Shown here piece after piece: positions 1-64,000 of a stretch of DNA of 64,000 bases. Under the pieces are notes generated by a model. It made no database searches. It was not told where the DNA came from and saw only the letters and a program-made list of their open reading frames with translations. This DNA is from Utricularia gibba (lineage: Eukaryota > Plantae > Magnoliophyta). The translations under genes were made by a program, and so were the position numbers. Within the stretch, counting starts at the first letter, position 1. Every line of letters starts with the position of its first letter. Location: the NCBI GenBank assembly GCA_002189035.1, contig NEEC01000002.1:2418001-2482000 (forward strand). Reading direction: 5' to 3'.

Positions 1-3000
1 GCACGAAGCCAAGAGGGGACTTGATCGTATGAAGTCATGTCATCTATCCAGTCAAGTTCTTCATCCATTTGATCAAAAAGCTCTACTTCCTCCTCACTCC
101 TAGCTATCATACGGTTCACTTGGTGAAGTGATGGGACATCATGAACAGTTTCTTGATATCTTTCTTCATCATGCAACAAAGTTTCTAAAGTTAGACGCCG
201 CTCTTCATGTGTAGTTCGCTGATCAAACCTCCCTGCATTAATGACTTCATCAGCCATGTCAATCTTGTACTGCTGAATATTATTCCGAATCAAGCTCTCT
301 ATAGAACCCACGTATCGGTCCTTTCCTGCAAGATCGTCATCTAAATCAACTCTCCCTCTTCTCCTAAACTCATCCTCTTTCTGGTGGCTCGAAATTTTGT
401 CGACCACAGCTTCCATATAGATCACCTTCACCTCCCTTGTCTGCCCAATACGATGCGCTCGAGCAACTGCTTGTTCCTCATTTTTGGGGTTTGGATCTGG
501 ATCATATATGATAACAGTGTCGGCAGACTGAAGATTAAGACCCCGCCCAGCAGCTCGGATGCTAAGCAAAAATATAAAGCAGTCTGTATCAGGATCGTTA
601 AAATCAACTATAGCTGATTCACGGTCTTCCAGACTAGTCATTCCATCAATTCTTCTGAAGACAAGCCTCCGCCACTGCAAATACTCTTCGACTATGTCGA
701 GGAGTTTGGTCATAGTGCTGAAGAGCAGTACCCTGTGTCTAGTTCTTTGAAGTTTAATCAATACCCTATTAAGAACCCACATTTTCCCACATGATCTCAC
801 GAGAAAATCCTTTGACAAATCATTGAAATATGGATAATTGAGCAACGGATGATTGCAAGCTTTTCTCAACTCCATGCACCTATTGTTCAAAGTCTTGTAG
901 ATTTTGGCCTGATAAATTGGATTCTTTTGAACCTTACGCTGTTCATCTTCAGGATCAACCCTAAGAGTGCCTGTAGCTTTAATCCAGTCATAAATGGCAC
1001 TCTGTATCGCAGACATTCGGCATTTCAAAACAATTGAAACCTGCACCCAAAAAATCTGTCAGTCCATGGCAATATTCATAATTGAGAAAAAATGAATCGT
1101 ACCTTTGGAGGAAGTGATCCTTCCACATCCTCAACCCGACGCCTAAGCATAAAAGGCTCCAGAATTTGATGTAGTCTATGAATAATAATTACTTTTTTCT
1201 CTGTCTCAAGCCAATCATCTTCAGCATTGTGTCCTGGCCCTTCCTTTTGAAAGGGCTGAGAGAACCAATCATGAAATACCTTTTTATTGTCAAAAACGTC
1301 TGGGAGCAACAAGTTCAGAAGTGACCATAGTTCCTTAAGATCGTTCTACAGATAAAATATAAGTCCCATAATCATCAGAACATGCACATGATAAACGCCT
1401 GATACAGCAAAATTAAAAACACAAGGCCAGAAAAAAATTAAATGGTAGAAAGTATTTAACCCACGAGCAAAAATGCAAATAATATTCCTACAGTTTCAGC
1501 GAAACGGTAGTCTTTATCCATCTGCACTGTGCTCAAAAACTCACAATGCTAGACTTTCAGAGCAAACATAAAGCTGCTGCTACAAAATGTCCCCGAGGCC
1601 ATCACCATTATAGGCTAATTCAAATACACTAATAAGCAAGATGCGTACTAGTTACAACAGGTTTCAAATGATGCACGAAAACACATCTGGATATTTAATC
1701 TAGAGACTGGACAAAGAAACTGCAGCAGTGTTCGCCGTCAAACATTATTTAGCATAAAACAATTATGTTATCATCATTCCATATAATAAAATTCAGCAGG
1801 ATCAGGCAATCATTCCAATCCGAAACCATAAGCACCCTTCTCTACCTCATTGAAGCTTACAGAATAAAATTTCTTTGAAAGACATTTGGTAATAGTGAAG
1901 CTTTAAATGAAGGTAGAAATAAATTAAAAAGTATATTTTCCAATAATAAGCCACATTACGAATACGTTTTTTCGTTTCAATACTAGATTTCCATAAATAG
2001 GAAAACATACCTGCAATGGGGTCCCTGTGAGAAGCAAGCGTCTTTGGCAACGATATCTGTCCAAGTCACGTGCTAAAACCGATTCCCTGTCTTTCATTCT
2101 TTGTGCTTCATCAATGATGATGTACTTCCAATCTATCTTTGAAAGCTTTGACCGATCATACATAATGAATTCATATGTAGTAACAAGAACGTTGAACTTC
2201 ATGGCCAAAACCTCCTATACCAAAAAAAACAAAGAGGAAGAAATCTACTTATACTGTGGCACACAAAAACCCGAGAAGATAAATGGAACAGTCAGGCAGT
2301 TACCTGGGAAAACAACTTTGATCTCTGGTCCTTTCCGCCAACATAATATATACATGAAAATGTTGGAAGCCAATTATGTAATTCACTCTGAAATGAAACA
2401 TTATAAGCAAAAATGTAAAATTAAAGAAAACTTGGTAAGAGTACGAAATGGGACCTCAAGAGAAAATACCTTCCAGTTCACCAGAACTGCATTAGGAACA
2501 ATAATAAGATGCGGACCATAATTTCCTTTGAATTCCATTAAATAGGCAAACAAGGACATAACCTGAAAAAATAATAAAGTAAATCTCCTCAACGGACAGC
2601 AGCTATTCAGTGATTAGTAAATGAAATCCATATGCTCCACTATACAGGCTAAAAGATTGTAAATTACTGACAAGTTGAGCTGCAGAATTCTACATTCTAC
2701 AAAAAAAGACTTGCCTGCACAGTCTTCCCAAGACCCATCTCATCAGCCAAGATTCCATTGAGTTTGTTATTGTACAGGGATAGCATCCACTGTAAACCAA
2801 CCTGCATGTGGCAGTCAGATTAGCATTGAACATTCTTACATGCATAAGTCACTGCCCATGATGAACAAACCACAAAAGGGTCTATGCTAAATAGAAGGCA
2901 GAAACACATACGAGTTGATAATCTCTTAATGTTCCAGCCCGTAACAAGGATGGCTGCCTAACAACTCGTTCATTGACTGCATGCGCAAGATGGTAATACC

Positions 3001-6000
3001 TGATTCAAATTTTAAAAATCATAAAAAGAAAAAAAGTTAACAAAATTATTACAGGAGGCATGAAATCATGCAGTACGTGAAAAGAAGACACCTAAAAATT
3101 TCCAATGTGTGATAAGCAATAGCAACACCGAATTACTAATGAACTTAACTGCAATGTTTTTAACTCAACAATTTCCATGCCCAGTCATCTCAAACCAGTA
3201 TTTACTTACTTGTTAACTGATGAACTATCCTCAGGTGCATTCATCTCTGAGAAACGATTCCTTATCATCACTTCTTCTCTGGCACAGGCTGCAGCAGCTC
3301 TGACTTCTTCTTCAGAGAGACCCTTTGAAGAAGGAGGTATTTAAATTAGAAGATATCCACCAAATGTAAGTTACACAAAGGCAGCAGGACCTACATACTG
3401 TCATCATCAATAATAGGGAAGAAAAAAATAGCTTAAGAGAAAATTTCCATTCAAGAAGCAAGAGCTAGAGTAGCAAACTTTAGACACATTCCTTTATCTC
3501 CACATATAATTTCAGCATTCTCTATGCTTCTTAAGCATTTATGATAACACAGGACGTAGGCTACAAAGTGCACCAATGGACGCAATAAGGAGCTAAAGAA
3601 ACAAAATGAAATAGGTACCTGTGCACGTGCAGCTGCAGCTGCAGCATTAGCAGTCTCCTCAACCTCCTGCTGTTTTTTCGCAGCAGTGATTTTGCTGCCC
3701 AGTTTGTGAAGATAATCCTCAGTCTGGGTCAAAAAAGAAGAAAGAACTGCATATCTTTCTGCAGCCTCCCCTGGAACATTAGTCTGTTGCTCAAGCAACA
3801 TCTCTCTGTATCTTTCCACATCATTATTTTTTAATGCTTCCATTCTCTTATTTCGATCATCATCCTTGTTTTTGGAAAATTCCCTCAGCATTCTTTCATG
3901 GTATTTATGAACTCCCCTATTTCGAGCAGTTCGGGCATCACGGATGGCCCAGTGTGCTTCAAGAAGCTTCTTCCGCCATTGAAATACAGATTTCAAGTGT
4001 TTCTCCCTGGTTGCTTTCAAAGTAGCATGAGCTTGTCTGTTAAGCTCCTGACGCTGACGCTCACACAGCCTAATGAACTTCCTGTAAGGCCTCTCCGGCA
4101 TTGCCATGATTTCCTGCTGCTGCTTTTCTATCTCATCCCTCAAACGCGCCTGCACCTCTGCAAGCTGGAGTTTTTTCGATTCAATTTGCAGCCGCATGAC
4201 TAGATCTGGTCTAATCCTCTTCCTTTCCAAATTCACAGCAAGTATCCTATCAATCTTGCTTATCTTCTCTTGTCTTTTTCCTTTACGTATTACATCAATT
4301 CCACCAGCAAAGAGGTCAGTAATATCATATGCCAGAGTCAAATTATTGTTGCTGTTCATCAAAGATGGCCCCAGAGCCTCATGCTTCCGAGTGAAAACAG
4401 GAAAATCAAATAAAGGCCCATGATACTTTCTGGTAGGGGCAGTTTCCCTTGCCTGCGATGAGTTACCTGCTTGAATGGGTTTGTCCTGCATCGGATCTGA
4501 AGCACTTGATGGCTGGGATTGTTCTTTACCTCTTCCCATGTTAATATCACCCTTGACAAGAATTTCCTTTTTTTCTGGTTCATTTCCTGGGTCAGATTTT
4601 GCAGTTCTACTTAGTCCATGGTGCTCTACTTCTCCCGGGGAGTTAGAAACCTCAGGTTGTTTGCTGAAGAATTTGAGACCTGCAGGTTCACAGGCAACAC
4701 AGAAACCCTATCATCTCCTAAGGCTTCTTCCATTGAATTATTTGCATTAAATCCTGATTTTCCCAATCGTGGTCCTTCTCCTACATTATCATCTCTACTT
4801 TCCCCAAGATGCCTATCCTTGCTAATGACAGCAGCATGTGAAACTGCAGGCAGCGTCTGCAAATCCAAAGGTAGGGGGGCAATTGACTGAAGCAGCTCAC
4901 GTGGTAAAGTTCCATCGCCTTTCTGAAAGACAAGTAAAAATGAAATCACAGCAGGATGATAATTCTGCCATTTAAAAAAGATCAATATACAAAGAGCACA
5001 AATCAGCAAGAGAATGTGTTGAGAGCAAACCTTCAAACGCCTGAATGCAAGTATCTGCGCCTTAAGAACATGCAATTGCTGCTTGGTAAATCCAACATGT
5101 GATTTTTGAATCTGTCCAATAGCATCCTGTGATGTTGAAGGATAACCAATATGCTCCTCATTGAATGAAGCCATAGATTGCGATGGAGAACGATTCAGCA
5201 ATCTTCCATTGGGTGGCTGAGAAGCTTCTATAGGAGTGGATGGTATCTTCGAATGTGAACTGTCAATGCCTTGATTCGAGTTGGCTGGCCCTAAAGAAGG
5301 ACTCACTTGAGGCATCCTGTGGCCAGACATAATGGGCTGTCTTGACAGCAAGGGCTTATCCCCAGCGTGTGCAGAGAAATGTTGCACTAGGTGGCTGCTA
5401 GAACTGTTTGCTACAGCAGCACTGGAAGGCACACCAAGGTTGCTCGGTGCAACTGTCTGCCTTGATTTAGAAGAGCCTGATTGCCCCGAAATTTCACTTG
5501 AAGAATGGCCACGTGGTGAACCTTCATTCCCTAGCTGTGGCGAGGCAACTTGCTGCTTGGAAAAAGATCCAGATTGAATAGCAGCACTATTTTCACCCTG
5601 TTCTTGGTGAGAAATCATCCTGGACTGCATGAATGGAGCCAGCTGTGAGATAACATTTGCATTTGCAGGATTCGACAGATCAATACTACATTCAAGAGCT
5701 AATGCTTGGATGGCCTGCATCTGTGAGGCCATAATCAAGTTGTTAGACATGCTCATGACATTTTGCTGACCTTGTTGCCCCAGCATCTGTGCAGATGAGA
5801 CTGACTGTCCAAGAAATGCAGGATTGACTTTTGAATCATTTCGATCATCTGGCTGAGTCCACTGACTCTGATCTCCCAGCTTGTCATTAAGTGCTGCTTG
5901 CTCCAGATATTTCTTGGATGATAACTGAGACTGATTTGATGCTGAAACAGAACCAATCGCTTCCATCTTCATATTTGATAACCGAACATCTTGATCTTTA

Positions 6001-7036
6001 CTAGTATATCCAAAAATTCCAGGCCCCAACTGTTGCTGTGATTGTGTTCCCAAGGTTGATTTCTGCTGTCCAGAGGAAAAAGCATGCTGCAAATAAGCCT
6101 GTTGCATAGAATTTAATATATGTGGCTCAACAACTTGACTCCTGATATGACTTTGCTCTGGAATATTGGGAGATCCATGTTGGCGCAAATCAATAAAATT
6201 TCGAGCTTGTTGAGGAGGTTGCATGGAGCTAGAGACAGCAGAAAAGTTTGGCATCCCATGGATCCCGTGAATGCTCCCTGCTGGGTAGGATAAAAAAGAG
6301 CCATTTGCTTCAGGTCTCCTCAGGAATTGCTGTGGCATCGACTACAGATGACAGCATAAATCTTAGTTTCTTGAAAAATAAACATTGAGAAGTTTAAGAT
6401 CTATCTTAAACAAAGATAAAACCAACACCAAATACCTGAAAACTCATCAAAGCATATGTGAGAGCAATACGTTTAATGATGGTTCATAATGAAAATATTA
6501 CAGGATACATAAATGATATTTTCCAAGCAAAAAATTTCAAATTGAAGTAACACATACCCACAAGGAATTCAAGGAAATTGCATCCTCAATGCCAACTGAC
6601 ACGTGATATAAAATTCGTATGCAAAAGAAACCAGTAAAACAAGTGTTTCCGACCTCTTTTTTTATTCAAAGGAGCAGCGCATCACATTATTTTGCAAAAG
6701 AAGGAAAATATAAAGCCCGCCGAAGGAGATAAAACAAGTTCATCAAGCCAAATATTATCACATACTTAACGAACGTGACTTAAGCGGAATCCAAGGAAAG
6801 TCTGATGTTCAAATAGCAAGAACACGAACAAAAAACACAGAATAAAAAATAGCAGAAGGAGGAAAAAAAAAAACCTGTCTTAGCTGTTGTTGCTGCAACT
6901 GCTGTCTCTGCGGCGGCTGATCAAAAGCTGACACCGCAGAGGATGAAGAGGATGGTGAAGCAGATGCAGACACAGCTGTACTACGCCCATGTCCACCAGC
7001 ACCTCCAACTTGTTGGTATCCGGTGCCTGACTGCAT
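1..7036 (-). CDS. BRM: SWI/SNF chromatin-remodelling ATPase BRAHMA (multi-exon; 3' end runs off the window; apparent 1-bp frameshift near 4660)
   Basis: ATG at 7036 (MQSGTGYQQ...). Exons encode a QLQ domain ([20 protein letters not shown]), [16 protein letters not shown], and SNF2 motifs [32 protein letters not shown] and [26 protein letters not shown]. The frame stays open to base 1. Confidence 0.96.
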
Positions 7037-8193
7037 ACGTCTCGCTACCAGAAATGGTCCAAAGAATGAATCTTTTGAAATCGTACAAGTAATCAAACAG
7101 CAAGTCTACGGATTCCAGTCCTATCCCTCCACAAAACTGACTGCCTGAGTATCATACAGCCGCTTTCCATCCGCTGGGCCCAGCCCAGCACCAAGCGAGA
7201 CAAACAAAAGCACCAACACACCAAGCTCAAGATTCCCAGCAAACAGTCTGAGTCTCTGACGCCCAAAAGAGCTAAGTTTTCCGAAAACTTCCCACCTAAC
7301 CCACAGCAGTCAAACCAGTAGATAAGCAGAGAAAAATGCGCAATTAAACAAATGGATTTTCAGAAACATACTTAGAAATGGAGCTGAAAGCAGTGTCCAT
7401 ACCCTTACCCCAAAACAATTATCCGTAGAAAAGACAGTTGAAAATTGAAATCAAATCAAAACCTTGTTCCCCTCAAAAAAAAATCCGAAAACAACGGCTG
7501 TTTTCTTTAAACTAACTGATAGGACCAAAGTAGATCCAATGGACGGCGATTGTCCAAATAAGCCGGAAGTATCACGAACCTCGATCTTCTCCTTTCACTC
7601 GAAGCCTTCCAGTTTCCGGTATTTTTTACGCCATTTATTTATATTCGTATTTCGGCCCGTAGAGATTAAAAACTGAAAATATCTGGGTTGGGTGCTGGTG
7701 GTGCATGTCGACACACTGCGGGCTATAATAGTAATTTCCTTAATTTTCGTCTTACCCTCTCTTCACAAAAATTAAAAATTACATAAAAAGTTCAATTATA
7801 ATTATTTCATTGTATATAAAATAAACAAGATGAATATACCAAAATCCAAATAAGTAATGACTTTAGATATCTTTAATAATTCGATAAAATTCTTACCATC
7901 AATCATTTTAATAATATATGTTTTTATGATATTTTTAGCATATTTTTTATTTATACATATTATTTAGATAGTAATGTAAATCCAAAGTATTGTCAATTTT
8001 TAAAAACATTATTAGTGAACCAATTTGATATTATACTAATTTTAATTCATTTCAGTTAAAAAAATTAGAATATTTTTAAGTAAATCATTCTTGAAATTAT
8101 TTATAATATTTTGAATTTTGAAATATAAATTATTCACCAATCATCCCAACAACAACCGCTTATTCATGAGTTCGTCTTGTTGTGTGATTCAGC

Positions 8194-10610
8194 TTAATCA
8201 ACTGAAACTGGCTCCATACTTTCAGCTTCCTTCCTCAGCTCTTGAAACAACACAGACGACAGGTACCGCTCGCCGAAGCTCACATGGACGGTCTGAAGAT
8301 CAGATGTTCTCAAAAGGGTTGCACAATAAGACATTTAAAGAGGGGGGATAAGAGTTCTTACAACGATGAGTTTTCCCTTGTTTTCCGGCCGCCGGGCGAG
8401 TCGTAGGGCGGCCACCGTGTTTGCGCCGGAGGAAATGCCAACCTGAAACGCAAAGAAACAGTTACTGCAGGCCCGATTCGGCCACTGGGAAAGAGTGGGG
8501 TGTTGTTCCCTTTTGATACCATGAGGCCTTCCTTGAGTGCCAACTCTCTTGCCATTTGAACAGCTTCTTCACTTGTAACCTGCATCAGAGCGGCGCTTTT
8601 CCGGTCAGTAGAAACGATAGCAGTGGCGCATCGAGAAGATGATTAGTTACCATGAGAACTTCCTCCATCACATCCATGTCGAGGATATCTGGTTTGAATC
8701 CAACTCCATTTCCAGTGATGTGATGAGGGCCTGAGCAGTTTGTTTCCATTTCTCATGTTTCAACAGGTTGAAGAATAAGGAGGATTATATGCATCTGTAC
8801 CTGGTTTGCCTCCATTAAGGACGTTGCTTTCAGCAGGCTCAAGTCCATAGATCTACATGAAATTAAGGGAATCTGAGACAGAGCTCAAGAAAACACCCAT
8901 ACACTAGAATCCACCTTCACTTCAGGATTCTTGGATTTCAGGTACTTCCCAACACCAGACACAGTTCCTCCACTCCCGATACCCATTACAAAGATGTCGA
9001 CTTTTCCATCGGTGTCCTCCCATATCTCCGGCCCAGTCATCTCGAAGTGTACCTGATTTGAATGTCGAGACTCGTTAACAACTAGTCATCAGCCTGAGAA
9101 TGATGGAACAGTACCTGAGTGTTGGCAGGATTGGAGAACTGCTGAAGCATGAAGGAATCAGGCACGGATTCCAGAAGATCATACGCTTTCTTCACAGTTC
9201 CTCCCATTCCCTTGTTGGGATCTGTTAGAATCAGGTCAGCTCCAAAAGCCCTCATGGTCACTCTTCTCTCCAAGCTGGTGTAAGACGGCATTGTCAGGAT
9301 CATCTTGTACCCCTTCAGGGCTGCCACAAAGGCCATACTTATTCCCATGTTCCCCGAAGTCGGCTCGATCAATGTCGTCTGATAACTTAAACACAATGCA
9401 TCAAATGATCCACAGGCGCAGCAGCCGAGTTGTGAAATGGGATGAATACCTTTCCGGGCGTGATGAGGCCTTTGCTTTCGGCATCGGCAACCATGGCTAA
9501 TGCAGGTCTGGTAGCAAAAAGAAGCTCTTTGAAATAACCACATGAATGCATGAGAAAATGAAGGGGAACAGGGTGCATGTTGCCTGTCTTTGATGCTGGC
9601 TGTGGGCTGAAACATCTCCTGCTTTGCAGCAACATAAGCGCCACATCCTTCAGTTAGCTTGTTGAGATAAACCAGAGGCGTTCTTCCTATTAGCTGCCAT
9701 AGTGAACATAACAATATTTGATAGTATAGTATAAAAGATTTATATCTAAATTTGCATAATAATTATAATTATTTTTTAATTAATTAGTATATGTACGTAA
9801 ATTTTTAATGACTATATCATCTACATATTAATTTTTTAAGTATATGAATGATCTATACAAATAAAGAGTGAAAACTAATTATATCTATACTACTCATCTC
9901 ATATAAAACATTATATTCAATTAAATATATATATATACTTAATTATACTGTATTTAAACATAATACCTTACTAACCTCTAAGATTAATATGGCTAACTAT
10001 CCAATGTACACATTACACGAGTGTAAAAGAGAAGTATGGAATTTGACTGTAGAAAAAAAATAATGAAATAAAATAACATAAATTCGTATAAAATCAATTG
10101 AAATATGAATTTTATTTTATAAAAAAAGAAAATAAAATCAATTGATTAATCCTAAGGAGTATGGAATAACAAAATTGACTCTGTTTCATTTAATTTAAAT
10201 GCTGTCTGGAATTTTTTTCATCACGTGGCGCTATTAATTATTATGTATTTAATAGGGGATGAAAAATCATGAGGAATCCACATTTTGCAAAAATGCCCCT
10301 AAAAGTTATCATAATGACTGATCCACCCCGCCTTCCCCAGAGAAATATCTTTCCTTTTTGGGTCAACTCCACCACCACCCCAGGCCCATATCCTCACCCT
10401 TATCCCTATGTTTCATATCGCTTAAACAGGAGTGGGAAGGAAGAAGATGACCTGAGATGCGTCCTTTTTTATTCTGGTGGCCGGCAAATCCTTGGCGAGA
10501 TCTCTGAGCCGTTGGGCGAAGGAAGAGGAGTCGCCGGCGGCCGTGGAGAACGGCGTTTTGCGGCGGAAGAGAAGATGGGGTATCACCGTTCTCAGACCAG
10601 GACCCGCCAT
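8194..10610 (-). CDS. CYSC1: Mitochondrial beta-cyanoalanine synthase / cysteine synthase C1 (10 exons)
   Basis: N-terminus [23 protein letters not shown], then [15 protein letters not shown]-lysine motif [33 protein letters not shown] and [15 protein letters not shown] at 8194-8196. All splice phases reconcile. Confidence 0.93.
9713..9976 (+). mobile_element. Non-autonomous MITE-like repeat, copy A (in CYSC1 intron 1)
   Basis: Shares ordered blocks with 51284-51529 (TATTTGATAnTATAGTATAA, TTTTAATTAATTA, AATGATnTATACAAAT, CTAATTAnAnnTATACTACTCA, TATTTAAACATA). Boundaries are approximate and aligned by eye. Confidence 0.6.
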
Positions 10611-11594
10611 TGCTGCTGATCTCTCTGAAACTTCATCTTCTGTGTCGCGTCTTATAAAGACAAAGTGGTCCAGCGGGGCGCTGCAACTACCGTTTAGCGC
10701 TTACTTGCGCACGAGTAGGGTAGGATTCTTTACCTAAACGAATCCAACGCACATAAAGCCCCAAAATTCCCAACCACTGTTAACTACTATGTGTTCAGGT
10801 CAGAGAACGCAGTAACTCCGATCGATCGGAGAAGAGACTCAATTAATAAAATATAACTACAGCACGTGGACCGAGATGAGAGTTCATTTTGAACTTCATT
10901 CCTGTACAAAGTATGGGAATGAAGTTCCATATTTAATTACGGTTTTGACAAGTTAATGCATATTTTTTACAATTTTGAAGCTTGAAATTTAGTTTTGAAA
11001 TTTGTTGTTTTTACAATTTTCTCATTTAATTACATTATATAATTTAATATGTTAAATCACATATTACAAAATAATAAATTACATTTATTATAATATTTAA
11101 ATTAATAATATGAATAAAAATTTAAATTATTTAAAAATGAATAAATACAATGTCTTTAATTAATTTATTACTTAATTATTCAAAAAAATCAATAATTTAA
11201 TCTTAAAATTTAAGTTTATTAATTTACTATATAATAAATAAAAAGTAGAATTTATAAAAATTAAACAACATTAATTAATAAAATTATCAAAACATAACTG
11301 CCCCAAACTCACTCCTTATTCAATATCATTTTTTGATTGAATCTATAATTTTTCTTTTTTTAAACTAAAACTTAAATTAAAATGAAGCATATCTTAATCA
11401 CTTAAGTCATGATCTAGGACAAATTATTTAATGACATGTTGAAATTAAGAATTTGATGGATTGGACCAACATATAAAGCTTAAATATACAAAAAAATATG
11501 AATTATATTTTAAAAGATTAAATTAAACTAATTATTAATCATTTATGATCTATTATATATTTGATCATTTTAATTTAATTTCACGATATGAAAT

Positions 11595-12122
11595 TGATTA
11601 GTGAAAAATCGGACAAGGGTAATCGGTTCCTAAAAGATTGCCAAAAGAGATCCCGAGAGGATAACGCCAGACGACACATCGACGTCTGTCAGAAATCTGA
11701 TAGGTATGACCATATGACACAGTTTGAAAAGCGGCCGAATTACGGCATAACAGGCGGTCGATATCTGAAAAGCGAGATCGTATAGCAGGAGCAAAAATCA
11801 ACCGATATTTGCAGACACCAGAATTCGGTCAAATTGAGCTCTCCTATAAATAGGAAGAATTATGATGAAAGAGGGGTTGGGCTAAAAAGATTTATTTAAT
11901 TTGTATTCTCATCTTCGCGATCTCCATCTAGTGAAACTTTTTTCCGGCGAGTTTCGACAGCTCCGTGGTTTTTCCGCTTTACGGCGGTTTTCACGTAAAA
12001 AATCATTGCTCACTCTTATTCTAATCGCACCAACCGTGAAGAACGTGACTAAGCGTGACATTCCCAACCACGCATATCACCTGAAATCGGCCTCCCAACG
12101 GATACCGATTTCACACATAACA
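11595..12122 (+). mobile_element. Solo LTR (528 bp) of an LTR retrotransposon
   Basis: Starts TG and ends CA. Imperfect 18-bp terminal inverted repeat (TGATTAGTGAAAAATCGG vs reverse complement of the end, TGTTATGTGTGAAATCGG). Identical 5-bp flanks GAAAT at 11590-11594 and 12123-12127. Internal CCTATAAATAGG TATA motif near 11845. GC-richer than its flanks. Confidence 0.82.
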
Positions 12123-13037
12123 GAAATTATTTGTTCTAAGAGCTAACTTTCCATCACTTTGAAGGCCCCTGGTAACCATCTGCATGAGTTTTCACCCTTG
12201 ATTCGTGTTCTAGTGGATTTGGTCTTACTCTTCTTTGTTTAATTGATATATAATATATGGTTTATTAGGAAAACAAAATATTCGTGAAACTTGTTGAACA
12301 AGCCCGATGGTTCTGCAACGGCCCTCTTCGGCCCAATATCATCAAATATTTGTCCAGCTTTCCTTCACATTCCTGATTTCTTATTGCGTCTGGCTGGACT
12401 CACAGAATCTGACTCTCGATCGGCTTGTCGATGTGAGTAGTGGTTGATTGATCCATGGATGATCTTCTGGTCGGCTGATTTTGCGTGATCATACATGTAT
12501 TGAATTTGCAGCTGGGAGATATGCATGTTCGCGTGTGCTGATTTTGCTCAATCGCTTTAGTTTTATGACTTCGCATATGGTGATTTAGATTGTCTATAGA
12601 TGGATTAAATATGTGCAGTATTTTTAGGGTTTCGTGTCTTAGCGATTTAGGGGCTCCCGATGTTGAGAATTGTTTCATTGCAGTAGGGTTTGATGGGATC
12701 TTCGTTTGGTTAGGATCTGATCGTGTTTTATTTAGATTGGTGCTATAGTTTTGTTTTTTAGCACTGAAATGGGTTTTTCAGTTGAATCTTATCGGTTTTT
12801 CTTGATTAACCGCCATCATACACACAATGATGGGCATGTGTTAACGTGCGTTTGGTCATTGAAGTGATGGGTTTGACTCAAATCTTGTAACAGCGTTAGA
12901 CAGAGATTTACACTGTGCTCACTGAATCATCTGTGTCAGAATTCTGTAGTTATCCAAATGCGTTTTTGATTCAACATCCATGATGTTTTTTTATGCTCTC
13001 AGTTTGAAATATTGTTAGCTAAGTCACTACCATACAG

Positions 13038-14006
13038 ATGGCAGATAACCAAGGGGAAGATGGCACTCCAAAAGGAAATGAATGGGAAGTTGTAGCTCTT
13101 ACTGAATCTACGTATGCTGCTGCTCCTGGTCCCATTCAGGATATTGCAGATACCGCTGTTGGTGGATTCATTGGACATGATGAGTCAGAAACTTCTGCTG
13201 CTCTGTTCTTGTCTGGTCATTTTGGGGTTGCTGCAGGTACTCATGAGAACTTGCCTCTAAACCTGGAAGAAAAGTTGAAGCCTGGTGAACCAGGGTCTGA
13301 GCCTAAAACTCATGAACAAGAGACTGGTGGAAAACTTGGCCAAAAGGATGAAGAGAATTTACATATTACGGGACTTCTTTCTGATGAGTTCCATGATTCT
13401 CCTAAATTAAATGAGAAAAGCAACCTTGTGTCATTCTATAGTTCTGGCTTTGGAGATGTTACATCCCCAAAATTGATGGAGAAGGAGCATAACGTGTATG
13501 ATGAAACTGCTGCAAGCATTTCAAGTGTGCTCACTGAAGGCTCAGGGGTTTCTGATCTGCATGAATCTCCAAAGCAGCCTCTGAATCCAGCTACATTGAG
13601 TTCACAGAAGCCTGTGGAAAGTGATATGATCGATGAGCTGCCACCCGATCTTCCTTCTGAGTCATGGTGGGGAAAGCACGCCCTTTCCTTTTATGAACTA
13701 GTGAAAACTGCAGATCCATTCTGGTCTGTTGTTGCAGCTGCAACCGTTGTTGGCCTTATAATCATTGGACACAGGTGGCGTCAAGATAAGCCTGAAATTC
13801 TTCATCTGAGTTCTCGCTTTCTTACAAATGATGAGGTACGATTAACAATCATCCTATTAGCTGCATCGTCCTATGGGGATCACCAACCTTTTTTTTCCCT
13901 CCAGGGGCCTAGCTGGGTGGTTTCTCCCATGGCTCAATTCAAAGAGTTCAATTGGGATGGCAAACACGGCCCGCATATCAAGCTTGCTTCGTTTGTGCAG
14001 CATTAG
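13038..14006 (+). CDS. ATI1: ATG8-interacting protein ATI1/ATI2-like (probably 2 coding exons, intron 13836-13904)
   Basis: N-terminal GNEWEVVALTESTYAAAPGP (AIM-like WEVV), SETSAALFLSGHF, LPSESWW, and a TM segment FWSVVAAATVVGLIIIG. GT..AG 69-nt intron followed by GPSWVVSPMAQFKE. Confidence 0.85.
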   Translation: MADNQGEDGTPKGNEWEVVALTESTYAAAPGPIQDIADTAVGGFIGHDESETSAALFLSGHFGVAAGTHENLPLNLEEKLKPGEPGSEPKTHEQETGGKLGQKDEENLHITGLLSDEFHDSPKLNEKSNLVSFYSSGFGDVTSPKLMEKEHNVYDETAASISSVLTEGSGVSDLHESPKQPLNPATLSSQKPVESDMIDELPPDLPSESWWGKHALSFYELVKTADPFWSVVAAATVVGLIIIGHRWRQDKPEILHLSSRFLTNDEVRLTIILLAASSYGDHQPFFSLQGPSWVVSPMAQFKEFNWDGKHGPHIKLASFVQH

Positions 14007-14742
14007 ATGGCAACACGAGGTGAACAGGGTAGTAGTCCAGCTTCAATTGTGAGAAATGCAATCAAATTCAGTTTCTGTACAAATGGTAATGCCTCATCGA
14101 TAACCTGATCAACCTGCAATGTGAATCCTGAGCAACAGTTAGCTCCCTTCTTACTTCTAAATGCATCTTGAACTTGTCCCTTGGCCCTAAGTTGCTCTGC
14201 CTGGTGGTCGTGGTCACTTATTTTCCCTACTATCCTTGTGTATGCATTTGTATGAACCGGTCGCGTCGTGTGCAAGTATGGATTACAACCAATCCTATGT
14301 AGATGTATCCTTGTACAAATATGTCATTACAGTAAACCGATAGCAGTATGTCTAAGCTTGTAGAAATCTGCATCTATATCTATGGCCCCTTGATGCTCTC
14401 CTTTTATGTTTCTACTTTGAACACTTCACATTTCGCAATATTTCCAAGTGCACAATGCCTCTTTTCTAGAAGAAAGTAAACCTTCATGACCGTACAGCAG
14501 ACACATGGTTTCGCCATATTTCCAAGTGCTAGGAATGAGGATCTTCTCCGCCCATGCCGGAGGAGAGATCTGGTGCTAGTTAAAGGTGATCATCTAAGCG
14601 AAGATGGCGATGGAAACAAGTGGATTCAAGCCAGTATTTCAAAGATAGTTCATCACACTAGTAGGAATGGTGACAGTAGCCAGCACAAATACAAACAGTT
14701 GAGAGCACAAGCAAAAGGCGCAGAGTTGAGATCATTCATTCA

Positions 14743-15870
14743 TCACTGGCTGCTCTTGAACGGTATGGCTCTGATCACAACTTGGTGGTAGAGAGCAGCA
14801 ATGGCGGCTCCGATGAAGGGGCCGACCCAGAAAACCCACTGCAAAAAAAAGGGGGGCACCGCGACCACGTTATCCATAGCTGGATTTTACCGTAGGTGAA
14901 GATGGTGTAGGAAGAGCCAAACAGTGCTTACATGGTTGTGCCACCCTGCGGGTGAATTGTAGACAATGGCGGCGCCGAGGCTACGGGCAGGGTTGATTCC
15001 GGTGCCGGTGATCGGGATTGTGGCCAAGTGAACAAGGAAGACGGCGAATCCGATGGGGAGTGGAGCCAAAATCTGCAAATTTTGCACTCATTCAAGTTCT
15101 GGGTTTTCTGTAGAAAAACCGATCAAGATCAGGGGATATTGAAGAAGCTGAGTTCTTACGGGGACATGGGAGTCTCTGGCGCTCCTCTTCGCATCCGTTG
15201 CAGAGAAAACGGTGTAAACGAGGACGAAAGTTCCGATAATCTCCGCGCCGAGGCCTTGGCCAATGTTGAATGCAGGAGCGATCGCGTTAGCACCGCCGCC
15301 CTGGCGTTGGTACAGCACCGGCGCGAACCCTTTCACGACGCCGGCACCCGCGGCAGCGCCGAGGACCTGTGCTATTATGTAGAAAACCGCCCTCGTCAAA
15401 GACAGTTTCCGAGCCAGGAATAAGCCTAGCGTCACAGCAGGATTTATATGCCCTCCTACAAGAAACACCAACAGATTACAAGCTGGGTACACAATAACAG
15501 ATCAGGGCTTCTGAAAAAACAAGAGAAGGGAAGCAGAAAAGGCACCAGAAATTCCAGCGGTGCTGTAAACAAGGGCAAAGATGGCGCCACCGAAAGCCCA
15601 AGCGATTCCTTGAACCCCAACGGTGGCGCATTTGTTAGGATTTCTTTGAAACCCCATCACAGTCAAGATGGTGATGTAGAGAAACAAGAATGTAGCGATA
15701 AACTCTGCAATTCCAGCTCTCCAGAACGACCATGACTTGAGCTCTCCGGCCTCGAACAACGGCGCCGGCGGCGGCTCTGTGTAGTCCTTGGACTGCGCGG
15801 AGGTCCCTAGCGGCTGACGCTCGGAAAACTTGTTGGCCCCGAGCTTCACATCCTCCTCTCTACCCTCCAT
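14743..15870 (-). CDS. PIP1: Plasma-membrane aquaporin, PIP1 subfamily (4 exons)
   Basis: [23 protein letters not shown] start, two NPA boxes ([20 protein letters not shown]), and C-terminus [31 protein letters not shown]. Confidence 0.97.
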
Positions 15871-16141
15871 TTCCTTCTCAGAGTCCCTCTGAAACTCTTC
15901 TGGTTTTTCACTCAGCGCGCAACGTGCTCCTGTCTTCGGAGTGAGTGAATAAAAAGGAATCAGATTGGCATGTTTCTGACAAGCCTGCCCCTGCACTCCT
16001 TATAATTGCATATTGACCCCCACACGATTCTTTATTTACACGGAATTTCTAGAACTCGCAGTTGGTAACTACAACATAGAAGTCGCCTGTCTGATTGAGG
16101 CTACGGATAAGCTCTCACACCGAGGCGGGGCCCACTCGGTG

Positions 16142-16204
16142 ACGTGGCGCCACCGTCTTCCAGCACACACGTCACATGATATGGGGCCCGCGACTTCACG
16201 TGGC
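16142..16204. promoter_or_regulatory. Cluster of ACGT-core ABRE/G-box elements in the PIP1 promoter
   Basis: ACGTGGC (16142), ACACGTC (~16167) and CACGTGGC (16197) within ~65 bp, about 140-200 bp upstream of a minus-strand TATAA at ~16001-16005. Function is inferred from motif consensus only. Confidence 0.5.
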
Positions 16205-16364
16205 CTACTCTCCTTCGTTGGAGCCAATATTCTTACTTCTATTTTACCAAAAATAATATACCAAATAAATTTGATTTGATATCTTTCCAAATTCACCACT
16301 TATCAAAAAAACTCCAAAATAAAATTCTTAAACATATTCTAATTCGAGACATCTCGTAAAAATT

Positions 16365-16390
16365 CCTAAACCCTAAACACTAAACACTAA
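16365..16390 (+). repeat. Short degenerate telomere-like (CCCTAAA) / telo-box tract
   Basis: CCTAAAC CCTAAAC ACTAAAC ACTAA. Confidence 0.5.
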
Positions 16391-18036
16391 CGGATTCGCT
16401 CGTTTTTAGTGAGTGATGGGAGAAATATGATCATCAATTAGAGTATGAACCTTTAGTTAGTATGATCATCACCAAACCTCCATTATTAAAAATGTATACA
16501 AAAAAATGAAAATAGAATGGGGGTGGCAAGAGGGGGACCCACACTTGTGCACAAATTGCCGCCCTTTGTGTGTCCAACACTCGTTTTGGATCTTCGTGTC
16601 ATTACATGGATGGAGGGGGCCCCCCACTCACGGTGTTTTATTTACACATGTTTCATCATTGGTCATCGTGTGGTGTTTTCAAAATTATTGTCTAATTTTT
16701 TATAATATCTAATGTTCTTGAATGTGTTACTTGACAATAGCCATGTCCAACAATGCTTATTTTCTTCCTCAAGAAAGAAAAATGTCGTTATTAGGATTAA
16801 GTAATACGATCGAAAGATTATATCAGTCGGTAATAATATGATAAATTGTATTCAAATACTTTGTATTACGAGAGAATAATGAAGTAATGGATGTGTTACG
16901 GGGTTGTTCATTTTTTACTTGATTTTTCAAAACATAATGATGGTCCAAGAAAACATGAAAGGATGAACCAGAATAATAGTTCCGAAAAATAAGAAAATTG
17001 AAGAAAGTTCAAATGAAGATATAAGAATTTTGATAATTTAAAATGTAGTTTGCATTATTTATTTGCAATTTATAACTTAAATTAAAATTATTTATGACAA
17101 ACTAATTCGACCTTTTTTTATTTTTTATTTTTTACTTTTTACTTTTTCTCTTTTTTTAAATTATTTCTCCATTTATTTCATTTTATCTATAAATTAACTT
17201 AAAATTTGTTTATTTAATAAATAATAAATTGGTTACTTATCAACATAAGTTGGCTATTTATCCCAAAATTTTCATTTAATGACTCTGGCCTCTTTTTTGT
17301 CAAGTACTCTTCATTTCATTTAATTTCAGAACATAATATATTGTGTTTTTACATTTATGTTTTTACTTTTTGTAAGAACATAAATTTTCCATAATTTTTT
17401 TTAATGTTTTATCTTCCCATAATTTCTATGGATTTGTATTAGGTTCTGTTGAGGGATTTATATGAATTTTTATTGAAGTAGGATCCATTGTTATTTATAT
17501 TAAGAGATTTGTATTTTACTTCTACTTAATCATTTAGAAAACTTGAAGAGTTATTCTCTCAACCAAGAAGCCATACTACTTTCTCACTTATGTCCATTCT
17601 CTCCTTCTATATGCAATTCCACTTTAAAAAAAAACTATCAAATCTGCCTTATGGAATTAACATCCTATTCTTGTTGAGCCTTTCCTTATCAGGCATGCCA
17701 CAATAAGACTCCTCAAGTAGGCTTATGTTATATTATGAGAAACCTTGCAAGGCATGTTGCTCATAAGATATTAATCTTGTTCGAATATCGGAATTTTTTC
17801 TTCTTGATATTCTCGAATACAATTTAGAATTATTTAGAAAAATGATCACTATCATATTTTTCTCGTATTTAATAAAAAATTTGTAATTAAGTGTGATCAA
17901 TTTTATAACACACTATAAGTAGGATGTCTAGATTTATAATATATCCCCTAAACTTATTATCGTGGTAATAGATAATTTTCACTTTAATTTTAATAGTGAA
18001 AATCATGTTAATATTCGCACAACATGGCCATATCCG

Positions 18037-18126
18037 GGCCCATCGAGCCCAGGCCCTCTTCTACTCCTTAGCCCAATAAATGTGGGCCTATTAAAAGGCC
18101 CAGCCTCCCAACTTAACCAAGGGCCC
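18037..18126. promoter_or_regulatory. Cluster of site II (TGGGCY) motifs
   Basis: GGCCCA, AGCCCA, AGCCCA, TGGGCC and GGCCCA within ~70 bp of a GC-rich island in AT-rich DNA. Target gene is unclear; the ASK21-like 5' region is roughly 0.9 kb away. Confidence 0.45.
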
Positions 18127-18173
18127 TGTTGCTCCACGATTCACGTTTCAATTATAAATACGACACAATATAC

Positions 18174-18177
<4 letters not shown>

Positions 18178-18219
<42 letters not shown>
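18178..18219 (+). repeat. (ATT)14 microsatellite
   Basis: 14 perfect ATT units read directly from the sequence. Confidence 0.95.
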
Positions 18220-19532
18220 TTGGACATTTGACATAAAAGATTCCTACTATTTGTTAAATGTCAAGTTTAATTTTTCACTTTGTACTGAATATTTAGTTTT
18301 TATTGATATAATTTGTCTTTACCATTTGGTATATCAAATATATATGATTTTCAAAATATAACGTCAAAATTAATTTGTAATATTTTTATCTTAATATATT
18401 TATTACTTGAAAGTAAAGTATACTTGATGCTCGCTATTTTATTACATTAACTTCTATAATAATTTTATCTCTTAAATTCATAATATGTAATTTAAAATAT
18501 CAAATTCTATAATATAACTTATATTATTCAGCAAAACAATTTATAATTTCAAAACTAATTATATTTTACATAATATGAAACATAACTAGATATTCTCGAT
18601 ACATGTATGCAGGTGTACAATTGAAGACAATGAAGATCTTTTTTCTCATCATTGGAAATAATGGAAATTGGTTTTAGTGATTTTAAAATATCAAAAATTG
18701 ATTTTACATGATTTAAAACAATGAGGACGAATAATATTTTTTTTAAGAAAAAGCAAAAGGAATTATTTATATAGTTTAGTATTATTATTAATTAGTTTTT
18801 CCTTTGCAGTTATTAATGATAAACAACTAATAATAATTATGCGGACAATTGTGTTTTGAAATGGTGTTAGAAAATGCGTAAAGGGAAATTTATCAGGTGA
18901 GGCCGTTTTTCAAGATTTTGTCCATTCGCTCTGTGTGCTCTTCCCCTTTTCTGACTCGCTCGCGATTTTACGAAGCATTCGTCGAGCTTCACAAGGATAC
19001 CGCCATTTTCCCAACTTCAAAGCTCGCCCCAACGAGATCTAATCGTTGCCCTGAGTCTGCATTTACAGGTTCTCATTATCTTCCATGTCGTTTAACATGC
19101 ACTGCGCCTCTGTTGTTCCTCGTTTTAATCTGTTGTCTGTATGTGCGGGTTATGGGTTTCTTTAATTCAGTTCATGGGTTCGGTTTTGTGCTGTTGCGTT
19201 TTCGGTTAATGTTGGGGTGTTTATGGGTATTGGGTATGGAAAGTATAGGCAGCAATTGAGATTGTGTTGGGGATTCGCTATGGGTGGAGGGAGCCGATGA
19301 GATTTTTTTCTTTTTGAAATTTTGCGTATTGTTGCGTGCAAAATCTTTTTTTTCTTTGATGTGATTTTAAGTTTCTAACTTTTGATTTACTTGGTTCATT
19401 TTTTTTCTAAAATACAATCGCTTGGGATTCAGTAAAATGCATATGATCATTGCGCTTGCCTGTTCCACAGATACATACCTAGTGGTGACACTTCCTTCTG
19501 TTGGCGGGCGTCTCTTTAATATTTTCAGTCAA

Positions 19533-21691
19533 ATGACTGAAATTGATAGTGAAATCATTAAGCCCGAGGTATATTGAATGTTCGCCTTCTTTTGTATATC
19601 CCTTGTGGTACTTCTGTTTTATCCTTCCATAGTGTTCGTGTTATTCAGAGCAGCGTTTATTAGTTGGAAGCTTAAATAAATAATGTGTTGCTCGTAGTTA
19701 GTGTTCAATAGCATGGCTGCAACCTGTTGATTCTCATTGTTTCAACTCGCTGCTGAAACGTATGTTGGGTCGCTGCCTTTTTAGATGCTGAAGGCTTATG
19801 TGTGGCTACAAACATCTGATGATTTGATACAGCAAGTAGAGCAAGAGGTTGCCATGTATTGCCCATATATATGTCAAGAAATATACTCAGGAATGGGCTC
19901 TTCAAAGAACCATCCCATTTCTCTTCCTTCAAGGGTCAATCCTCCTATGCTGAGTCTGATTCTTGACTATTGCCGATTCCATCAAGTGCCGGGCATTCTA
20001 ACAAGGTTATTACTTACTGAGGCAGAATGAACCTGCCTTATTCAATATGAACTGACTTTTCTTTTTTCTTGAATGTACATTTTGCAGGAAAGGAAGTTAT
20101 TTGATGAGAAGTTTGTCCGAATGGATACCAAAAGACTTTGTGAGTTGACATCTGCAGCTGATAGCCTGCAGTTGAAGCCCCTGGTTGATCTCACTAGTCG
20201 AGCTCTTGCACGGGTGATTGAAGGCAAAAGTCCTCAAGAGATTCGCGAAATATTTCATCTTCCTGATGATCTCACAGAGGTGTTCAGTCATTGCAAGCAG
20301 TGTACATATTTAATAGCTTGCTTGTCCTAATTTCTCTGGTGATAAAAAATCCAAAATATTTTGTCATTTTCTTATCTTTATCCTGTTGTAGGAAGAAAAG
20401 CTGGAGCCTATCAGAAATACCATGGATGATCCTAGGATTCGGCTGTTAAACAGATTGTATGCAAGAAAGCGCAAAGAACTGAAAGAAAGAGAGCGACTGA
20501 AGGTGTTTGCAGTATTATTGCCTTTCATGCATTGAAATTAAAATAGATTCATTCCTACACTGGAAACATCCCATATTAAGGCTGAATTGGTAGTTTTCCA
20601 CTTTTCATTTTGAAGAATGTTGAGGTGGAAGAGGAGCATTCAGACGAGCGATCATTAGATGACCTTTTGTCATTCATCAATGGTGGTGACAGTGGTATGT
20701 GATATTAACTTTACCGTTGATCTATTCATATCCACTCCATTCGCATTATGATCCATGCTGCCGGTTTGGCATGATTTGAAAGTATACTAGTAAAATAAAT
20801 TAAAAATTGTTCTTGCTCCTTGTTAGATTTATTCAGATCTATGAATAATTGGTTTTTTTTTGGCGTATCTGTCTGAAAGACAATGGTAAAATAATAAAAG
20901 AATGGAACCTGGTCAAGGATATTTATTATTAGACTAGTCTAAGCCATATTTTTCAGATGATATTTACATAAAAAAAAAGAGAGAGAAAAACAGGCAACTT
21001 AGCTTTTTAGTGATCATGGCAAATACTTCTGCAGATTCCAAGGTTTCTCATACTTGTAAGGGTAAAAAGAAGAATCGTAAGAGGAAAGACCATCACAAGG
21101 GTTCTACTTCTAGTAGCATTGGCACTGGAAACAATGGTAATGCAACGAGAGTAGCAGATGATGTGAAAAAGGTAGCTCTCCATCTGTTAAAGATTTTAGT
21201 TTTGGAAACTACCTTAGTCCTTCCATCGCATGTTGGCAACAACTAATAGATTCAACTCTGGTTCATCTATGATTAGCTTGAGTTGAAAAGCCTAATATGC
21301 TGCAGGATTCAAATGCGTGTGAGTCTGTGCCTGGAGATGACATGGCACCGCCTGGTATGTTTGTTCATGGTGTTCAGACAAAAAAGTTTCTAGACAATGA
21401 TGATGATGATATATTAACAGCCGAACACGAGTTTGATGATTGTGATCTTGATGATGGTATTGACCCTGTACTGAAAGAAAAAATTGATCGGTGAGTATGC
21501 TGCATTTATCACTACCTTTATATTGGCATTTTTTAACTTATGTGAACATAATTTGATTCATCAGTGAAGTTGAGGACTTCGCGAGAAGACTGAATTCAGA
21601 TTGGCCAGAAAGAATGCAGGAGATCCTTTCTCGTGGTAAAGACCAAAGGGTTTTTCCATTCACAGTTAACGGGAATGGTTCCTTGAGATGA
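19533..21691 (+). CDS. ASK21: SKP1-like protein of the ASK20/ASK21 clade (8 coding exons; apparent 1-bp frameshift at 19991-19993)
   Basis: MTEIDSEIIKPE|MLKAYVWLQTSD..., ERKLFDEKFVRMDTKRLCELTSAADSLQLKPLVDLTSRALAR, DERSLDDLLSFING, and EVEDFARRLNSDWPERMQEIL. TGA at 21689-21691. Confidence 0.9.
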
Positions 21692-22947
21692 TCTACGAGT
21701 TAGTATATTCTCCAAAATATGTCTGTATTTTTTGTTTTTGACAATTTGACATACATTCCATGCCCTAACCATTCTCAAGCCAGATAGATGCCAGAAATGA
21801 TCTTCCTAACTGAAGAGATTGTCAGGATGACGATGTGTTTGATCGTTTTGATTCTGATTCTGAGAAGTTCCAACATCTTACTTAAAAAGCCATTCTTCAA
21901 GCATCGTCCCAGGTTCAGTTTTTACGTTTGAGTTATCCTGTCTCGGCGACATCAATCAAAGAATGTGAAAATCTGTGCAATCAATTTTTGGTTCCCGTTA
22001 TTTCATTGTTGGGAGGATTCTCTGTAGACTGTGTTAGTCATTTGCAGCCTTACTGTTGTTTCCCTATGAACCAGATATTGTTGGATGTTGTAGTGAAGTC
22101 AAGTGTATATATACATGCACAAGTTCGCCTCCAGTTGCCACTCCTTCGCATTCATTTGCCTCCAGGAGAGTGCTGCTCCCATGGGGGCATACTCACATCA
22201 TCTACTTTGCAACTGACAGACTAGCATAGCAGCAAAAACTACTATGCAGGTAAAAGAAACCTGGCTTTGGATTGCAGACTGAAGTGGGTCGTTCCCGGAT
22301 GGAGCCGCTGGTGATCTAGTGCCAGTCATCCACCCCTGAAACCCCTCTTACATTCTTGCACTTCTGTAACAGTTGGGGCATCCAACCAAGCCCCAGTCAT
22401 CCTATCCATAAACCACTTCAGTTGACCGGAAGGAACGCAACTTTGAGATAACCATCTGGTCTCGGTGCAGTGGTTTCCGGGTTCCATGCCAAACGCATCC
22501 CTAGTCAGAAAACTCCACTGAAGCTGTAGAATTTAGAGGGAGGGCGTGAAGAAAAAGAGAGCAGGGCTTTGACGATATTGAAGCAGGATCGAGGACGCAC
22601 CAAGAAACAAGGAATGGGCTGGGAGTGCCCCTACCCACACGACAATATGAAATAGAATATGATATCTGTATAATTCGCAATTCCTCACATTTGATGATTG
22701 ATCATGGACGGGGATGGGGGTTGGCATGTTTTCCTGCCGTCGCCACTTCGTAGTTGTGGCGTTTTCACAGATGTTTGCTACCGTGTGTAACCGTGAACCT
22801 CTCTCTGGTATCTCATGGTGGTCTCTTGGTATTTACGGGGGTGTAGCCGTCTGCTACCACAATGCCAATTTCCTTGATTCTTTGTTTGTGTTTGTCTCTC
22901 TCTTTCTGTCTGAAAAAGGCCAGCGTATTCACAATTTCCTTTCACGG

Positions 22948-24200
22948 ATGATGAAAAGTTCTTTCTCGAAGGTAAAACCAGTTCTGTCTTATTGGAAGAG
23001 GAATTCTAAATGGTAAGTTCATTTTTTATGGTTGGCAGAAACCGGTGACCCAATCGAATCAAGAACTGAACAAGAAAGACAATTTGTTCATGAGCTCCGA
23101 GGGTCAAGTACTTGTTCAACAGATGGAAATACCCAAGATGAAGGCACAATAGAAACTATAAGTAAGATCAGTAAGATCTCATTGCATGTTTCGTTTTCCT
23201 TTTGATGAAGTGAGAATCATTAGCGAGTGTAATGGGATTTCCTTAGTGTCAGCTTTACGGGAGTTGCCAGTAGCTATTGTTCAGTTCAGTTCAGTTATGG
23301 TCACTTCACCAATCATCTGCTATGCCCCTTTCGGGATTTTAGTGAAGAATATAGGATGCTTTCCTCATCAGATATTTCAATGGGGCAATCTTCTATTATC
23401 AGGGAATTGGAAGACTGACAATTCCATTGACAAGCTAGAGCAGCCTTGTCCTGTATCTGTTCTTGGGTCATTGTTTTTTCTGAGCCAGGTTAAGCAATGG
23501 ACAAAAATCAGTAGAAAATAGCATGCTTTGACTTTCTTTTTTAATCACTATTGAAAACTATATTTCTGTGTTTCAGCTAGGGAAATTGAACCCTGACACA
23601 TTTTTGAGGAGCAGTGCCTGGTCAATGACGACAGAATTTGTACAGGAATTTCAATGGAGGATGAGGAATCTCCATTTGACTACATTGAGGCAGTATTACT
23701 TGATTCAGGTTTGGCTTGGAATGAATTTCATGTCTGGTGGCTTTCTTCTCGTGAAATTCTTGACTTGTCTCTATTCGAAGAGGTTGAGCTGCTCTCTAGC
23801 AAGCCGCTGTGATCTAAAGCTCCTCTTTGATTGTGCTAACGAGGCTTTATTGAGTGTTTGCGACACTTGCTTTAGTTCTTTTAATTGCCAAGAAAAGATT
23901 GGATCTTTCCAAAGTTCCATGGATCCTATCGGTGAGATATGAGGACAGGCTGAATGTCTTTTTCACCAAGTGCAAGCAAATTCTATGGAACAATTTGTTC
24001 TATTAGACTTGGTCAGGAACGGAAAATGGATGAATTGCCAACTAGATATTGAGATTATTTGTTTTGAGATAGAGGAAACAATTTGGGATGAATTGGTGGA
24101 AGAAATCATTCTCATCGGTGGAACAGTCTCATGGCATCACGAACTGCAACCAGTTGTAGTTCAAGATGAACCCGTGGCAGCTGATGATACCACTATATAG
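22948..24200 (+). pseudogene. TRM/LONGIFOLIA-type DUF4378 pseudogene (5' boundary uncertain)
   Basis: DKLEQPCPVSVL at 23429-23464, FDYIEAVLLDSGL, KLLFDCANEAL and DIEIICFEIEETIWDELVEEII. Disabled by in-frame TGA at 23594-23596, a frameshift near 23804 and TGA at 23940-23942. Confidence 0.8.
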
Positions 24201-24661
24201 CCAAATGCCAAAATATGAAAGGTGCATCAGATAGTTCTTTTCCTCACCTGCTGTTGTTGGAGGTGGGAAAAACTTCTTTTTTTTTTCATCTAATGGCTGG
24301 CGTTTTCCACACTTCATCAAAAATCTCTGTGTTATTTGTCTGATGTGATACCATAGATTTTAATAAACTTCTGCGACAATCTAAACAGTTGCGCTGAGCT
24401 TGTGATCTTAACCATTCCGTTTGTACACTCACCCTCCTGCATGGAATGTCATACTAGGTGAATCCCAGTAAATTCTACATCTTTTGGTTGAGCTCTGGAG
24501 TAGCACAATTCTCTGTTATGATTTTTGTATACCGAAATGTAGTGGGCTATTCATTAACCTCTCATGATGTGTACCATTCACACTGAACACAAGCCCTTTG
24601 GGTGACGTGGTTCTTCTACTTGGCTTGCTACAGAAGTGGAAAAAAAACGTGATCTATTCAC

Positions 24662-26593
24662 CTACTCTGCAGTTTGCTTGGCTTTATCTGCAAATAACAC
24701 ATCCTCAATCCATGCAACGATGTTGAAGGCCATGCTTTCCAGTACTCTGGAGTAGCTCTCCAGCACTGCTTGCCCGACATCCTGCAAGAAATTCAAGAAA
24801 ATGAGTCATCAACATTCTTTGCTTGCTTGTTCTACTCTAGAAATTATTGAACATGCCTTGTTATACTGGATTTTGCTAGCATCAAGTGTAGTTTGTGAGA
24901 GTTCGGGATATCTGAGCTTCAAGCAGAACAGCAAGGTTTCTGCTCTTTGTGCAAGAAAGAAGTTCTTGTTACTCCTGTCAGTATCTGAAATAAGGCCTTT
25001 AACCATTTCCCATGATGGTTTTGAGTAGGAAGTGCACACTTTACGGCGCCATGTGTGCATTGAGGCTTCCACCTCATCTGCAAGTTGAAGTGCCTCATGC
25101 TCAGAGCTCATGCTGAGAGAATCTAGCAGACGATCTGGTGAAAAATGCTTAGCATTGTACATGTAGCGGTAAATATGATCTCCCACGCTAGCCTTTCCAC
25201 TCTGTTATCAGAAAAAGAACAGTGAGTAGTGGTTAACTATGAAGGCATCAAATATGCAAATAGAATACAGCTACCTTAGGAATGGAAGCAAGGAATGATT
25301 CTGGGATCTGCATTTCTGAGAGAATTCCGCTGTTTATCGCCATTGCTGCCTTGTGTATTTGATTAGCACGGCTACGTTTCTGCTTCAAAAGTTTCTTGGT
25401 TTTCTCAGAGAGTCCCCCCTCAGGAACACAAGGAACAGGTAACCACCATTTTTCTTGCTTTCCCGAATTTACTGGCTGAATGATCCTTCTAAACGATCCT
25501 GAATGTATCGAATTTGCCAGCATGCTTCCCTTTTCACCATACCAGAACTCTGCCTCCTGAAAGCTATCCAATATTTCCTGAAAAAAGTATGTATGCATCT
25601 CTATCATGAGCTTCAAACAAAGAGAAACTCTTGTACTTTTGCTTACCAGAAGCATTGCATCTAGTTTCTTCAGTGCTGGCAGGTTCATGTGGATGTCTTG
25701 CCTTGGCAAACTCGTCATCACCTGAGCCATGCTTTACATTGTTAGAAGCACTAAAACTAAGAAGGAAATCAGTGCACTGCACCTTGGTCTAACTACAACG
25801 CTTTATGTTTCGATTAATGAATTCACAAACCTGGATAGATTCAGAAAATGGAAAACAGAATGATGCTTTCAAACCTCTATAGATGTTCCATCTTTCAAAG
25901 TCTGCAGACTGGGTGTGAATTCTTGTATGTAATCACAGACAGATAAGAGGCAGTGCATCTCTCTTTTCCACATCATTTTCTTCTCAGGATGCAGAGGCTC
26001 TAGTCTCTGGTGCTGACCAAATACAGAAGCTGCATTGTACACAGACACTTCTAAATGAAAACGCTTGGAAGTAGTACCATATAACAATGGACAGATTAGC
26101 TTTCATGGAAGTGGTACCATAGAGATTTGTGATTGCATTTGATAGTGTCAAAGCGCTGCAGACCCCTTTTCCACTTCCAGACATGTCTTCTCCCAGCAGC
26201 AGTTTTGAAAACCTTTCTTTCATCAGCTCCATCTCTGCAAATCATAAACTTTTATCATTGAAGAAGTCCAAGAGCTGGCTTCTCTACCTAGAGTTAAGAG
26301 GTCATTGGATTTTCACCTAAATCCATAGTTTCGTTATCAAATCTATGCTTTTGACGCCTCATTCCAAGCTTCGACAGTGCTGCTCGCGCCGGGGACTTCA
26401 TTCCTCGCCAGCTGATGGGAGAATTCACCTCAGAGCAACTGTTGTCATCTGATAAGGCAGAAGCATCAGAGTAACTCCTGCAGCGTGCCAAAGAGTTTCC
26501 CTTCAGAAGCAAGGAGCTCATCGAATCATCTGTTGTATACATCGAACAAGGCAAAGGATCACAAGTCTCTTCAGAACTTGCTCTGCTAGCCAT
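24662..26593 (-). CDS. ROPGEF: Rop guanine nucleotide exchange factor (PRONE domain, short C-terminus; 7 exons)
   Basis: [48 protein letters not shown], and IQYNK|[29 protein letters not shown]. Phases reconcile with one GC-AG intron (24782-24856). Confidence 0.93.
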
Positions 26594-27388
26594 CTCCTAC
26601 GTTCCGCACAACTTCTGCAGTGAATGTGCAAAAGTTTCACTGAGGCGCGCACAAACTACTCAGGAACAAGCTGATAACTTTGCAACTAGAAAACAAATGA
26701 AAACCTTTTTCTTTACAAGAAACAAGAAAAAGACTCCAGAATGATCCAATGTTAAGCCAGAAAGAGGCAAAGAGACGACATTTGTTTAGCAAAACAAGCA
26801 TATCAAGACGCCATTTCCCCTACACACACCTGTTAATGGGGTAAGAATTTGAATATGAATCAGGGCCTTTGCCCACAAGTAACAACATTCCTTATTCAGA
26901 ACTTTACCCCACAAAAAAGCAGAAGAAAACAAAGCAGACCCTCTCTCTATCGAGAAAACTACAGATAAATGACAGTTTCCCCGAGTGACAAAGGACTCAT
27001 CAAAGAACTCGTCCTTGGAAATGGAGGGAAGAAATTCAACAACTTGGTGAGAAATGGCTACTGGGGTGCTGCATAATATGTACTATTAATTGTGAATCCA
27101 GAGAGGGGGCTAATTATTGAAGAATCAAGGCGTAATGATGCTGTCCCGTGAAGTTAATGCAGCCGGAATCACCACGCCACATTTCATCAACATGTCACTC
27201 TCTACAACAAAATAATTAGCAGCAGCATTATGCAAGTTTTTGGGTCTACTTACTTCAATACTTTCTACAAATATTTTTATTTCACTAATTGCCACTATTT
27301 TAGACACGTCTTCATACGGGGCTTTTTGGACAATAAAACTAAATCAAAGTTAAAGAAATATTTATTAAATTCAACAACATCACATCAC

Positions 27389-27460
27389 GGGTCCATAGCT
27401 CAGTGGTAGAGCAATTGACTGCAGATCAATAGGTCACCGGTTCGAACCCGGTTGGGCCCT
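27389..27460 (+). tRNA. tRNA-Cys (GCA)
   Basis: Acceptor stem GGGTCCA/TGGGCCC plus discriminator T. D-loop AGCTCAGTGGTAGAGC. Anticodon stem ATTGA/TCAAT around CT-GCA-GA. T-arm ACCGG-TTCGAAC-CCGGT. CAA repeats upstream and oligo-T downstream. Confidence 0.97.
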
Positions 27461-27833
27461 TATCAAAGTTTTCTATTTTTGTGTACAGAAGAAATGTTGC
27501 ACCGAAGTTATTACCTAGGTTTAGTAACTAGGTTTAATGTGCTAAATCCAGAATAAAGGTACTTTAATACATTAGTTTTTAGGAACACAAGAATTTTTCA
27601 GAAGAAGCATAAGATGTATGTCTAGTATTTTACAAAATCCACCCATTGGATGAATTTTTCTAAAATCATACAAAATTCAAATATAATGATTTATTCATAT
27701 ATCTTCATTTCTAAACACTCATCAATCACAAGTAACCAAATTTTGGGTCAGTATTCGTGGCTCACATAGAGAGCATAATGCCCCCTAGGAAGTCGAGTTA
27801 CTCCCGAGACCACAGGTTTTAACAGCAGAAATT

Positions 27834-30800
27834 TTAGAAGCGTCTGATATCTCGGGGTGGTTTGAAATGGAGGGGATGAGTTTCTGGTGTTGCCGCATCG
27901 TCCTCTTTCCACATCTTTATCGTCTTGTCAGCCTCACACGTAATCAGTCTAGAACCCGTTACGTCGTATGTGATGGCGTAGATGCCAGCTTCACTGTCGA
28001 GTGAACCTGAAGACCAACAAACACCAGTATAGATAGTTTCAAAGGAGGTGGGGTGACACCTGACAGGCATGGTGTTTGCTTACCCGGTTGAACAATTGTT
28101 TGGGCTTGTTGAAAATTGTGGCCGCTGTTCCAATCCCAGAACCATAAACTCCCATTATCGCCTAAACCACCCAAGTAACGTGATTCAGAGTGGAATGCTC
28201 GAAATGGAAGGGATGCAACTTTGTGAATTAGTTGGTTAGACTCACCTGCGGTGGCCAATACACCATCCTCGTTGACGGCGGCAGAGTTGATGATTGTTTT
28301 TTGTTGAGAACTACAGACACAAGAATCCCATCTGTTAATTCTTCAGATTCAAAAGTCATGTTGCAGAAGTTGAATATCTAGGACTCACAGCATGTTATGC
28401 ATGAACTCTCCCCTGGGAAGTTTGAACTTCTTTATGTTATCAGCGGAAGCAGACACGAAGCAATCCCTGTGATTGAATTGGTGAATCAACAAAAAAAGGA
28501 AATGGAAGATTCTCGATCACAGGAGTCATTCATAACAAGGTCTAGTTATTAGAGGCACTTGCTCGTTAGGATGTGGAGCCATTGCCCGAACTGACTTTTT
28601 GTGGTGTGTCAAAGTGGATATCGTTTTACCTGACACGCAAAAGGAACTTTGACATAAAAACCAAAAGTTAAAACCACAAAAATTCATACAAAAAAAGTAA
28701 AATTACAAGCTTAAAACATATCAATGAAATCACCATATCGAAGATCCCAAAGTTTTATGGTATTATCATGAGAACCCGTTATGACTTGCGGATCCTACAA
28801 GGCCATGGCAGTTAATGAGTTCCCCACGGAGCCCCAAGAAGTTTTTCAGCATCATTATAAGCAGTGAAGTGATCAATTCTTTTATGCAGAAAATAAACAC
28901 AATACCATGGGCCTTGTGAAGACTGAACAAACTGTATTTTCATGGCCAGTGAGTGCATGAATTTGCATTTTGCTGCGGATATCCCAAACCTAGGATTATC
29001 GTAGACTTTAATGAATGAGCATGTATATGGTGTCCTTCAGGCATGAGCAGCTTAAATACGCATACTTTAGTGGACAACTAAAATTATGGTGTGCCCATAC
29101 CCGGCATACAGAATCCCGGCCTCCTGTGAGCAAAATGTCAATAGTGGGATGGAGTGCAAGGCAGTACACACCACTAAGATGACCATGATAAGAGCGTATA
29201 ACCTGAAAATAATAAATGCAAAATGAGAAGTAGGCCATCTTAAACAGAATTGAGAGCTGATAACCTTATTCTGCTCTAGGTCCCAACATTTAACTAACTT
29301 ATCATCACCAGCAGAAAACATGTACGTATGCTTGCTACTAACAGCCAGTCCTGAAACAAATAATCGGTGAATCAATTCAAGACCAGAGAATGGATATTAT
29401 CCATGGTGCTTGACGGAAAGATGTGCAACCTCTTATTTGGTCAATGTGGCCAGTAAGAGTAAGCTTCAGCTGGCCAGATGCCAAGTCCCATATCTGGAGA
29501 CCATAAGAAGGAAAAATAAGGATCCACTGTAAAAAAAAAAAAAATCCAGAAGAATCATTATCAAGGCCACGAAATAGCCCCCTGAACCAAGAAATATTTA
29601 ACTTCTAACCTTGATTGTTCGATCAGCTGATCCTGTGCAAAACCAAGTATTGCTTGGGTCAACAGCAACCGACCGCACCCACCCCAAGTGGCCACTAATG
29701 ACCTATGAAATGTAAACATTGAAAATCAGGAAAACAAAAATAGACAAGAGGATCAAGGATGCAGCCTTGTACTGAAAACAAAAAGGAAAAATGAAATATT
29801 ATTACTCTGTAATTCTTCCATGGCGGTCGCCATACAGGGCGAGGCCATCTACTTGGAATTCTTTCCATGATGGCAGAGGTTGAAAGATTCCTGGTACAAA
29901 GCAGCTGAGTTGAGAAAAATAGAGCATCACATTATCCAGTGTAAGGGCTGGAACAGCTTGATGCAACAGGAAAAATTCTAAAAACTATGTACAAGGAGAA
30001 GACGACCATTTCAACTATTTTCTTGAGTTTGAGTATAATTGTGTTAGCATGCAAAATACTCCACCGAGGAACTGGTAGTTGAAGTTCAAAATAAGAGAGT
30101 AGAATAAATAGTACAGAGGAACAATAGACCTCAGAATCATCATAAATGCAAGACAAAACAGTAGAATCAGATAAACCTTTCTGATGATATATTAGCCGAA
30201 ACAATTGCATTGCCCCCGCCTTGCACACCAGAAGTTCCACTGTAAAGAGATACATTCAGGAACAGAGATATAAAAGGGAATCTAGAAGCGCCTATAGTCT
30301 CTCAGTTCGATGAATACCTAGTCCCAGCATGCCCTGATGAAAAAACCACCAAATCCTTCGGTAAGCGTTCCTTCTCTACATTGCCTGATCTTTCAGGGCC
30401 TGAGCATAACATCGATTAGCAAACACACGAACAGAATAAAAAGCACGTCCATTCTATATTTTAGACACAAATATCTATATCAGGAAAAAAAAAATGGTGC
30501 ACACCTCACCACAACATTCCTAGACACTCCATAACTTAAAAATAATTTTTTGCACAGCATTGATCTCCTACCGGGAAGTGCAAGGGCAGTGGAAGGAGCT
30601 GAGGCTTGCGATGCTTGATTAGTTGCACCTGTGATGCGTGTAGAAGTCCCTGTTGCACTGCCAGTCACTCCTCCATGCTCCATTTTTTGCTATATTTTAG
30701 AAGAGTGAGTTAATACATGTGTCACTAATCCCAACTCACCGTAAAAGGTGTATCAAATATTAAGTATTTCACTAAGTAAAAATCTATTCTCCTTTTTTCA

Positions 30801-31184
30801 ATATCCAGAGACACGAGAGGACAAATTAATGATGAAGGCAAGTAAGACATGCATATTCAAGGGTAAAAAAGCGCGAACAGACATTGCTAAGAACCAACCT
30901 TGTGACTCAATCGAATCTTCTTACTGTAGTCCAACACATGCAGAAAAAAAGTGAGCAATGCAATACAAGGTAAACAAGAAAACCCAAATTGAAGCAAAGA
31001 AATCAACAATACACAATAAGCTTCCACAGAAAGAAGGCAATGAAAACCTTTCGGGGTCAGGTGGAGGGAATTGCCCGTGTACAGGAGAGAAGAGATCGAG
31101 AGCTCGCTTCATAGACTTGAAGCTGAGTTTCTTCAATGATTGCGGCTCCACAGGAAGCTCGTAATCCATCGTCGCTCCTGGCAT
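27834..31184 (-). CDS. PRL1: PLEIOTROPIC REGULATORY LOCUS 1, WD40 spliceosomal NTC/MAC subunit
   Basis: [48 protein letters not shown], successive WD repeats, and end [35 protein letters not shown]. Confidence 0.96.
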
Positions 31185-31516
31185 TAGTACAAAAATATCG
31201 GTGTGCCTTCACTAGCACTTGAAAACGCCTGTTAAACACAAGATCAACACCACATGAGAATGAACTTCGGCCAAAAGACGGCGGCTCCTCGGCGAGCGAA
31301 GAGGTGAGGCTCGCCAGACGACGTCGGTTTTGGGGGGTCGCACTTCGTACCCGTCCAGTTTACGTTAAAAATGAAGAAGATTTAGCAGGGCCCGAAAGTG
31401 AAAATAGGAGAAAGCACAGGGGCCAGAATGAGAAAAGAAGAACATTTATCCCAATTTTAAAATCAGCCGCGCTAGGGCTTTGGAACTCTGCTGTTTGTTG
31501 CCCATTGAAGACGAAG

Positions 31517-32057
31517 ATGTCTAAGAAGAACGATCTTGCCCGGCGAAAAAGGCTCCACGACTTCGATTTAAAAAGTAAATCGGAAAGCTTTTGCATCGAA
31601 AATCTTGTACTCCTTCTCTGTGCTCGATGTTGCTATTTTCGGAGATTCTTGCTGCTTCCTAATTGATCGTTTGAACAGGGGAGAAAGAAGCGAAGGAGAA
31701 AAGGGAGAAGAAGCTTGAAGCGAAGAAAGACAAGATGAAAGTAATTAGTCACCCTGCCTCTCTTAAGCTTCTTTACTTTTTACTGTAATGTTTGACATGG
31801 GCTTTGCTAATCCAAATTCAAGAAAGCATTTTTGCCCGATGTGATGGAAGATCTCACAAGGTTTATGTTATCCGTAATCTGGGTTTTTGGGTTTCTTTTT
31901 GTATGTCATCTGTTTCACGAATGACTAGGTTGATGGCGGCATAAAGAAGAAGAAGAAGGGTGAAAGTGGATTTCGTGTAGGTAAGAAAAAGTTAAAAACA
32001 AAGTTGACGCCGTTGGCAAAAGCTAAGGCAGCTCAGGCCATGGAGGTTGACAAGTGA
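31517..32057 (+). CDS. 82-aa lysine-rich small protein of unknown function (exons 31517-31574, 31679-31740, 31929-32057)
   Basis: Canonical GT-AG junctions with matching phases give MSKKNDLARRKRLHDFDLKREKEAKEKREKKLEAKKDKMKVDGGIKKKKKGESGFRVGKKKLKTKLTPLAKAKAAQAMEVDK*. It resembles a conserved small plant protein I recall but cannot name. Confidence 0.82.
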
Positions 32058-33393
32058 CGGATGGATAGAATCCTACAGAGTAGACACCATTAAGCTTCTG
32101 TTCCTCCATGAAGCAATTTTGGCTCCAGTTCCTGAGATGCAAAGTAGGAACAAAAGCATCTGTTGTATACCTATTCATGCGAAACCGTCTTTGTTTATGA
32201 GTATTGATCATTCGGTGATGGATCTTGTTGTTGCTACTTTCTACGATGCTGGCCTTGTGGGTTGTCTTCTCTTGCTGATGAGTTGCTGCCAAGCTTGATG
32301 TAGTGTTTTTGAAGCATATCCCTTTTGCTGCCGGTGGGTGGCGCAGGTCATCATATTTGTGAGGGGAGGTGCTTAATCGAACATGAAAATATGCTGCACT
32401 TACTGTAACACGCACGAGGGCCTGGATTTCAGTAACCACCAAGTCACAATCTTGAAGGGAGTTGCCATAAAGACTGATGATGATAGTGTATGCAGGCAGG
32501 CGGCGCTCAACTCATGATCCACCCCCTCTTTTGCTCGGGAGTAACTGGCTGGTCTTGGTTATGGAGATCCTTAATCGAAAAAATTCGGTTCGGTTTCGAT
32601 TTGTAAAATTTGGCATAAATCAGGTATCAGTTAGCTTGGTGGTTAATCCCAATAGCCAATTCCGAATAAAGATTTTTTTTGAAAATTGATTAATTCAATT
32701 AATCTCAATTATTCGGTTAACCCTAAATCAAATTTCAGTTATCATTTTATTTACTTATTCTGTGATGGTTTGAATGGGTTAACCCTAATAATCACCTATA
32801 CACCGTCGCTGTCAGGGTGGGTCTTTTTTGGGAGCTGATTCGGTTGGATCAACGAGCAATTTATGCTGAAAATAAACTTCAAGAAATAATTCTCAAGCTA
32901 AAATTAGAAATTAGGATACAGAATGTCAGAAAACCACGTGGCACTACTCGGTGGCAGGCGGACCAGATTCAATTGCAGGGAAGGGCCCCACACTGGTTCG
33001 AAATCTTTTGAACTGTCAGGAGGAAGCACTGCCTACGTCGCAGGCTGACGCGATCGTCGTGCTGACGTTTCAAGAGAAATCATAAACAAAATTAGGAAAC
33101 GTTCTATCCGCAGGATTTATGATCTGTTTCCGCTCCCACGGTACCACCGTGCACCTCACAATCAGACGACCATAAAACAAGAAGAGATAAAAAGGAGAGA
33201 ATCGCGGCGTCTGCAGTGGAATGCGCTGTTGTTCTGTGGTTTCAGCGTCATCGCTGCGTGCGTTGATGGCACCCATTTGATTCCAAGTTCCATTTCATCG
33301 CTCTATTTGCCACTGGGATGTCGCCCGGAAAGGGATTCTCTAGAAAGTTTGTTCCTTGTATACACATATATATATAGACGTGCAGAGAAGCAA

Positions 33394-34438
33394 ATGCCGG
33401 GAACCGCAGCATCGCCGGTGGAGGTTCCGAAGGAAAGGCCTGAAGCGCCGGAGTCGATGGTGAAGGGGAGGGTAAGCTGGTGGATCATGACGCTAGTATG
33501 AAAAATCGCAAGCTATTCTTCTGTTTCAATTTTTTTTCAATGCTGATATTGTGATTGTGTGTTTAATGGATGGAATCTCAACAGAGGGAGAGGTTCCAAG
33601 CAAAAGCTCTAAGGGAAGCTTAGACAGAGGTTATCTTTTTTATATTTGGTTACGTTTGCAATGCAACTGACTTGGGAAGTTGGAAAATGCTGTATGTGTG
33701 GAACAGAGAGTTGAGCACCAATTGTTTGTGATAAGTACATGTTTTTCTTGCCTTGTTGGTATAGGGATTTTTCATCCCCCATCTCAGTGATGAATCCGAA
33801 TTGACAGCACTTTTGTTTATGGGATGATTATTTTCATGCTTGGAATCGTTTTCTTTTCTCTTTAGGCTTTGATTTTTCTCTGGAATTTGATCTTTTTTGA
33901 ATATGATCCCAACACATCCTGGGGATATGCAGATGTTGCTCTCGCGAAGGTGGAAGATGATAAGAGGGTGTCTTTCATCAAGGCATGGGAACATGAGGAG
34001 AAATCCAAGGCAGAAAACAAGTGGGTCTAATATTCATCAAGCATTCTCTATTGTCTTGTGATTCACATATGAAATGCTTCTTGATGACAAAACAGGACTC
34101 AGAAAAAGATTGCAGAAGTTTGTTCATGGGAGAACTCCAAGAAGGCAGCCCTTGACAGCAAACTGAAAAAATATCAGGTAACTTAGATCAACCACTGTTA
34201 TTCAGATCGAAAATTGGACACCGCTACTCTACCTGCAGGAGGATCTAGAGAAGAAGAAAGCTGAGTATGGAGAAAAAATCAAGAACAAAGTGGCAACCGT
34301 ACACAAAAAAGCTGAGGAGAAGCGAGCTGTAGTCGAAGCCAAACGGGGTGAAGCATTGCTCAAAGTCGAAGAAACATCTGCAAAGTTCCGCGCTACCAAC
34401 ATGGCTCCCCAAAGGGTTGTGGATGCCTTGGAGCTTAA
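33394..34438 (+). CDS. REM: Group 1 remorin (5 exons; two apparent 1-bp G deletions, at 33465-33468 and 34421-34422)
   Basis: SLDRDVALAKVEDDKRVSFIKAWEHEEKSKAENK, WENSKKAALDSKLK and EEKRAVVEAKRGEALLKVEETSAKFRAT. Restoring one G gives the canonical end ...PQRVVGCLGA* (TAA 34436-34438). As written, the last exon reads on to 34532. Confidence 0.88.
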
Positions 34439-34819
34439 ACCATTTATGGGAGAACGATGCTTGCTTTTGCTGTTTCCTGTATATGGCTACCCTCTGTGCA
34501 TTCTTAGTGGAAGACTCTCTGCAGATGTGTGATGGACTACTGCAATTATGAAGTTTGATGAAATGCAATATAACGTTTGGTGTGCTCCCAAGATTTTCAG
34601 AGTTTCATACAAATAATACAAGGAAACCACAATGCATGTAATCTCATAAACTTGCATCGCTGGTTCATTTGAAGCCAGTGTTAATCTAAAGTTCAGGAGG
34701 GCAAAAACAGAATCAAATGGACCATGCAAGCTCATCATGATTCTCCAATGGCTTCAATCAGGGCAAAAGACAGGCAGATCCCACAAATTTTTCTACTGCA
34801 AGTCACTGTAAATTAGAGC

Positions 34820-35899
34820 CTAGAAGAAGCCAGATTTGTTCTCTTGAGAAGAGCTGTGAAAGAAGCTCCCATGGCAAAATCCATAGCAATCTGTATTATT
34901 TCCCAAGAAACTCATATCATTCTGACTCGGGAAATCCAGAAGCAGCTGTAAACTCGATTCCGATGAATCTTCCTCAAGTCCACTGGAAACACAAGATTCA
35001 TCTTCATTGTTATACACATTGCTGAATTCGTTTCCTCTACCTTCATTGAAGTTCTCATCTTTGACCACAACCCCAGGTACTGCTTCAGTTGTCGTCTCGG
35101 AAAGCGACCCACATTTCGAAGCTTGGCTCGCGGAAGCTTTCTGAACCTGGTTTTTGGAACTGAGTTTTCTGAAGGTTTCTCCGACTTCCGAGTTCCAGAG
35201 GCGGAGAAAGTAGTCTGTTTGGGGCTTCTCCGTTGACATCGGAATGAAGAGCAGAGATTCACGAGACAAACGTGCCTCCGCTTCGAGACGGGCGCTTTCC
35301 CATTGAGCCATGTGGCGTGTCGATGGCGAAGAACACGGTCGATTACCCGCGGCGGCGGTGACGGCGAGTGGCTCGTGGGTCTGAGGATCGATTCCCATCA
35401 GAACAAGACGCTTCTTCAAATGGGTGTTCCATAAGTTCTTAATCTCGTTATCTGTACGCCCTGGGAGTTGGGAAGCAATCGCAGCCCACCTTCAAGAAAA
35501 TTCGGACAAGATTTTCGCCATTAATGTCTGAAATCAGAGATCTCTTCAACAGACATGAATGAGGAAACCTGTTTCCAAGAATGCCGTGTAATTGAACTAC
35601 AAGCTTCTCTTCCTCCGAGCTGAAAGGACCCCGTTTGATATCAGGCCGGAGATAATTCGTCCATCGCAGACGGCAGCTTTTTCCGCAGCGAAGAAGACCT
35701 GAAAATGCAGCAACGTTAGACCACAAGATTCAACAAATTATGTTGTGATTATGATGAGGAGAGCACCTGCGAGCTTGGGAAGAGAGCGCCAGCTTCCGTG
35801 TCCGTTTTTGTTGATGTACTCTACTAGTCTCTCATCTTCTTCAGGAGTCCATGGCCCCTTTTTCAACCCCTTTTTATCACAGCAAGGTGCTCTTCCCAT
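34820..35899 (-). CDS. MYB17: R2R3-MYB subgroup 9, MYB17-like (3 exons)
   Basis: [45 protein letters not shown], subgroup-9 motif [20 protein letters not shown], and [12 protein letters not shown]. Confidence 0.85.
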
Positions 35900-38777
35900 G
35901 GAAAACCACAAGATTTTCACGCCAATAGAACGTGAAGTGAGCTTCAGACTTCAGACACAGAAGCAGTTTACACAGTAAAGATGACCAACAACAACAAGCC
36001 TTGAAAGTCACAGTAAGAACCGGACCTTGTTACTCCCCAACGATGAATACACAGAAAAAGGAAGTGGGAAATCTTAGAAAACTTGAAAGAAACAATGTGG
36101 GGTGTGATAAATTGCCATGAAACCCAGCGGAGGGAAAGAAAGAAAAGCAAAAGAATCAAGCAAGAGTCAAGGCAATCTGAAATCATGATCATCCATAAAT
36201 GAGAGAAGACACAACACTGAACTTCTAGGGTCAAACCGGCGATTGTTCAGCCGGGTTGAGCATTTAATGTTCTTACTAGACTGAAATATACAGATTTTTT
36301 ATATATGTACAGATGCTCTATCCCCTTTTCTTTTTTTATGTATTGGTTGCAATTAAATTCAACATCATGAACAAGGATATTAAATGATTGACACAATGAA
36401 ACCAAATAATTATCATATTTATTGTTAGCTGTTGCTTCCTTGATCTCAGGTAGTCACCATTCAATTTCTGCAAGAAACTCACATTTTGTTTTAGGTGGAA
36501 CAGTTTTCATCAGAAAGATTTCATATTGATTGAGGTGGAGACAAAGGAAGAAGAGGAAGACATAAATATATTTATGTACTTCATTTGGAGGGGATGCTGT
36601 TTACAGTAAGACTCGAATATGGATAGTAAAATACTTATCAAGAATGGAACGAACAATGGCAGACAACAGTGAAAAAGAATTGCCTACTGCCAGCACAGAG
36701 TACAACATATTTCGCTCTGAATGTGGTGGTGTAAATGCAAGATGAATACAAATAAACAAACAAATGTAAGGGAGAGGAATTTACCACGGAAACGGCAAGA
36801 TGTGGAGGGGGTACCCTGTGAAGCTATAATGATTGCAGGTACTAAACGAGGCCACCGTGGTTGAGAATCTGGGTTGAAAATCTCCTCATGATTGACTTCA
36901 GCATAAAGGAAAGGTTAATCATGTGATTTAATAAGATTCTAGGTTCTTACAATTTGATATAGAGGCCAAAGATGTAAAATATATGGGATGTAAACAGAAA
37001 ATAAGCTACAAAAACCTGTATCTCTATGAAGAGATAGACAGCTGTGAGGGTGAGAGAGCATTCAATGAGGCATCTTTAATGCTGAAAAGGCAAATTCCAC
37101 AGTGAATGCCAACATCTTCACCTACTCTCTCATCCCATCACCCTTGGACTGCATTCTCTGGTCCCATTCCCCATCAGATTCACATTTGTTGGTCTCACCA
37201 ATGTTTAAGCTGTCGACACATACGCCAAACCATCAACCACAAAAAATGAAGATTTGGATTTTTCAGTTCGATTAGTATAGAGGAGATGAAGATTCTACAT
37301 ACGCAAAACTATCAACCACACACAATGAAGTCGTATCCAATGACCACAAGGAAAGATTGTATGCACAATCCACTTACAGGAAGTTTGATTTATGTGCGGG
37401 GACTCCATTGATTGCAGTTATCTCTCTAGCTTCTTTTTTTTTTCAATGGCAATCTCTCTAGCTTCTTGGACTTCTACCTCACCACCACCCCCACCTACAT
37501 CACAACCACATGTATACGTCAATGTGAGTGTCGGCATGGATGTATGCATGCATTAAAGACAACCGCAAAGTTCAATGAAACTTTTCCTTGGATTTAGGTG
37601 TTCTAAGTAAGCTCCACGTTTTCAAATGTGAGTGGACTGCCTCATTTCTTGTTGTGGGCTTTCTGCAATCTTCATTCATTCATCATTTAAAGTAAAGTAT
37701 CTTGTTTGTGTTGTGCCTTGTGCTGCCACAAACACGCATTGAATACAATGAAGAAACTCAGATTCCCTTCTTTACTCCACCTAGGCATCAGAGTTTCTTT
37801 GTCAAATTGACATAGTTTTCTCTTCAGATTCACACATGACAACAGCAGCTTCCCTGTCTAGCGCGAAGCGTAATGATTGAGTGAATTTTTCCCCACCCCA
37901 AAAGTTAAAAACAGCCTAGAACCGCAGAAAGTCATCATCTAAGTGAATACGATACATCAATGCATTCAACAAAGCTGCACATTCCAGATTTTAGGCAATT
38001 GTAGCTTACGTGTTCGTTTGATTTGATACTGGGGCATGCCCCCGCCACCCTACGTTCCACAGAACCAAAAATGCCAATCTCCAGTGGAATAACTCCTGGA
38101 TTGCACCCCTCCACATCCGGGTAAAGAAGAAGCAACACCAATTTACAAGTAGTTGTTTTAAGAACAGATTATACTCTGAACATTTATCGACAAAACCTCA
38201 ATGAATATTACGATCAAAAGAGAGTCAATGTCTCATAAACTCCAACGTCCTATAACAAACATACCATTTCGCTTCACACACGCAAAAGGCCCTTCTTTTT
38301 TGCTCATCCCCATCGGACTTCCACACATCGACGCACCAACTCCGACTCAAGTTGCAGCAGACAGCTTCTTTGATTTTGAAATCGATGTATGTTTGACTAT
38401 TTTTGGATTAAAATATTTTAATAATCAATTTATTATAAATATATTGTAAAAATAATTATTTAAAATAAATATTTTTTAATTTTTTTTATAAAATTACTGA
38501 ATGTAATATAAAAAAATTATAGATTCGAATTGAAATAAAGGCTAATTCTGAATTAAAAAATTGAATTTGAGAGTTTTTTAATTTTTAAACGCATTATTAC
38601 ATAAAATAATATTACAGAAAAAAATTATATGGATAAATGTATGAATATTATTTAGTAAAAAAAAAGGATTTTAAAACAATGCCTTCTGCTGATGGATAGT
38701 CGGTGTATTGAGGTTTTACTATAAATTATCAATTTTTCCTTTGGCAGAAAAGAAGCCGAGGCGGTTGAATTGAAACG

Positions 38778-40366
38778 ATGTCGTCGAACAGCGATGCCGC
38801 AACACCGCCGCCCACGGTGGACTCCACGCCGTTGCTTGGCGAGCGGATCTTCGCAACTCAACCTCGCTTTCTCCCACGCGTACCGAGCCTCCGCGGTACG
38901 GCTCGTTTCCTTCGCCGGGCAAGCAGCCGCGGCCGCTCGATGCGGGAGCCCTCCGTCAGGGTGCGTGAAGCGGCGGCGGAGCAAATTGAGGAACGTCAGA
39001 GCGATTGGGCGTATTCTAAACCGATAGTGATCCTGGACCTCGCGTGGAACGTTGCTTTCGTGATCGTCTCGATATCTGTACTGATCATCAGCCGCCTTGA
39101 GACGCCGTCGATGCCGTTGAGACTGTGGATTATTGGGTATGCTCTTCAGTGCCTTCTCCATATGGCGTGCGTGTGCTTGGAGTACAAGAAAAGGCTCTCG
39201 CAGCGCGCTGCTTCCCGGGGTAACAGTAGATATTTCTCAAATTCGAGCTCGGGAAGTGGGGATGAAGCGCTCGCCCCGGACCACCAAGACGGAGATGACG
39301 AGATTAGGTAACTTTTCCTTGTAGAACGTGAAATTGTTGAATGGGATCATGGGACTTTCGCTCCTGTCCATCTCTTTGTCACTTTAGGCTAATATCACAT
39401 TGGAATTTCGAAGAGTTTTCAGTTGAAATTGAATGTCCCATACCTGAATTTCTCAATATTGTCTTGTGATAGTGCTGCTAAACATGTGGAATCCGCAAAC
39501 ACAATGTTCTCATTCATTTGGTGGATAGTTGGCTTCTATTGGGTATCTGCTGGCGGCCAAACTCTGATAGACGAAGCTCCTCATCTATACTGGTTTGTTT
39601 TCGTTGCATTTCTAACACATTATCTCTTTTGGGCTTATGGTTATAGTGTATATTGTTTTCTACAGGCTCTGCATAGTATTTCTAGCATTTGATGTGTTCT
39701 TTGTTGTCATCTGTGTGGCTGTGGCATGCGTAATTGGGCTTGCTGTTTGCTGCTGCTTACCCTGCATCATTGCTATCCTGTACGCAGTTGGAGATCAGGT
39801 GATTTGCAGTATTTGAATCTGTAGCAAAACAATAGAAATGCCCAGAAACAAGTGACTTATCCTCATCTCTTCAACTGAACGACATTGTGCTGCTCCGGAT
39901 CCTGTTTCTCAGTTCCTGTGTTAATCTTCTGCATCATTTTATAGGAAGGAGCTACTAAGGAAGACATCGAAAGGCTACCAAAGTACGTGTTTCGGAAACT
40001 CGGTGACTTTGAGAAGCAGAACGGGGAGATTCAAGAATCATTTGGAGGGATAATGACAGAGTGCAATTCCGAAATCCCAGCAGAACGTGTTCTCCCTCTC
40101 GAAGATGCAGTACGTTTATCACAAACCATTTCTAACTGTTTCTCCAAACTAATGACCCCCTTCATCGCCACACTTCCCCTTGATTGCAGGAATGCTGCAT
40201 CTGCATCTGCTCCTACGACGATGGAAATGAGCTGAGGGAGCTCCCATGCCACCACCACTTCCACGCCGCCTGCATCGATAAATGGCTGCACATAAGAGCC
40301 ACCTGCCCTCTCTGCAAACTCAACATACTGAAAACCGGCAGCCGAAGTGGGAGCGAAGACGTATGA
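38778..40366 (+). CDS. Membrane-anchored RING-H2 E3 ubiquitin ligase (At1g12760/At4g11680-like; 5 exons)
   Basis: [61 protein letters not shown], and RING-H2 [43 protein letters not shown]. Confidence 0.93.
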
Positions 40367-40869
40367 TGAGAACCAATCAATATACACACCCCTTCTGGAT
40401 GCTAGGATACCCACTGACTTCATGAAATTCGGAGTACAGCGAGCCCCAAGTTGTTAATATGGTTCTTGTATCGAACTCACCGGGTTACTGATGTGCGCGT
40501 GGATGTGTGTAGCGTTCTATTCCCCTCCTGTTTTTTTTTTTTTTTTTTTCCTTTGGTTCTGTTGGTGAGTGGGAAGGTGCGGTTGCTGTTGCATTGTAGA
40601 AAAAAAGAAAAACAAGTCTGCTCAAAATGTAGATTGCTCACGGCTGTGGAAGCTCGTACAAGAGCTGCATGCTTGTATCATTGATTCGTTCTGTGTGCAG
40701 TGTGGTTCACTAGTTGCTAACACTTCACTTTTCAAGGCTAAGATGATGATTCTAGTCATTACCTGTTCAGGGTGTCCTGTACAAATCTGGCCCCAAATAT
40801 GAAACAATTTCCTGTCTATTGGGAAAACAAGATTCCCCCACTTTTGCCCCAAGGTGGTGCCGGTAAATG

Positions 40870-43800
40870 TCATATTGCAAGTGTGCCTCCGGCGAGCTGG
40901 GTTTCATCGGGCGACTCCGAGGGCTGGGATTTGGGTTTCGTCACCCCGGAAAAACCGTACCCAAGAGAGCATCCGCTCATCTCTGAGAGCTGAGAGGTGT
41001 GAACAGAAGTCAAGCTTGAATTCAAGAATTTCTCGATGGGGGGATGGGGCGGAAAGACAGAATGCAAGACTGCGTTTAAAAAGATGCGTCCATGCATGTA
41101 TACCTCTGTTAGCTCAGAGAGGTGGCGGCATCTGAACTCGTTGATCGTCGCTGCTATTTCAGACGAAGGCAATTTGGCCTGAAAAGGAATAATTTCAAGC
41201 ATCAATGGCCTCCGTTCATGGAGATGATCAGGATTTGATGAGTTTGGAGCAACATAAGACTGAAGGTGGAATTTTCGTAAGCCAGCTTACTTGTGCAAGA
41301 ACTGCGGCTGCTAACTGCAGACTTGGCTCCAGAGACTCAGGGACCACCTGCAGTGGTTTTTGATGAGGTGAATTTGGTTGCATTACAGATGCTATGCATC
41401 CTAGGTTGTAAGTAGATTGACATGTGACGAGATTAAAAGAAGTTACCGCTGTTGCTCCGGCCTTTTCTAAATTCAGGCCATGATCGACATCATGAGCACG
41501 GACAAATGTTTTGACATTTGGGAAGTACTTGCTCAATGCCCACACAGTTCGGTAGTTAGCTCCGGGGCTGTCTAAAGTGACTGCTGCGGCACATGCTCTT
41601 TCTGCCCCAACTTTGTGGAGGACCTGTTGTCGATTGGACATGCTTAGCAAGAACAACAGACCACCACTTTGAAATTAAACACATGGTTCTTGAATTACCT
41701 CTCGACTACCGGCATCACCGAAGTATACTGGGAGATCAAGGCCACGTCCAACTGCTACTCGGTCACTGGAAATGCATGATAAGATTTAAACATAGTTGAT
41801 GGAAAAACAAATCTCGTCCAAGTTAACTAACGCCAACTAAAATCTTTAAACTCAGAGCATAAAGATCATATTTCAAGTCTTTCTAATGTATAACATGTAG
41901 TGTTACACCATGTTTTGGGAAGATAAAGGAAAGAGAAGTGCTCTCCTACCTCCTTACATCAAGTGCAACAAATGGAATCAGTCGTTCGGATAGAAGTTGA
42001 GCAATAATCTGCAAGCACAAGGTAGTGTTTAGATGCAACAGGCGATTGATAAAAAAGAAGGATCCACTAAAGAGCTGACTATAATTGAGGTGGTGCTAAT
42101 GCACTTATTAAAAACCAGAACTGAAGAGTGAAAATTACCTGCCCAACCCGACCAAAACCACATATGATAATATGATCTTGCAAATCATCTGTCTGAAGAA
42201 AAAAAATAAAAAAAGATGGATATCAAATATGATTTGTCATGATACATGAAAATGGTTGCGATGCCCGAAAACAAAAGCCTTGGTAGCACACCTCGCTTTC
42301 AACAGGTAGTAAGCTCCTAACATCATGCAGCTCAAATCGAGATGCAATAACCTGGCCTCCAGCGGCTAACCATGGAGTCAAGGCCATTGAAATCCCAACT
42401 ACAAGAAAAAGAAGTGATGACAACTGAGAGGACATGATACCCTGCCAAAACAAAAAAAAAATGTCAGCATTTTTTTTTTTTCAAAATCAAGGGGCAAAAA
42501 AGAAAGTTAAGATTTTCTACACAAACCTGATTAGCAGCTTCACCGAAGGCAACAAACGCAAATTCTCCTCCGGGTGCAAGTAGAAGACCAACTCTAATTG
42601 CTGACACCATAGAAATTCCAAAAATCCTGCCAACAAGAGCAACCAAAATGGTCTTGCCGGCGATTAGAAGACCTAATATTCCCATAATTACTGGAAAGTT
42701 AGAAGAAAGAAGTTTTGGGTCTATGGACATCCCAACCTGTCACACAGAAAATCTTTCGTTAGGTCCAAAACACTAGGTTCAATGAAAAACAGGTTACATA
42801 TGCAAACATAAACAGTGTAATGAGGCTCATGTGTTGCAAAAAAATTAGTACAGTTAGTCAGAATTCCGAGGTTGTGGGTGAAGATGATGCTTGTCAAGTT
42901 ATCTACAACTGAAGTTCATGTAACGTGGCCAAGAGAAGATCATACCGTCATGAAGAAAAGACCCAAAAGAAGGCCTCGATATGGAGCAATATCAGATTCC
43001 ACCTGCAATGAGAACTCAGTCTCTGCTAAAAGCAAGCCAGCCAAAAATGCTCCTAGAGCCATGGAAAGCCCAGCCTGCTCACAGTTGCCGTAAAAGGATA
43101 GAAAGGATATTTAGGTTCTATAGGCAAACAATACATAGAAAATACTCTGAGGCAATGAAAAAGTACGCAAACAACCACAGAAAATCTCACCCTGGCAGTC
43201 AGGAGGCTAGTCCCTAAAATGACCAGAAGAGTATTGGCAGAGAATATTTCTGCATTTTGATTCTCAGCAATTTGCTTATAAATTGGGCGAAGCAGCTGCA
43301 AGAGAAATATTTCCGTTGAAAACGTTCCTCTACCACAGTGATATGCCATAGCTTAATTTAAAAAGCTTTTTTTAATTCTAAAGTTGGATACAGCTCAAAA
43401 CTATTTATAGAAACTTCCGTCAAATGTGCTAGACTTAAAAGTTTGAGCATATCAAGAAAAGATGTTCTGCAAACAGCAAACACTGTTAATACCCACCAAG
43501 CGACCACCAGCTACTATAGCTGAGATGGCAACAACTGCCTTTACAGCAGCCAACCCAAGCGCCTGTGCAATAGCTAAGAAGCCCACCTGAAAACCACAAA
43601 TGAGTTCCAAATAAATAACCATGGAAGGAAATATCTCGGCAATACATCATGCAAATGGTTTCCATAGAGCAGATATTCTATGTGACTAGACTCATAAGGT
43701 GTACAAATATACGACTTTGGGGTGGGAATATTTCTTTTCAACGGAGTTAAGTTGGGAAACAAATAAATAAATAATTGTACCTCTCCATTTGACGAACTGG

Positions 43801-46800
43801 GTGATATCAACGGTAACAGTATAAGCAAAACAACCACTGCCAAATCCTGTAAGAACATAGCATATGGTGGAAAAATAAACGCAAGGTAGGGAGAGAAGAT
43901 GAATGCAGAGAAAAAGTATGCAAGAAAACACGTGTATGGAACCTGAAAGAGCAAAACAGAGAATGATGCTCGCCCATGTCGTGACGTGCTTTCACCACGC
44001 TCTTGGAGCACCTGCAATAGACAGCCCAATGCATCAGAGCAACTGGCTCTGCTTCTTTACAAATTTAATGCAATGAACATTGTGAGTTATTCAGAAGGAC
44101 AAAAAAATGAATACATAATCCAAAAACTTGAAGTGGCACCTAACACTAAAAGATCACATAGTTACCTGGAGTACGACAGCAGTTGAAGATAATGCAAGGC
44201 CATTCCCTATAACAAGGGCAGCAGGACCAGCAAGCCCTGCAGCATAACGGGCAGCCAGTCCAACCACTGCAGCTGTCACCAGAACCTGCATTATATGTAT
44301 AGAACTTAGGAATGAAGAGGTTCACAGCATGGAATGATTGTGATAAGTTCTTCGCAGATATCATGCACTCTAGTAATTCACCTGAGCAGATCCCAGACCA
44401 AAAACATACTTCTTCATAGAAACCAGTCTTTCAACAGAGAGCTGCCAGAAAACAATTAAATACCAAGTCATCTAACATCAGCAAATCAAGGTTCAAAGTA
44501 TTTTATAAATTCTAATTTGCACAATAAGCTGTACCTCGAGACCAATATTGAATAGCAAAAAGACAACACCAAATTCAGCGATCGCTTTTGTTCCATGCAC
44601 ATTGTGAATAATAGACAGACCATATGGCCCAATTAAGATCCCAGCAGCCAAATATCCAAGGACTGGACTGCCTACATTAGAGGAGAGGATTCTGAACGTT
44701 AAACATTTCCTAAAAATGAAAAGAAAAATCACATAGAGGATGTCTGACTTGGCATCAAAGTTAATAAAAAAAACACGCAGCATGTTACACTATATGATGA
44801 AACCAAAAAAGAAAAATTAGCAATGTGGTCAGTTAAAAAAATAAAATAAATTTTACCATCTGGCATTTTCTTTCATAGACTTTCATGTGATAGGAAACAC
44901 TTGAAACTTTCTTACCTCCAGGGATTTTCTGAAAAATAGGCACAAATATCACACTAGCCAGAAGTAACCACAACATGTCAAACAGAGAAGCCTCCTCATG
45001 CATCTGGTGAAAAGAAAAGGCAAGATCAATAACAGTTTAATTCTCCAATATCATCTTGCACATTTTAAAAAATAAGTATTTTATCCAACTTAAACCAGAA
45101 TTTAAAAAAAGAAAGAATTTCACACCTCTTTAGGTAGCATCTGTAATAAATTCTTCAAACTCTCAGGAACTTTTTGAATTTCTCTGACAACAGGCATTGC
45201 AATAACTGATGCTTCATCAACAATGGTGGTAACAACACTAGGCTGACGTAAGAAACGGCGGGAAACTTCACCTCGATTGCCATAAAAAGAAAGCCTGCAT
45301 TTCGTGGCACATCATACATTTAGAGAAATACTACACAAGTCCAGGATAAAACAAAATACACACTAATAGCCCTACCCTGCACCAAAAAGTAGTGATAAAA
45401 ACACCAGTTTTCGGAAGTGCAATCTGGAAAACTCCACTATACCACGAAAAACTGAAACTGGTGTGAACTCCTCTTCATCGGATGTAAAAGAGAAGAAGGA
45501 ACCAGAAAAGAAGCGGGAGGATTTGCTTAGTTGAGATTTCGGACCAACTCCAGACGAACTGTCTCTTGCTGCTTCCTTCTGCATTTCTTGTATCTTACTC
45601 TGTAAGGAAACTAACTTATCTCCATCTAATTCCACATCAGTATTCTTTGATTGAATCGTAGTCAGCTTTCCATTCTCATAATCACTATTTTCTGACAAAC
45701 TAGGTTCATCAAAATGGCTATCTAGCAAGGTATCCTGTGACTCAGCAACCACATCTGAAGTTTCCCCTTCATTCTCAAAAACAGAAGTACCAGAATTTCT
45801 TTGAGAAAATTGATCAGAACGGACTCCATCAAATGCGTTATCAGATGCCTCGATGCTGGAGACAGTGAGTTTTTTTTCAGCTCTTTGTAGAGCAATCTCA
45901 GCATCAGTAACTCGCTGGCTGGCCTCAAGCTCATTAGCAACAGCTTGCTCAGCAAGAATCATTATATTTGCTACATCCTCTTCTGCTTTAGAAGAATTTA
46001 GTTCTGCTTGCTCAGCAACTAAGTTCAACCTGTCCACTACCTTTTGCAGCTCTTCTTTTCTAGTTTGCACGTTTTTTAGCTCAGCTTCACAATTAGTTAG
46101 ATGGTCTTGGCACTTTTCTAATTCCTGCTGTGCGGCCAGTAATTCTTCCTGATTCGGTTCTTGAAATTCGTACTGAGAAGTGCCTTCTTCAGAAACTTTG
46201 GGCAGAATTGCGATCCTTGCAGACTCAGAAGCCACTTGTAGTGAGTCCTTGGCTAAAGAAAAAGCCGCCACTGCTGTCTGAACACTTTCTTTGGCAATAA
46301 CCTCTTCATTCAGAATCTCCTGGATATCACCAAGGGCCTTTGTCACATCGCTCCATGCTTTTGCGGCTTCATCTTTCAATGCTATTGCTGACTCTGATAC
46401 CATCTGAGCTTTTTCCTCAAAAATTGCAGTATTCAGCTGAGCCAGTTTTAAATCTCTCAATGCCTTCTGCAGATTTTCTCTCAATTCATCAAGATCATTC
46501 ACGCTATTTCTTCCCTCTCTTGGTATTTTCTCGATGGCAGAAGACCCATGGTTCGACTCAAGAAGTTCAACATCTTTGTCGCTTTTACTGATATATGCTA
46601 CTGAATCATTTCCCTGACACTGTGAAGGTTCTGTACGCCTAGATATTTTAAAACCGTCTCCAGATCTGCTGAAGAAAGAGCTATTATAGGTTTGAAGACC
46701 CCACAATATGTTGTACTGACTTGAGCTACTTCTACCATCCGAATGGAAACAGTATGCGCTGCTTCTCTTGAACTTCTTCAACAAAATGCGCCCGGAGAAG

Positions 46801-46943
46801 GGTTTTAAATCTCTCTTAAGCGTACTTTGAAGATTCCTGCCCCTTATACTTGATTCTATACATATCTTCTCCATTGTCTCCCCTCCAGGGAATTCACCAC
46901 CACACAACGTAATTGGCCCAACCAGGGAACACAAGACATCCAT
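40870..46943 (-). CDS. KEA2: Chloroplast-envelope K+/H+ antiporter, KEA1/KEA2 type
   Basis: Long coiled-coil N-terminal exon ([19 protein letters not shown]...), CPA2 TM motifs [18 protein letters not shown] and [20 protein letters not shown] domain [13 protein letters not shown], and end ...GGTLAI*. All checked junctions are in phase. KEA1 versus KEA2 orthology is not resolved. Confidence 0.93.
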
Positions 46944-47820
46944 TACTCCTCCAATGTAAAGAGCAAAAGAGCAGGCTCTGCTTTCAAATGATGAAATTCC
47001 CCAGCTTCAGGAGAACCTGAAACAAGGAACAAAAGAGCTGCTCAAAATTGGGCTCTTCTTACTTACATCAAGCTAACCCAATCGAACATCAAATTCTAGA
47101 ACTTCGCAGCAGCAAGAAAAACACACATTTGGAGTTTCAATCCACGTAGGATAGCTTGAATCACCCTAGAAACTACCCAGAAAACGCGCAGCTCATCTTT
47201 AGCCGATTGCATGCATCATCATCAAGCTTGTTATACACACTGATAACAGCAATAACACCTTAATCCACGAATACGAGTATGTACACAAAATCAAATGACA
47301 AAGTATACAGTTGAATAACCAATTCCATTTTTATTGCTCTAATTAGATACTTCGAAAGACTCGCAGCTCTCAATAACCTCGTTTCACAATTACAGAAAAA
47401 AAAAAACTCCAATTGAACGCCGGTTTCCCCAGAATACCAGCTCTAATCAATTGAAAACAGCATCGACAGTCACAATTTTTATCAATTCCATTAAAGAATC
47501 CAATCACGAAGAAAATGATTTACTGGAGTGGAGTTTCTGGCGGAGGAAACTGGAGGCCAGAATGCGAAGAAAGAGAAGAAGGCAACGGAAGCAACGTCTT
47601 GATTTTCTATACCGTCTGCAAGAATTTTTACCGTCTCTTAAATTCATTTTTTACGGTTTCTTTTTTACCATACGTTCCTTAATCATTTTACCGTTTCTTT
47701 TAGCCGGCGCTAGTTTCCGGCGGACCGGATACTGCGAAACTGCGAATAAAGACGGAGTCTGCTCCATTAAGGTCTAGTAAAACAACGAAGATGGGGACTG
47801 ATACACGCTCGATGTGCAAT

Positions 47821-49503
47821 TTAACATTTTCGGGATGCCTTGAGGTTATATTCATGTTTTACAAGGTCTGCTCCGGGAAGCATGGTTCTGACTTCACGGT
47901 CGAACTCCCCTCCAGTTTGCGGGGCACGCTGAAATTCTCCGTTCCGGACGCGTCGCGCAAAGTATTTTGTTGTGGGAGTCTATTCTTGCCTGCAGCAGTG
48001 ATGACAAGTTGGCTAAACAAATACATCTTTCGAAATGCAGGGAATCACAGCGGCTGAGTTGCGAGTGGCGGATGGTAAATGGTTTACCTCTATCTGGTCG
48101 TTGTGATTTTAGCTTGAAGCTCCTTCCCCGAGCTGGAAATGGTCGTCTTGAAGGCGTTTGCCATCATATCAAGATCCCACAGAGAACTCTGGCATCAGAG
48201 CTTTGCTTCGAATCTGCTGGGAGAGTCTCCGCATGATTATGTAAATGGATCTCGAGCAACAAGCTGACAAGGAAACATGATGCACAGTGGCTGAAGAACA
48301 AGAGACTCCGGGTTAGAAGAGTTTCACAAGTTGGATATAAATGAAGAGATAAAATATTTACCTTTAGTTCAGCTCGATCGAAGGTTGCAAGTGCACATAT
48401 GTTGCAACATCTATGGGGGGCGATTACCTCTGTGTAATGGCTACCCAGTTTCAAAAAACAGCAAGCACCATTAGCAACCGAGATATCATTAATGAGGGAA
48501 GGAAGGAGAGACAATTTGGTACAAATAGATGCAAGGGAAGCATCAGCAAAAACTATGCTAATCCTGCCACACACCGAAGTTGCGCAATGATGACAGGATC
48601 CAGTGGATCATGGCTTTGCTCAGCCTCGCTAACGTGGCTAGGAACATGAATAAACTGACCCATCTCGATGCTAACAAGAATGGCGTTCAAACACATATTA
48701 GTAACATGTTTTGCCGTAGGGCAGTAATCACAGGTTCACGCGTAGCTCTTAAATGCCTCATCAAGCTGATCATGAGCATAGGAGAAATCCCCAAAAAGAT
48801 TCTAGCCCATCGGAATGCTCTCCTTTATCAAATTTGTCTGCGAAGCAAATGGGATACCAGCTTATATTCATCCTTCAACTTGCACACTGTTTTGAGAAAA
48901 ACTTGCAAACATTTGAAGCTTTGACAATTAAAACATTGTGAATATATCCATAAACAGGTTAGAGTCACAGATTGCCATTGAAATAAGCGACAACCATGCC
49001 ATTACACACAAAATTAAATGCAGACTAGAGTTCCAAAAACTTGCAATCTAAGGCAAAGCAAACTACGGAATGACTCAATAAGCAAACACAATGACAATGT
49101 TAGAAGCAGGAAGTTAACAAAAATATCGCAACTAAGAGAAAGGGAGACTCATACTCTGTAGGGAGTGACTTCAGACTCGAGCTTCTCCATTCTTGACTCG
49201 CCATCTCGATCAACGGCATTCGACCAGGAGTTATCCGATAATTCGGCCCCAAACGCCCGTATATTTTAGCGAAGACCTCGCTAAACAACCTGCGTATTTT
49301 CGCCCTTCTTAATCTTATCCTACAACATCCTCAGCGCCTCCAACTGCATCGACAGAACGCCGCATTTTGCCACCAATCAAAAGTAGGCGACATAGATACC
49401 TTCGTTATCCCGGTGTGTAAGCCTCGATGTCCAGCTGCTCGCTGCTAATCACGGGACGGCGCCTCCGTCACTCTCCGCAGTCTCCGCCAACGGCATCCTT
49501 CAT
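47821..49503 (-). pseudogene. CSN1: COP9 signalosome subunit 1 (CSN1/FUS6) pseudogene, intron-containing
   Basis: Remnants RRPVISSEQLDIEAY, QLEALRM-*-DKIKKGENT, TNLIKESIPMG*, MCLNAILVSIEMGQF, YTEVIAP..CALATFDRAELK, LLLEIHLHNHAETL, ARIDSHNKIL and EFDREVRTML. In-frame stops at 49320, 48802, 48736 and 48553, plus several frameshifts and internal deletions. Not represented as a gene in the ORF track. Confidence 0.92.
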
Positions 49504-51283
49504 ATGATACCCTCAGTTTCGTAAAAAAAACCTAGGAAATGTAAAAAAGATGATGCTTTCTCCTTGGATTTTAAATCAGAAAATATTCATTTTATTTAAA
49601 TACACAAATAATAATTTTTTAATTTTTATTCATTAAAATTCTATTCAATATTTTAAAATAAAATAACGTTCATCCTCATGTTGAGCCCATGTCTTGAAGG
49701 GCCCAGGAACAACAAAGCCCATACATGGGCCGGGTCATTGAGTGATATATGCCCAGCCCACCAAGGATCCACATTTTTAGACAATAATCGGCACCAATCA
49801 TCATCCGGAGATATTTATTTCATTTTCAAATTTTTATAAGATGTCAAACCTGAAATTAAAATGAAAGAACGGACCCGTACCGTAAGCGAAGACCAACACA
49901 ATTAAATGATAATAATTATGCCAAATCTTTGACTACTCCTCTCATCACAGTCTAGGATTTTAAAATTATGGAGGTAATGTTTGAAAAATTATTTTAGAAT
50001 TGATTTTAATAGAATTAAAAATTATAATAAAATGAAAATTGATATATATTTGAAATTATTTTTTAAAATGATTATTATATAATTGATTAATGTTTGGAGT
50101 GAAAAAATAATAAGTGATTTTTATAATTAAATTACATATTTATTAATAATTATACTTTATAAATTATTTAAATAATAATATGGATATCTATCAAACTCTT
50201 AACTAATATTATCAAATTAGTATTTATTTTAAAAATACTATTAATTGTAATTATGACAAATTGATATAATAGTAAATTCATTTATTAAAATCAATTTTTG
50301 AAAAATAATTCTATATGTGAAACTACACACATCCATGATTCTCACAGAATTGAATTAATTTCTCAAAAAAGATAAATCAATTATAAAAAAAATAGAATTA
50401 AATTTATTAAAATATAAATGGTTTCCATACATTACTGGATTCATTCCGAAATTAAATCAAATTCAATTCATACTCAAAAAAAATCTGAAAATGAATAAAG
50501 ATTCTATTTTCTAAAAAAATTAAAAATTAAAAATTAATAAACTCGATTCAATACATTATAATAATGATTCCAATACAGAATCGCAACTACATTAAACAAT
50601 AAGTTGAATATGACACTCACTCCTTCAAAAGTGTTACTCGTGTTTGCATCAAACGAGTATAAGTAGATCACAACGATCGAGTATTAGTAACATACGTCAA
50701 TATTTCATGTTACGATGGCGCTATTACGATCCGATTGAAACAGAAATGAGGGCATGAGATTGAAGTTGAGAAGGTAGAGCATGCAAGCTCATGAGTTACT
50801 TAATTAGGAAACGTATTTGACCCAGGCATGACTTCAAGTACGGTCCAAGAAATCGTGCTATGTGCATCTTAGCTACAAGTGTATTGACATTTGTGTAGGG
50901 CATTATTGATTGCTAGGCTTCGTGGGAAGCTTCCCCCGTGGTACGGACCACATCCATGTCACACGCCTCTTTCCAAATGCCTCCTCGTGTCGATAATGCA
51001 CACTGTTTTAAAACCCGGGCCGAAATTCAAGATTCGAAATCAATGCTAATACAAATATCTATTTATATATCTTCTTCATATCATTTATTGAAAAATATTT
51101 TTTGAAAATTAATTCTAGTAAGATATAATGTAATTTTATGTAATTTTTTTTTAAAGAAATTGATTCTACATTTTTATTCTTTTTTAAAGATAGGATGTAG
51201 TAACAAAATTATTTTTGATATTTTTTTCAACATTCGAAGAAAGTATGGTAAAATGATCGGAGAAGAAGTTCCAAAACATTTAA

Positions 51284-51529
51284 AGGATATTTGATAATAT
51301 AGTATAATATTTAAGTTTATACATAAAATGCTTTTTAATTAATTAAGGTATGTATGTAAGTCATGTATATTCATTTTTTTGAATATATAAATGATATATA
51401 CAAATGAAAAAAAAGGCTAATTAGACATATACTACTCAAATACTATGAATTTTATTCTTGAATATGAAGCATTATATAATTATTATATTATATTTAAACA
51501 TACTAATACCATACTATCAAACGATGTCT
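51284..51529 (+). mobile_element. MITE-like repeat, copy B, with imperfect terminal inverted repeats (Tourist/PIF-like by inference)
   Basis: Left end AGGATATTTGATAATATAGTAT vs reverse complement of the right end AGACATCGTTTGATAGTATGGTAT. TA-rich flanks. Homologous to 9713-9976 and 56936-57170. Confidence 0.6.
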
Positions 51530-51576
51530 TATAAATACCCGAGCATTAGAAGCTGCTCCATCTCAAGCACAAGAAC

Positions 51577-52063
51577 ATGGCGACTGTCTCATTCTCGATA
51601 ACTTCCAAGGTGAGCAGACAGAGGAGGAAGAAGAAGGGCACCCACCTGAAGAACAAATACAGCAACACATTCCTGATCGTGATCAAGGTCATCGGCAGCA
51701 CCGGCCCCATCCGGTTCGTCGTCAACCGGGCGGATTCCGTTGCAGATGTGATCAAGAAAGCCCTGGATCAGTACGCCCACGAGGGCCGGTTTCCGGTCAT
51801 CGACGACACCGGAGACTGCTTCTACCTCTGCCCCACTGATCCTTCCTTCCTCTTTAAAGGCAAGCTTCCTTTCTCCTCGTAATAAAACGCATGCATGAAT
51901 GTGGACTTGCGCTCATGTCCGTTGGATTGCAGCACTGGATCCGACGGACAGAATCGGGTCCACCGGAGCCCGGATGTTCTCTCTCTACAGGAAGCAGAGG
52001 AGCCGCCGGGAGACGAAGGAGCATATCAAGAAGAACCTCTGGCGCGAGTGGCTCCACTTTTAA
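51577..52063 (+). CDS. At4g22758-like protein of unknown function (DUF7054-type; 137 aa; exons 51577-51859 and 51933-52063)
   Basis: FLIVIKVIGSTGPIRFVV...VADVIKKALDQYAHEGRFPV matches the family pattern. A GC-AG intron joins in phase to ALDPTDRIGSTGARMFSLYRK...NLWREWLHF*. TATAAATA at 51530-51537. Confidence 0.78.
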
Positions 52064-52724
52064 GTCATAATGGGGTCAAAATAAATACAACACGTGTTTG
52101 TTTATTATTTTATTTTTTATCATTTTATGTATGAATTTGTCAGTTTTATCAAAAATCAATTATTATGAAACAAATATGGTAGATTATGTTTCATAGGTTT
52201 AAATTATTTATCTTTAGATAAACACGATTACGCCATATACAGATCTATATGAAAATAACGTCTTACATTTGAGTTTAATTTATTTGCGTAATTTATTTTG
52301 AGTGCTATAGTATTTCTATATTTAGTATGCGTGTTTAATGTTATTAGATTTATAAAAAATTATCATTGTACTCCCATGATTTTCAAACCAACTAGGACAT
52401 ATTAAAGCATATTCAAAGGAAAAAAGAAAATAAAGTAATTAAATTAATTTAATAATTTAAATAATAGTGGGCCTGATTAATTTAATTGGGCCTCACTTAA
52501 TTTTTTTTGAAAACTTGTGAGTTTTTTTTAGGGGAAAAAAGCGAAATCGTAATTTAATATCCTTTTTTGTACACGTAAATCCGCATATTATTTATTTTAA
52601 TTATAAATTTACATTTTTGAAAAGGAGAATATTAAAAAAAACAGCGTAGATTAATACCTCATGGCATTGGAGTTTTGCAGGGAAGCAAATAAATAAACCC
52701 TAAAAACAATGTACAAGGAGGTGA

Positions 52725-54391
52725 CTACAGGCCCCGAGGGTAGCCGTTGGGCATCGGGATCCTTGCCTCGGGAAGTCCGATGAACAAATCCGTCACCACT
52801 TCGGAGGTTGCTTCGCTCGCCGGCGCCGCCGTCGCTCTGCGTTGCTCTGACACCGCCGCTTCAGTCTAGTCGCCGCAATTCACAGACAAAAGCTTCAGTT
52901 TATGGCATTTCGCACAAGGCAACTAAAAATTTAAGGTTTGGTTTCGTGTAGTCTTGGGTTTTCACCTGTTCTCCCAACATTGCGTTCTCCCCGCCAAACG
53001 CTTTTACCTGCAACCCAAACACAACCCAGTGGTCATAAATAGTGATCTCATACTTTATCGTTCAACCCTGGTATCAGAGAGGATTTCATGGTTTTGAATT
53101 CGGACCCATGTCGATCCGATTCCATAAAATGGGCGAGGATCTATGTGGGTGTTGGCTCAAGGCACTTACTTTCTCTTCCAGTTGCTGAATCTTTTGCTTG
53201 TACATTTGCACCTGCGGGAGGAGACGTCTACAGTAAAACCCACTGGAAAAGGAAGCAAATTTTAGGTTTGTTTTCAGTCACCTTCTTCGTGCGGATCCTG
53301 TGAAGGCTGCGGTCGAGGTGTTTTTCTGTCTGCTGCAGCTCCTCGATCGTACTCGTCTCTAAGCCTTCGCCTAACAGCCTCCTGGAGGTATGAACACACC
53401 GCTTAAGTGATTCACTGATCACGTGATTAGAAGAACTAAACACAGTCAGTTGACAAGAACCTTTTGCATGCTTCCAGTTGCTCGATTTTCTTCATCAGCT
53501 TTGCAATCTCAGCTTTCATGTGCTGCAGGAAGCGAAGTTTAGCAACAGATGAACGGATGTTGGGTCAAGAAAAGGAACAAATTACCTGTAAATTGTCTTC
53601 TAGACATGAATTTTGAGGAGGATTATTTGACTGAGAAGCCTTGGCATGTTTCTGGTAGTGTTCAATTGTTTCCATCATGCTGAAAAGATGAACCAGGAGT
53701 TTCCCATCTCAATGTTACTATTCACCCACAAGCTCAAAACACAAGCAACTTTCTCGAATCAGAAACGAATACGATGGTCAGACAGACACGAACCATCAAA
53801 ACAAATGGCAACTAGTGTCAAGCAGTCCCCACACAAACTGCATCTAACCATTTGATTGAAATGAACAGATTGGTTGGTGTGAAGTAGCCTGAAAAACCAT
53901 CAAAAACGAAGATCCCTGCAAAACTGCTGCGGCTTATGAAGGAGGTGATAATACGAGATCCGGTGGATCGGGGAATCCGGAATTCTGAAATTCAAAGGGC
54001 CGTCCCTAAAAGACTTGGAGGGTTCATAAGTGTCTTGTCTTAGCTGGTTTGAAACACCTAACTAACTCCATGGTGTCCATCCACCTCAACGCACACAAAA
54101 ACCTAATGAAGTAAAAGGAAAGGCAAGATCTAGGAGGAGGACACTCAGATCCAACAAAGACCCCAAATTCAAGCTCAGTTTAAGTTTTGGTTTCAGTTTT
54201 AATTCTTACCTTGAGCTTGCGAATTCGTAAAGCTTGCCGCGGGGAGAAAAGATTATGAGCCCGATCTCAGCATCGCAGAGAACAGAGAGCTCGAATGCTT
54301 TTTTCAGCAGCCCATTTCTCCTCTTTGAAAAGGTGACCTGTCTGCTGGTAGCATTCTCAATGCGCCTCATCTGAGTCTTCCCCCTCACCAT
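52725..54391 (-). CDS. SOC1: MIKC MADS-box transcription factor, SOC1/TM3 clade (7 coding exons)
   Basis: [43 protein letters not shown]-box exons including two typical 42-nt exons, and C-terminal SOC1 motif [13 protein letters not shown]. Exact paralogue is not resolved. Confidence 0.9.
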
Positions 54392-55275
54392 TCTCACCTA
54401 CACAGCAAAATCAACTAAGAAACCATAGTGATTGTGATCTGCAATAACAGCAAATGAGACGCCTGGAAGAAATATATATTCCTTTGAGTGAATGACCAAC
54501 CCTTTTCTTTGCTTTCTTTTCCTCAGAACTATCTTTTTCTTTGAAAGTGATGGACGTTTGTGTTTGAACCCAGTAAAAGAAGAAACCCACAAGCCAAAAG
54601 GTAACCTAACACATTTGGCAAAAAAGAGCAGACGCTTATTATACAAAGTGGTAAAAGGAGAGGAAAGCAAGTGAATGCGTCTGCAAGAGAGGGACAGATA
54701 AAACAGTAAAGAATGTTGTAGCTAAAAACGAAGCCCATGACAAGTATCCATCTTTGCAGCGACTGATTGACTGCCTCTCTTTTTCAGGAAAGTTTGGCTT
54801 CGAATAAAAACACAATAACCTCAAAACTCACAACATTAGAGCATCATAAAGAAGAAAGCAATCTAATTTCAGTGAGATTTTGGCGATGCATTTTCCAATT
54901 CATGTTTCTGCGTGCACTACTTGAACTTACAGAGTCCTGATTCAATGCCCTAGATTGTTCGACATTGAGAAGATGCGACCTAATTCTCTTCATCTCCTCC
55001 TGAGATGCTTAAGGAAACCCTAATCAATCATCAGTAAGCATAATTCCAAGGCACTGCGCACTACCCGACGTGGAAGTCATTAGCTTTTTAAGAACCCTAC
55101 GCCGGATAAGCTTGGCATCAGTTTCGGTTAATGATGGTCAGCGCAGCGCTGGTTCGCATAACGAAGGCTTGTACAAGGCAGCGGTGCCATAAATGTAAAA
55201 TAAAAAGAGGAGCCTGCGCGTTTCTAGGGGTGCCAGAGGAGCGGCGAATGAGGGATGAACAACTCAATTCCCGTT

Positions 55276-58200
55276 TCATGACTTTTCTCCGACAGCGGAG
55301 CCCGCGGCTCCTCTGTCATCGCTATCCTCTCCACTAGGCAACTGTAGACGAAGGAGGGAAGAACAGTGTGACCCACTACACCTAATAACTGAACTGTTCT
55401 TTCCAAAACGACCCCAGTTCATTGGTAAGCACCCAGACCAGATACGTATACCCGAATATGATCCACAAGTCAACACAAGCAACCCATCCATTTCCCTCCC
55501 CAGATCCAAAAACCCACTCGGTTTCATTTCATAGCCGATATTCCACTTCCTTCTCAACCTACTAGTGTATTGTTCATATTAAAACAAACAATCGAAATAA
55601 AATAAAAAATTATATAAAAAATTATAGATCATTAGTAATTAATTAAATATTATAATTTACATTTCGTATATAATTGAGTATTATGTATACTCAACCAAAC
55701 TATCCTATCCTTAATTTCAATGGTTCATATTTTGGAATGCATTGTACAAAGGCGTGGGGCTAGCAATGGTGCACCGATGGCTCCTGTGCGCCAAGTGTAT
55801 GTGCATTATTCAATCAGCATGTCAAAAAAAATTGGTATTTTTTTAATTTTACAATAATACATAAATAAAAGTTCACATAATTCATTTGGCCTGCAATCCC
55901 TCGAAATACTAGAAATGAATTGAAAAGTGGAAAAAAAAACTGTTAAAAAAGGAATCAAAAAATCATAATAAACAAAATTGTTCATTTCAAATTCATAAAT
56001 TATTTTTTAAAAATGAGAATTTTATATTATCATTCTAAAAAACGAAATATTCCACATAAAATATTAACTTACTATTTAAAAAACACAAAAAATAAAAAAA
56101 TAAGACTTTACCAAAATGTAATTCCTTAAAATACACTTGTATCTATTAACTCCATTGTTTCAGAATAAAATTTACAGCATACAAAAAAATGAATATGATT
56201 TACGATGCTGACACTTGACAGCGGATGCCATGCTGAATCAAGGGGTAAAAAAAAAAAAAAAAGCATTCCAAGAGGGTAACTGTTGAAGTAGGAATGAATG
56301 AAAAATTTACTCATGAGCGATCGAGGGCCAGGCTTCCATCTGCAGAGTTTAATTACTACACGACTAGAATATTAATGAAGTGGTATCCAGTCATTTCAAA
56401 GTGAATTAACCGCAGTAAAAATTTATGTGTTTGCTCTCAATATTCGGAATGGGACGTGGTCTCTTGATTCGGGAATTGAAAAGGTTGTAAAGGTGGAGGC
56501 TGTGGCTGTCAAATTTTGCTTATTTTAGAATGATGCATGAATGTTATTTTAAGGAAGATTTGTGTCCGATGGGACGTCACATTGGTGCGCCGCATGCTTC
56601 TAGAAGCACGCCTATTTATTTTTAGAATGAATAAAAAACACTTTATTTGACAACCCCTTTCCCAATGGATAACTTACTATTCTTATTTTGTAGACATTTT
56701 TATATTTAATATCATTTTTTAAAATCATATTTATTTAATAAATGTATTTTTTAAAGAAGTATGTAGAATAAATGGACGTATATTTATTAAAAATATAAAT
56801 AATTTAAATACATAATTAATTAAATTATTCGAGGAAAAAGTGTGAAGTCATGTAATAGGCATGACACAATTCCTTATCCGAGGCAAACTTTGCAGTAAGA
56901 TCTAAATGAGGGAACGAATTGCAAAATGTTATTTAGAGGTCATTTAATAAGATATTAGTATGTTTAAGTATAATATAATTAAGTATAACGTTTTTATATT
57001 TGAGAATAGAAATTTGCGTACGTGAGAAGTATAGATTTAATTAATCCCCTTTTTTCCATTTTTGTATATCACTCACATGTTAAAAAAATAAATATATCAA
57101 TATATACTAATTAATCAAATATCGATTTATATGTAATTTAAAATATAAATCTTATATAGTATATAATTGTGAGATCTTTTGGGAGGTGGGAGTGGTGGAA
57201 AAAGGGTGTTTGGAACTGGAAGGTATTCCGTTTTTTAATGTAAGAAGAAGCGGTGCGGATGATCTATGGACAGGGTTGTGTTGGTGATTACTCGTCGTCT
57301 TCACAGAATCTTTTAGTAGCCACCTAAGGATTCATTTGATGTTCACTCCACAGCATAAATACACGACGCCATGTGCAGCACGCAAAAGATTGCTTGCTCA
57401 CTACAGAGGCAAAGTCGCGCTTCTGTGAACTCCAGCTTTTGTTTCGAGCTTGCGCATTATGTGTTTTGAAAAAAGAAAGAAAGGGTTGGATTCCCAGGAC
57501 ATTCCTCAGACTTCTTTCGGGTAGATCGGTACGAGAAGGTCGGTCAACCGACAATGGGTCTGCGGCTGCTTTCAGAACGGTAATAAATTATTCACCCCAC
57601 ACTCGAGTGGGATTTACCCATTGACCCTGTTTACTGTCTTTACACTTTCGCTTGTACCCACCGGATCTGATTTGACTTCCCTGTGGATGTCTCCAGTCTT
57701 TGGTTGGCTTTTTGGTGAACCCCAAGTTTCACATCCGCAGAGAGGGGAAGCTCGAAGTCAAAGCTAGCCTAAGCCTGCTCTTCTGGCGTTTAACAGTTCC
57801 TCATTTAAACGCCCCCTTCATGTCTGGGCAGTAGGGTTTAGCCCATGTAATGTTCGAAGGAGGTGGAGACTTACAAGCTTTGATGCAGGAATCTTGAAGG
57901 ATAACCAGATCATTAGGTTTAACTCGAACTGTATGACAATTAGAATACAGATCAGGAATTTTGAACATGCCGACAGCCCTACTTTACCATGGACCTTTCG
58001 ACAGAGATGGCATTGGATGCTTGGTTCCATCGCCCACTTGCACCATCGACTACAGTCCATTGTTTTATTGCATTCTGTGGATGAGCTGAGCTTGCTTAAG
58101 AACATAGAGAACCAAGCACGTGGTTAGTTCCCTTCACCAATTCCTTCTGGATACCAAACTTCTAAGTTTGTACAGGCTCTCTGCGCCAGGAACACCCAAT

Positions 58201-58953
58201 TATCTCTACAGGTTTCTCTTCAATGGCTACCATAGCCCATTTCTGATGAAGACTTCAGTCCTTGGAAGGAAACAAATATGATTTCAGAAACCAGCCATCC
58301 TGATGGCTTTCCTAAAGCAAAGGAAAGTAAGAAAGGGCCTTCAAAATGTATCTACTTGGAGTGGATGCATCGCCCAAAAGCATACAAACAAATCAGCAGG
58401 CAAGTAGTTGCTAAATACGTTGAGAACTAAGACCCAAAGTGTTTGCTCGGAGAAGACCCTACCAATCAGCCTGCAATCATTCATCCAAATGAACCTCCTG
58501 TCTAAGCAAAGGGGTTGGGTGTAAACCTTCATCTCTTGGAGCCAATAGACAGACGGTTATTGTATAACCAAACTGCGAGAACCGCTTCAAACTTTCCTAT
58601 TTCGACATACACTGAAACGGCGAAAAGTTGTAATCTTGCAAAAAAACCCACGTAGAAAACACACAAAAAAATTTAAATTCGGAAAACCAACTCTTCCGAA
58701 GAGAGTAAAGCCAGTAGTATGGTGGGATTCGGACAAGGAACAGTAAATGCTGAGGAAACGGAGTTTTTTCATCGGATGGCGAGGGCGACTGGAATCCAAC
58801 CGACCTTCTGTTGAAAGGAATGGGGATTTCAAAAGAAGGAAATTTCGAGTTCGGCGATACTGGGGCGATGCTGATGTATCGAGCCGGCGCACGGACCACC
58901 TCCGGCTGCGAGGGCCAGTGATTTGCGGTGACGGCGACGCCGCACCACAACAA
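55276..58953 (-). other. Unassigned, possibly degraded multi-exon transcription unit
   Basis: GC-richer blocks bounded by plausible GT/AG sites and a long frame with few stops (57899-57324). No consistent full ORF or recognisable family. Confidence 0.3.
56936..57170 (-). mobile_element. MITE-like repeat, copy C (reverse orientation)
   Basis: Its reverse complement carries the same ordered blocks (AAGATTTATAT, TTAATTAGTATAT, GATATACAAA, TATACTTCTCA, TTAAACATACTAATA) as copies A and B. Ends are eroded. Confidence 0.5.
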
Positions 58954-59393
58954 AACAATTATATTTTTTGGTTTTTTCTGTTTTTTTTCGCATTTATTTA
59001 ATATTTATTTAATTAACACATTACCGATTTCGTGAAATTAAAAATCTAAATATTTAATTATAAGAATATTTTTTGCACTTCACTGTTCACAACAACGGTA
59101 AACCCTAAATGCGGGGTTTTATTCTTCATCCCTTGGCCGAGAGCGCGAAACCTCGTCGGGGGAAGAAACCGGTAATGCTACAGGCTAATTGGAGTTTGAT
59201 TTAGGGTTTCGGTTCATAGGGAAAGGTTTTGTTTCTTTTTGTGAGAACAATGGAGTGTAATGTGAATGAGTTGTGCCTGGCGAACGGTGGGTGTAGTTCG
59301 ATTTTGAATGTCTAATGTTGAGATTGATCAATGCTGTGTTTGGTTTCTTTCAGTTTCTGATTTTGCAGCGTTGGGGTGCTAACTAATCTGCCA

Positions 59394-61351
59394 ATGGAAG
59401 GGCCGGGCCAATCGCTTCCAGAATTTATCGAATCCAGCTTAAATGGCAACGTTGGTGAAAATGAAGAAATTGGTCTGAATGAAGCTGAAAAAATTGAAAA
59501 AGTAGGAGAGGAATCCGATAGCTCGAATGCTGAATCCGGCTTTAGAACGGATCGGGAGGTGTTGGGATCTTTTTTTAGGCGCCTCTCCACGGAGCGTGTT
59601 CCTGTTCGAGTTCATGATATCATCATCCAGGGTAACAAGAAGACAAGGGGCATTTTGATTGAGTCCCTGGTCGAGGAGATTTTGAGGAATGCTACAAGCG
59701 TCCAGCAATTGGCGGGCGCTGCCCGTTATGCGACTATGCAACTGGAAAGCCTGGATATCTTTGATTCCGTAACTATTACGCTGGACGCGGGGCCACGGGA
59801 GCTGCCTGGAACTGCAAATGTTGTCATTGTGGTTTCTGAGAAGGACCCAATTTCTGGGGATTTCGGTGTTTACACCAAACCTGAGGTTAACAATCTTCAT
59901 TAATGCCCTTTGAAGTTTGATTTTCTCCTATTACAATTGGTTGATGATGATGTTTCATAGGTAAAGTCTTGGACATTAGAAGCCTCAGTGAAGGGGAAAA
60001 ATTTGTTTGGCTATGGAGATATTTGGGATGGTTTGGTGGGTTATGGATGGGGTCAAAGCTTAGAACTTAGCACAGGAGTGTCTGTACCCAGGTTTAAATC
60101 GATTTCTTATCCCTTGTCAGCCAGGATTTCGGTGCTTTCCCAAGATTGGCTGAAGTTATCATCATATAATGAGAAATTGCTGGGTTTCTCGCTTGGATTA
60201 TTTTCTTCTGGGAACCATGATGTATCTTACAATCTGTCCTGGCGTACATTGACAGATCCATCACAAATGGCTTCGCCTGAGGTTAGAAGGCAGCTTGGTC
60301 ATAGGTTATCGTCAGGCTTAAAGTATGCTTTTAAAATTGACCAGAGAGATTCTCCAGTGAGACCAACGAGAGGGTTTTCTTTTGCTTCAACTACCCATGT
60401 TTGCGGCCTGTACCCTGACACTCGGAGCCTGCGGTTTGTTCGCCAAGTATGTGATGCTGGTTGCTTGTCTCTTTGAGTTTTCCACATATTGTTTGCCGAA
60501 GCTTTTAGAATATTTGTGCCTTAGGGATTCATTTGTCTGCTAGATTTTGGTCTAAACTTTAGGAGGCTCAAGCTTAGCAGAATAATTTCAGTATGCTTCT
60601 TTCACTTCATTGATAATGGCCATACGGTAAAGTGTCATCTTCTCCATGTTCTTCTCTCTCTCGACAGGAAGCCGACCTTCGTTATGCCATACCCTTGGGA
60701 TTCTATCGCTCATCACTGAATTTTGGAATTTCCGCTGGTTTTATATTTCCATGGGGTGACGGATTCCTGAACAAGTCTTCATATATACCCGAGAGGTTCT
60801 TCATGGATGGTAACGTTTCCCCAGTTTGCTCCTTGAGAGGGCCCACATCAATTTTCGGATTCAAGCCAAGGGGACTAGGTCCTGCAGATCCTAGAAGAGG
60901 CTCAAGAGATAATCCCATTGATGGAAATTCTGACACGTCCAGTGTTGACCATGTGGGCGGTGATCTAGCCTTTACATGCTTTGCAGATTTATCATTCGAC
61001 CTACCCCTGGAAGTTCTGAGAAATGCTGGTATTCATGGGCATGTATTTGCTTGCGCTGGGAACCTCAGTAAGTTAACTGATAAGGCATACAAAGCGTTGT
61101 CCTTGCAGAGCTTTCGTGACACTCTCCGGACCTCCGTTGGGTTCGGTCTCGTTGTACCCACCAAACTGTTCCGGATGGAGGTATGATGAATCAATGCATA
61201 TAATGTATATGAGTGGGTTTCTTTTCCCCTGAAAATGATCATGCCGCCTGCTGAACTTGTGCCGCAGGCCAACTACTGCCATGTCGTGAGACAGCAAGCG
61301 CAGGACTGGGGGAAAACGGGTATACAATTCAGCTTCTCTTCCTATACGTGA
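59394..61351 (+). CDS. SAM50: Mitochondrial SAM50 / Omp85-family beta-barrel assembly protein (4 exons)
   Basis: POTRA region VRVHDIIIQGNKKTR...LESLDIFDSVTITLDAGP, KGKNLFGYGDIWDG, LKYAFKIDQRDSPVRPTRG, RTSVGFGLVVPTKLFRME|ANYCHV, and terminal beta-signal GIQFSFS. Confidence 0.92.
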
Positions 61352-62561
61352 TCCGGTAACGCCTCTTGGCCGGCGGCATTTCTTTCATTTTTGTTGGGGT
61401 GGGATCTCTGAGAGTCCTGGAACAGCTTCCTTGCTTGAGCGTCGGTGAAACGACCCGCACCCCAGCACACGCCCTGGTCGTTCGGTGGCTCCCAATTCCT
61501 AATTAATTTAACCATTATATTCACTGTAGTCGCTACAGTAATCATAACCATTATTTTAAATTCGGACCGAATTTAAACTGTGTTCTATATAATTTTTGGA
61601 TGTTATTTTTACTTATATTTTTATTAAAATTAATTTTGTACAGAATAATTTCTATTTATGTTATTGCTTTTGAAAAAAATAATTTTTGAGTGTTGTAAAA
61701 AATGAGTTAGAAGTAAAAATAAGAAAACAGTTATTTTTACTTATTATTTCTAATTTTGTCATCAAATTTTTAAAAATGTTTTTACCCTAAATCTCCTAAT
61801 CTATTTTTTCAATTATTTTAAAACACATCATTTTTATTTATATTTTTTCAAAAAAATTTCTACTTCTATTTTTTACTTTTTCAAAAATAAAAACAACATT
61901 AAAATTTTTTTCATAATATTCTTTTAGTATCGTACTAGCCCAAGATTGAAAAAAGTATTTCGGTTGAAATTTAGGTTTACGGGATGTACGTTAAAAAATG
62001 GCCAAACTTCGAAATTGGGAATTTTTTCCTAATTCCTTTATCAATTAGACATGTTCCTTCACCCGGATACACCGCGTGTGGGTCCCGCAGTGTAACCCAG
62101 TCCAGTGCCGACAGGAACCCCCGATGCACCTCTGCTCCTTGAGGCTTACGTGGTCCATTACCCATGTCCTTCCTCAACATGGTACATTCTCTCACCTCGT
62201 CATCTCTGATTTTGTTCATATGTAATAGAGCAAATAATTATACATAATAAATTAAAATGATATGATTAGATATATAATATATTGTGAATTAATAATAGTT
62301 AAATATAAATGTGATTCACATTTTTTGTATATTTAAATTTTATATATATGCTTGTTTGATATATCGTATTATCAATTTCAACATAATATCAAAATGTTTG
62401 TTTTACAACATAGTTTTGATAGTCAAAATAATTTTTATATTGATCTGAATTTCGATTAAAAAAAAGAAAAAAAGGAGGTTTATTAAACTTAAATTATAAA
62501 AATTAAATTAATTTATAACTCTAACAATATATGTCATTACAAAAAAATAAATTTTAACTAA

Positions 62562-62936
62562 ATGAAAAGGCTGCGGGAGGTGTTCAAAACCATCACGGGG
62601 AGGCTGATGCTGATCCCTCTGGCCATACTTCTGGCGACGTATCAAGTGAAAGGAATCGATCCCCTTCAAATTCCCATGATGAAACTATTCCTAGCTAACT
62701 TCATCGCGTACTGGACAATCGACGCCGTGAACGGCGCCTGCTCAGCGTCGGACGAGTTGATGTTTCTTCCGGCTTCGTTCACAGCCATCGTCGCAACCCT
62801 CGCCTTCTTTTTTCTCTTCCTGCACCCACGTTGCTCGTTCTACGTGCCGCTCACGCTCTCCACCCCGCTCTCCGGCCGGGATGTTAAACCGGAGACGACG
62901 CTGCCACGCCGTCTACCGCCGCGACCTCCACCTTAG
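62562..62936 (+). CDS. Single-exon 124-aa putative membrane protein of unknown function
   Basis: ATG-to-stop ORF in a GC-rich island with three hydrophobic segments (LMLIPLAILLATY, MMKLFLANFIAYW, FTAIVATLAFFFLFL) and a Pro-rich tail. AATAAA at 62949-62954. No family recognised with certainty. Confidence 0.55.
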   Translation: MKRLREVFKTITGRLMLIPLAILLATYQVKGIDPLQIPMMKLFLANFIAYWTIDAVNGACSASDELMFLPASFTAIVATLAFFFLFLHPRCSFYVPLTLSTPLSGRDVKPETTLPRRLPPRPPP

Positions 62937-63082
62937 ACTTAACCTTATAATAAATGCCCTTAACATTTTCCGGGTTCGCAACGACAAAAAGCGGGGTGGA
63001 GAGCGTCAGCGGCCCGTAGAACGAGCAACGTGGGTGCAGGAAGAGAAAAAGGAAGGCCAGGTTGCGACGATGGCTGTGAACG
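62776..63082. repeat. Long inverted repeat: arms 62776-62869 and 62990-63082, 120-nt loop
   Basis: Manual alignment gives 94 vs 93 nt with 4 mismatches and 1 indel, including a 36-bp perfect run (62809-62844). Bracketed by the direct repeat CGGCTTCGTT at 62770-62779 and 63081-63090. Confidence 0.95.
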
Positions 63083-63591
63083 GCTTCGTTTTATACAATT
63101 TACGCGCCCCACTGTAAAAAGAAAAATTATATTTTGTATTATCTCATTATATATATATTGAAATGATAATATTATTCCCAAGATTCCCTATCACCATTAT
63201 ATTCATATATTACCATAATAAATATGATAATTTACTTAATTATTAATTATTTACATATATAATTCATGTTATCTTATTTCGTATACAAAAAAGATATACT
63301 ATATTATTTACCTTTTTGATATTTTGTATTAGTTTCACATTTTTTACAATGGGGATGCTTCATGAGATCCGAATATAGACACATTTTACTTTTTAAAAGG
63401 AAACCATTTGCCACGTGAATTAATGTCCCCTTACGTTATGGGCTTCGGGCAGTGGGTTCTTTATGGGCCTCCACGTGAGCTCATGGGGAGTTGCCCGAAA
63501 GATTCGTGAACTTCAGAGTTCCTTCCGTCAATGCTCGCTCAGTATCTGATTCTGTAAAGCTCGGCGTTCTCGGTTTCCGAACTGCCCAAGG

Positions 63592-64000
63592 ATGGCAACA
63601 AGGCCGGAACAAGAAGCCAAGCTCCAGGTTTTCCTGCAATGGCTGAAGGTCAATGACTTGCATTTTTTCTTTCAGAAGCTTCTTATTTTTCGTACTTTTT
63701 ATGGTCTTCAAAGTTAACGTTCTCGAAATAGAGCAATTGTTGATACAGGCGAATGGAGCAGAATTACGGGGTTGTGAAATCAAATACTGCGATTCGAGCA
63801 AACGGTTCGGAATATTTTCGTCGAACCACGCGCGTGATGGTAAACACTCAAGAGCTCTATGAATGAAATTCAAAATGCACTGTCTTTAGTGCTCTGAAAT
63901 AATCATCCTTTTATGTAATTGAGAAATTTAGATGCTTTCTTTCCAGTTGTTGCTTTATTCATCAGGTATTGTTGCTCTATGTTGTTTTTTGTTTTTAATA
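63592..64000 (+). CDS. SET-domain protein-lysine methyltransferase (Rubisco LSMT-like class; At1g01920-like), 5' part only
   Basis: Exon 63592-63648 MATRPEQEAKLQVFLQWLK joins exon 63749-63839 ANGAELRGCEIKYCDSSKRFGIFSS. Site II motifs at ~63440-63475. Truncated by the window end. Confidence 0.8.

Follow-up and report, generated by a model that had tools for sequence, protein, structure and literature searches.

A young inverted duplication at the 3' end of an orphan open reading frame in Utricularia gibba, probably an inert scar of fold-back repair

A short segment of coding sequence in Utricularia gibba is followed, 120 nt downstream, by a near-perfect inverted copy of itself, and the locus raises the question of what made this hairpin and whether it does anything. 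It lies at 62770-63090 of the window, by which we mean the whole 64,000-nt stretch of DNA that was analysed. An earlier note had offered two readings: a hairpin RNA (hpRNA) or MIRNA locus born by inverted duplication of a gene segment, which could silence its own gene family, or a foldback or Mutator-like (MULE) insertion that supplied the C-terminus of the open reading frame (ORF). We favor, with a probability of roughly 60%, a third reading in which the hairpin is a young fold-back or template-switch duplication of a coding fragment from an orphan ORF and is probably inert.

The ORF concerned has 124 codons and occupies 62562-62936 on the plus strand, with its stop codon at 62934-62936, as given by the ORF list. 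Its codons 72-103 form arm A of the hairpin (62776-62869, plus strand), a native coding segment that takes in the greater part of the last helix and the first residues of the tail; the codon span given approximately in the earlier note was confirmed from the ORF list. Arm B (62990-63082, minus strand) is an inverted, frameshifted copy of arm A, and the 120-nt spacer, or loop, between them (62870-62989, plus strand) contains the Pro/Arg-rich tail of the ORF, the stop codon and an AATAAA hexamer. When the GC-rich island that holds the locus was compared with the window (blastn), 62776-62869 paired with 63082-62990 over 94 columns at 94.68% identity (E = 1.9e-36), and a repeat search detected the same pair in two pieces, of 72 nt (94%) and 37 nt, split by a 1-nt indel. 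Global alignment gave 4 substitutions and one lost C in arm B, which in the frame of the ORF amount to two CTC>CTG changes, a Phe>Leu and a Val>Gly replacement, and a frameshift. The longest perfect block between the arms is 36 nt (43 nt counting a single U:G), and they have 19 21-mers and 13 24-mers perfectly in common.

On these points the earlier note proved accurate: the arms with their identity of about 95%, the 120-nt loop, the 36-bp perfect duplex (43 bp with one G:U) and the two synonymous changes, two replacements and single lost C were all recovered by blastn, repeat search or global alignment. It had also described weak similarity continuing past the arms (NVK versus DVK), which did not hold up, as the inverted self-similarity of the loop was at chance level (equalled by 61/300 shuffles) and so was that of the outer flanks (86/300). 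The arm boundaries are sharp, with the symmetry ending at the loop and at the flanks. No other long inverted repeat with nearby arms occurs in the 64 kb of the window, and neither blastn nor repeat searches found a further copy of the arm A core anywhere in it.

Folding of 62770-63090, which the earlier note had proposed as a check, gave a structure far more stable than shuffled sequence on either strand. As a plus-strand RNA (321 nt) the region was predicted to fold at -209.6 kcal/mol, compared with -103.8 +/- 5.1 kcal/mol for shuffles (z = -20.8), and as a minus-strand RNA at -226.3 kcal/mol (z = -18.4); 0/100 shuffles folded as well. The extended stem-loop expected of a plant MIRNA or hpRNA transcript is thus present in the predicted fold, with a z of about -20.

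Arm A is the native coding sequence and the template, because the ORF frame, the codon-GC phase and the last helix all run across its boundary. GC at the three codon positions was 0.52/0.37/0.69 before arm A and 0.52/0.47/0.81 inside it, with the phase kept across 62775/62776, and the spacer has a different pattern (0.81/0.71/0.55). The last hydrophobic helix begins 5 to 7 residues upstream of the arm A boundary and extends into the arm, as judged from hydropathy and an AF2 model. Arm B is the copy, since it carries the frameshift. The inverted duplication of a gene segment recognized in the earlier note is therefore upheld, with arm A in the frame and GC phase of the ORF and arm B as its frameshifted reverse copy. 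The host ORF was left intact, and arm B is non-coding.

The ORF is small and of membrane type, and the protein that it would encode has three hydrophobic segments by hydropathy. An AF2 single-sequence model placed helices at residues 2-27, 36-61 and 68-87 with a low mean pLDDT of 61.6, which is too weak for a fold search. Codon-position GC across the ORF is coding-like (GC1/2/3 = 0.56/0.45/0.69); for reference, GC3 is 0.37-0.50 in the neighboring genes. The 124-aa protein appears to be an orphan, because it had no Pfam family, no match in a word search of 5.8e9 clusters, no match in the ESM Atlas and 0 matches at E up to 0.001 among 1.84e9 protein representatives (full phmmer). Two further reading frames overlap the hairpin (78 aa, plus strand; 72 aa, minus strand), and neither had a Pfam family. 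An exact 24-mer of the arm core was absent from JGI metagenome contigs and GTDB genome contigs, which gives no sign that the sequence is foreign or a contaminant and yields no additional copies for comparison.

We consider 62562-62936 to be probably exon 2 of a lineage-restricted ORF family without known relatives. A candidate first exon was placed at 62124-62221 (plus strand, ATG at 62124) from the frame, the donor list and the GC profile. It would be followed by a candidate intron at 62222-62569 (GT...AG, 348 nt, 16-18% GC) with a donor at AT/GTAATA and an acceptor at ...aaaag/G (62569/62570), joining in frame at 62570. A second GC-rich island (62000-62221, 46-56% GC) stands there amid spacer of 13-26% GC, 350 bp upstream of the ORF, and may be this candidate first exon of the ORF family. 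Its 32 codons show no clear hydrophobicity.

The outer junction of arm B bears on how the copy may have arisen. The earlier note had reported a 10-bp direct repeat overlapping both arm tips, and we found it as described: CGGCTTCGTT occurs on the plus strand at 62770-62779, overlapping the tip of arm A by 4 nt, and again at 63081-63090, overlapping the tip of arm B by 2 nt. A common run of at least 10 nt is seen in 0.1% of random pairs of 31-nt windows. The second copy consists of CG, also found at 62770-62771, plus an 8-nt direct patch, GCTTCGTT (63083-63090, plus strand), which is identical to 62772-62779. Across the junction, arm B finishes in ...GTGAACG, GCTTCGTT comes next and unrelated sequence follows it; the patch is a direct copy of arm A's own left edge. 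Apart from this patch, matches of the loop and of the sequence after arm B to the rest of the island were of 7-9 nt and at chance level. The inner junction of arm B carries no information on microhomology. Separately, the outer junction at 63073-63084 (GCTGTGAACGGC) matches 11/12 bases of the ORF stretch 62724-62735 in direct orientation, which may be chance or a further microhomology used in the rearrangement.

Because GCTTCGTT and the CG repeat arm A's left edge, the copying strand would have changed direction where the inverted copy ends. Two marks expected of a repair scar, an inverted copy close to its template and an extra patch or microhomology at a junction, are present here, with the template 120 nt upstream across a spacer. 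A target-site duplication is another possible reading of the 10-nt direct repeat. The direct patch at the outer junction appears to fit repair by fold-back or template switching better than it fits a transposon that duplicates its target site. In the sequence of events that we propose, a break, or a 3' end that had stalled, some 120 bp beyond codon 103 would have folded back and primed on its own strand, and the coding segment would then have been copied leftwards, from 62869 to 62776, as arm B. The new strand would next have unwound and re-annealed through the 2-nt CG microhomology (a second template switch), copied 8 more bases (62772-62779) in the direct sense as the GCTTCGTT patch, and finally been joined to downstream DNA. 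The junction expected before the insertion would run from the loop end (...ACAAAA) straight into TTATACAATT, without arm B and the GCTTCGTT patch. We infer this mechanism from one junction.

Filler DNA and polymerase-theta-type templated insertions are found at plant repair junctions. In yeast, a broken end can fold back, prime at inverted microhomology, unwind and be captured, and the inverted insertions that result measure 2 to ~150 bp and are set apart from their template by a spacer (PMC11724301), a range that includes the arm size seen here. Unwinding is common to yeast fold-back insertion and MMBIR, and in MMBIR it can give further template switches (PMC11724301). The Utricularia hairpin resembles fold-back inverted insertions with MMBIR- or TMEJ-type switching in its nearby inverted copy, its spacer, its sharp ends, and the second templated patch with 2-nt microhomology at the far junction. 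It differs in being a fixed germline event in a plant, read from a single sequence, and most experimental events are under 14 bp. The arms have diverged by ~4.4% (Jukes-Cantor; 4 substitutions in 93 aligned bases). With a mutation rate of ~7e-9 per site per generation, as in Arabidopsis, the duplication would be on the order of 3 million generations old, an estimate with a very wide, several-fold error that would move to an older date if the arms have converted each other.

The same geometry could have arisen in other ways. A foldback, MITE or MULE transposon running from 62777/62780 to 63080/63081, with ~90-bp terminal inverted repeats and a target-site duplication, could have inserted into the ORF; like Pack-MULE, MITE and foldback elements, the hairpin has long inverted termini (94 bp, 94.7%) and is bracketed by a short direct repeat. 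Its layout permits either a 6-bp GGCTTC duplication abutting the repeats or a 10-bp duplication with two unmatched bases. Only the GGCTTC reading abuts the termini exactly, as the 10-nt direct repeat runs 4 nt into one arm tip and 2 nt into the other, and we know of no common plant DNA-transposon superfamily that a 6-bp target-site duplication fits. There is also no further copy of the arm in the 64 kb, and the 55-60% GC and intact CpGs are unlike silenced plant transposons. The left terminus carries on the frame, the GC3 phase and a hydrophobic helix of the host ORF, which disfavors a MULE or foldback element because such continuity with the host is not what an inserted terminal repeat should show. 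Differing from such elements in its single copy in the window, its one native coding terminus, its overlapping direct repeat and its GC- and CpG-rich sequence, the hairpin is very unlikely to be one, and the suggestion that a foldback or MULE insertion supplied the C-terminus of the ORF is not supported.

Arm B read on the minus strand encodes the same peptide, as would be seen if deletions had cut a larger tail-to-tail paralog, or a longer segmental duplication in inverted orientation, down to 94 bp. Similarity past either arm end is not significant, though, so that this history calls for two precise deletions; simple deletion is likewise not expected to leave the 8-nt direct patch, and we regard this history as rather improbable. 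Inverted duplications are also a known kind of long-read artefact, for instance from a chimeric read, and the second arm could in principle be an assembly fold-back. An artefactual fold-back would as a rule have identical arms that abut and are much longer, whereas these arms differ at 5 positions and have 120 nt of unique sequence between them, making an artefact hardly credible.

In a further alternative, a transcript over both arms could be diced to siRNAs that silence the host ORF and its paralogs, as in a working hpRNA or proto-MIRNA. The stem is very stable on either strand, 19 perfect 21-mers are in common with the sense gene, and the passage from inverted duplication of a gene segment to an siRNA hairpin is a well-established model (10.1101/2024.07.25.605110; PMC3237417), with examples that include Antirrhinum, a Lamiales plant (10.1101/2024.07.25.605110). 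Like young MIRNA and hpRNA loci formed by inverted duplication (the Allen et al. 2004 model, Aha-miR217, Antirrhinum SULF), the hairpin is near-perfect, coding-derived and complementary to its parent. It differs from them in that it lies within the 3' region of its parent and its loop contains a poly(A) signal, and in being known from DNA sequence and a predicted fold. That signal, the AATAAA that the earlier note had placed at 62949 in the loop, was confirmed at 62949-62954, 36 nt before arm B, and counts against a sense mRNA that spans both arms. No Rfam 15 match was found in 60000-64000 at E up to 1, although a brand-new locus need not match. In the A. halleri study, a coding-gene origin is rare among very young MIRNAs, and self-targeting hairpins are expected to be mostly deleterious and short-lived (10.1101/2024.07.25.605110).

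Composition bears on this reading as well. The GC-rich island (62570-63120) is 550 bp of 55% GC between spacers of 13-27% GC, and its CpG observed/expected ratio is 1.25, compared with 0.68 for the window and 0.64 for the upstream gene. Arm B kept 9/10 of arm A's CpGs, and 0/4 of the substitutions are CpG transitions, so the sequence appears to bear no trace of long-term methylation; this retention argues against lasting siRNA-directed methylation. In GC3 and CpG ratio, the island is unlike the neighboring genes, and the ORF family is unusual in composition for the region.

Natural tail-to-tail silencing repeats are known at the rice Lgc1 glutelin locus, the soybean CHS I locus, Arabidopsis PAI1-PAI4 and maize Mu killer. 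The Utricularia locus has the same arrangement of a sense gene followed by an inverted partial copy, with possible read-through double-stranded RNA (dsRNA) against paralogs. The repeats at those loci range from hundreds of bp to several kb in length, and siRNAs, methylation and phenotypes have been demonstrated for them, whereas this hairpin is 94 bp and without a methylation footprint. For dsRNA to form here, transcription would need to read through past the AATAAA in the loop, or antisense transcripts would have to come from the promoter region of the downstream gene. The next plus-strand gene has its ATG at 63592, ~500 bp downstream of the island, and the window reaches only as far as its second short exon. 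Searched by itself, exon 2 of this gene, which the earlier note had called a SET gene, had no Pfam family and no PDB sequence match. Two CACGTG (G-box-like) motifs are found at 63412-63417 and 63473-63478, in the ~180 bp before this ATG, and from their positions the promoter region begins within about 300-400 bp of arm B. Given dsRNA, the host ORF and close paralogs could become targets through the 19 perfect 21-mers. Nothing observed points to small RNAs from the hairpin. Taken together, the indirect signs are mildly unfavorable, a working hpRNA or proto-MIRNA is unlikely, and there is only a slim chance of a self-limiting silencing device in which read-through or antisense transcripts give rise to siRNAs that damp a young gene family. 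On the sequence as it stands, the hairpin structure probably does nothing.

The surrounding DNA is that of a plant nuclear genome, with a PRONE RopGEF exon, a QLQ-containing ORF, a PALP exon and an Omp85-domain gene in the window. The Omp85-type gene ends near 61350, upstream of the island. It is a multi-exon plus-strand gene (59376-61350) with an Omp85-superfamily domain (Pfam PF01103, E = 1.8e-11), ending ~1.2 kb upstream of the ORF, and its N-terminal part may be POTRA-like, as in SAM50 or OEP80-type proteins. The PRONE RopGEF domain exon (25248-25730, minus strand, E = 4.8e-41) and the PALP pyridoxal-phosphate enzyme domain exon (9082-9714, minus strand, E = 5e-28) belong to ordinary plant genes. 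At 3451-6338 (minus strand), two adjacent ORFs of 570 and 362 aa were seen, the first with a borderline QLQ domain (23.7 bits versus a cut-off of 23.8 bits) and the second with a charged, HSA-like region that may resemble the N-terminus of a BRM/SYD-type chromatin remodeller. Two further ORFs had no Pfam match at E up to 0.001: one of 523 aa at 45372-46943 (minus strand), which is coiled-coil-like with a hydrophobic end, and one of 322 aa at 13038-14006 (plus strand), with one hydrophobic segment near residue 235.

We regard the hairpin as structural variation of an ordinary kind. As no more than a scar, it would offer a clean plant-germline example of a templated insertion made by fold-back and followed by another template switch, and would also illustrate how the raw material of hairpin RNA genes arises beside young gene families. 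Were the silencing device real, the locus would do for a gene family what Mu killer or Antirrhinum SULF does, caught a few million generations after its birth; and if small RNAs did come from the hairpin it would matter more, with its origin, parent gene and targets all still readable.
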